A stretch of DNA of 64,000 bases, from the NCBI GenBank assembly GCA_951406725.2, contig OX597817.1:116436001-116500000 (forward strand). The letters are read 5' to 3'. The notes under the pieces were generated by a model that was given only the letters and a program-made list of their open reading frames with translations, was not told the origin of the DNA and made no database searches. Shown here piece by piece: positions 1 through 64,000 of this stretch (position 1 is its first letter; each line of letters begins with the position of its first letter). The translations under genes were made by a program, and so were the position numbers. Source of the DNA: Octopus vulgaris. Taxonomy: Eukaryota.

Positions 1-71
1 TCGTAAAGAAAAAAGACAAAATCGAAAATCGAAAAACCTACAACCCCTTAAAATTTGAAATTGCAAGTATT

Positions 72-158
72 TTGAATATGCAGACTGTAAAGGTTATGCC
101 TATAATAATTGGTGCATTGGTAACTGTAAGCAAAGATATAGACAAATGGTTGAAAGTG
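72..158 (+). pseudogene. C-terminal fragment of R4/Dong-like RLE retrotransposon ORF
   Basis: Translation TVKVMPIIIGALVTVSKDIDKWLK matches the V.P..IGALG...K motif that ends RLE endonuclease domains; compare TIHVVIGALGMIAK near 28345. Confidence 0.6.
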
Positions 159-193
159 ACATGCATATACACGAGTGTTTGTATGTATATATG

Positions 194-233
<40 letters not shown>

Positions 234-1050
234 TGCGCGTGTGTGTATGTAGGTACGTATGTATGTATAAATGCGGTCTTCAACTTTATTACAACCATGT
301 ATATTTCCCTCAATATTCTGCACAATATTATTTATAGCTTTATCAACTTCGAGTTCTAACTTCACTATTTTATATACGGAATCCATGTGTTTGTGTTGTT
401 ACGCGTCTTCACCCAGCAATACTGAATTCAGTATTCCTAGAACTATCTGAACGACAGATCTGGTACATAAGGACATCATATGATAAACTTATTGGTGTGT
501 ATAATCTGTGGTCAAGTTGTAGATAATTAGAATCATGCGAAGTAGAGCTCTATAAAATACATACAAGTACAATGATAAATAATACGTTCCAGTACACTTG
601 AATCTTGGCAACGCCTTTCTTTGTGAACACACTGTGCGAAGATAATTCTGCTCTTAGGCAACATGCGTTCGTACGCTTCATCAGCCCCGAGAACCGAATT
701 TACCATTCAGAGCCCTATGGAAACGGTATTTATGATATAAAAGAAGAGCAACTAGTAAATTTGCATTGGGTAAATATTTGATGACAAGCAATTTATTTTG
801 AAGAAAAAAGAAACAGAATTCTCAAGTGATTGTCTACCCTAGTATGATACTATTTTATAATAATATTTATCTCGAACAATAATTATTAAAATTGATAGAA
901 TTTGCTTCTACAGCAGATATCTTAACATTTAGTGTCTGGACATCAACGGGTATATGATTCATCTAATTACATTTTATTTCCAGCAAGCTATCTAAGATTA
1001 ATTAATGTGAAAGCAGATGGCTCTCATTATGGCATTCAATAGCGTTGATA

Positions 1051-1415
1051 TTTAACTCCAGGAAAAACATGACAAAATATAAAATTAATAAACCGTCGAA
1101 ACCGAAAGCAGACGTTGCTCCATTGGATATCCATGATATACAGAAGGATAAACTAACATAGTTGTTTGATTTTGAATAAATATTTCTATTTGTGAAATAA
1201 TAAGAAGAATAATGCTTTATATTAAGCAAGTCATTATTTTAACTCCAGTAGAAAAACCCGAAGATGCAAAATTAACTTATTTTCGAAACCGGAAGTAGAT
1301 ATTAGCCCATTGGATATACAAATGGATAAACTAACATAGTTGTTTGCTCGTGAATAAATATTTCTGCTCGTGAACTAACATGATGAATAATGTTTCATAT
1401 TAAGCAAGTCATTAT
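1051..1415. repeat. Degenerate tandem duplication, ~187-bp unit (1051-1237, 1238-1415)
   Basis: Both units begin TTTAACTCCAG, share GGATAAACTAACATAGTTGTTTG and GAATAAATATTTCT, and end ATATTAAGCAAGTCATTAT. Confidence 0.85.
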
Positions 1416-1945
1416 GCTCATTATGAATGCGAATACAATATTTGCTTAAAATAATACTATTTTAAGTAATACTTCGTCGATCGATATAAGCAGAAATATA
1501 TTTTAAGACCTGCATTGGTGTAATATGCTGTTTTCTACTCGACATAAAAATGAATAACAAAAATGTTTTAGCAGCCCAGATAGTCACAGAAATTTTAGCT
1601 CATTTCTCATATATGAATCATTAGAGATACTTCACTCCCAATTGCACTCAGCATATATTGCAATTAAATTAAATACACAACTAATACAAATTTAGCACTT
1701 TAGAAGATTTTAGGCGGCAGTGGACTTCACAATTATCAGTAACTCGTTAATCTTTATAAGGACGGCATGAAATCTATGTAATTACATGCCATATTTTAAA
1801 TGAAACTAATTTCTACTAATTCATAACGACAATATAATTTTAGCAACTATATTCATTGAGAATGGAGCAGCCCTTGTGCGTAATTTGCTCAGAATTTAAC
1901 ACATTACGATCCAAAAGGTGCTTAGATATATTGATAGGGATATAA

Positions 1946-2355
1946 CAGTGCTTATCAACTATTTTTGCCCTTGAGCACCTGAACTCTTTACATGAACACC
2001 ACCCTGTACTTAACTCCATGTCCCCCTACATGGCCTTGCTATTTGCTTTTGAGCCAAATTAACTAACTAACTAACTAACTAACTATTCGATGTTTAAACA
2101 CAAGCTTAATGGAAACTTCTTTTAAACGTCTTATTTTAGTTTTCACACATTAACTTGTGTAAGATGAACTTTGTAAAGCGTTAGCGACACAAACCTAACT
2201 GAGTCTTGCAATAAATGTACATGAAACTAAATGTTTTTTTTATGGGTATTAAAATAACACTGTGGACCCCCCCATTTATTCTTTTGCTTGCGTGGATCTC
2301 CAACAGTCTTATGTTGTACCCCAGGGTTCATATGGGCTGCGATTGAGAACGACTG
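1946..2355. mobile_element. hAT/Charlie-like MITE
   Basis: Imperfect TIRs CAGTGCTTATCAA and TTGAGAACGACTG (CAGTGGTTCTCAA type); subterminal GGACCCC-like repeats; candidate 8-bp TSD GGATATAA / GTATGTAA (6/8). Confidence 0.6.
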
Positions 2356-2705
2356 GTATGTAACATTAGGTACGCACAAGGAAATAATAGTTTAACTCTT
2401 TACAAACTTCAATGTATAAAAACAAATTTTCAAGAAATTCATGACTGTTATATGACATATTGCGTAATGATATTTATCCACTCCTCTCTTACGATACTAT
2501 TATGGTTTACTATTTCTGCGTATGTGCATCTTTGTTTTACAACTATGAAGATACTACATTTTGCTTAACTTTTCGTTATCATATGAATTTAGACAAGAAT
2601 AATACTTACAATAAGTAAATATATTAAATATCTCAAAATCAAGATGAAACCTGATTCCCATTACGTAAAATTGAGCCAGTATATACATAATGCGTACTTA
2701 TATTA

Positions 2706-2754
<49 letters not shown>

Positions 2755-2764
2755 ATATATATAT

Positions 2765-2808
<44 letters not shown>

Positions 2809-2854
2809 ATATATATGTATATATATATTACATATATATATAAGTTACAATTTC

Positions 2855-3022
2855 TCTGTTTTGGTCTGAATTTTTTGGCGGGGGATGGTGGGCAGTCGAT
2901 TAAATGGACCCCAGTAAGCAACTGGTACTTAATGTATCGACCCCGAAACGATGAAAAGCAAAGTCGACCTCGGCAGAATTTGAACTCAGAAAGTAAAGAT
3001 AGACGAAATACCACTAAGCATT
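2855..3022 (-). mobile_element. tRNA-derived SINE, family A (partial)
   Basis: Reverse complement of the copy at 59651-60078 (CTGAGTTCAAATTCTGCCGAGGTCGACTTTGC...CGGGGGTCGATA...AGTACCAGTT); has a B-box-like GAGTTCAAA. Confidence 0.85.
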
Positions 3023-3024
3023 TC

Positions 3025-3244
3025 TTGGGTCCGGTTTCCTGGTTTCCGTGACATCTGTGTTCCCCAGCTGGATGGGACGCCAGTCCATCGAAGCGTTACT
3101 CAATTTTGCCGGCTGAGTGGACTGGAGCAACGTGAAATGAAGTGTTTTGCTCAAGAACACACCGCGTCGCCCGGTCCAGGATTGGAAACCACAATCTTAC
3201 GATCATGCTGCTGACGCCCTAACCACTAAGCTACGCGCCTCCAC
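3025..3244 (-). mobile_element. tRNA-derived SINE, family C
   Basis: Minus strand reads GGAGGCGCGTAGCTTAGTGGTTAGG (A box) ... GGTTTCCAATCC (B-like), then a CORE/V-like TTCTTGAGCAAAACACTTCATTTCACGTTGCTCCAGTCCACTCAGC. Confidence 0.75.
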
Positions 3245-3777
3245 ATACTAAGCTATACTATACGCGAAAGTATTGTTAATTAAATAAATTATCTATTCTT
3301 GGACTTCTTATAAGCATCAAGCTCAAAATATGTCTACAAACATATATGTTAAGAACTCAATATATTTTCTTCTAATATTGTCACGGAAAAAACAGAGAGT
3401 TATAACCATCACATAAAATATCAAATGTAAATATAACAGCTTGTTGTCGATGCGAAATACTGCTGATAAGGGCATAAGCTCTTTGGGCGGTATATTATTT
3501 TGTCTTGCGATTCGTCTGTACTAATGCGTTTAATGTTTTTGCTTACATATTTTTTTCAAATACGCAATAATTTGTACTTACAATAAGTCAAACTGTGTAG
3601 TGTTCAAAATTACTTGACATCTTCACCCACGTCCTTCTTCGCTTGTCTCTTTTGTTTATCTTGAAAATTGTTTCACTAATAATAAAAAATATAGATTTAC
3701 TGTTTCAAGCATTAAGTATTCTTAACACTGAACGTGTTAAAATATACCATATATATATATATATATATATACAGACA

Positions 3778-3857
<80 letters not shown>

Positions 3858-3879
3858 TATATATGTATATAAATGTATA

Positions 3880-3912
<33 letters not shown>

Positions 3913-4361
3913 CTGTTGGAAGATGTGTGTGTGTGTGTGTGTGTCTGTGTGTGCATATGTATACATGTATGTATATTTTAGTGTATGTGCGTGAGAAAGT
4001 GTGTATATATAAATATCAAAACACGCACAAAAAAATCACGGTCAGCACTATCAAAATCAGAAAGACAAAATATTTTTTACAATTTGGAGCTTCAAAAATA
4101 ATTCCTTGGAGCTCCTCAGACGATTAAAAAACACACAGCATGGAGTCTAGCACACAATGAATATGTAGAAAAAGATTAAATTTCATAACGAACACTGCTG
4201 GTATCACAAGAAATAAGATTATGTTATTATTTGATAACAATATTGTCGTTATTTAAAACATAAATCCTGATTGACATTTAGAGGTGTAAAGTGAAGACTA
4301 TACAAAACAATAGTACTCACAAGACATACGTATGTGAACAACTATATATATATATATATAT

Positions 4362-4635
4362 ATACTGAGTAATTAAGGGTTTAGCAACGATTTGCCTCAC
4401 CACACACCGAATTTAGAAATAGCAGTCAAAGAGTTATGGCTATTCTTTCTACTTAAAAGTAGTAAGAATAGCCATAACTCTTTGACTGCTATTTCTAAAT
4501 TCGGTGTGTGGTGAGGCAAATCGTTGCTAAACCCTTAATTACTCAGTATTACTTAAACCTTCCTTGTACGGGGCTTTTACATGCCGAAATCTGCTTGGTG
4601 AAATTAATGATTATTCCAAATTAATTAATTTCACC

Positions 4636-4640
<5 letters not shown>
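4362..4640. mobile_element. Penelope-like terminal-repeat fragment with fold-back palindrome (4362-4549)
   Basis: ~93-bp arms, one mismatch, 2-nt loop at 4455-4456. GCTATTTCTAAATTCGGTGTGTGGT and downstream CTTTTACAT...TGCTTGGTGAAATTA are homologous to the 33155-33895 element. Confidence 0.75.
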
Positions 4641-4676
<36 letters not shown>

Positions 4677-4682
4677 TTTTGT

Positions 4683-4856
4683 AATTTTAATAGTTCCAGT
4701 CATTAGACTGCGGCTTTACTGGGGCACGGCCTTCAAGGTTTTTGGTAAAATGAATCGACCTGAGTGCGTTTAAAATTTTCTTAAGCCTGGTTTTTATTCT
4801 GTCGGCTCTTTTTGCCGGGGAAGTAAACATACCTACGCAAGTTGTCAAGCAGCACG
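4683..4856 (-). mobile_element. SINE family B, 3' half
   Basis: Reverse complement of the GCTTGACAAC...CCGAYAGAATAA...GGTCGA tail seen at 62620-62820. Confidence 0.7.
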
Positions 4857-5649
4857 ACACACACACACATATACATACACATATATGTATGTATATATAT
4901 ATAAACATTAAAGTAGAAAGGAAAACAAACAATTTGGCAAGACGTGTCAAAGACATTTCAGTTTTAGCTAAATAATAAACAGTTTCTAAGATATCCCAGC
5001 TATTAGAACATCGTGTCGAGCGAAGATTCCATATGCCCCAAAGTTCTTTGGAACTACTAGCATCCTTTTTTTCCCTTGTCATTCTTTTTGGTCATGGATT
5101 GATCTCAGAAATATCCTATCTAACTGGATTTAATTGAATTTCTCCTCCCTTTCTAGACATTATTCACTATGACAACTATCATTGATGAGGAAATTTCTTC
5201 CGCCGTTACATAATTTTAACCTATCTGTCTCCGATGACGGGATACTCAGCATATGGAAATGTCGCTTGACATGATGAAATTCGTTACCTCACAGCTGTTT
5301 CCACTATGAGATGCAACGCACTCGTAGTCGAATGCTAGTGTATCAACCTATAGCTTCAGCGGAGCTTCAGAAGTGAAGTGCAATTTGATTTGGTTAAGCG
5401 TTTACATTTAAATATGTTCACAGCAAATAATTACCCAAGAAGAAAGCATAAACGTATGTAGGAAACGACGTCAGAGGTTTGAAGGACAGAAGACTCTCAC
5501 ATAAATGGATTAAGATAAAATTTTATCCATATACGTGTATAAGGATAGGGATTTGAAGAACGGCTATGAAAAGAAGTAGAAAAGAAAAGTTACAGAGTGA
5601 CGATATGACTTCCTGAAAGAATGACGTGAGGAAGTTGCAGCCGATGTTG

Positions 5650-6440
5650 GCTTGTTTAAGGACACAGTAATTCTGTGTTCTGAGTGGCAACTTGCAGGGT
5701 ACTATCTTGGGGTTGTTACTGTTTATAGAAGCTCTCTCAGACAGCGACTGTCACTATTTAAACGAATGATGAGGCAGTAGAGAACCTTAATGATGCCTTA
5801 AGTTTGCAGGAGGAACTAAGGGCAATATACAAGTGGGCTGAACAATATAGCATGTTGTTCAATGCACCACAGCCTGAATATAGTGCACTTGAAGGCGCTG
5901 CAATACTCGAGTCTTAGACAGCGAGAGAATTGGCGATCCCTATGTATAGTGATCCATCATATCATATACACATTAATAAGATGGCAACAAACAGCAGACA
6001 TTTAGCAAGATGGATGCTAAGAGACCAAGAAGACATGTTGACTTATAGACGACATTTTTTCTCACATGCCCGGACTACTGCTCTCAGCTGTAGTCGCAAC
6101 ATAGAATCAAACTAACAGTAGAGCATGAAACAACCCGATGTCATTATACTAAAATATTTGTAATAGTGCAGTGGTCAGAGGCCCAAAAAGTTTTCTAATA
6201 ACATAGAAACGCCTGCAAAATTTGAGTTTTGCTAAAGTTTGTTCACCCCACCTAAGGTGAGGACAAGGTATTGCAATAGCTTAGGTTTTAAAGGCCCACA
6301 TTCCGTCCGTTCTCTGCTAAAATAGTCAAGAAACCTACACAATGTGGTTGCAGGTGCCTTCAAAAAGTTACTAGCCATTCTTCTATATACGATACCAAAC
6401 GAACAAACACCCCAATATGAAGTATGGGTACCGATATCAG
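5650..6440 (+). pseudogene. Degenerate CR1/L2-group LINE reverse transcriptase 3' remnant
   Basis: Frameshifted motifs QGTILGLLLF (5695), LQEELRAIYKWAEQYSMLFNA (5803) and YCNSLGFKGP (6269). Confidence 0.65.
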
Positions 6441-7085
6441 AAGTTATGTAGACATTTAAAAATGGTTTCAACGTAAATCGAAGGTAGTTGACAAAATTGG
6501 CTTTAAGGCACGCGTCTCTGTTAGAATAATTTCATTTGAGATTAGTTATATCACATTCCTCAGCTTGGATTTAACATCAGATAGCTTGAATGCTCGGTAA
6601 ACCATACTAACTAACAGAGAACGACGTTATCATCAGTCTTTTACATGGTTTTGTATTGGCATGAAAATATAGGAAAAACACAGATGATGATAATGACATG
6701 TGAGTTGGAAAAATTAATTCCATGTATCCAATGCCGTTGAAAAGATTAAAAAAACTGCAATATTCGTAATCACATATCGGAAGGAAGCGTATTATCACTG
6801 TCTATTCATGTAATATCACAGATTAGAATTTCCTTGAAACGTTGATTTTACCAAATAGAAAGAGGAATTAAAATATAGAGGAAATTTGAATATTTGGTCG
6901 TTTAGTTCTTTAAAAGATACTGTATAGGATAGATTATCATCTTTTTTCTGAAATAGAACCAACTTAACACTGAGCATCGAAGCTTTGCATGCGTTCTTGT
7001 GTGTGTACCTTTTTATATGCATATATGTATATAAATATATATATATATAGGTGTGTGTGTGTGTGTCTGTGTGTCTGTGTGTGTA

Positions 7086-7397
7086 TAGGCGCGGAAGTGG
7101 CTGTGTGGTAAGATGCTTGTTCACCAACCATATAGTTCTGGGTTCAGTCCCACTACGTGGCGCCTTGTGCAAGTGTCTTCTACTATAATCTCGGTCCGAC
7201 CAAAGCCTTGTGAGTGGATTTGGTAGACGGAAACTGAAAGAAGTCCGTCATATATATATATATATATATACATATATGTCTGTGTATCTGTGTGTGTCCC
7301 CCACCATAGCTTGACAACCGACGTTGGTGTATTTACGTCCCCGTAACTTAACGGTTCGGCAAAAGAAACCGATAGAATAAGTACTAGTCTTACAAAG
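7086..7397 (+). mobile_element. tRNA/CORE-type SINE, family B
   Basis: A box TGGCTGTGTGGTAAG, B box GGTTCAGTCCC, CORE-like CCTTGTGCAAGTGTCTT, internal (TA)n/(TG)n tract; aligns to 62393-62820. Confidence 0.9.
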
Positions 7398-7734
7398 ACT
7401 GCTTGCGTGTGCTCTCATAGCATTAAAAGCTAATCCACAGTGAAAATTGTTGGGACAAGAACAGTCAAAACGATACATATGATCTTAATATAGGAGGACA
7501 GAAATAATCGTGACCGAGCACACAATAATACAACTAAGTGAAAGGAACTGACTACTCAGTACATCCGCCTGTTTTATGGAAAACAAAAAACTCCTTTGGC
7601 TATAAAGTCTTGAATTTAACTAATATAAAACCACCAGTCATCTTGATCTTGTATAATTTCTCATTGGTAAAAATAGTCCGAGAGTAGTATTCAAATTGTA
7701 GAGATGTCTGTCAATATAATATTTATGGTGTACA

Positions 7735-7955
7735 TACTATGTGGTGCTGAAATTTCCATGGTTGTAAGGGTGTCGCGAATGGCCTAACTGGAGGCCTAAA
7801 CTTTCGAGTTCTTTTACAGGACTTAAAAAAACTTTCAGGATTGCTGCAATAAGTGTGTAAATTTGAACGAGGAATATGTTGAATAAAATCATAATCATCC
7901 GATCTTCTTGCATTTTCTTTTAACCAAAGCCATGAACTTTTCGGCACACCTCTCA
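7735..7955 (-). mobile_element. mariner-like non-autonomous end fragment
   Basis: Minus strand begins GAGAGGTGTGCCGAAAAGTTC (mariner TIR-like) followed by TTTTATTCAACATATTCCTC...ACACACTTATTGCAGC, typical of reverse-read mariner ends. Confidence 0.5.
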
Positions 7956-8989
7956 TATTTTCTTACATCATGGTATTACAAGCATTTTAAACCATCACTT
8001 TATAAGTTCATGGTATTTAACTCTCTGGAGAGTGCAGTATCTAATCCGGCACTTCAATTACTTGTTGATCACATGATTAGCTAGGAAGTGAATGGAATAT
8101 GACGTTACAATTATTTCATAGCATTAAAATGTTTGTTTATAGTAGCAGAAGTGTCATCATCTCTGCGGACGAAATAGTGTAACTATGTAAGCAATCTGCT
8201 ATGTAAATCCCCAAATACTGTTCGAAACTAGTGTCTTTGATGGAGATGCAGTTAATCCCGTATAAGCTTTAAAATATGAAAGTGTAACAAGCTTGGTGAT
8301 AGGTTGCTATGACTGTTTGTGCATATTTTGAAATGTTATTCCCAGCTTGATATTGGCAATTGATGTGTTACTACCACATTCCCAGTTAGGATTATTAAAG
8401 TTAACTTCATTACAGGCAGGTATTTTCATATATATTCACAAGCTATTGATTCTTGGGCATTGATTTCATTTCTCTGTTTTGAGTTTCTGCTCCAGGAGTC
8501 TCTGTAAATTCGTTACTGAAGAAGCCTCACCAAACAAGAGACTATCCAAGGTATACCGATATATACACTAACGTTGTAATAAATGTGAATTTCATGGAAA
8601 TATTTCCATCCTTATCACCCTTAAAGCATTATACATTCTACTACCTCCCTAAGCAATTCTCGTTAATCATATTCTCTCATGCCCTGTCGAATATCTCCCG
8701 CACCAAGGAGCTCTGATTTTAATATTCACATTGTCATATCACGTATATGCAGTAAGCTAAACCCTTAATACCCACACCTCAGTATCTCTACTCTTACTAC
8801 CAATCATCATTTATCTTTGTATTTTAAAGTTGTTTTTATATGTATAGTTATATAAATACATACAATTTCATAGGATTCGGAGGATTGAGTGACCATCACA
8901 GAAAGCTCCTTTTACGGACTCAACTAAGTTTACATTACAATACACACTCAAACACACACACGCAGACACACACGTGTGTGTGTATGTAT

Positions 8990-9905
8990 ATATTCACACC
9001 GACACCCCGCAGAGCCAATCAAAGTGAAATTAAAGACAGCGTCTCAGAGTTCTGCAGGAAATTAAGACTTGCAGATGCCGACTCTGATGATCACGATGAA
9101 TGACTGGTTAAGAAGAAAAGCCAATACACTCCCCACAAAGAAAAAACAAAAGCCTTGATGAATTTTACAAACACATCGTAAACCTTCCCTGTCACACCCT
9201 GCACAAACAAAAAAAACCATCCCAAACCTCAACAAAATCCAATGGAAGGAAATTAATGAACTACAAACAATAAAGAAATTACAATCAAAGAAGCGGACAA
9301 AGGCAGCGCAGTGGTAATTATGGACACATCATAATACAGAAATCTAGTCATGTCATTACTAAAAAACAATGAGTATTATGAAGAAATCAACAACTACGAT
9401 CCCCATCAAATAATGAAAATCCTCTCTTCGCTAATACATACCCACGGGAAAGACCTCACAAAAAAGGAAGTAGATTCCCTAAGAAATTTCAAAAACAAAC
9501 CCAGTCTTTTCTATGGCCTCCTCAAAATACACAAAACCCTAACCATCAATGAAGCCATCAACAACTTACCACATACATATACCAACACCAGAAGACCTAA
9601 AATTACAACCTATCATAGCTGGCTCATCCTGTGAGACACACAGATTAATTGACTTCGTGGACATTCTCATGAAGCCATATCTAAATCATATTAGAAGCTA
9701 CATCAGATATGATTTAGACATGCTGAACCATCTCCCAGAACAGGTCGGGGAAGAATCACTCATGGTTTCCTTTCGATGTTATATACTGCAACATTCGACA
9801 TGATTATGGAATGGAAGCGATTCAATTCTGGCTAGAACTAAATCCAGAGGAAATACCAGAATAAATAAACAAAACCTTCGTCATTGAATCAATTAAACCT
9901 GAAAT
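8990..9905 (+). pseudogene. Penelope-like element reverse transcriptase (N-terminal half, frameshifted)
   Basis: FTPTP..SEFCRKLRL, IKEADKGSAVVIMD, FYGLLKIHK, LQPIIAG, ILMKPYL..SYIRYDLDML and MVSFDV motifs, characteristic of PLE RTs. Confidence 0.9.
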
Positions 9906-10165
9906 AAACACCAATTCATTTTAATTGTCACTTAATTACTTGACTCCTGCTCATACATTCATACTCAAACCTGAATCATGGGAGTTCCGACATGACTCTT
10001 ATGGAGAAAGTATTCATATGTTGGCAATTGCTTTATCGTTCATTTTCATTTTATATTGGACTGATATATTTTATTCATTACTGGAATTTCAACATAGGCA
10101 AAAAAGTTATATATGTATGCCAACAACAATTTTTAGGTATAAATTACTATTCGTACTTATGTGTG

Positions 10166-10349
<184 letters not shown>

Positions 10350-10723
10350 TTACAAGAGAGCAAATGAGATGTAAGAGCATAAAATATATGCATATAGACT
10401 CATTCACACATGACTGCTTAATCCTGAAAACCTAGTACGGTAATATAATTAACTGTATAAAATGAAATAAATCCTGTAACTGTATACTTGCCAAAAATCA
10501 CTGAAGTGCTTCATGTAAGAATACGAGTTGTTCCCTTGCAATACTGCTTCATCTCTGTTTACTTTTTTTCAAAGATGGCGTCCTATTGACAGCAAAAAAG
10601 TTCTCTCTATATAAGTTGACAATCGTTGATCGTGTAATATGTTCCTAATTTTATTATATAAATTTTATTATATAAACTTTCTGTGTCTTTTACGTTTCTT
10701 TCTTTTCTTATATATGTATATGT

Positions 10724-10794
<71 letters not shown>

Positions 10795-11156
10795 ATAGGA
10801 CAGAAACAATTATAATAAGGCAGAATGCTAAATTGAAAGTAGATTTCAATAAAAATGGGTGTATGGAAAATTAAAAAAGAAAAAAATAATAAATCAAACC
10901 GGTGTTCAGCGTAAGGCAAATTTTCAAGATTGGGAAGAGGAAAAGAATGTTTGTTTTTAAATTGAGGAAGGGGAAAAATGGAATTTACAATTGTTTTTTT
11001 CAAAAAGATAATAATGCATATATGCAAAAATTAATAAATAAGTATACCATTACATTGTAGAATGTTTATGCTTTTAGAGTTCAATAATAGTCCTTGGAAA
11101 AACTTCTTTGGAGGATTAGGATACATGTGCTTAAATGTAGTGCTTAGTTTAAAGTC

Positions 11157-11192
<36 letters not shown>

Positions 11193-13849
11193 GCATATGT
11201 ATTTATGTATATATGTATATACGCACACATATATATGCATGTAAGTATACTACATACAAACACACATGCACACACATTCATAATATATACATACCCTAAT
11301 TTAAATCTAAACCTATAGTGATAGATGAGAACACATCATGGTTATTGGTGACAAAAATTGTCTCCAGTTAATAGGATCCACTGGAAATCAACTTTAAACT
11401 AAATCCAACCTCTCCTACATGAAATCACAGTGCTGCATTTCTCCTTTGCACAAACACACTCACACGCAGCCCCTTATGATTCTAAAATGTCTTTCTTTGG
11501 AAGTAGCACCTCCTGATATCCAGAGTACAATTAGTAAGGTTATAGATGAAAGCGAGACTAAGAACTATCCTACATACAAGACTTCAGCTGTAGATGACGT
11601 GGAAGAATTCAGTTAGAACTCAACATCTATGAACGCGAATACCATTGGTGTAAGCTGGTTAATCAATGATGAAGAACGTCAGGCAACACACGAAACCATG
11701 CGCTTACAAGAGTTTCTGTTCCTTGAATCGTTACAGCTTATACATGCGTCTTCGACATCAGTCGAGTAAGCTGGAAGCAACTAAACATGAATCAGTATGG
11801 TGGCGTTACATACATGATTCAGTCGTACGATTTTCGAAAATAACGAGTATGGGACATTTGTATCGAGATCTCAACAAAACTATTTGAGTTCCATTCTGCC
11901 AGGGTTGGATTTGAAAGGGAGTAAAAAGGGTGCTATATAATTATACGGGATGATATTTACGGTGTGTGAGCTATATGCAGAATATCGTAAACTTATAGTA
12001 TGACCTATGCATCTATGGATGTTTTAAAAATTCATTTACAAATTCACATCGCCTACAAAGCTATGAGCGAGTTGTTTCATGTAAAATCAGTAGTAAAACA
12101 CGTGGTGCTTTAGCACTGTTCACTATTTTATTCCGAAGGTTATCAATGCCAACTTACATCAACAATGTCAACTTACCTCCAGAAACAGAAATTGTCAACT
12201 GAACACATGACCGACTATAGAGTCAAGCTGCTTTTTAAGTCGAAAACAAATGGTCTACGATTTCCAGTACAGACTTTAAGTATATAGATGACAACAATAT
12301 TGCTAATTATTTCCTACCTAACTACATTCTACTGGGCACAGACGAAAAGTTTACTATCATTTAAAAAAAAACTAAGATTATCATCAATCCGACTCTAAGA
12401 AAATATAGTTAATTTCATTAATTCAAGTTTGTGCATCGACCCCGACCAAAGTGAAACAATTTTCCTGCCTTGGATATTACCTCCCCTTAAACATACGTTT
12501 ACTGCATGTTTGAAAGGTAGTAAAAACGGTGCTATAGAATTATACGGGATGATATTTACGGTGAGTGAACTACACGCAAAATACCGTAAATTTATAAAGC
12601 GTTTCAATGGATGAAAATTCATGCTGCTTAATGCGGCTGTAGTTCAGTTTGAATGACAAGGCCATCTGCAACCAGCACTGCATTTACAAGGATGCCGCGT
12701 GCTTAGCCAACTGTTTTAAATGTTTGGTTACACGGCTCCTGTACGCATTTTAAACCTTGATATAGTATCACGATATTCTGAAGGCATAAAAAAGCTTCTA
12801 TCAAGATTTCCTTCTAATCATCTTAAATGTCAGCTGGAGAGACAGAAGAAAACGACATTAGCGAGTTGAAAGGATAACAACAAACATTGAAGTCACTGTC
12901 ATCAAATACCGACTTATTTGAACTGGTCATGATTTTCGGATGAAAACCGAAACAAATCTCCAGCAATGAGATCAATAAGAAAATGTTACAGAAATGTATA
13001 ACAGAAGAGACTAAAAGGACGCCTTACTAATGATATACAAACGTGATATCGACATCAACCGAGAAAGTAATATTAACTTTTACTGAGAATACTCTAATGT
13101 TGAATGAGTAGCTGGAAAGAGTTTCTAAATCCCGTAATGAATGTGGATCACATTATTAAAATATGTGTTATAATTCGTAAAAATACTCGTCGAACTGCCA
13201 GGGAAGTTCTATAACATGTTAACGAATGTAAACGTTTGAACCGCATGATATTAGAAAATATCTCTTGACAGGTAAGCAAAAAGTAAAAGGGGTTAGTCTA
13301 TCAGGTGCCGCTTTCTCGTCCAAATATTTCTACGTGTTCAATGAACGAAGTAATTAAGACTTTTTTCACGTATTTGTGTCTGTATGCGAATTTATGTGTG
13401 CGTATGTGCCTATGTATTGTTGCTTAGCTCTCGATGAAAGCGAACTCCGATCTAGTTTATGTCATTGTACACTGTACATATATATGAGTACCTTAACCAA
13501 TCTGTCCCGCTCTTTTCCTGACAGGAGGTTGTAATATTTTACTATTTTTATTTTGCGATTGCTATTTTTAGCAGTTTGAATGGCCACATGGAAATTTCCT
13601 CTGTCTCGCGTCCTATGTATGTGTATGTGTGTGTGTTGCATGCGTGTGTGAGTGTGTGTGCGTTTGTCTGCGTGTGTGTGTGTGCATATTTTTGTTTGTG
13701 AGTGTGTGTGCTTATATAGACATCTTTATCAATCTAAAATATACTGGACACTATCCAGCAACATCATTTCACATTCGTTTAATATGATGTTCTGCCTTTA
13801 TCTAACTGTAAGTATTTAGAGCACGTAAAATAAATATAGTTGAACAACT

Positions 13850-14340
13850 CTTTGAGATAGGAAGGTGATCAAAGACAGACAGGAAGTGAAAAGGGGAGGT
13901 AAAAAATTGAATGACAATGATAAAGTAGTGAAGAAAGAAAGGAATAAAGGAATACAGAAAAATAAATAAAAAAAGAAGTAAACATAGAAGGAAGAAAAAG
14001 AATGTAAAGAGTAATTCAGAAAGAAAATGGAGAGGAGTGTAAAATGAAAGAAGGGAAGTAATAAAAAGTATAGAAAAGAATGAAATGGAAAACGAAAAAG
14101 AAAAACGGAAGAGAAAGATGAAATAAATAACATCGAAGAATAAAACGAGTAGAGAAATAAAGAATAGAACTGTGACAGAAAACGAATCGCAGAAAGAAAT
14201 AAAGAAAGAATGCGAGACATATAACAATGAAGGAAGACGGAATAACTGACACACCAGCATTGCTTTGAACTAAATATTTCAGGAAAAAAAAAGAAAAAAA
14301 TTGTAAAGGGAATTAAAGAGAAATATTGAAAAAGGGACAC
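13850..14340. repeat. Purine-rich (GA/AAG) low-complexity tract
   Basis: Strong A/G strand bias without fixed period; explains the F/S/L-rich minus-strand ORFs. Confidence 0.8.
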
Positions 14341-14981
14341 GCTATCTGAATGTATTATATATATGTCAGTTCGTGTCTTTTAATGGTATATAATACTTGT
14401 AATTTAGTTTTCAAGCGATTTTAGAAAAGAAAGAAAATTCACAATCATTTCCGAAAGAAAAAGAAAATGTCGAACAAAAAACGAAAACGTTGTTGGGTCA
14501 TTGTCAACAGGGGTGCGCGGGAATTCGATAAATTTTGTATCTATAAATATATCTATGTCTCTGTGTGTTTATGTGCGCGTACGTGTGTGTTTCAATGCGT
14601 GTATGTGTTTTGAATGCGTGTATGCGTGTTTGAATGCGCGTCTATGTGTGTGTGTGTCCTTGTGAGTGTGTGTGTGTGTGTCTTTGTGAGTGTGTTTGTG
14701 TGTGTGTGTGTGTGTTTCTAAGAAGATGAGTTGAAGATAAAATAACACATCCGCTAACGGAATCTGACAGCTGTCTTTAAGGAATATAAGAATCGAAGTA
14801 GACAAGGCGTGAAAATAGTTTGGTGATGAACAATGTACCAGACAGTTCGGTATAATCACAATAATCAACACTCTTTTCTCGGTTCTCAAAAAGCCATTCA
14901 ATATATTTATTCCGACGTTTATTTATATTTATTCATTTATACGCACACAATACACACATAAACATACTTACAGATATGGTG

Positions 14982-15048
<67 letters not shown>

Positions 15049-15498
15049 ATATATGTATATATATATATGTATGTATATCTATGTATATGTATAATATATG
15101 TATGCTTATACGCATACACATCTTTATTTATAGACATACCGCATAAGTATTTCTATGCGTGTATTAGAGTGTAGAAATCATTTATTTTCTAAAACATTTA
15201 ATTACATTCTTCAAAAAGTAGTTACTATAGTTATAGCGTCTTACCTTCATTTATTTGGCAACTTTCCTAAAATCTATGCCGAACTTAAATTCAGATCAGT
15301 GACTATTATTTATACTAATTAATATATCGTGTATGGTCAAATAAACGCATAATTGTGCTTGGTATGAATCTCATATATACAAGCTGCTGAAAATTATTCG
15401 ATAATATGGCTGTATTTTTTTCCAAACTTCACACTCATGTGTATGTAACGTGCTTATACGAATAAACACTCCTATATATTTGCATGTATGTATGTATG

Positions 15499-15532
<34 letters not shown>

Positions 15533-15622
15533 TGTATGTATGTATGTATGTATGTATGTATGTATGTATGTATGTATGTATGTATGCATGTATGCATGCA
15601 TGCATGTATGTATGTATGTATG

Positions 15623-15682
<60 letters not shown>

Positions 15683-16121
15683 GTTTTATGGAGAAATGTC
15701 GTAAGTTCAAAAGTTGCTTTGTTTCAGAAAACGAAATAGTTTCACGATTCCACTGTGCTATTCCGTTTCACCATTCCCTTGTACTACACTTTAACAATTT
15801 TTTTATATCTTGGCATCTGAAGCATTTTTAGCGAAAGAACCTGCTATTGCAAACAAAAATACATATCGAAAAATCGCATTTGGTCAAATTCGCACATACG
15901 ACTGTTTAACATAATAGCAATGATATATATGTATATACACACAAACACACACACACATATGCATATATGTCTGCGTGGAAATGTTTGTATTTATGCCTGT
16001 ATGTTTGTGTTCGTATTTGTGTGATTGCATGTAAAAGTATTTATGTATGTATGGAAATTAACTCCTACACGTACATTAAGTATAGTTGGTTGGTATTTTT
16101 ATTATTTTCGTTTTTGTTGTT

Positions 16122-16175
16122 CATTCTCTCGAGCTCCGGATCAAATCCGATCGAGTGAAACAACGGTCGAAAATG
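16122..16175 (+). ncRNA. Degenerate hammerhead ribozyme remnant in Penelope-like terminal repeat
   Basis: Stem I CATTCTC/GAAAATG (1 mismatch), stem II CTC..CGGAT/ATCCG..GAG, GAAAC-AACG-GTC. The CUGANGA box is largely lost. Confidence 0.45.
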
Positions 16176-16365
16176 TCTCCATGACCACTCACTCTTTTTG
16201 TTTGTCTCTTAAAAATGTGTTTAATGTTCCCTTACACTTTTGAAACATTAGATTTAAGTCGCTATACTTTCTTTCATTGTTATTCAAAGATAGCGATTTT
16301 GGGGAAGTGATTGTTTGGTGCTTATTTTGGGCAAGTTTTATCCCATACTTGCACTTTGTGTGTAT

Positions 16366-16439
<74 letters not shown>

Positions 16440-16625
16440 AGGTGTGTTGAAGTCATACATTAAAAACAATATTGTTATTAAGTGTGAATTAGTAATTTGA
16501 TAGCACAAGTATTATTAAAATATTGATGTACAGATACATGAATATATATATATACATATATATATATAATTGCTATATTTATGCCATAATTATTCCTTAA
16601 TCAATTACTATTCTGCTAATATACA

Positions 16626-17138
16626 TCTATATATATAAAACTCAACTTGTGTGCCTGTGTGTGTATCTGTGTGTGTGTCTTTGTGTTTAACTTCCCGGCA
16701 CATCTCCTCCTAGCCAACAAATCGTAGAACCACCAAAAAATGGGTCACTTAAAGTTTAGACAAATGAAAATTGAACTTCGCTATTTCTGTTCCGAAATTC
16801 ATCTCGTAAGTGCAAAAATTGATAATGTGTTTGTTTAGGCCTTATCCCATGCATTGAATAGTGAACTTTACTCAATCAGCTGTTTGACGTGAACTGTGTT
16901 CACCACGCGAGCAAGCATGCGTAAATTGCCTGAAAAATAAAAAATCAAGATATAAAAACGAATCGCCGAAAACAACATTGTAGAAATTCGGCAAAGAAGT
17001 GAATTTTCGGGATGTAGTCTGGAGCGTTTTTTCGTATTAATCGTTTGGACTTTGTGAACACATACCAATTATTTTCATAACATCTTTAACGCTTTGAATT
17101 AAATGTGACCATTTTGCAAAGCCGGGCAATACTGCTAG
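16626..17138 (+). mobile_element. Non-autonomous Helitron
   Basis: Left end A|TCTATATATATAAAA followed by a TG-rich tract; right end GCAAAGCCGGGCAATACTGCTAG|T. Insertion between A and T with no TSD. Confidence 0.75.
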
Positions 17139-17210
<72 letters not shown>

Positions 17211-17280
17211 ATATATATATTAATAAATATAATTATAAATAAATAAATACACACATATATATATGTATGTATATATATAT

Positions 17281-20932
<3,652 letters not shown>

Positions 20933-22204
20933 TGTGTATATATATATATATATACATACATATATATATACAAACATATACACACACATATATTTCATGT
21001 TAATACTAAAGATTTTTTGTTTGTTTTCACATTCTAGTTATCGTCATTACTGCCGAGCAAACCATGTTTAAAATAAATGTTATGCAAAGCTATTTAATCC
21101 ACGAAAATCATGTAGACCATATTCTCCAATGTAGTTTTCTAAAAAGTTCCTGTGATCTCAGAAATTTCGGTTGCTATTTCTATCATTCTCAGCAACCACT
21201 AAGAAATAGTTGTGTAACGTGTGGCTTATGGGAAATATGCTAGCATATACATACTACGATGCTGTATTCCTGCATATTGAGATTTATTTAAAGCTCACAC
21301 CAGATCTGATAAAATCAAATGTGGAAAACTATACGAAGTCAAACATCCAAGCAAAGAAACAGTCGATAGAGAATTTAACCTTACAACAATTAACGTATTT
21401 TCGAGGGTCAACGCATATATTTTGTGCTTGCCTACTCCAGCGATCTCACTAAATATACAAAAAAAAGCAGCCAAGACTTTAAGGCTTACTAATCAAATAT
21501 GAAAATGCATTAAATATACTGAATATTTCAATTGCTTGTAATCTTATTTGTATGATTTAGTGTGACCTGTCATATTAAAGGACATAACATTTTAGAAAGA
21601 AATTTGAGAAAATAGAGTACGTTAAGCTCTACGAAAATCCACCCAAGAAAGAGATGGTGATGGTAAAACGTAATTGGTTACGTCTATCGCCCGATATTTT
21701 GTGGAGTCTACACAAACGTCTTTCTCAAAGTTTCCATCAATCCGTTTTCACTCGGAAGGTTTAGGTCGATGCAAGGAATCACGAGCCCACGCTGATTGTT
21801 TCATCGATTCTAAGAGCATGTTATGAATAGTCATATATTGTTAGCAAATATGAAACACTCTAAACCAACAATGAGTAATAATGATGTGTCACGTATGCTG
21901 TTTAGCTCAGGCTATTACTCCGGACAGAGAATAGGGATTTCTTATTTGGTAATTAACTTATCAGAATCAAAAGTAGCACTGGCATGCGAATCTATATGTC
22001 AATGCACTAAACATGTAATGCAATGGAACGAATGTTTTAAGCAAGATAGTTTATCAAAATATATTTTATCCAAAGTTTATTAAAGTTACATCATCCAACA
22101 TATACACAAATCAAAAAAACACTTTCACTTTTTCTTTCACTTTTTCTTTACTTCTCTTTCTCCCTCTCTCTCTCTCTATATATATATATATAAAACTATC
22201 TTCA

Positions 22205-22696
<492 letters not shown>

Positions 22697-23583
22697 CCTT
22701 TCTACTATAGGCACCAGGCTTGAAATTTTAGCTGAGGGGACGATTACAACAACCCCATATATATATGGGGAAAGTGGACTCCTGTATTAAAATAATGTGT
22801 ATGCAGATAGATGAATAGCTAGATAGCTACGAAGACTGAGAGGACAAGTAACTTGTTATATGCATAAGTACGTTTATTTAATAACACCTACCTGTTATGC
22901 TTATCTACGGTGGGAAATTATTCTGCTCAAATGAACAGTAATATTTGTAGACAGGTTCAGCTTCGCAATTCGTGATGTTTTGTTACAACGCTTGAGAACT
23001 TTTGCCATTTGAAGTTTCCACCTACCACTCAATCTTTAGATAATGTATTGTAGCAATTGTAATGCATATAAGTATATTCTATTTGCAATCAAATGCATTC
23101 ATCGCTTGACGTGTCTGTACCCTAACATTTACAATGGTTATACAAATATAACAAATCGAATTCGGTTATGATGCATTCAAAGAGTTTGACACTAGCTTTG
23201 TTTCCTTTTGTGAGACAAAGATAACATTCTGATTATTTGCGACATTGCCTATCTTATTTTTTAAATATAAATTGAGATATGCTTTAGGTCCATTGAACAA
23301 CATAAATAACGCCGAGCAAACTTGTATTTGTTCCTTAATGATAAACGCAAATACAAGTCATCATATTATTTCCAAATCGGAAATAGATTACTTCAAGTTT
23401 TTTCTCCCTTCTTCCGCTATTTTGCCTTAGATTTGCTCCAAAAATAAATAATTCAGAATTCGTCACTCTGTTTATATCAAAATTTATTTCTCGGGGAACG
23501 TTCTCTTATACTCTTTATCTTCTTCTGCCCCATCTCTTTCCTTTCTTTCTCTCCCATTCTCTCACTTCCCCACTCTCTCTCTA

Positions 23584-23643
<60 letters not shown>

Positions 23644-24489
23644 AACACGCATACACACATCAGTGAGTTTTAAGATCTTTTATATTTCCACTTGTATAAC
23701 TACAGAAACCTCAAATAAAGCAGTGTGAATAATATCAAACAAAATTTTGTAGTTCGAAATATTGCACGTAACAATTCGTTTTCAGTAGCGTAAAAAAAAT
23801 ACTAGTTTATGAATATATGCATGCATGTATGTACGTATGTACGTATGTATGTATGTATGTATGTAAGTATGTATGTATGTATGTATGTATGTATGTATGT
23901 ATGTAGTGTGTGTGCTTGTGTGTATGAGTGTGTGTATGTGTGTGCGTGTGCATTTATGTACGTATAAATATGCCATAATTACGTTGGACATTTTAATCGC
24001 TATATAATAATATATGTTATTATGTTAGTTGATTGGTTGTTTCTTTGTTTAATTTCTCCAGTTACGTTTCCCATTCTAGATTCAGAGAGAGAGAGAGAGA
24101 GAAAGAGAGAGTAAAAGAGAGATACAAAGACAGAAAGAGAGAGAGGGCGAGTGAGTTTGCATGTATATGTATGTTCATTCCATAACATACAACCACGTAA
24201 TTTCATCTTTTATGTCTAGACTATTATTTTATTAAATTTTATTTTAAGGTCATAAATACTTTTCCTTCAAAAATTAGTATTCATCAATTTCTTCATTTTT
24301 ATATTTAGAAGCGTTAAGAAATTTGATAAAAATAATTTTAATAATATATAGCGTATTTCCTAATATTACTTATGGTGGCAAATGTATACATCTAAAGTTA
24401 TATGACACATGACCGGAAACACTGTAATCAACATGTTTAAGAAGTGTTTATTTAATCGACAGAACTGTTAAAAAGGCAAAAAATAGACT

Positions 24490-24598
24490 AAAGCGGACAG
24501 TTGCCCACGGCAGGACTTAAACTCAGAACGTAAAGGCGAACAAAACCCTACGACGCGTTTTGACAGGTGTGCTAACGATTTCCCTAGCTCGCCGCCTA
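24490..24598 (-). mobile_element. SINE family A, 5' part (degenerate)
   Basis: Minus strand GGCGGCGAGCTAGGGAAATCGTTAGCAC...TACGTTCTGAGTTTAAGTCCTGCCG matches the head at 59651. Confidence 0.7.
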
Positions 24599-24664
24599 AA
24601 TATCCAACTAAAAATATTTGTTCCAAATTTTGGCACAAGGCCAGCAACTTCGAAGGAATGCCAC

Positions 24665-25470
24665 ATTATCAAATTTGCGCTGTTGAATTAAAGAGTTAAT
24701 ATTCGTGAGGCATTCCTTGAAACACAGTGGTGGCCTGTAGATCCCAATTATTGCAAAATCATTTGATTTGTTATACACAAACGCTCATTCAAAACAGCCA
24801 TTGGAGAATGAGACAAATAAATGTATCGTATAGGAAAATAGCGACTGCTCGCTTTCTTCTAGCAGCGCGGTCTGCGCGAACGGTGTTTAATTCCTCGCCT
24901 TTATTTAAGTTTCCTAGTAAGAGTTAATGTGAGTCTTAGGAAGGTCGATGAAAGGAATGAGGTGTGGGTTGTCGACAACCCAATCTTGAATGAACTGAAT
25001 ATTCCATCCTTTTCAATTAAAGGATGGCCTGATGCCTTGTGCGTTCAACAAAAGTGCTGAGACTGGAGTAATGCTCCAAAGAGAATTATGGCTTATTGAC
25101 AGCAAGGAGGGTAGTTTCTGCTCAAGGGTTAAAACAGAGGTTGGTACTGTTTCCCTCCTCTTTGCCATGGATAAAAACGAATTTACCTGGTTAATGAGAA
25201 TTTTGCGATTGAAATTACACTCTCAATATTGTTGGTTGTTTATTTGCTCGTGCTCGTATTGAATTTCTTCGCTTTCCCGAGTCAGTGGAAAGATTCGTGC
25301 CGGGGTTGCTGATTTTGCTTATGTTTTTGTTATATCTTGCTGCCTTAGATAAGAGAAAATACATGCCAGAGACTGCTTTGATGCGGGGTGTTTTTATAGA
25401 GATTTGGGGAATGGCTAGATGCTTTGATTTTGATTGTGAGTCGGGTTTAGGGGAGATGCGTGAGCACATA
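24665..25470 (-). pseudogene. CR1/L2-group LINE 5' fragment (ORF1 end plus APE endonuclease start)
   Basis: Minus-strand motifs SALLLNAQGI, IPFID, FRADRAARRKRAVAIFL, FSNG, NDFAIIGIYRPP..FKECL; frameshifted. Confidence 0.75.
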
Positions 25471-26207
25471 ATCTTGCTGTAAACATAATCACGTATGCAT
25501 GTACGAATATGTGTATTCTTTCGTTCTCTCGTATAGGCCTTTCAGTGTGTTTTTCTTTTTGTTTTAATAAACGTGCTATTTCTACGGAAATTTCTATCAA
25601 ATTTTAATTTTAGCTGCTAGTCTATTTATATCAAATTTTTATTTCGGCAGCTATTCTATTTATATAAAAGCTTCCCTTACACTGCTATATAAATTGGATT
25701 ATCTCGCAAAACTATATAGAGTGAATAAAAGAGATGTAACAGTCCTTTTATACCTATATGATAAAGAAAATTCATATTTGGGCACAAGAATTTCTCTTTG
25801 AAATCATTCTTTTATTTGTATGCAAATTTATTCCAAGTTAATTTGGAAGCAGAAAGAAAAATATATTTGTAGACGCATTCTAAGTTAGTTTATAACATTG
25901 TTTAACCTCAGGTCAATCCCAGTCATACAAATGTATCTCGGGGTGGCTTACACATTACAATGCGTAAATATCTTTTGTCGTAACCGGATTAAATTTTGCT
26001 CGACGCAAAAATGGCAGAATTATATGCATCTGAAACATTGATATAAATCTGAAAGAATGATAATGATCTTAAATTATATCCAAATATTTTCATGCCAGTA
26101 AATATTTTACAAGCCTGACTTGTTACATATAGGTGACAAATCTACAAATCAGAAACCACGGTACTGAAAGAAAACAGAATGACATATTAAACAGATTATT
26201 TGTATAA

Positions 26208-26405
26208 GCGTTACCACGCTGGAAAAGGCACTTAGCAGCATATATTCTGACTCTTTACATTCTGAGTTCAAAAGGCACCGAGACCGACTGTACCTTTCAT
26301 CTTTTCGGAATCGATAGAATAAGTACAAGCTGAGTTCTGGGGGTCGATGTAACGAACTAGAACTCTAACACAAAAACGGTAGAAAATATCAGGCCTTATG
26401 CTTGT
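26208..26405 (+). mobile_element. SINE family A (degenerate)
   Basis: TTCTGAGTTCAAA...CCTTTCATCTTTTCGGAATCGATAGAATAAGTAC...GGGGTCGATGTAA. Confidence 0.7.
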
Positions 26406-26644
26406 AGAGATATATTCTACTAATTCAGAGTTGATTTCTTTGAACAACGAGCCATATAATTATGCTGTTTGTAACAAAACCACCGAAATAATTCCGGTTC
26501 TCAACATTTAGACTGACTAGAATGATTAGGTGAAAGGTATAGTTATGGCATCAGCTGTCACTTCTTCCTTAGTGCTTATTTAAATTGAGCACTGAAGTAT
26601 CAAAAGCAAATTCGAGAGTGGAGAGATGGATAGATTCCCAATCT

Positions 26645-27024
26645 TTGGTAATTTTTGGTTATCTCACCTCCATTAAAAAATTGGGTTATTTCCTCCGGTT
26701 TTACGAGAAATATCGGTACATTTGGTTATCTCCTTTAACTGAAAAATTCATTTAACCTTCAATAACAAAAAAACTAAAAAAATTTAATAATCATGAAAAC
26801 TGAAAAAAATAAACACCTTACTGAATCTGGTAATACTTTAATAACACATCATACCATGCCTATTGGGGAGGCTAAACGTCAACAATGTTTTGAAGTACTG
26901 AATCAAAATGATCTAACTCTTTTAATCTAAATCTGTTGTCACCACATTAACATTTTTTTGTAGGGAGATAACCCAGTTTTTTAATGGCATTTTTTAATAT
27001 GGGGGAGATAACCAAAGTGTACCC
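26645..27024. mobile_element. MITE-like element with repeated GGTTATCTCC / GGAGATAACC terminal motifs
   Basis: Three left-facing and two right-facing copies. GGTACATTTGGTTATCTCC mirrors GGAGATAACCAAAGTGTACC, and CCATTAAAAAATTGGGTTAT mirrors ATAACCCAGTTTTTTAATGG. Confidence 0.6.
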
Positions 27025-28113
27025 AACCTTTTAAAAAGTATTTACGTCGGTTTCCGACGATATAATCGAATACCTGTTTACTATAGGATATGAAAGTAAC
27101 AACTAAGAAACAAAAAATCCAAACATGCTAAATTTTTTATGTCAGCCTTCAGAGTAATTCGTTGCAAGAAATAATATTCCGTTTACATATATTGTATAAA
27201 AGAAACATATCTTTCGGCAAAGTATAGTTACATTCCCTAATTAATATAAGTAATATAAGCTATATATATATAAACATATTCGGTATTGTAGGCAAATTCT
27301 ATTATTCAAGATTTGCCAGTGAATTCTAAAGGCAATTATCAGCTTACGTTCTGTCTTATATAATACGCACTCAGATATAATATATTTTTTTTCTTTGTTT
27401 TATTTTGTAAATAGAATATGATTTTCATTTTACTGCTGTTATCAGAGAATAAGTGCTTATTGTGCGAAATCCAGAACGCAATGATTCGCAAGCACTATCT
27501 CACCCAATCACAAGAGCAGAGGCACGCACTCCTCACACATACACATCGTTGGTGTAACCATCATATTCTGATGTTCTGATGAGTTAGCTTTCTTTATCTG
27601 CATGTTTTTGTTAATATGTCATTTTAATGTATAAAGCACATTAATTTCTTCCACCCTGAAATTATTACTACATGATGAAGGCTGTGGGTCCGTAGTCCTA
27701 AAGATGCCAAGTGGTTAAATAAATATATCCACCTCTCTCACTCCTGACACTTTATGGTTTATATATAGAAATACATATATATATATATATATATATTAAA
27801 AAGCAAATATTACAATGCAAATATTACATCAGTTTTAAAATGTAGAGCAATCTTCAGTTGCACAAGAATATAGAATTTAGTTGAATTCAAAGGATTCATT
27901 TATATAGTTATTCTATTAACCAAAATCACAAAGAGGATAAGTAGATAGACAAAGAGCAAGTTTCATCATCAACATCATAGTTTTAACTGTTATTTTTTCA
28001 CAGAAAGACACTGCTTATCATTGATTTTAATTTATTTAGATTTACTACTGGGTGGGGGTTTAGTTCTATATTTATAGATATTATATCTAAACATGTATCA
28101 TAAATCAACATAA

Positions 28114-28219
<106 letters not shown>

Positions 28220-28236
28220 TTAATAATAATAATAAT

Positions 28237-29413
<1,177 letters not shown>

Positions 29414-29454
29414 GTAATAATAATAATGATAATAATAATAATAATGATAATAAA

Positions 29455-32400
29455 CAGCTACTGGGGGTGCTGCTGCTGATGATGATAAATGAGGCCCCTG
29501 TACGAAGATTAGTGGTATTTTTTTTAATGAAAACTTAATAAATATTTAACTTTACTTGAAAAGAAACTTTCTAACAGTACACCAAATCGCTTGTCCAATG
29601 GTTATACAGGAAGCGCGCCCGTTAGGAAGCTGCCAGCCTGATGGCGAAAAATTTTCAAATGGCAGAATATCTTCCTGGAAGGTCACTTAAACGGTATTTG
29701 TCCCAAATTAAGCCCCCAAAATTCACCGCCACGACGACCAAAAAATCAAAAAGTAAAAGAACTAAATAGAACCGGGAAGAATATAAAGAAGTAATATATG
29801 CTTATTACTTTGCATTAAGTAGGCCAACCCAAGAGAAACACACCGCAAACTCCTACAGAATTTGGAGGAGCCGGAATCCAGCTAGCAGACCAAACCTGGA
29901 TGAAAACAGATTACCAAATGTTAGAAGAGATATCTTCAGAAATACCAGACTCACAGATGCAGAATTAACCTCTATTAAAAAAGTGGTATAGAATGACGTA
30001 AATGTAAGTCAGGATAGAAATAACGAAGCTGAGGAAAGGAAAGTTGGGTCAAAAGCATTGACTGAAAGGCGACCGTCTGCCGAAACGACTCAAGATCCTG
30101 AAGAAAAAGGAAAATATAATGACCCTAGAAAAAACAGCCCGGAAAATGATGTCGAAACAGAATTTGAAGACCACATGTTTGTTGAACAACACAGAAAATC
30201 TATCATTGAAATGAAGCAAGAAGTTTTGAATGAGCTTGCAGTTGTAGGACATACAACTATGAATGATAGGGAACCACTCCATAAACTCCCAAATGCACAC
30301 CAACATAAAACACAAATAAAAATTGGCAACTGCGTTACACAAGAAATCATACACCAACTAAAACCCGATCTTAATGAATTAAATGTAATTATTTACTCTG
30401 TCGCTAAGGTAATCGAAAGACACTGTTTAACACCCAAAAAGTCAACAATACCAAATTCGAAACGAAAATCAAACTGGAGGAGTAGAATTGAAACTGAAAT
30501 TGAATCATTGCGAAGGGAGATATCAATATTAACTGAGTTAATCTCTGGAAATGATGTAAGATCAAGAAAAGGCAGCAAGATTGTGAGAAAATATGGACAC
30601 TCAACAAGAGAAAAACTAATGTCAGCGAAAGAAACACTTAAACAAATTCTACAAACAAAATAAGTTGTTCAAATATAATGTCAAATCATTTTACAGGGAA
30701 ATAGGGAAAGAAAAAATAACCATTGAAAATCCACTCCTAATGGAAGAAGTTGAAAAATTTTGGAAGGGGATCTGGAGTGATGAGAAACCGTACAATGAAA
30801 ATGCAGACTGGATCAAACGCACCCAAGATACCTACAAAAATCTACAAGAAAAGGTATGGGAAGACATCTCGATCACCGACCTAAGGAGGACACTAACGAA
30901 GGCCCATAAGTGGAAATCCCCTGGTATTGATAGAGTACCAAATTTCTGGCTTTCATCACTCTGGTCTGCACACAAAATGTTAGTAATACTATTTAATAGA
31001 ATTATGAAAGACCAGGAAAAAACACCTCATTGGATGGCAAATGGTATTACTTACCTCCTCCCCCAAAATAACAAAACGAAAGACCCAAAAAACTACCGGC
31101 CTATAACATGTTTATCTACTACCTATAAGATTTTGACTTCTATTCTGGTAGAGAAAACATATACATTTATGGAAGAGAATAAACTCTTTCTCACTGAACA
31201 AAAAGGATGCAGACGAGGCACGTACGGATGCAAAGATCAGCTCCTAATTAATCGCATGATCCTTTAGAACTGCAATAACAAGCGCAGATATCTCAGCTCT
31301 TCATGGATTGATTATAAATAAAGCCTTTGACAGCATACCGCATTCGTGGATTCTAAAATTATAATATGTCACTATGGAACACGAAGCTCCAATTATATCA
31401 TTCTAATGGGGTATTGCACTCAAACAACATTAGCATAAACTGGAATTTTCCAAGGTGACTCACTTTCACCACTAATTTTTTGCATAGCACTAATACCACT
31501 CTCAAATGAACTGAATAGCACATGATATGGCTACAAAATTGACAACAGGAAAATAAGCCATCTATTTTATATGGATGATTTAAAGCTATATGGCAAAAAT
31601 GATGAAGAGCTTGAAGGATTATTACATACCGTGAAAGGATTCAGTGATTATATCGGTATGGAGTTTGGCCTTGAAAAGTGTGCCAAAGCCACTTTTAAGA
31701 AAGGGAAATTGGTAAAGTCTAGTTCAATCGAATTAGATTTCGAAACAGTAATAAATCAAGGTTCTGGTAACAAGCATGCAAGCATGAAAGAGAAGGTTAG
31801 GAAGGAATGTTATAGAAGAGTTCGAGCAGTCCTGAAGTCTGAGCTGAATGCATATAATAATGTGTTAGTCATAAATTCCTTAGCAGTACCAGTTGTTCTT
31901 TATAGCTTCAATGTGCTTAACTGGAATACCAGTGAAATAATGAAAATTGACAGAAAAATCCGCAAGCTACTGACTTGTAATAAGATGCACCACCCAAAGG
32001 CAGACGTGGATCGCCTTTACCTTCCTAGAGCTCAGGGAGGTCGAGGGTTGATCCAGCTTGAACTTACATACAAAACCACCACAATCGGACTGGCCAAATA
32101 TGAAACCTTCACTCTCTGCTTTTAGCCCTGAGCTTCGTAACCATTGGTGCGTGTTTCTGGTCGACATCAGCTTGTTTGCTACACGCCACATACTTACCAT
32201 GGAGAGGTTCCTGTTCCCATCTGCTAGCTAAATTTTCATGTGCTTTTGTCTTTGCAATTAATTTCATTTTTTTTTGCAGCTGCAGTTGGCGCATCTCCTT
32301 CAGCCTGATCAATCTGGTGGGTAGCTAAGAGATCAGCAGCGAATTTTTTGCTCTCTTTCAGAATAGAGTGAAGTTTTCCAACGATTGGATGCTAAAACTT

Positions 32401-33149
32401 GTTAAAAAACATGAAAGACCTAAAAAAACTTCACTCTATTCTGAAAGAGAGCAAAAAATTCGCTGCTGATCTCTTAGCTACCCACCAGATTGATCAGGCT
32501 GAAGGAGATGCGCCAACTGCAGCTGCAAAAAAAAAATTAAATTAATTGCAAAGACAAAAGCACATGAAAATTTAGCTAGCAGTTGGGGACAGAAACCTCT
32601 CCATGGCAAGTATGTGGCGTGTAGCAAACAAGCTGACGTCGACCAGAAACACACGCACCAATGGTTACGAAGCTCAGGGCTAAAAGCAGAGAGTGAAGGT
32701 TTCATATTAGCTGCTCAAGACCAAAGCTTATTAACCCGGAACTACCTAACCAATGTGATGAAAAATGGAGCTGACCCAAAATGCCGATTCTGTAACGATG
32801 AGATTGAAACAATTGACGACCTAATCCCAGGGTGTAGAGCCTTAGCACCTGCAGAATATAAAGCAAGACGTGACAGAGTCGGCCAGTATTTATATTGGAC
32901 AATATGTCGGTATTATAAAACCAAAACCGCTGACAAATGGTATAAACAACCTCTTGAAGCTGTGACTGAGGGAGAAAATGTGTCGATTCTATGGGACTTT
33001 CCCGTACAGACCGACAAGACTATAAAAGCTAATAAACCGGATATTATTATAAAAGATCAGACAAAAACATGTGTTTATTAATTGACATGAGTATCCCTTG
33101 TGATCACAATATAGCGGCGAAAGAATTTGACAAGATTAGTAAATATAAA
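29455..33149 (+). mobile_element. Near-full-length, decayed R4/Dong-clade RLE non-LTR retrotransposon
   Basis: N-terminal REEYKEVIYAYY; RT motifs WKSPGIDRVPNFW, NYRPITCL, EQKGC..G..GCKDQL, GIFQGDSLSPLIF, HLFYMDDLKLY; zinc knuckle CRFC...(H>D)...C; RLE KPDIII..D/IDMSIP..K..KY. Multiple stops and deletions; 3' end cut off; preceded by (TAA)n. Confidence 0.93.
32097..32708. repeat. Inverted duplication inside the Dong ORF (arms 32097-32377 and 32425-32708, 47-nt spacer)
   Basis: The left arm is the reverse complement of the right arm with a few substitutions and indels; visible as mirrored ORFs in the track. Confidence 0.95.
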
Positions 33150-33154
33150 TATAG

Positions 33155-33895
33155 TAATTAATAATTTTACCAAGCTGTGTTCAGTATGTAAAAAGACCAT
33201 TTACGGTATGTTTAAAACATTACTTTATATAATTAGGGTTCAGCAAAAAAAATTATTTTACCACACAAAGTTCGGTGTGTGGTAAAGTAAATTTTTTTGC
33301 TGAACCCTAATTATATAAAGTAATGTTTTAAACATACCGTAAATGGTCTTTTTACATACTGAACACTGCTTGGTAAAATTATTAATTAATAATTAATTAA
33401 TTTTACCCTTATTATTATTGACAATATAATGCCATCCCTGATAACAAACTACAGATCCCTCTGTAGGTAATTGTTGCTCTATAACTCACGTGGGTGGACG
33501 GGGAAGGATGCAAAGCCTCATTCTCACGTTTTGAATTCGTTAGTACTAATGGTCGAAGGGGTTTCGTCTGGGATTACTCAAATCAGACAGGTATTTTCGA
33601 GTTTTAGTGCTCTCAAATTTAAACTTAACGAAATCTTGGGCTGATGACAGGAATGTTGATATAGGTATGTATTTCTAGAATCTCTATATCTAACTAACCC
33701 AGAAACGGCGTTCTCAAGTAATCGATGTACGAGTGATCTTTCGTTATTTTTCCCTCTATGCCTACGTGAATTGTTTTTGAGTATACATTGTCTGGGAGAC
33801 TCTTCTTATAGTAGAGGAAATAGCTAAATACTTTGGCTGCTATTTCTAAAATTTCGGTGTGTGGTAAAGTGAATTTTTTGGCTGAACCCTAATTA
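33155..33895 (+). mobile_element. Non-coding Penelope-like / retrozyme-like unit with inverted 5' arm, HHR and direct terminal redundancy
   Basis: Palindrome 33155-33388 (113-bp arms, 8-nt loop); TTCGGTGTGTGGTAAAGT...GCTGAACCCTAATTA repeated at 33271 and 33853 (period 582); HHR at 33635. Confidence 0.8.
33635..33718 (+). ncRNA. Type I hammerhead ribozyme with long stem II and GUU site
   Basis: CTTGGG-CTGATGA-[GTTGATATAG/CTATATC(T)AAC hairpin]-GAAAC-GGC-GTT-CTCAAG; stem I is 6 bp with one G.U. Confidence 0.72.
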
Positions 33896-34079
33896 GAAGC
33901 ATATATATATATATATATGTACACACACACAGGTACTCATTCATAAAAGAAATCATTTAAACCCACCATTCTTTTGACCTGCACTCGCTCACCTTACTAT
34001 TCGTATGCCTCCCTCCTCCCACTTGGTTTGAACCCTTGAACCTTTAGAACCTTCTAGATTCTTCTACATTCAGCCACTC

Positions 34080-34098
34080 TGACGTCACTCCTTATAAA
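34080..34098 (+). promoter_or_regulatory. CRE palindrome plus TATA box upstream of HHR
   Basis: TGACGTCA at 34080-34087 and TATAAA at 34093-34098; AATAAA at 34265-34270 after the ribozyme. Confidence 0.4.
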
Positions 34099-34182
34099 GA
34101 GACACTCATTATCGCCATGGGCTCCTTGAGAGCGGTCAGCTAAAAGCTTTTTGTGCATTTTGATGTCGACATAAGTTCCTTG

Positions 34183-34267
34183 ATTTTCCTGATGAGAAAT
34201 CTGCATAATGTACTCCTTATTCCTTCGGAATTAGGAATATGCAGCCTTCGAAACATATGTCGAGAAT
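34183..34267 (+). ncRNA. Type I hammerhead ribozyme with intact consensus core
   Basis: ATTTTC-CTGATGA-GAA..CTGCATA..TCCT..TTCC ttc GGAA..AGGA..TATGCAG..TTC-GAAAC-ATAT-GTC^GAGAAT. Palindromic stem III ACATATGT; predicted cleavage after C34261. Confidence 0.85.
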
Positions 34268-34588
34268 AAAGGATATTTGTTAACTAGTCGTTCAACTCCA
34301 TTCTTTCATATACTTATAATTTTAAAATAAACATACAAATTTCCGCACGAAGACACGTAGTATATGCCCTAGGGACGTAGCTTCAACCGTGTTCTTTCTG
34401 ATGTGAATTTGCTACCCAGGTATCGGTTATCTTTCGAATTATCCTTAATAAGATAATTAATTCAACTACTCAAATATATATATATATATATATATGCTTC
34501 TTTATCTTCGTCTCTTATATTTGAGCACTTCTTGTGCAGTCCTATAAACCCTTTTGTTTCTATAAGAGACAAATATTATATATATATA

Positions 34589-34795
34589 GTTGATCCAAAC
34601 AAGAAAGCACAAAAAAACACAACAACGCGAGGACGTGGAACAAATATAGTATTATTGGACGCTCAGGAAAGAAGGAAAGAAGGAGGGTTTAACGTTTCGA
34701 GCGGAGCTCTTCGTCGGAAACATAGGAGAAGGAATGATTCAGAGAAGGGAAGACAGAGGAAAAAAATCGCCAACAGTACACACGCGGTCACATTT
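34589..34795 (-). mobile_element. Penelope-like terminal-repeat fragment carrying a minimal HHR
   Basis: Non-coding fragment next to (TA)n that contains the 34687-34721 motif. Confidence 0.6.
34687..34721 (-). ncRNA. Minimal hammerhead ribozyme variant
   Basis: Minus strand GTTT-CCGACGA-A-GAGC tcc GCTC-GAAAC-GTT-AAAC; core has U4>C; palindromic AACGTT stem III. Confidence 0.7.
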
Positions 34796-35542
34796 GAGAT
34801 CTGATCAATAAGTATCTACACTGTTGCCATTTTGACGAAGCTTAAGCACGCAAAGCGAAGCCACTAAACACAAATTGATATTATGCTCTGCTGTGCAAGC
34901 ACACCAAGATTTAACGTTCTAGACCAATTTCGCTGTTTACAGCAGAACTTGGAAGGAAGGTGTGTAGCATTACATTGACCACGACAGAGAAAGTTGTCAC
35001 GGGGAGACCTGCTTAGAAGCCTACGCAAAGTTTCAGAAAGTGTACGAATAGGAGTGCATGCGCCGCACACAAGTGTACAAGTGGTTCAGACATTTCCAAG
35101 ACGGCCGAAAAAATGTCGATATTGACGAATGTTCTGCGAGATCCGCAACCAGAAGAACTGAGGAAAACATCGTAGATGTGTGTGCAGCTGAGAGGAAAAA
35201 TCGTCGAATCACCATCCGTGAGTTATCAGAGGACGGGCAGATTAGTTGCAGTTCAGTTCAGTTCAGTCCATTATTACTGACGATCTGGTTGTGACACGTG
35301 TGTGCCAAGTTTGTGCCAAAATTGCTTTCAGCTGACCGAAAAGACACCTAGGATTCAGTTGCATAGATCTCATTGTTTGTGTTAAAACCGAGGAAAAGTA
35401 TTTGAAAACTTTACGTAGGCCTCTGAGCACGTATGCACATCGGAGTTCAAGTTCAATCTGTGCGTGCGAAGCGGCTTTACTCTGCGTGCTCTAGCATCGT
35501 TACTATAGCAACAGTCCGGATACCTATTCATCAGACCACGTA
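34796..35542 (+). mobile_element. Internally deleted mariner element
   Basis: TIRs CTGATCAATAAGTATC.. / ..GATACCTATTCATCAGACCACG-TA; transposase HTH remnant MRRTQVYKWFRHFQDGRKNVDIDE..RRITIREL, then a decayed WVP-like FVPKLLS. Confidence 0.85.
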
Positions 35543-35560
35543 TATGTGTATATGTATGTA

Positions 35561-35628
<68 letters not shown>

Positions 35629-36582
35629 TCGAGAAGGTGGGCGAGTGAGGGAGAGAGAGAGTGAGACTTTTAAGTTTTAAATGTCCATGGAAATGTATGT
35701 TTTCTAAACTTTTTTCCAAGGACTGGTAGTCAAAATAAAATATGGATTGGGAGAGTAAGATTTTCGCTCTAATATCGAAATTAGTCTCCAAATAACAATG
35801 ATAAAGGAATTTCAATAAAACCGTAGCTGAAATCTGGTTTTGCGAAAGACACTATAAATGCAATATTTGTAATATGACTATTGTGCATATTAATTTCTTC
35901 CACGGGGAAATTACTACTACACGATGAAGGCTGTGAAAGTGTCGTGTTAAAATATATACATTCACCTCTCATACCATCTGAATTTTTAATAGAAATCTAA
36001 ATACACAAACACTCAGTGCCACACACACACACACACACACACGTACACATACACACACTCACATACATATATATGTGAAAAGAGGGAAAACAACGAAAGA
36101 GGGATGAACCGAAACATGAAATAAATTGTCGATGGTGCATTTAATTTCTGAGTTACTGCATTGTTGCTATGATCTTTCATTCTCAACTACAAAAAATGAT
36201 TTTAATATATTTGTAAGAAAAGGAATGTGAAGAACCCCTAAACATATATGGTTACACTAAACACAAACACGTTGTCACGGTATTCTATTTGAAAGGAATT
36301 TTCTCCCCTCTCCTTATGTCCTTTACCCTTTCGGTGTGCGCATCAATTCTTTCTGAATTGTAGTTGACTGTAATTGCAAGAAACTTTTTAATATTGTCCC
36401 CTCGAATGATAGTTAATTACAACAAATCAAGAATGTATTCTTTAAATTATTGCCACCGGCCACTCTGAACTATTTTTCTCAGTTTATTTTGTTTTATGCA
36501 AATTACGCGTAGTCGTAAATTTATTTACTATCTTTGCATACAACAAACACTCTCATCTGTTTGATCGAAAGTTGGATAATAT

Positions 36583-36628
36583 CTGTGCTGATGACGGCGC
36601 CTGTTCTTCGAGAAATACATGTCCGCAG
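36583..36628 (+). ncRNA. Type I hammerhead ribozyme candidate
   Basis: CTGTG-CTGATGA-CGG..TCG-A-GAAAT-ACAT-GTC^CGCAG; stem I is 5 bp with one G.U; weak stems II and III. Confidence 0.6.
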
Positions 36629-36847
36629 GCGTCATCTTGTCTCCAGACTAACAGAATACATTTAACGTTATCTTAGTCATTTTGATTCTCTAGATTGTCT
36701 CTCGTTCTCCTTCGGTGTATACCGAAATTTTACGAAGAATTCATTTAATATTTCCCTGAAGAAAAGAAATTTTCGTTATAGTATTTAATATTATTTGTAT
36801 TTTGTTCCTTTGCTGGTGGACGCTCGAATTATTTCTCTTAGCTTCTG

Positions 36848-36916
<69 letters not shown>

Positions 36917-36931
36917 ATCTATCCATCTCTC

Positions 36932-36974
<43 letters not shown>

Positions 36975-37158
36975 TAGAGATAAAACCACTATTAGGCAAC
37001 TCAAACAGTGATAGACATATATCAAAACATAAAAAACAAAATATAAATATAATCAATATAATATGCAATATATATATTAAAAATATAAAATACTGTGAAA
37101 TTTGATTTAATCCTAAATCTAATTTTTTCCTGTAAGTTGGATATACTCCCTAATATTA

Positions 37159-37294
<136 letters not shown>

Positions 37295-37302
37295 ACATAA
37301 GC

Positions 37303-37425
37303 ACAGGCATGGCTATGGGGGAAGAATCTTGCTTCCCAACCACAGGGTTCTGGGTTCAGTCTCACATCGTGGCACCTTCGCTAAGTGTCTTCTGCTATAC
37401 ACTCGGCCGACCGAGTGGATTTGGT
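37303..37425 (+). mobile_element. SINE family B, 5' part
   Basis: TGGCTATGGGG...GGTTCTGGGTTCAGTCTCAC..GGCACCTT..AAGTGTCTTCT..GAGTGGATTTGGTA. Confidence 0.75.
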
Positions 37426-37429
37426 ATGT

Positions 37430-37493
<64 letters not shown>

Positions 37494-38005
37494 TATATTT
37501 GCATATATATATATATATATATATGTATGTATAAGTAATACATGTGTGTGTGTGGGTGTATAATTTAGAACATCTGTGAGTCATTTTGGCAAGAACTTTA
37601 TGTTCAATTTTCAGCAATTTGTAATAAAATAACCAATAAGATGAACATCTTTCGTACACAAAATCACAAGAGGTAGACACTGAAGTACGGGAGGAAGATA
37701 AAAAGAAGCGGAGAAGGAATGGGATATTTTGCAGCGGGGAAGTAAATAACTTTAAAAAGTGTTAGATTTTGAATATCGTAATTTTTGAGGAGACATGTAA
37801 GTGAAATACTTTATTTTTGTAATTGGAAAAGGGGTAACCAGAGTGTAAATGGAGTATTTGTTAAAAAAGTGAAGCAGTTTTAAAATGCATAAATTTCGTT
37901 GTTGGGATGATATCATATGAGTTGCGTGGAAAGGGAAATTAATCATACTGGCATCCATTACCTATTGGCAAGTGTAAATGATGCATATGTGTATATATAA
38001 GTATA

Positions 38006-38049
<44 letters not shown>

Positions 38050-38588
38050 TAGCTACATAGATAGATAGAGAAAGAGAGAGTGTGTGCGTTAAGATTAAAA
38101 TCTCCATGCAAAAGTAAGTTTTCTAAATTTTTTAGGCGATCAAATTTTCGAAGGACTGTTAGTCAAAATAAAACTTATAGTTTGGCAAAGTAAGATTTTT
38201 GCTCTAGTACCGAAATCCGTCAACATCCGTCAACGAATGGCAATGACAGATGAATTCGATAAAACTGTATATAAAATCTGGTTTTGTGAAGGACGATATA
38301 AATGCAATATTTGTAAATGGATTTTAAGTTGTTTAATTGTAATGCACTATGTGATTTCCTATTAATTCGTGTTAAAATTAAATTACTAAATAATTCTTTC
38401 ATAAATTCATTGACGTTCGACCGGTCATATTATCTAGTGAATACAGTGACAGGTGGATAGGATAAGGTGCATTGAGTGAGAAAAGTTATATTTAATGTTA
38501 AATTAATTCGGTAAGTATTGGCAAGATAAATTTTGAAAAGCATAATTAATTTTAAGAATTCAGTGATATTTATGAAATGCAAGAAAGT

Positions 38589-38589
<1 letters not shown>

Positions 38590-38622
<33 letters not shown>

Positions 38623-38773
38623 AACTATTACTACCACTACTACCACCATCACCACGAAAACCACCACTACCACCTGCGCCACAACCACCACCTCCTCCAC
38701 CACCACCGCCACCACCACCACCACCATCACCACCACCATCATCACCACCACCACCATCACCACCACCACCATC

Positions 38774-38820
<47 letters not shown>

Positions 38821-38832
38821 AACTACTTCTTC

Positions 38833-38898
<66 letters not shown>

Positions 38899-38901
38899 TT
38901 C

Positions 38902-38937
<36 letters not shown>
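38590..38937. repeat. Compound trinucleotide tract (CTA)n(CCA/CAT)n(CTA)n(TTA)n
   Basis: Direct reading; source of the poly-H/P/G/V/Y/L ORFs. Confidence 0.95.
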
Positions 38938-38938
<1 letters not shown>

Positions 38939-39270
38939 GATGTCCTTTGAAGGGATTTTAGGCATTTCTAGATCGGTTGGCTAAAATACTTTCAACCAAA
39001 TGCGATTTTATAGTCAATGTTCTTGCTTTAAGGTGGAGTTGTCTTTCACATGTACTTTATTTCCGTTAATCTATTTCTTTCCTGACCATTGCTTCGAATT
39101 TGAAGTACATATATGAAAGTGGATTATTAGAGGAGAAACTAACCAGGAAAACATTCAAGAAACCTTCTTAAACGATTTAAGATGATCTGAGAGAAGAATT
39201 CTAATTTACCTATGACGGGGAATGACTGACTTCAGTTTTGGTAATGACACAGGTATTATATGTCTGCATA

Positions 39271-39339
<69 letters not shown>

Positions 39340-40157
39340 ATGTGTGTTTGTGTGTGCAAGTTCAATAGAGACACAGAAATATATTACTTATAAACAATCA
39401 CTAGAAAGCATCTACCGTTTTGATAAGAGCTAGTCAGAAAAGTTTGTGTGCCGATGATCTAGGATTGAAAGATTGAGCGTATTCGTGCATGAGACCCATC
39501 TGGAACGACCTTGAAGGTTCTGAATCCCCTACAGATTTATGATGGGTGTTTTTGTATACCTTTTTCTTAATATAAAATCTACTTAATAGGTTGGGTGACA
39601 TAGCCAAACTAATGATGAATTTATTCGTGGTTGAAACACCATAAAATTTCTGCCGTATTTATATGTAAAGATTTTTTTGTAAAGTGCTTCAATAGATACA
39701 AGGGATAGAAACTTGTTTCATGAGACATATTAGGGTTGTAACTATAAGACTATAAGGTAGAATTTTAACTGATATTTTCCTTATAAGTATGTTTAGCGCC
39801 GTACATAAATATTACTGTATAAAATATACAGACACGCACACGCACATGTACACGCACAAAATCATACATGTTGAATTAGATATATATATATATTACCTGA
39901 GAACAAGCATATGTTACTGGACGTTAATTACTGTTAGTGCGATTTAATTAGGAATACTGTCATACGAGCATACACGTTAACATCGGACTTTATTCGAAAT
40001 GTCAGTGCACTAATGTTTATAAAGCCTGACACAGGAGGTGTCAATACTTAATTGTACTAGCATATAATTCCTTTTCTATTGCATATATTGGTAGATTACT
40101 GCTAGAGTTTAACATGGGACTCAAAGAATCTGTATGCATAATGTCATTCCTTAACAT

Positions 40158-40201
<44 letters not shown>

Positions 40202-41719
40202 ACACCTCACACACCACCTACATATTTAGGGTCAGTATATAAATATATAGATATGTATGTATGTTTTTACGAGCATGTGTGTGTGCATGAGTGTATGTGT
40301 ATATATATTTTGCTCATCATAATGTTGGTGGAAAATTTACCTTATAATCTTATCAACTCAACAAGTATTTATCTTGATAAAAGCCAACTCTGATATTACA
40401 TAATGATCAAAGTAATAAAAAATCAGTTTACCAATTCTAAACCTGATTGTCTAGTATGTCTAGTATAAAAACAAACTGTAGATTCTCTGACAGGGAATCT
40501 TCCTCATGAATCAGATTTGCATGTTGCAACATTACCCAGGTGTTATGTCGAATTACATAAATATCATTTATTAAAGTTTAGGGAAATTTGATTTAGTTAT
40601 TTTCGCTTAACTAGAAAGCAATTAGTTAGTTACGTACATGCACGTCATGCAGAGGAGGTGTTGATTTAAAAATACAAAAGTGAACAACAACTTCTTGGAA
40701 AATTTGTGTTAAGTTTTCAATATAAATTTTATCCAGCTTATCTTTCAGTGAAATGATTCTAGCGAATAGTTGAACGAAATTAGGAAGAGATAGTTGTCTC
40801 TAGATTACAGACGATTAAAATTTGTTTTCAAGTATAAATTCTCTAAATAAGAATTGGAAAAACAGTATAACAGAAATGCTGTCTATAACAGAAATAAAAA
40901 TAAACTTCTGATGTTACACATGAATTTAACTATCTTCTCAATGTAAAAAGAGATATTAAGTTGGTAAATTGAAGCACTTAAGCGGTTAGCATACTAAATT
41001 ATGGCAACCGTTTAACCTAACAAACATAACACTGAAATTTCATTTCAGATATATTTTTCTATGAATGTCGTAGAATAGTCTCATGCAGACAAATTAAGTC
41101 GAGAAAAAATTGAAAATTCAGATATTATAACGGACCTCTTTAGGATGGTACCAAATATGCGCTAGTGTACAAGAAGTAAGCGTATTCTGCACGCATATGC
41201 TGCATTCGCACAAGTACACAAAAACTTGAAATTCTCATAGCAGTAAGAATCAAAATACTGCCAAATTTATATGTCATAAAAAACAAACAAAACTCGAACT
41301 ATTACTCACCGATTAATAATATATTCAATCGTTCGAGAAGTATGAGGAATCTCCCTGAAGTACTTCCGCAAATACAGTGAAGTGAAAATGTTGTATCCAC
41401 ATGTGTACACTTTATTGTGAGCCAATGAGGCAGACTGTATACATTCAAATAATCTGCTAGAAATTGCTGCTAAATGTTCCTTCAGTTTCATAATATCAGA
41501 ACTGTTCATTCATTTGCATACGAAAATAACCGGTGGGTTTGAGTGAGTTCTAGTAGTTCCGATCGTATATCTTTTCGATCGCAGCAAATTTGGTGTTAAA
41601 CAATAGGTTCAGAACATATACCATGAAGCAAATTGTGGTAAATATTATATATATATATATATATCCAGTATGAGACTTTGTACCCCTATTATTTTATCAT
41701 ATTTGCTTTCAGGATCTAC

Positions 41720-41829
<110 letters not shown>

Positions 41830-42179
41830 CATACATATATATAGAGAGAGAGGGAGAGAGAAAGAGAGAAAGTGTGAGATAGATAAATAGATAGATACAT
41901 ACATACATACATACATACATATATGCACACATACATATAGATATGTGTGTACACATATATGCGTGTCTGTGTCTGTGTATGTATGCATATGTATGTATGT
42001 GTATGTATGTATATATGTAGATATGTATATGCGTTTGTAGTTCTGTATGCGTGTAATGAGAGAAAAAGGCTGTGGCCCATCAGTGATGGAATAATCGATT
42101 CAAACAATAACTTAACTGTAAAATCGTACACGACCTGGGTGCAATATCAAAGATTTTAGATCTTTCTCCTGTTGTGAGA

Positions 42180-43500
42180 ACTCATGCAGAAATATCAAAA
42201 GAGGAAATTCGAGAGGCAATAGAAATAACGAAACATTTACAAGGTCGGTATAAATGCTATTATTACCGAAGTAATAAAAGCCGCGATGACAAGCTTAATA
42301 TGTTACACGGAATGTTCAACATAGTGCTGAAATCAAAAAGTCAACTAAATGATTGAATCAGTAATCTGTGAATACTTCTTAGGAAAAAAAATGACAGCAA
42401 AAACGAAAATTAGAAAGCAACCTTTCTTTTATCAATAGCAAGAATTTTTCTTCCATCGTTCTCGAGAGAATCAAAAGTAAAACCGAAGAAATAAGGGAAG
42501 GAGATTTGTATGTCGACCTAATAAGATAGAGGCTTATTTTATATATCAGAGAGACAATGGTTAAAAGATTTATGTACACTTGCGCTTTAAATTTGTCAAC
42601 TCTCATCCAGTCTTCTACAAGTTCCGAAGAAATGTTTAATAAAAGACCATGACAGATATACATGTAAACCCCGACATACTATGATATATAGTGTGTTATA
42701 CAACCTGGGGTAACTTGGTCTTGAATAGTCACTTGACGCCTGCAATTGAAGTAGGCCTAGTTCTATGAAAAGATTACCTGAATTTAAAACACATGGTTGA
42801 CCCCATGGCTGTAATTTTCTGGCAAAAATTATGGAAATTTTTTGAGGAATTTTTAAGGAAAAATTTTTGGTTTACCTATAGGTTGATGACACAATTCTGA
42901 TTAACGCTATTCAGGACAAATTAAAAGTATTCACTAAACAGTCAAAAGATGAAGAGTTTAAAACCAGGACCTGTAAAGAAATGACATGAAATGCAAACTC
43001 CTGTCAGTGATTCCAGGAAATAAACTCATGAATAGCATCTACAACGTTTGGCAGACTACAAAACATGTGGTACAGTACGTGGGATATGAACCAGTAACCA
43101 CATTTAAGCTCTTTATTTTTTCTAATATCCTCAACAAATCGTACGTTAGGGAAGAATGTTTCCTGAAATCAGATGATATATGCTTTGAACCAAATTTTGA
43201 AAGGAACTATTAACGGTTTATACTAGAGATATCAGTTGGAAAAAGATGTAGAAATACCTCCACGTGTTGTACACAATCAGGGAGATTATGTTGAGAGGGA
43301 ACTAAAGCAATAACTCTCAATAGCTGCGTTGACTTAGCGTGCAACAAAGTTTTATCTAAACCTCAGAACGTAAGATGAACCGCTTAAGTTGTGAACAGGT
43401 CATATCTGAAAAGACACATGGTCAACAATCATAAAATGGTGAAAAGATGATTCTGTCTAAGTGAATAGTAAACTTCTTACTTGAGGAAATAGGCAGGAAT
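42180..43500 (+). pseudogene. Highly decayed RTE-like LINE RT remnant, interrupted by other sequence
   Basis: EISKEEIREAI, TEVIKA, MLHGMFNIVL and FSSIVLERIKSKTEEI motifs in RTE order; later portions barely recognisable. Confidence 0.55.
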
Positions 43501-43861
43501 CTACTGCAAATTATTAGTACACAATTATGTATATGTAGTGTGTGTTTGTTTGTGTGTGTGTGTGTGTGCGCGCGCATGTGGATATATACGTGTCTGGGTA
43601 TTTATGTTTGTATGTAAGTGTTATATATAGAAAATGAGAATTTATTTTGTCCATGTCTACATCAAGCCGAGAAGAGTGGTATATGGATTATCATGCCACC
43701 AATCGTAGAATAGGAACATGATAAGAGCATTGATTACTAAAACGTTTTCTTACATTATTCATGGTAAACCATTTTAAATATGTAGATATATAAATCAAAT
43801 TCAAATAAAGCTATGTTAAATAATTGTTTGAAAATTGTTGCTTCCCGGTTTGGCATGAACT

Positions 43862-45110
43862 GTAAAGGGTACGCTGTTGAAAATTTCCGATTATTTAAAT
43901 ATTTTTTAATTAAATTTAGTTTGTAATCGCACAAAAATAATCAAAATGCGCTCCTCGACATTGAATTGTTCATGTACACTCCATTGTGTGTGTACGTTCG
44001 GCGAATAAAAGGTTTCTGTATGGCAGCTAAGAGGTGAAGTGAGATTGTAGCTCTGAATAAAGCAGGATATAGCAACAGAAACATCGCTTCAAAGATTTGT
44101 GTTCATCCTGAAGCGGTCTACAACGTCATGAAACACTACAGTGAGACAAGTTCATTCGTCAGCAAGACCATTTCTGCAAAAACGAAACAATTGGTGGAGG
44201 TTGTCCAAAAGAGAGTATCACGAAAGCAACAGTGGAGCATGAAGCAAATGGCTAAAAGTGTCGATATTTCCCAGACAGCTATGTATAAAGATTTAAGCTG
44301 TAAGTCATTAACGCTGCAACGCTGACATTTAATTTCTGAATCATCCAAAGCAAAACAACTGGATAAGTGTCAAAAATGGGGGAGGAGATTCACAGCGCCA
44401 GTGGAAATGACTTCATCTAGTCAAGCAAAACGTATTCACCGTGGAAGATGTATCAAACACCCAGATTGACAGGATTTTGGTCATGAGGTCAGATGCTGTT
44501 TACGAAGGCACCCTTAAGGTATTTCACCAAATGAAACCCGCTGGAGTGATGATTGATTTGAGCAGCAGTGTCATCCAAAAGTTGAAAATCTCCTCTGGTG
44601 TTCATTAGAGAGGGACGAAGTTGAGTTCGGCAATTTACATGAAAATGTTAGAGGATGATAGTTTGCCACGGGTGACCGAAGCATTTGGAGATTACCACGT
44701 GTTCACACAAACGCTGCTCTTCTCATACGTCCAATATGACACAGCAGTAGATCAGGATCCATTTCAGTTGTTCTGGGACAAGATTGTGTGGTTCCTCTCC
44801 ATCCCAGACGGCAAACTTCAGTATTTAGTCCATTCTAGAGAGTGACGTTTCAAGAGTTTCCCACAAAAATATCACTTCTCTGAAGAAAGAATGAGTCGTG
44901 TCATGGGGATTATAAGTGAAAAATCGACCGGTGTCCGTGAGACTTGGTTTTCGGACGTGTTCAGGCGTTTGTAAAGTCTAAAGTGGAACATATTGAATGC
45001 AACTAATATGGTGCATGGCCATATTTAAATCCTAAAAACGTTTGTTTTTATGCCCTTTACTAAAAATTATAACTAAAAATTATTCGTGAATTCTATACGA
45101 CGCACCTTCT
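43862..45110 (+). mobile_element. Decayed Tc1/mariner superfamily (maT/DD37D-like) transposon
   Basis: 44019-45005 encodes, with frameshifts, SEIVALNKAGYSNRNIA..VYNVMK, SMKQMAKSVDIS, VFTVE..NTQIDR, KPAGVMI, KSPLVFI..G.KL.S..Y..ML, HTSN.TQ and FWDK..W..S.PD. Degenerate TIR-like ends near 43864 and 45085-45110. Confidence 0.75.
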
Positions 45111-45453
45111 AAATTTATATGTCATCGTTAAGCATCTGCACGGAGGCTTCTATTTTCCTGACTATATATTCTAATCGTTTTCAATGCATCAGAACAGGTG
45201 AGTTCTATAAATTATATCGCTATCCACGGATATGGTGCATGGCCATATTTAAATCCTAAAAACGTTTGTTTTTATGCCCTTTACTAAAAATTATAACTAA
45301 ACATTATTCGTGAATTCTATACGACGCACCTTCTAAATTTATATGTCATTGTTAAGCATCTGCACGGAGGCTTCTATTTTCCTGACTATATATTCTAATC
45401 GTTTTCAATGCATCAGAACAGGTGAGTTCTATAAATTATATCGCTATCCACGG
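45006..45453. repeat. Near-perfect 224-bp tandem duplication (45006-45229, 45230-45453)
   Basis: I counted two substitutions between the units. Confidence 0.95.
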
Positions 45454-45613
45454 AATGTTGGTGTTTTAGCGTATTTAGGACATTTAAATAAATGTATGTC
45501 TATAACAGACGGGATTTAGATAGTAATTTATATATTCCACAGAAGTAAATCCTAGATAATATTCGAACTAAAGGGAAAGGGTGCCGAGACAATTGTGACC
45601 CTGCAATGTTCTT

Positions 45614-45667
<54 letters not shown>

Positions 45668-46176
45668 AATGAACGCCGGAAGATGAAATATATGACAATT
45701 TATTATTAATAACGGCAATTGTTTCAACACAACTGATTCAGGAGCATCCGGTAGTGCAGGTGTGTCTTATCGGGTGATAAACAGATACAACTCGTTAAAA
45801 TAACAGTTGTGCACTGTATCTTCTTATTTCGTAGAAAGAAAAAGCAGCAAAACGAAGGAAATGTCTTCATTTGTATAGGAGATCAAAACTAAAATCCTAG
45901 ATACAAAAAAGAAATGAACACGCAATACAGTGAGAAAAGTATTTAAAAAACTGTTAACAAATATGGATGTATAAATACCCTCACGCAAACTGCAGGGCGC
46001 GTGTACACGCGCTCATACAAGCATCGGTGAAAATGTTAACATACACACAGGTGTGGTTTGGTGCACTCAAGATCACAATGCAAGTTAAATAGCTACTAGG
46101 TGTTTATAAGAATGAGAGGTTAATTCATACCTTAAAATAAAGTATGTTAACAACTACTGAAATTCATTCATACCGC

Positions 46177-47013
<837 letters not shown>

Positions 47014-47767
47014 TCCAGCTTAGCGTGGGTGTTGTGTTAGGACACCGAATACTGTTGAGGAGAACCTCCCATATGGATGGATGTTGCATAAAAGCATTCA
47101 TATTTGTATTGTTGGCAAACGATATAAATATGTTTGACAGTGTATTCGATATTCTAACGCAAGATCCACGTTAATTTGGATATACGCTTCCGTTTTGGTA
47201 TTAAAACTGATTTTGTCGCTATTCATCATGACTATTAAGCATGGCCGCATTCTAAATGTTTAAAACAAAAGAATAAAAGAATTCAAGTTCTGCTTTAATG
47301 TTATACAGACAAATCCGTTTGATTATATCTCCTAAACAATTTACTCGACTGCATTTCGTATATGTGCATGATAACTACACTAACGTGCCTCTTCTATACT
47401 TGAAAAGCGATTAAGGAACATTATCAACAAAATGATTGTGTTTATTCATGATGTATATTTACAGTGCATCTCAACCAAAGAAGCAACTAATGCAAACCAG
47501 TTGCTTAGGATATATTTATTTGGATTTGTTCCATGTATACAGGTATTTAAATTCATTTAACATTGGTGATGTAAAAAATGCTTGTTAGTAATCAAATCTT
47601 TTATTATGTTCTTTATTTCGTGTTGGCTGAATAACACGGCCATTCAAATAACACTCCTTTCTCCTTGAAGGTGATATAGTCATTTCAAGTACACATTTTT
47701 CATCAAATGTTTCCTTTCTTCAGAAATGTCAATAAATGTTTCGCATCTCAAATATAGAGATGCTATG

Positions 47768-47839
<72 letters not shown>

Positions 47840-49163
47840 ACATACACACACAAACACAAGCACACACACAAACACACACACACACAAACACACACACAAA
47901 CACACACATACAAATGCATATGCATATATACATGTGTGTATGTGTGTGCGTATAAGTAAGACTCAAATGAATTAGGTACTTAAATAGAGGCATCTCGATA
48001 GGTTGAAATAATATATACACACAAAAATATTATGTAATTATAGCAGTTGATACATAAATACCGGTCGAATGATATTCTTGCGGCGTGCAGTGTGTGTAGA
48101 TAATTAGACCCAACTGAAATAGTAGAAGAATCACTGTAAATGTCTCTGCTCCGTGGATCTTAAACTATGTTAATCATTTCGAAAGTTCATGAAATCATAT
48201 GACGAAAATAGTTTCTTTATAATGATGTAATGTTTTCACGAATCAATAAAAGAAGTCGTTAGAAACGGCCGTAATAGATTGACACCTACATTTCTACAGT
48301 TACTCATATTTTATTCACCTGTCTCGGAATCTGCCCTTCGTAAATATTATGGACCATATATCTAATGTCTGAATAGCACAAGAACATATTTCGTCACTCA
48401 GCTGGGTCTAATTGTCTACAAACACCGCAAGAATATCATTCAGCCAGTACTTACGTACCTTATCAAGTTTCATCTTTACATATTATTGTTTTCTCCGTGT
48501 AAATTATTGCCTCAATTTAAGTACCTCATTCAGATTATCAGAGGTTGTTATACCTTGTTCGTCATACTGCGCTTGCAATTGATCCCTAACCACGCTCGTA
48601 TTTCTCCCCTTCGCTCAAAGTTTTAGTCCCTTGTAATGAGGCCTTCTGAGCGACCTTTCCTGATTTCTTGTAACTGTGCGAGTTCACCTCTTGTCTGTGA
48701 ATCTTGTGATATCCCAGATCCAGGAGAACTTGTAATTTCACTATTCAGTGATCACATCGTTCCCTCCTCTTCGTTTTCGAATTATATCATCTCGTATTTT
48801 TGCCTATTAACACACAAACATACAAATATACATATATGAAATAGACGGAGCAACATAGCAGCGTCAAAGATCCTGAAAGAAAAACAGCATCCAATATCAT
48901 GTATTGATGTAATATATTAATTTTCAGGGAAACATGAATCATCATAGCTTACAAATCCGACTTTGTCTTCGGTAAAAGGAACACCTTAATTCGAAATGTG
49001 AGAAACTTAACTTATGGTGTAGTCTCATAAATCATATTTGACTAATTTGTGGGGACTAGAAACCAGTAATAAATATTGTAAAATGTATTAAGTCCAAGCA
49101 AGCTTATGTTGATAATTGAAAATTCCGGTTTCACTAAAGAAGAATTGGGTTTCAACACACACA

Positions 49164-49225
<62 letters not shown>

Positions 49226-49299
49226 AACTCTTACACACATATATATATACACGGAAAAGTCGAACGATGAGAATGAGTGTTCAATGCTGCATTACTGTT

Positions 49300-49885
49300 A
49301 AGAATATCTTTATTTGGTTATTAATGCTACACTTGGTTGGATGTTAAAAATATCTTAATATCTTAATATTTATTCAAGTCGGTCGTCTGTATTTCTGACA
49401 AGCAAAGCTCCATTTCATATCGTCTTCGTCCAATGCCCATATCATTAGATAGGGATGGTACATGACTTTTATTTTTGTCTTTGAAAGTTGCCAGGATTTG
49501 TGTGCACGCTTCTCTCAACGGGTTGTCTATCATTCTGATATACGTCTTTGCTACTCTGTCGGGATCCGTGATTTTGGCCTTGTATATAATTTCTTTCTCG
49601 AGATAGTTGTTATTTAGTGGACAATGACTTTGACATCTACAGTTACATTGCCTTTCGGAGGTATTTCCACTGTATTTATTTTTACTGTGGTTGCGTATCA
49701 TGGACTCTATATTGGGAAGGCAACTATAGCTAACTTCAACTGTGTGTATGTTGAAGATCTGGTATTTGTGTGAATGTTGGAAGTGATTGTCTATTAATTT
49801 TTAGAATTTCCTAGCTATGTTAGCGGCTACACTAATGCTATAAGTTGAGCTAAACCATAAGATTTTCCTTTGTCTGCGTATTCTT
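49300..49885 (-). pseudogene. Penelope-like (Neptune-type) element C-terminus: Cys-rich linker plus GIY-YIG endonuclease
   Basis: RKILWF..Y, NIARKF..LID.HF, IFN..TV.VSYSCLPNI, CNCR....CPL, IIYKAKI...KTYIRM (decayed GIY-YIG). Confidence 0.85.
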
Positions 49886-50089
49886 GGTCTCTCGTTATCA
49901 TCTATCTCTTTCTCTCTCTCTCTATCTATATATCTCTCTATCTCTCTATATATGTACATATATATATAACAATCTTACTTAGAAAGGGATGCGTGCGTTC
50001 CGTCATATAATATATTAATAAATAAAAGATATGCATATATATATACATATATGTACGTACCTACCTCTACATGTATATATACACGCATT

Positions 50090-50390
50090 TATGAGTACAG
50101 GACACCAAAAAAACGTCGACCACAATGAGAAACGAAAACATAGACAAAAATCCAAGGAACTGGACATTTTTCTTAAACAACAAAAAAAAATAGAGTACGG
50201 GACAAATTACACAAGGAAAAACCCCTACTTCAGTCGCCATGGTTTCATCTACTTTACGTTTCGAACGTGAAGGCGAGACATATCTTCGATAGAAACTTTC
50301 CTTCCTGCGAAAAGCAAATCAAATAAAATTTGAGATCTATTTGCAGAGGGGTTAAAATGGTAACACTAATATGGGCATCTGCATAGAAAT
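50090..50390 (-). mobile_element. Penelope-like terminal-repeat fragment with degenerate minimal HHR (50251-50296)
   Basis: Minus strand GTTT-CTATCGA-..-TTC-GAAACGTA-AAGT; lies ~200 bp from the GIY-YIG remnant on the same strand. Confidence 0.4.
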
Positions 50391-51237
50391 TATATTATGC
50401 GGTGTATGATATCATACAAAAATCGAAATAAATTAAGTTACAGTCAATGTATTTTGGACATTTGGTGTTGCTGTGCATAAACTATTAACAAGATATCAGG
50501 AGCTCAGAAATTCTAATTTACGCCATTATCATTGTAGCATGATAGTAAATTAAATTGATTCATTTAAATTAATTTCATGAACATATGTGTTCGGTAATAA
50601 TCAATAAAGGTGTTGGATGAACTGCATCGATTTGTCCTTGCACGACGTTTATAAGAAATATCTACCGTAAAATATATTTTTCTTTCTTCTTGCCTATGTC
50701 CGTGAGTGATACTAAATTAAGAATATGAAAATAAACCAGAAAAACAGAATGATCTTCAATATCTATAACGCTTGAGGATATATTTTTTATATGTGTGGTT
50801 ATTGTGGTTGTACTTGAGTGTGACAGCACATGGATGATCGAATGCGATGCAATGTGCTTCATGCACGTAACAGAGTTTATTTATTTCTTCAAAATTGATG
50901 TTCTGTTCTATAATTTCTGGGAGATTACCTGCGTGAAGACATGAAATAATAAGACCTGCATCGTGAGCAAATGAAATATGCTGCTCAAGAATGCAACGCA
51001 CTGCGTTTAAAGTTATGAAATTTCAATCGCGAGTCTATAATACAAATAACTAGGCCACCCAACTTCAGCTAATCGAATATATACATACACAATACGCATA
51101 CATATAGGCACACTCACTCACACATATACACATACAAAAATATACACATGTATATATATGCATGTATATGTATGTATATATATATCTATATATCTATATC
51201 TATCTTTCTACCTATCTATCTATCTATCTATCCCTCC

Positions 51238-51284
<47 letters not shown>

Positions 51285-52635
51285 TAAATAGATAGGTAAA
51301 TAAATCATTTAATAGCGTATGTCCATAAGGCAGCACAACTCCGTACGCTACCGTTTAAGTTGCGAGAGTATTAGCAGTTATCTAAGCAACTTATAACAGT
51401 ATGACGTAGACATTAATAACCATCAAGTGATCATATGAATGTATTGGACGTCTTATATATATATATATAAGTTTTCTCTCACCCTCTCCCCTACATTTAC
51501 AACAGTGTGACATACATTTAGGTTCGAATTATTTGTCTCTAAGATATTTAGAACTGTAGACATAATTAAGTTGGAAGTTGTCTAAAGTCATTAAATATTG
51601 TGAATGACTACATGCTACAAATACAGCTTGATCAGGTGAACAGGATTAATGGTGTCGAAATACACTAGATACTTTACGTAGAATTAAACGTACTGAAAAT
51701 ATTTCATGCCAATTTCTTTTTGGCATGCTTCATAAGATCATACAAAAATTACAACCGGAACTTAAAATTTGCATTGGCAACAGATCAAAGTATGTCATTA
51801 AAATTTTTTCCCCATTTAGTCTAATCTTTAAAGGCTAACAAGAGAGTGCCCTCTAGAAATTCTTATTATTTTGGATATTTCACACTTTTTCTTTCCATCT
51901 CCACTTCTTTTCATTAACATTATCATTATTTCAATCAGTATTATCATATTTTGTATAACGTAAACATTGATTCCTGTGCCAGAAGATTTTAAATAGCTGC
52001 TGCATAAAAAAAAAAAACAGTTTGTGGAACAAGGTCAGATTTTCAGATTTACTTAAAATAGTAATAGCTCTAATCATTCGCGTCTATAATATTTTGGAAG
52101 AAAACATTAAATTTTATATCGGATGAAGTAAATTTTCATGGAAAGTAAGAATTTGTAATAGATATGTTTCAAAATAGCACTGGATTTATTTGTATATTTC
52201 ATGGTAATTTATTTGACAATCGAAAGTAGTAAGTATATAAAAGCTTGTAAGTTGTAAACAATATTACAGCTAGTGATTAATCACTTCTTGATATCCATTA
52301 GGTAAAAGTTTGTAAATTGTCATAGAATGTTTTTATTTAGTTCATCATAGGTTGCTAGGGATTGTTTTGCATATTCATTACAATTCGATTTGCTTACAAA
52401 TAGTATTAACAATTCGAAGCGTGTGTTCATATATTAGATAATCCCAGGAATATAGTCACAGGTGCAAGCGCTTTATCTATCAGGAATACTAAGCGGTTTA
52501 TCCCGTATTTTGAATTAAAACTATTATTATTCATACGCACCAGCGTAAATGCAATTCATGCACTTATAAGTTCAAGAGGCCCCCTAAGAACAGAAAGTAT
52601 CGGTATATTAACTCAATTTCAGTTTTTATTATTCA

Positions 52636-52778
52636 CTAGCAGTATAACCCGTCTTTTCTCGAGATTAAGCTAATCAGGTTCTTTATTTCAAACCAAACTA
52701 AGTAACAGCGACGTCAAATTTGGGCGAAATCCGTTGTAATTGGTTTATATATACATATATTTAAACTTTACGTAAAAC

Positions 52779-52841
<63 letters not shown>

Positions 52842-52842
52842 T

Positions 52843-52878
<36 letters not shown>

Positions 52879-53240
52879 TTATTTTATACTATCTAAACTT
52901 TCCTGTACATTCTGTTCTTTCCTTTTGTCGTGTCTTCCTACTCTGGATGTTCTTACTCGGTTTTCTCTAATCTGCACTTGTTACTTTCCCTCCCTCCCCA
53001 TCTATTTCTTTTCTCTTTTCGTCTTTTCCCATTCTCCCCGCTTTACCATTTGTCATGATAGATCGGTAACCACTACACACATTTTTTCTTTCCCTTTGTT
53101 TCTCTCTTTCTGTGTTCCTTTATGTGGAAGAGCGTAGGCTCGAAACGTTAAATACTTTTTCAATCCCCGAACGTTATACTAATACATGTGTTTTTTTTTC
53201 TACACCACATTTCTTCGTCTTTTGTTTTTTCGTGAATTCT

Positions 53241-53274
<34 letters not shown>

Positions 53275-53646
53275 GCAACACACACACATATACTCGCGCG
53301 CACCTATTGCATACATGTTTTTTGTACGCATACATGTTCGTGTGTGTTTGTATGTGCTGCCCGAATATCAACAAAGGACTTTTTTTCCTCGATGGAAAAA
53401 AACAGCAAAAGTCTTACAAAAATTACTCCTCGTTAGAAGGGGACTTAACTCCTGTTTGCAAACAATGGTTATTTCTCCGACTTGAAAATTGTTAAAAGTT
53501 TTGGTCGAAACTTTATTTTTACTGTCATTTTCTGGTGCCTCTATGAAAAATAAGTTGACGAAAATACAGCTACGTTCATGTCGAATGTCCTCCTAAAATT
53601 GCAGCGACATGCGTGCTAATTTGTGGACATGCATAAATTACATTCG

Positions 53647-53698
<52 letters not shown>

Positions 53699-53720
53699 TC
53701 CTGCCTTTTATATATACAGA
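52636..53720 (-). mobile_element. Non-autonomous Helitron with nested insertion
   Basis: Minus-strand 5' end A|TCTGTATATATAAAAGGCAGG followed by (TG)n; 3' end CTCGAGAAAAGACGGGTTATACTGCTAG|T; AT target. Confidence 0.75.
53119..53152 (+). ncRNA. Degenerate minimal hammerhead in a Penelope-like terminal repeat nested in the Helitron
   Basis: TTT-ATGTGGA-A-GAGC gtag GCTC-GAAACGTT-AAA. Same architecture as 34687 but the core is mutated. Confidence 0.5.
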
Positions 53721-53838
53721 TTAATATGGTTAATTGCGAAATTCAGTTCACCATAATGATCCGTGCCAACAATCCGTGCTGATAGTCCATGCCAGCAGTC
53801 AGTCTAGATGAGATTAATTTGTTTAATTTCTCAGATTA

Positions 53839-53888
<50 letters not shown>

Positions 53889-55572
53889 CAAAATCAAACG
53901 CGACTATCGTAAAGAAAACTCGTATGATATTAGGTTTACTTTAGAGCTGACCGGCAATTAGATAAGAAGCAGCAATCAATCTGGTTGTGCTTATATACGA
54001 AGCAAGAATTTCGAGTAACTAGCTCCAACCTTATTATAATTCTGTTTTTAAAAACACAAATTCGCAGTCTAGGTAGATTATAATAAAATCAACCTCATTT
54101 GAACTACGTTGAGGTATACAACTGTGTTTATATCTGCAGTGTTTCCTATTGCAAAGCTCCAGGAATATCTTTCAAAATGTAATTTCTGATCTTTACCTAA
54201 AAGTTTTCAGGCATATTTTAATTTGCTGGAGGAAGTGGGTTCAGTACACTTTTGACATTTAGTATCATTAATCAATTTATTTTCTCTAGTAAAGGGAAAC
54301 TTAAGCTGATGGATTATTTTATATAATATCTGATAACTTTTCCATGACCTTCTCACGACATATCCTTGCCGTAATTTTAACAACAGGATATCAGTATTCG
54401 ACCAATGCCAGCAGAATATATGTTATATGCTGAAATTTAATATACTTTCAATTATTGTGACTCATCTATTGAAATCCCTAACTTTTGATATACAGTATTT
54501 CAGTTCAGCTTTATGGCACTTTGATCTCGTATAAATATATTCTAATTAGCACCAAACAGTAATTCGAACCCGATTACAGAGGTCGAATAACACGTTAGTT
54601 CAAAAGACAAATTTACCTATAACGTGAATTCGAAAGAGCTTCTCTTGTTCAATTAGGAGAAAGTGATTTATGGTTATTGATCTTCCTTCCACCTATCTAT
54701 TGGGACGAAAAATATCTTTTCACGCTTCAAATTTTATACATCATAAATAAAATTACAATTTCAACATAAATCGATTTTCCTTTCCTCCCCTTTGATAGAA
54801 AAATCTAGACTAAAGATTCTAAATTTGTAATGTAATGATTTATTTCTTAGTCACCAGAGCAATATATTGAGAGAGAGCGAAAAGAGAGAGAGAGAGAGCG
54901 AAAAGAGAGAGAGAGAGCGAAAAGAGAGAGAGAGAGAGAGAAAGGTACACTTCAATTAATCAACTACCTGGTATTATGGGTACTTGTCAATATGAGGGTG
55001 GTCGTAAGATAAGAACAAATGAGAGAAATATTGTATTCAATGAAATTTATCACGAAAGAGCCTAGAAATAGTCACGTATCATATATACTTCATAAAGTCA
55101 TCAATCTATGACATAGATATTTTAAAATGGAAACGAGCTTTTCATAATTGTAGGAGAAAATAAATTCAATTTAAAATGCAATATTCTTTGAATTGAAATG
55201 TATTTGTAAATGGAAATGTAGTTTAGTGTGATGGTGTATATGAACGAATACGGAAATAACATGCCCCCACAAAATTACAATTTTAAGGAAGACGTAATAA
55301 TATAGATATTTCAATTTATTTCCCTATTTAAAAAGTGAAGATCATATTTACATATTGTATAACTTTCTTAGACGTCAGTGGGAAATGCAAAGCAATATGA
55401 TTCGAAAATAGGGGCTTTTCAATTGTATGAACAAATGCGTACCTTAAATGTTTCTACGTAAAATGTTTAAATAATTTCTTAATTCAATAGGAGGCAAAAA
55501 CATAGCTAAACCAAAATGACATGGTATATTTCTGCTCAACATTCATTTAAATTCAAATATTTTGTTGAGTAT

Positions 55573-55781
55573 GTTAGCAAGCTGGCAGAGTGGTTATTAA
55601 AGCAAACATAATGCTTAGCTGCGTTTCATTCGTCATTACGTTCTGAGTTCAAATTGCACTAAAGTCGACTTTGCTGTTCATTCTTTTCGGGTCGATAAAG
55701 TAAGTACTAGTTGAGCACGGGGATCAATGTTATTTACTTGCTCTTCACCTAAATTCCTGGCCTTGTTCCAAAATTTGAAAT
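55573..55781 (+). mobile_element. SINE family A
   Basis: GCAAGCTGGCAGA..ATGCTTAGC..TACGTTCTGAGTTCAAATT..GTCGACTTTGC..GGGTCGATAAA. Confidence 0.8.
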
Positions 55782-55972
55782 TACTATTTTGTTTGAGCGT
55801 CGTCATATTTTCTTATTTTGTCTTCTTTGGTTATTTTTATTCATTTTACCATCGATATTTATTCCTCGGTATTATTGTTTATGTCAGCTTCTCTCTTCCT
55901 CTATCACAGTCACACACTCTCTCTCTCTCTCCATCTATTTGTCTATCTCCCTCTATTTCCCTCTATCTATTT

Positions 55973-56008
<36 letters not shown>

Positions 56009-56036
56009 ATACATATGTATATATATATAAACAAAC

Positions 56037-56168
56037 GCAGGCGTGGGTATGTTGCAAGAAACCTACTTCCCAACCGCATGGTTCCGGATTCAGTCCTACT
56101 GAGTGGTTCCTTGGGCAAGTGCCGACCAAAGACTTGTGAGTTGATTTGGTAGATAGAAACTAAAAGAA
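56037..56168 (+). mobile_element. SINE family B, 5' part
   Basis: GGTTCCGGATTCAGTCCTACTG..CCTTGGGCAAGTG..CCGACCAAAGACTTGTGAG..GATTTGGTAGA. Confidence 0.75.
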
Positions 56169-56193
56169 AAGTATCATCGTGTATATGTGTGTA

Positions 56194-56272
<79 letters not shown>

Positions 56273-56312
56273 ATATATATATATATACCCGTCTATCTAT
56301 CTATCTATCTAT

Positions 56313-56389
<77 letters not shown>

Positions 56390-56537
56390 ATTGATCTTAG
56401 ATGTCGTTTTGACTGCTCCTTCTAGCGTGTAAAAATTACCTCTTAAAGGTAGTTTTCTCTTGTGTTTAAATGTACACTATTTTATATTGAGTATATATAT
56501 ATATATATATATAAGTATCATCGTGTATATGTGTGTA

Positions 56538-56611
<74 letters not shown>

Positions 56612-56773
56612 CCTATCTATCTACCTATCTATTTAGCTATCTATCTATCTATCTCTATATATATATTCATAATTGATCTTAAATGTCGTTTTGACTGCTT
56701 CTTCTAGCGTGTAAAAATTACCTCTTAAAGGTAGTTTTCTCTTGTGTTTAAATGTACACTATTTTATATTGAG

Positions 56774-56800
<27 letters not shown>
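56169..56800. repeat. Tandem duplication containing microsatellites (56169-56512, 56513-56800)
   Basis: Unique parts are almost identical (AAGTATCATCGTG...; ATAATTGATCTTA..GAGTATATA) while the (CTAT)n/(CT)n/(TA)n lengths differ. Confidence 0.9.
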
Positions 56801-56804
<4 letters not shown>

Positions 56805-57010
56805 CCAAGAGAGTTAGAGGTTGTGAATACAACCAACTAAGAGATAATATCTATCCAATACACTGCTGGCAAATACCCAATTATAAATACACCAGTATTT
56901 TTCCATTGTATGGCAATTACACTATTGAGTGTAATAAATGGGTGAGGGTAAAAAGTTGTTTTACCCTTAATTTATACGGCAATAAGAAAATGGAGGGGAT
57001 GAAGAGATGT

Positions 57011-57338
57011 TATTCATCAACTTCAGACATTATAATGAACCTATTCATTTAATAAAACAATTATAGCTATATACATATATGTATAACATATAATGCTTTA
57101 CATGTGTAATATATAAAATACCAGTAATCATTAAAATATATAACTTAGAACATAGAAAGTAGAATATAGAATGTAGAACATTCTACTTTCTATGTTCTAC
57201 GTTATAAATTTTAATAATTACTGGTATTTTTTATATATTATATATGTAAAGCCTAATATGTTATACATGTATGTATATTGTAATAATTGTGTTTTTTTAA
57301 TAAATTAACTTAATATAATGTCTAAAAGTTGATGAATA
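57011..57338. repeat. Degenerate AT-rich palindrome (~155-bp arms, 14-nt spacer)
   Basis: TATTCATCAACTT..ATACCAGTAAT..AGAACATAGAAAGTAGAAT mirrors ATTCTACTTTCTATGTTCT..ATTACTGGTAT..AAGTTGATGAATA. Confidence 0.85.
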
Positions 57339-57342
57339 CCAC

Positions 57343-57418
<76 letters not shown>

Positions 57419-57489
57419 TATTTGTGTGCACATATATATATATATGTGTGTGTATGTATATATTTATGTGTATGTGTTTTTGGGGTCAG

Positions 57490-57822
57490 TCTCTGCCCCC
57501 ACCAACACTTGACAACCGATTCGGTTCGACAAAAGACACCTTTAGAATAAGTACTTAGCTTACAAAGAATAAGTCTTGGGATTGATTTCTTCGACTAAAA
57601 ATCCCTGCAAGGTAGTGCTTCAGCATGGCTGAAGTCAAATGATTGAAACAAATAAAAGAATAAAAGAACATATACACGACGGTCTTCTTTCAGCTTCCGT
57701 CTACTGAATCCACTGACAAGGCTTTGATCGACCCGAGGCTATAAGTAGAAGATACTTGCCCAAGGTGGCAGGAAGTGGGACTGAACCTAGCACCATGTGG
57801 CTGGAAAGCAAGATTCTTACAA
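57490..57822. mobile_element. SINE family B: 3' half on + (57490-57668) abutting 5' half on - (57676-57822)
   Basis: Tail CTTGACAACCGA..CAGCATGG..AAAAGAATAAAAGAA is followed by the reverse-complemented head (CTTGCCCAAGG..GGGACTGAACC). Confidence 0.8.
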
Positions 57823-58816
57823 ATATACATACATATCTGTGTGTGTATGTCTGTGTGCGTGCGCATGTATGTATGTATATATGGTATAGATAGAAATATA
57901 GATATATATACGCGCATACATGTGTGTGTTTTATTTTTATTTTTCAAATGAATTCTACTTTCTCTCGTACTTAATTTCTCTGCATTCTCCTCAGTTTGCT
58001 ATAATAGAAAATATCCTGTCTCCAAAACTTTTACCTTCCGTACTCAATTACCTGTTACTCTCTCTCACTTTGCTTTTCGCCCCTCCTCTTTAGTTAAGAA
58101 ATCTCATTGGCATGCCCGGCTTATCGTACAAACTGCTGAGACAGTGAATGTCCCAGCGTTCAAAGCATCTGTTCTGCCACTTTTGTAACTCACTATTTCT
58201 CCATCCATTCAACTCTAAAATCGGTTACTTCTTTCTTCGTGCACTTGGCAAACAAAGGAACCATCAGTCAAAAACAAAAGCCAAAACTTGTTATCTGATA
58301 TTGATATCTATCATTTGTGTATGTCATATATGGTAAAAAAATAACCTTCTGTTGGTAAAGATACTCACGATAGTGAAGTTGCCTGCAGTGACGTCAGTCT
58401 TGATACAGTGACGTCAGTCGTGATACAGAGATAGAGAAAAACACATGCAAAAACGGATTTGAGAAGGTGAAAAAGAAATTAAAACAGAAGATTCTGAGAA
58501 ATGAGATGTTGAATTAAACTGAAAAATGAAGTAGGCAAGTTATGGGGATTTTAAACGCGAAGAGGAAGAACGAAGAAAGAATATGAAAACTTAGAATAGA
58601 TTGTAATGTGACTACCAGTTTAGTTATAACATTCTCTTACCCTCACTCCCTTCTCACTCCGCTTTTATTAGAAAGGTTTCTTGAATTGTATCTTAATTAA
58701 TAGAGAAAACATCATTAACTAAAAGCATTATTTCGCGACAAGAACGTAGATGTGCCTACAACTGCATGGATGTATATATGTATGTATGTTTGTATGTATC
58801 TCTCTCTTATATATAA

Positions 58817-58871
<55 letters not shown>

Positions 58872-59557
58872 CATACATACTAATCAGTTTGTTCGGATCC
58901 TAACGATCGTGTTTATTATTAGCTCAATTGCTTACAGCATATAATTGAGTATTGGTGTTGACTGTAGGATTAGAAATAAATTAATATCCAGATTTTATCA
59001 TCCAATCAGAACATTAAATTACTTGATATTATTAAACCATACTAGGTATTCTGTAACTCGATTTCTGTAGCAGCTTTAATTATATATGTCATGAGTTAAA
59101 GAAATTAAAATAACTGAAGACAACAGGACAATGACAGTCCAATACATGGTACAATGTATCAATAGCATGGTAATTATTTGTTTTTTGCAATTAGTGTATT
59201 GTGCATTCTGAACTATCGGTGGAAAACTGTCGGCTATTCAGAGACTCTATACCTAGCAAACGTTTCAACGAGTACACTTTCATCATATCAGTCGTAGGAA
59301 GAGTTAAAACGAGACTCAGGCAATCAAACATCGTTAATCTAGTGTCATCAGCTTATTCGGAAAGATGTGTGTGGGAACGATCTCTATTTACAATTGACCT
59401 TATAACATTTGGTATATATTCTGGCACAAGCACGATTTGCGATGTATCTCGAACACTAAGTAAATATAAAACGAATTAATTGCAGCTTCACACTAAGAAA
59501 GATTAGTAACATTACACACACACACACACATAGACACATACATACATATATATATAT

Positions 59558-59624
<67 letters not shown>

Positions 59625-59650
59625 GTTACAATATAAATCCATCAAGGGAG

Positions 59651-60078
59651 GGCGGCAAGCTGGCAGAAACGTTAGTACGCTGGGTGAAGTGCTTAGCGGT
59701 ATTTCGACTGTCTTTACGTTTTGAGTTCAAATTCCGCCAAGGTCGACTTTCCCCTTCATAATTTCCGGCTCCGTAAATTAAGTACCAGCTACGCACTGGG
59801 GTCAATGTAATCGACTTAATCCCTTTGTCTGTCCGTGTTTGTCCCCCCTATGTTTAGCCCTTGTGGGCAATAAAGAAATAAGAAACGTTACCACACTGCG
59901 TAAAGTGCTTAGAGGTATTTCGACTGTCTTTGTGTTTTGTGCTCAAATTCCTCCGAGGTCGCCTTTGCCTTTCATCCTTTCGGGGTCGATAAATTAAATG
60001 CCAGTCGCGTGCTGGGGTCGATCTAATCGACTGGCCCCTCCCCCAAATTTCGGGCTTTGTACCTAGAACAGAAAAGAA
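59651..60078 (+). mobile_element. Dimeric tRNA-derived SINE, family A
   Basis: Two related monomers (59651-59880, 59882-60078), each GAAACGTTA..GTGCTTAG..GTATTTCGACTGTCTTT..TCAAATTCC..AGGTCG..CTGGGGTC. Confidence 0.88.
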
Positions 60079-61369
60079 TATAGAGCCATCAAGGAATTAT
60101 CAGATAAAGTTTGAATTGAAGAATATAATAAAAATCTTCAGCCGTTCAAATAATATAAAATACAGATTTTGTTTTCGCATTAGACTTTATACATAAATTT
60201 CCCTATGCTAAATGTAAAGTATCTGAAACTTTTGTTTTTAATTTAGCCCACTTTAAGCAAATCAAGTCACAAAATTTCATTAACGTATGTTATTCTATGT
60301 AGAATTCAGTAATAAAATTTATAACCCCTTACATGAAAATATTGAAATGAGATTTGGAATTCATCGTATTCTTTTCGCCTATTCCATTATTATTTTATTA
60401 TATCAATACTATTATGTATCGTATGCAAACGCATAATATACTTTTGTTAGAGTCGATTATACTGATAGGGAAGACTTAATACCACCAGATTAGAATACTG
60501 TCGAAGAGATAGCAATGAATTTATTCAATGAAATATAAAATGTAAATGAATAGATTAAAATTTTAGTGAAAAACTATGAAACATGAAAGCTGAACATTCT
60601 GGAATAATGAGAAACGATCACAAAATCGAATATTTGTCTCAAATAGGAACCGCAAACAAATTTTGTACATTGATATTTTAATCCTGCCCTGACATAAATG
60701 GTGATAATAATCTACAGATAATTATTCCACAAGTATTTAATACCCCAGAGATCATAAATCCATGCCTGCAATAATATCAAGACAAAATATACAATTTGAG
60801 CATATGCATATGCATACCACGATGACACTTCCGAAATCTTATCTCTACATTAGTTATAAAATTCAATTAAATGAAATGTAAATTTAACGGGAATCTGATC
60901 TGTAGGTACATCATGAATTGAAGTCTTATAAGTACAGCCAAAGTGTAAAGTCATGTCGTTTATAATTCTAATTTTTATAAGGCAGCTGAAATAAATACAA
61001 AAAGTTTTATTGCATTTAGAAAATCTGGAGTTCTAGAAAATTGCTTCATTATGCAAGATGCTTATTCACAAATATACACAACAATACAAACAAGAACACG
61101 AGCGCGTACAAACAAACACACACGCACACAAACACACGCACACACACACACACCAATACGCACAGATATTGTTCATGAATATGTATGCATGTATTCATTC
61201 ACACACATACATACATTCGTGTGACTCCCTCTCTTTATACATATACACACACTCATATTTATATACATACATATATATATATATGCATATATATATATAT
61301 ATGTATATATATCTGTATATATATATATATATGTATATATATCTATATATATATATATATGTATATATA

Positions 61370-61432
<63 letters not shown>

Positions 61433-61437
61433 ACAGA

Positions 61438-61730
61438 TGTAGGAATGCCGTGAGGTATGAAGTTGGCTTCCCAAACATATAACTTCGGGTTCAGTTCTAC
61501 CGTGTAACAAATTGGAAAAGCGACAATCATTATAGCCTCACACTGGCTAGACCCTTCTCAGAATATTTGATAGATGGAAATTGAAATGTATGTGTGTGTT
61601 TCTGTGTGTGTTTGTGAGTGTGTGTCTGTGTGTATGTATGTATGTATGCATGTATGTATGTTTGAGTGTATGTATAAATGTGTATATGTGCCTGTTTGTT
61701 CACCACCTTGATAACCTGTGTTGGTTTAAC
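61438..61730 (+). mobile_element. SINE family B (degenerate)
   Basis: GCTTCCCAAAC..GGGTTCAGTTC..GATAGATGGAAATTGAAA..(TG)n..CCACCTTGATAACC. Confidence 0.6.
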
Positions 61731-62392
61731 GATTAAAACAAATTCAAAATATATATACACACAGAAGAAGCGAAAGAATTAGGTGCTGATAATGTGTTCC
61801 AAATGTTTACCTGTATATCTTGCCGTAATTATATCGAATTTACGGTTAAATATAACAAATGATATATGCTCTTTTGATACCTTTCTTTACAAAGCTGCTT
61901 TGGTCTCGTCATAATTTTCAGATACATTCTAACCTAAAGTAGGATTGATGAGTCATTACAGTATGAACCAATTTTTATTGCAGCTAGTTCATACTCTTCT
62001 TCACACATCATAGATCACCTCTTGCTAGTATTTTCTTTTTGCAGCATACTTTCTAGGGCCAGATGCCATTCCTAATTACAATATTATATACAATAATATA
62101 TACGACATATATGAAGTCCAGTTCGTCGTAATATCAAGGTGAATATATATTGTTTTTTTCAAGACACAAAAGTGACTTTAAATGATGATGTTTCTTATCT
62201 TTCGCCAGCTACATTACAAAGTGTATTTTATCCATATCTTTTGTTCTCTCGATACCATTGGCCTGACAATAAATCGAGTAGCAGTAGCTGTTGACGATAC
62301 CCTCGTCGGCTGTTAATGTAAGAAATCAGTATTTGAACTGAGTTAAGGTTTAAGTGATACTTCAAAAGTTTTATTATTTGCAATTTAAAGAA

Positions 62393-62822
62393 GTAGGAGT
62401 GGCTGTGTGGTAAGTAGCTTCCTTAAGAACTACATGGTTCCGGGTTCAGTCCCACTGCGTGGCACATTAGGCAAGTGTCTTCTACTATTGCTTCGGGCCG
62501 ACCAAGGCCTTGTGAGTGGATTTGGTAGACGAAAACTGAAAGAAGCTCGTCGTACATATGTATATACATATATATATGTATGTGTGTATGTGTTTGTGTG
62601 TCTGTGTTTGTTCCCCCAACATCGCTTGACAACCGATGCTGGTGTGATTACGTCCCCGTAACTTAGCGGTTCAGCATAAGAGACCGATAGAATAAGTGCT
62701 AGGCTTACAAATAATAAGTCCTGGGGTCGATTTGCTCGATTAAAAGCGGTGCTCCACTAAAAGCAGTGCTCCAGCATGGCCACAGTTAAATGCCTGAAAC
62801 AAGTAAAAGAGTAAAAGAGTAG
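62393..62822 (+). mobile_element. Full-length tRNA/CORE-type SINE, family B
   Basis: A box TGGCTGTGTGG, B box GGTTCAGTCCC, CORE-like GGCAAGTGTCTT, internal microsatellite, tail ending (GTAAAAGA)n. Assignment to the published octopus OK/OR1/OR2 SINE families was not verified. Confidence 0.92.
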
Positions 62823-63163
62823 AAGAATAAGTAAATCCATGCGGAAAATACGCATGTAAAAATATCCAAGGTGATATGAATATTTATATGCGTATCAATA
62901 TGATACGTCTAACAACTGTTTTGTTCTTTAGCGTTTAGATTCTTTTTAGAAAGAACATATTTGTATTCTAACTGGTATGCAACTGATTGTGTATTATTAT
63001 ATTCGCATCAATCATAAATATGTTAATACGCGATATTCTTTTAATTCAAAAGTCTGGTTATAGTGATTATTTAGCATTTTTACACACGTCAACACAAATC
63101 CATATGCGGCCTGTTTTTTTAATTTTTCCTATTTCATGATTCATTGGTTATTTTAACCCATAG

Positions 63164-63235
63164 ACGTGAACCAAATGCTTACAACTGATCGCGCTGTACA
63201 CCATGTAATCGAGGCAAAGAATTCGCTGATGACAG
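63164..63235 (+). CDS. Candidate 72-nt internal coding exon of an unidentified gene
   Basis: TTTTAACCCATAG acceptor, CAG|GTAAGG donor, length divisible by 3; only the phase 1-1 frame is open (VNQMLTTDRAVHHVIEAKNSLMT). No homology recognised. Confidence 0.25.
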
Positions 63236-63921
63236 GTAAGGTCTACTGAAGTAGAACAAATACACCGTATACAACGTGCTATCTCACAGTAGCCGTCTTC
63301 TTTGCTGGTTTCACGTTTACGTTCCCCCGGCGCTGTGGTAAATAACATGACACCTAACGATGGTAATGAGCAGAAAGATTGAATCAGAAATCATATAATG
63401 ACGAAGCAAAGTCAGTAAACCACACACACACAGTAGTACTACTTTTAGTCGATGATGTCGTTTCTTCCTTTTTCACATTACTTGTAGTTAATAAAGTTAT
63501 GTCTGAATTTTACATCAGTTTATCTTATAAAAATAATAAAAGTGGAAATAGAATTCCGAAGAAAATATAAATAATAGATGATTAATTTTGCATATAACTG
63601 ACGAGAAACTTTAAATCACTGAGGAACAGAATAAATGAAAATCGAAATGATTTACACCACTTATTGTTCTTCCTTCTAAAACGTCGACAACAAAATAGTG
63701 ACATTAGCTCTACATTTCCTGTCTTCAACACAATCGCTGCATTCATAATAACGGGCAAAATCATTCTCCAAATACACTCAGTGTATTTGCTGAATGCATT
63801 TCATTCGTTTGCATGATGCTACCGGATGTTCAGTGAATACATGTAATTATACATGCACAAAACCTGATGCAGGCATACATATATATATGTGTGTGTGAAT
63901 GTATGTGCATGTGTGCGTGTG

Positions 63922-63965
<44 letters not shown>

Positions 63966-64000
63966 CATATATATCTTTACTTGTATACATACATATATAT

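Follow-up and report, generated by a model that had tools for sequence, protein, structure and literature searches.

A 5'-truncated Penelope-like element of Octopus vulgaris carrying a likely CRE/TATA promoter and a hammerhead ribozyme predicted to cut as a dimer

Results

The cassette is the end of a Penelope-like element inserted in a TA microsatellite

The window analyzed here is a stretch of 64,000 nucleotides of the Octopus vulgaris genome (contig OX597817.1, positions 116,436,001 to 116,500,000 of the forward strand), to which all unlabeled positions refer. We conclude with good confidence that its positions 33922..34477 (+ strand; 556 bp, devoid of ORF sequence) are the 5'-truncated 3' end (pseudo-LTR and tail) of a ~3.55-kb, Hydra-like Penelope-like element (PLE). 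The insertion lies in a TA microsatellite and contains a CRE and a TATA box that likely act as a promoter, as well as a hammerhead for which cleavage is predicted only in the dimeric state. The initial annotation had described a compact cassette made of a CRE, a TATA box, a hammerhead core and an AATAAA hexamer, and a motif scan reproduced the coordinates of all four. The cassette is real, but the limits given for it (33960..34300) were too narrow, as comparison with paralogues extends the unit to 33922-34477.

This segment is 94 to 98% identical to 29 other loci and corresponds to nt ~3123-3693 of the natural long copy L034, the ORF of which ends at ~2828. Copies of the cassette are many and dispersed (96-98% identity; 40 of 2,102 candidates scored), and an exact 28-mer of the subfamily occurs 328 times in the host genome, which is 2.8 Gb in size and rich in microsatellites. 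Paralogues reach variable distances in the 5' direction, four of them extending about 1.5 kb or more; among 30 copies, the 5' ends were scattered from 5 to >1,500 nt upstream of the predicted ribozyme cut. Inverted 5' copies are also present in the family. The insertion is bordered upstream by a (TA)n target microsatellite (33901..33918), with which an older, hammerhead-bearing repeat ends, and downstream by another (TA)n run (34474..34495), the initial ~4 nt of which are common to the element. A TA-type run follows the 3' end of 27/30 family copies. No target-site duplication was callable within the flanking (TA)n.

In tandem copies from several subfamilies, which are ~71-95% identical to one another here, the cassette is found directly upstream of the ATG of the next unit, in the order CRE, TATA, hammerhead, ~270 nt and ATG. 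A single segment therefore serves one copy as its 3' UTR and the following copy as its 5' region, as expected for a PLE pseudo-LTR (pLTR). The view that the cassette is an LTR-like unit with its own promoter thus stands as far as the conserved CRE-like and TATA motifs are concerned, but not for a self-contained LTR. The structure established for the family is ORF, 3' UTR, CRE, TATA, hammerhead, 5' UTR and next ATG, with a pair of fixed 3' junctions that are separated by about 150 nt.

The majority of copies are short and devoid of the ORF, which might suggest a stand-alone, non-autonomous unit with fixed ends, such as a solo LTR, a SINE or a retrozyme. This is very improbable, given the scattered 5' ends and the absence of TG..CA ends and of a short tandem unit, and it is refuted by the long copies L031, L034, L072, L073 and L075, where the cassette is contiguous with the reverse transcriptase (RT) ORF. 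The solo LTR of an LTR retrotransposon, which would have fixed TG..CA ends and a target-site duplication, was rejected for the scattered 5' ends and the two 3' ends in (TA)n; the continuity with the RT ORF likewise led us to discard a non-LTR retrozyme, that is, an ORF-less tandem repeat of 150-450 nt. An R4/RLE-type LINE ending near 33200 was rejected as the parent of the cassette, since paralogues continue 5' into PLE sequence.

The parent element encodes a telomerase-like RT and a GIY-YIG endonuclease without the usual linker

The longer copies of the family comprise a ~3.55-kb unit with one ORF of ~880 codons, and natural open frames of 896 and 833 codons were found in sister subfamilies. 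The ORF encodes a telomerase-like RT with a YRDD motif and, C-terminally, a GIY-YIG domain, and carries low-complexity, Asn-rich inserts. A predicted model of the 896-codon frame (pLDDT 73) had telomerase RTs (TERTs) as its top three PDB matches with Foldseek. The endonuclease was assigned by motif alignment and not by a profile match: the residues Y..YIG..R..H..E..N are invariant compared with 7 homologues and agree by eye with published Hydra endonucleases. A Pfam search of the family proteins gave no RT or GIY-YIG match, only chance-level matches, and a PDB sequence search with the family profile returned no matches. The named protein relatives were from Argonauta hians and Octopus bimaculoides only, with 35-37% identity.

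The family shares with the Hydra clade, for example Hydra-1_Obim as described in PMC8557442, a single ORF, a C-terminal GIY-YIG domain, the DKT version of the DKG motif (SDKT in the family ORFs) and the lack of a CCHH motif; a single Cys precedes YIG in the family endonuclease, with no CxxC. The RT motifs are also similar (FIQFDI..FYPSI, MG..D, GLYRDD and NFLDVTL), and both groups have a sense hammerhead near the 3' end and (TA)n targets (PMC8557442). In contrast, the CxCX5C linker that precedes the endonuclease was present in 7/7 aligned homologues but in 0/28 parsed family copies (30 examined, 2 unparsed), and the unit of 3.55 kb exceeds the 'generally <3 kb' given for the clade in the same source. 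The hammerhead at 34177..34273 differs in sequence from that of Hydra-1_Obim; furthermore, in the Hydra hammerheads listed in PMC8557442 stem II is short and loop III measures 1-3 nt, whereas stem II of the present one spans 54 nt and its palindrome has no loop. As the motifs match the Hydra clade while CxCX5C is missing, the family, placed by motifs compared by eye, would be an EN+ PLE best filed as Hydra-like rather than as a strict Hydra member.

A CRE and a TATA box with constant spacing likely form a promoter

A CRE-like palindrome, TGACGTCA, lies at 34080..34087 (+), followed at 34093..34098 (+) by the TATA box-like motif TATAAA. The + strand of this AT-rich window contains TATAAA 86 times and AATAAA 103 times, so that such motifs only gain weight through conservation. 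Across subfamilies, the CRE-like element (TGACGTCA, TGGCGTCA or TGACATCA) is located 5 nt ahead of the TATA motif (TATAAA, TATAAC or TATAGA); the length of the spacer is kept while its letters vary by subfamily, and the distance from TATA to the hammerhead core is 89-103 nt, depending on the subfamily. The pattern CRE-N5-TATA-N(75-105)-hammerhead core had 725 matches in the genome and 0 in the control, though a pattern selects its own matches. In unselected long copies, subfamily G had the CRE without the TATA box, some E copies had TCTAAC instead, and H had neither. The expectation that both motifs are co-conserved in paralogues was thus borne out for most subfamilies, with a constant 5-nt spacing, and failed for G, H and some E copies with respect to TATA and for H with respect to the CRE. 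This constant spacing favors the view that the CRE and the TATA box likely form a promoter, from which transcription is predicted to start near 34120-34125.

In Drosophila virilis Penelope (PMC2377424) and in the anole Poseidon element PAc (PMC11167929), the partial-tandem pLTR supplies the promoter, as it likely does in the present family. Penelope has an internal promoter devoid of a TATA box (Schostak et al. 2008, PMC2377424), whereas here CRE and TATA are upstream of the predicted start. Contigs from four runs, presumed to be RNA although none of the listed runs is recorded as such, covered most bins of the element, and their summed depth peaked over the hammerhead in 2 of the 4; strand, start, level and cleavage are not readable from such contigs, and we give them no weight here.

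The hammerhead is supported by covariation and is predicted to act as a dimer

A motif scan of both strands of the window identified a sole complete type-I hammerhead, at 34177..34273 (+). Stem I (34177-34188/34262-34273) comprises 11 bp and one mismatch. It is followed by the core CUGAUGA (CTGATGA in the DNA, 34189-34195), a stem II of 54 nt (34196-34249) and GAAA (34250-34253, or (C)GAAA at 34249-34253). Stem III consists of a perfect, loop-less palindrome (ACATATGT / ACAUAUGU, 34253..34260), predicted to pair between two ribozymes, and the GTC at 34259-34261 places the predicted cut after C34261. The core CUGANGA, GAAA, NUH and stems I-III are all present, in agreement with the full-consensus hammerhead that had been proposed, and covariation supports it.

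The 121-nt hammerhead region folded with a z-score of -3.13, 2 of 200 shuffles being as good. A pattern of the same design had 8,722 matches in the genome and 0 when reversed, and an Rfam search yielded no hammerhead at the gathering threshold nor at E<=10. Covariation was evaluated on 16 hammerheads from eight subfamilies, hand-picked from 64 distinct matches with the omission of truncated or rearranged ones. In this set, 10 of 35 pairs had double-sided changes, which 0/500 shuffles reached (the shuffles ignore relatedness), and pairing amounted to 88% as compared with 30-44% in slid controls. The core was nearly fixed except for N7 (U/A) and H17 (C/A), two positions where hammerheads tolerate variation. 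The RNAalifold consensus contained stems I and II and missed stem III.

The palindrome was variable: ACAUAUGU, ACAUGUGU and ACACGUGU were all found in the family, and an unrelated tandem family had ACGUACGU. Its central pair was U-A in 11, U-G in 3 and C-G in 2 of the 16 hammerheads, a natural covariation that supports dimer pairing. Folding pointed in the same direction. The minimum free energy (MFE) structure of the present copy as a monomer misfolds the core, while two copies reach -58.0 versus 2 x -25.3 kcal/mol and adopt the catalytic double hammerhead. Stem III was missing from the monomer MFE structure of 8/8 subfamily representatives, and all 8 intermolecular palindrome pairs were formed in the dimer MFE structure of 6/8. 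In the dimer folds of B, E, G and H (4/8) the core was partly mispaired, and E had no intermolecular palindrome pairs.

PLE hammerheads have been described as acting as dimers through a palindromic stem III within the pLTR (PMC4209133; reviewed in PMC6765202, including Lunse et al. 2016). Like the dimeric PLE hammerheads of Cervera and de la Pena (2014, PMC4209133), the present one is of type I, occupies a pLTR, has G10.1-C11.1 and a palindromic stem III, and is a dimer, though here by prediction only. It differs from them in not being minimal, with its mismatched 11-bp stem I and its long, multi-segment stem II.

Could the hammerhead nevertheless cleave as a monomer, with the help of its long stems I and II or of an element protein acting as a chaperone, so that solo copies would cleave host read-through RNA? 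The catalytic monomer lies just 2.2 kcal/mol above the monomer MFE, and an anole PLE hammerhead cleaves once protein is added (PMC11167929). Yet, the center of the palindrome covaries although it cannot pair within one molecule, and single motifs of metazoan PLE hammerheads showed no activity in the data of PMC4209133. We therefore regard monomeric cleavage as unlikely. With a stem III center that covaries and two copies that co-fold into a catalytic dimer, the lone hammerhead at 34177..34273, albeit intact in its core, probably cuts poorly; the small energy gap makes this likely rather than certain. As the sole intact core, it is still the best candidate for an active ribozyme in the window, as initially put forward, but it is predicted to require a second copy.

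The AATAAA hexamer belongs to stem I

AATAAA (34265..34270, +) starts at the fourth base past the cut and lies within the 3' strand of stem I. Its expected retention in paralogues was confirmed, A[AG]TAAA being kept in 26/29 sampled motifs; this speaks for the initial annotation, in that non-template transcripts might use the hexamer as a poly(A) signal. In subfamily E, AATAAA is replaced by AGTAAA and the partner base has co-changed, converting a U-A into a C-G pair in stem I. In G and H the hexamer is shifted by 3-4 nt and is partly unpaired, and some F copies carry AATAATATAAA and no hexamer.

The proposal that ribozyme folding and polyadenylation compete was not supported: poly(A) was found in 0/30 family insertions (chosen by their sequence downstream of the cut), and stem I makes up for the change to AGTAAA with a matching change in the partner base. 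Spelled out, the proposal is that the same PLE end would contain a working poly(A) signal (AATAAA or AGTAAA) hidden by stem I in the 5' pLTR and exposed by cleavage or refolding. The hexamer is indeed frequent near the cut (AATAAA within 20 nt in 18/29 motifs and AGTAAA in 8 more, versus 2.9% of random 20-nt windows for either), G and H retain it in spite of the shift, and a U/GU-rich stretch follows it. However, the motifs share ancestry and stem I by itself demands an A-rich 3' strand; moreover, the hexamer-free F copies, the compensated AGTAAA, and the insertions, which run about 40-210 nt beyond the hexamer before the junction and lack poly(A), all argue against such a switch, which we hold to be improbable. 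A poly(A) role is unsupported, and AATAAA chiefly provides stem I with its 3' strand.

Insertions end at two internal sites and derive from templates intact at the cut

A first preferred 3' junction, likely RT start site I, is found at 34312..34329 (+). In one sample of 30 copies, 14 ended at site I, 13 at site II and 3 fell outside these two groups. In a second sample, which overlaps the first and is thus not independent, 17 of the 30 ended near 34309-34333 and ten near 34462-34478, with TA runs after, and three were rearranged; L104 (1/30) was unparsed in the first sample. The sequence between the two sites (34330..34477, +) forms a tail of ~150 nt. This tail is identical to the 5' UTR that the following tandem unit carries and ends at site II, ~55 nt before the ATG; tandem copies continue past site II to the ATG. 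Both junctions have a few AT bases in common with the target.

All 30 copies span the predicted cut site intact, and none starts at it, the nearest doing so 5 nt upstream. Genome-wide, 452 matches to a loose pattern were compatible with an intact cut region, versus 511 for a downstream 23-mer alone. The intact cut in 30/30 copies and the absence of poly(A) indicate that the templates had not stayed open after a cut and had not received poly(A) close to the hexamer. In inverted pairs, one arm ended at each 3' site in 7/8 cases.

By analogy with PAc, we infer two internal RT start sites. Internal RT initiation has been described for the anole PLE, with uncleaved RNA as the dominant template or substrate (PMC11167929), and a tail at one end, an uncleaved RNA template and, probably, two RT start sites are common to D. 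virilis Penelope, PAc and the present family (PMC2377424, PMC11167929). A tail on one end is a PLE signature; it is ~150 nt here versus 30-40 nt in PLEs. The Penelope tail of 34-37 bp is at the start of the ORF (PMC2377424), whereas here it is entirely in the 5' UTR. PAc primes within its ORF without target homology (Frangieh et al. 2024, PMC11167929), in contrast with the few AT bases shared here.

Within the tail, GGTATCGGTTA (34419..34429, +) is the complement of the stretch that immediately precedes the ATG of full-length copies. It has, in addition, the look of a splice donor, CAG|GTATCG. Penelope of the D. virilis type retains a spliceosomal intron in its 5' UTR; in the present family, the candidate donor and AGs farther downstream are conserved, which a 5' UTR helix explains as well. 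This predicted helix closes at the ATG and leaves junction site II in its unpaired loop; 96% of its cells are paired, but with 0 compensatory changes in 12 copies it is not proven. The motif TTCAAC(T/C) occurs ahead of both 3' junctions and again between them (34291-34299, 34383-34389 and 34462-34471) and is a candidate RT-binding or priming signal.

These elements may be assembled as follows. In a partial tandem, the CRE/TATA of the upstream copy would drive the downstream ORF, with a start ~60 nt before the ribozyme. The two hammerheads of the tandem transcript would pair through the 8-nt palindrome and could excise a unit-length RNA, while a lone hammerhead would cut poorly unless it met another copy or the protein of the element. 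The RT-endonuclease would then nick (TA)n, and cDNA synthesis would start internally, at one or the other of the two AU-rich sites, on RNA that is uncut or has been re-ligated; we propose that this choice leaves the tail on just one arm of inverted insertions.

Related and neighboring elements

An array of at least 7 decayed ~3.2-3.5-kb copies from a sister subfamily (L065-L067, G000:C20:23330357-23354753) is probably the result of local amplification; in all its sampled copies the core is mutated to CUGGUGA and the palindrome is disrupted.

Several repeats surround the insertion. A 594-bp hammerhead repeat is represented at 33268-33900 (+) by one degenerate unit (~61% identity), which still shows a relic CTGATGA at 33641 and into whose terminal (TA)n the PLE fragment is inserted. 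At L200:1274-3836 (G000:C1:10836274-10838836), this 594-bp unit is present as 4.3 tandem copies, 99% identical, each ending in (TA)n and containing a long-stem hammerhead and the palindrome ACGTACGT. From its sequence, the repeat appears retrozyme-like, although its unit exceeds the described 150-450 nt. Farther upstream, 29992-33200 (+) is occupied by a non-LTR retrotransposon with frameshifts, weak matches to RVT_1 and zf-RVT and a C-terminal KPDI motif, which we take to be R4/Dong-like. An open frame at 19404-19826 (+) has no Pfam match and presumably resembles a Helitron/PIF1 helicase fragment. A decayed endonuclease fragment of a Hydra-type PLE at 49363-49800 (-) retains a CNCRxxxxCP linker, indicating that linker-bearing and linker-less families coexist in the genome.

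Discussion

The arrangement found at 33922-34477, a promoter and a palindromic hammerhead in the pseudo-LTR of a PLE, is already known, and the element is a PLE of a known kind. Of mild interest are its lack of a linker, its long tail, its likely TATA-type promoter and the natural covariation that supports a dimer. It shares with metazoan non-LTR retrozymes the type-I hammerhead and the kinship with PLE pLTRs, but is the end of a coding element and not a short, ORF-less tandem repeat (PMC7229834; Li et al. 2026, 10.64898/2026.07.22.740005). Penelope-like families are listed in a repeat annotation of Octopus vulgaris from 2026, the main text of which contains neither 'ribozyme' nor 'Hydra' (PMC13282606). 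Our literature searches, aimed at subjects other than linker loss or tail length, found no description of this PLE family.

As to the role of PLE hammerheads, the covariation at the palindrome center supports a dimer, and every sampled insertion arose from RNA that was intact at the cut. Craig et al. (2021, PMC8557442 / 10.1101/2021.04.23.441226) hypothesized that the linker zinc finger mediates the targeting of PLEs to (TA)n; in the present family this linker is absent, yet the targeting persists. A tentative and rather doubtful interpretation is that a Hydra-derived lineage dropped the linker and hits (TA)n via RNA-DNA pairing or the GIY-YIG core, with a CRE/TATA gated by a strictly dimeric ribozyme, and spread several hundred such modules. 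Under this interpretation, the RNA-DNA pairing would involve two AU-rich priming sites, located in a 5' UTR with secondary structure, and would account for the ~150-nt tail. At least 725 CRE-TATA-hammerhead modules might also function as promoters dispersed through the octopus genome.
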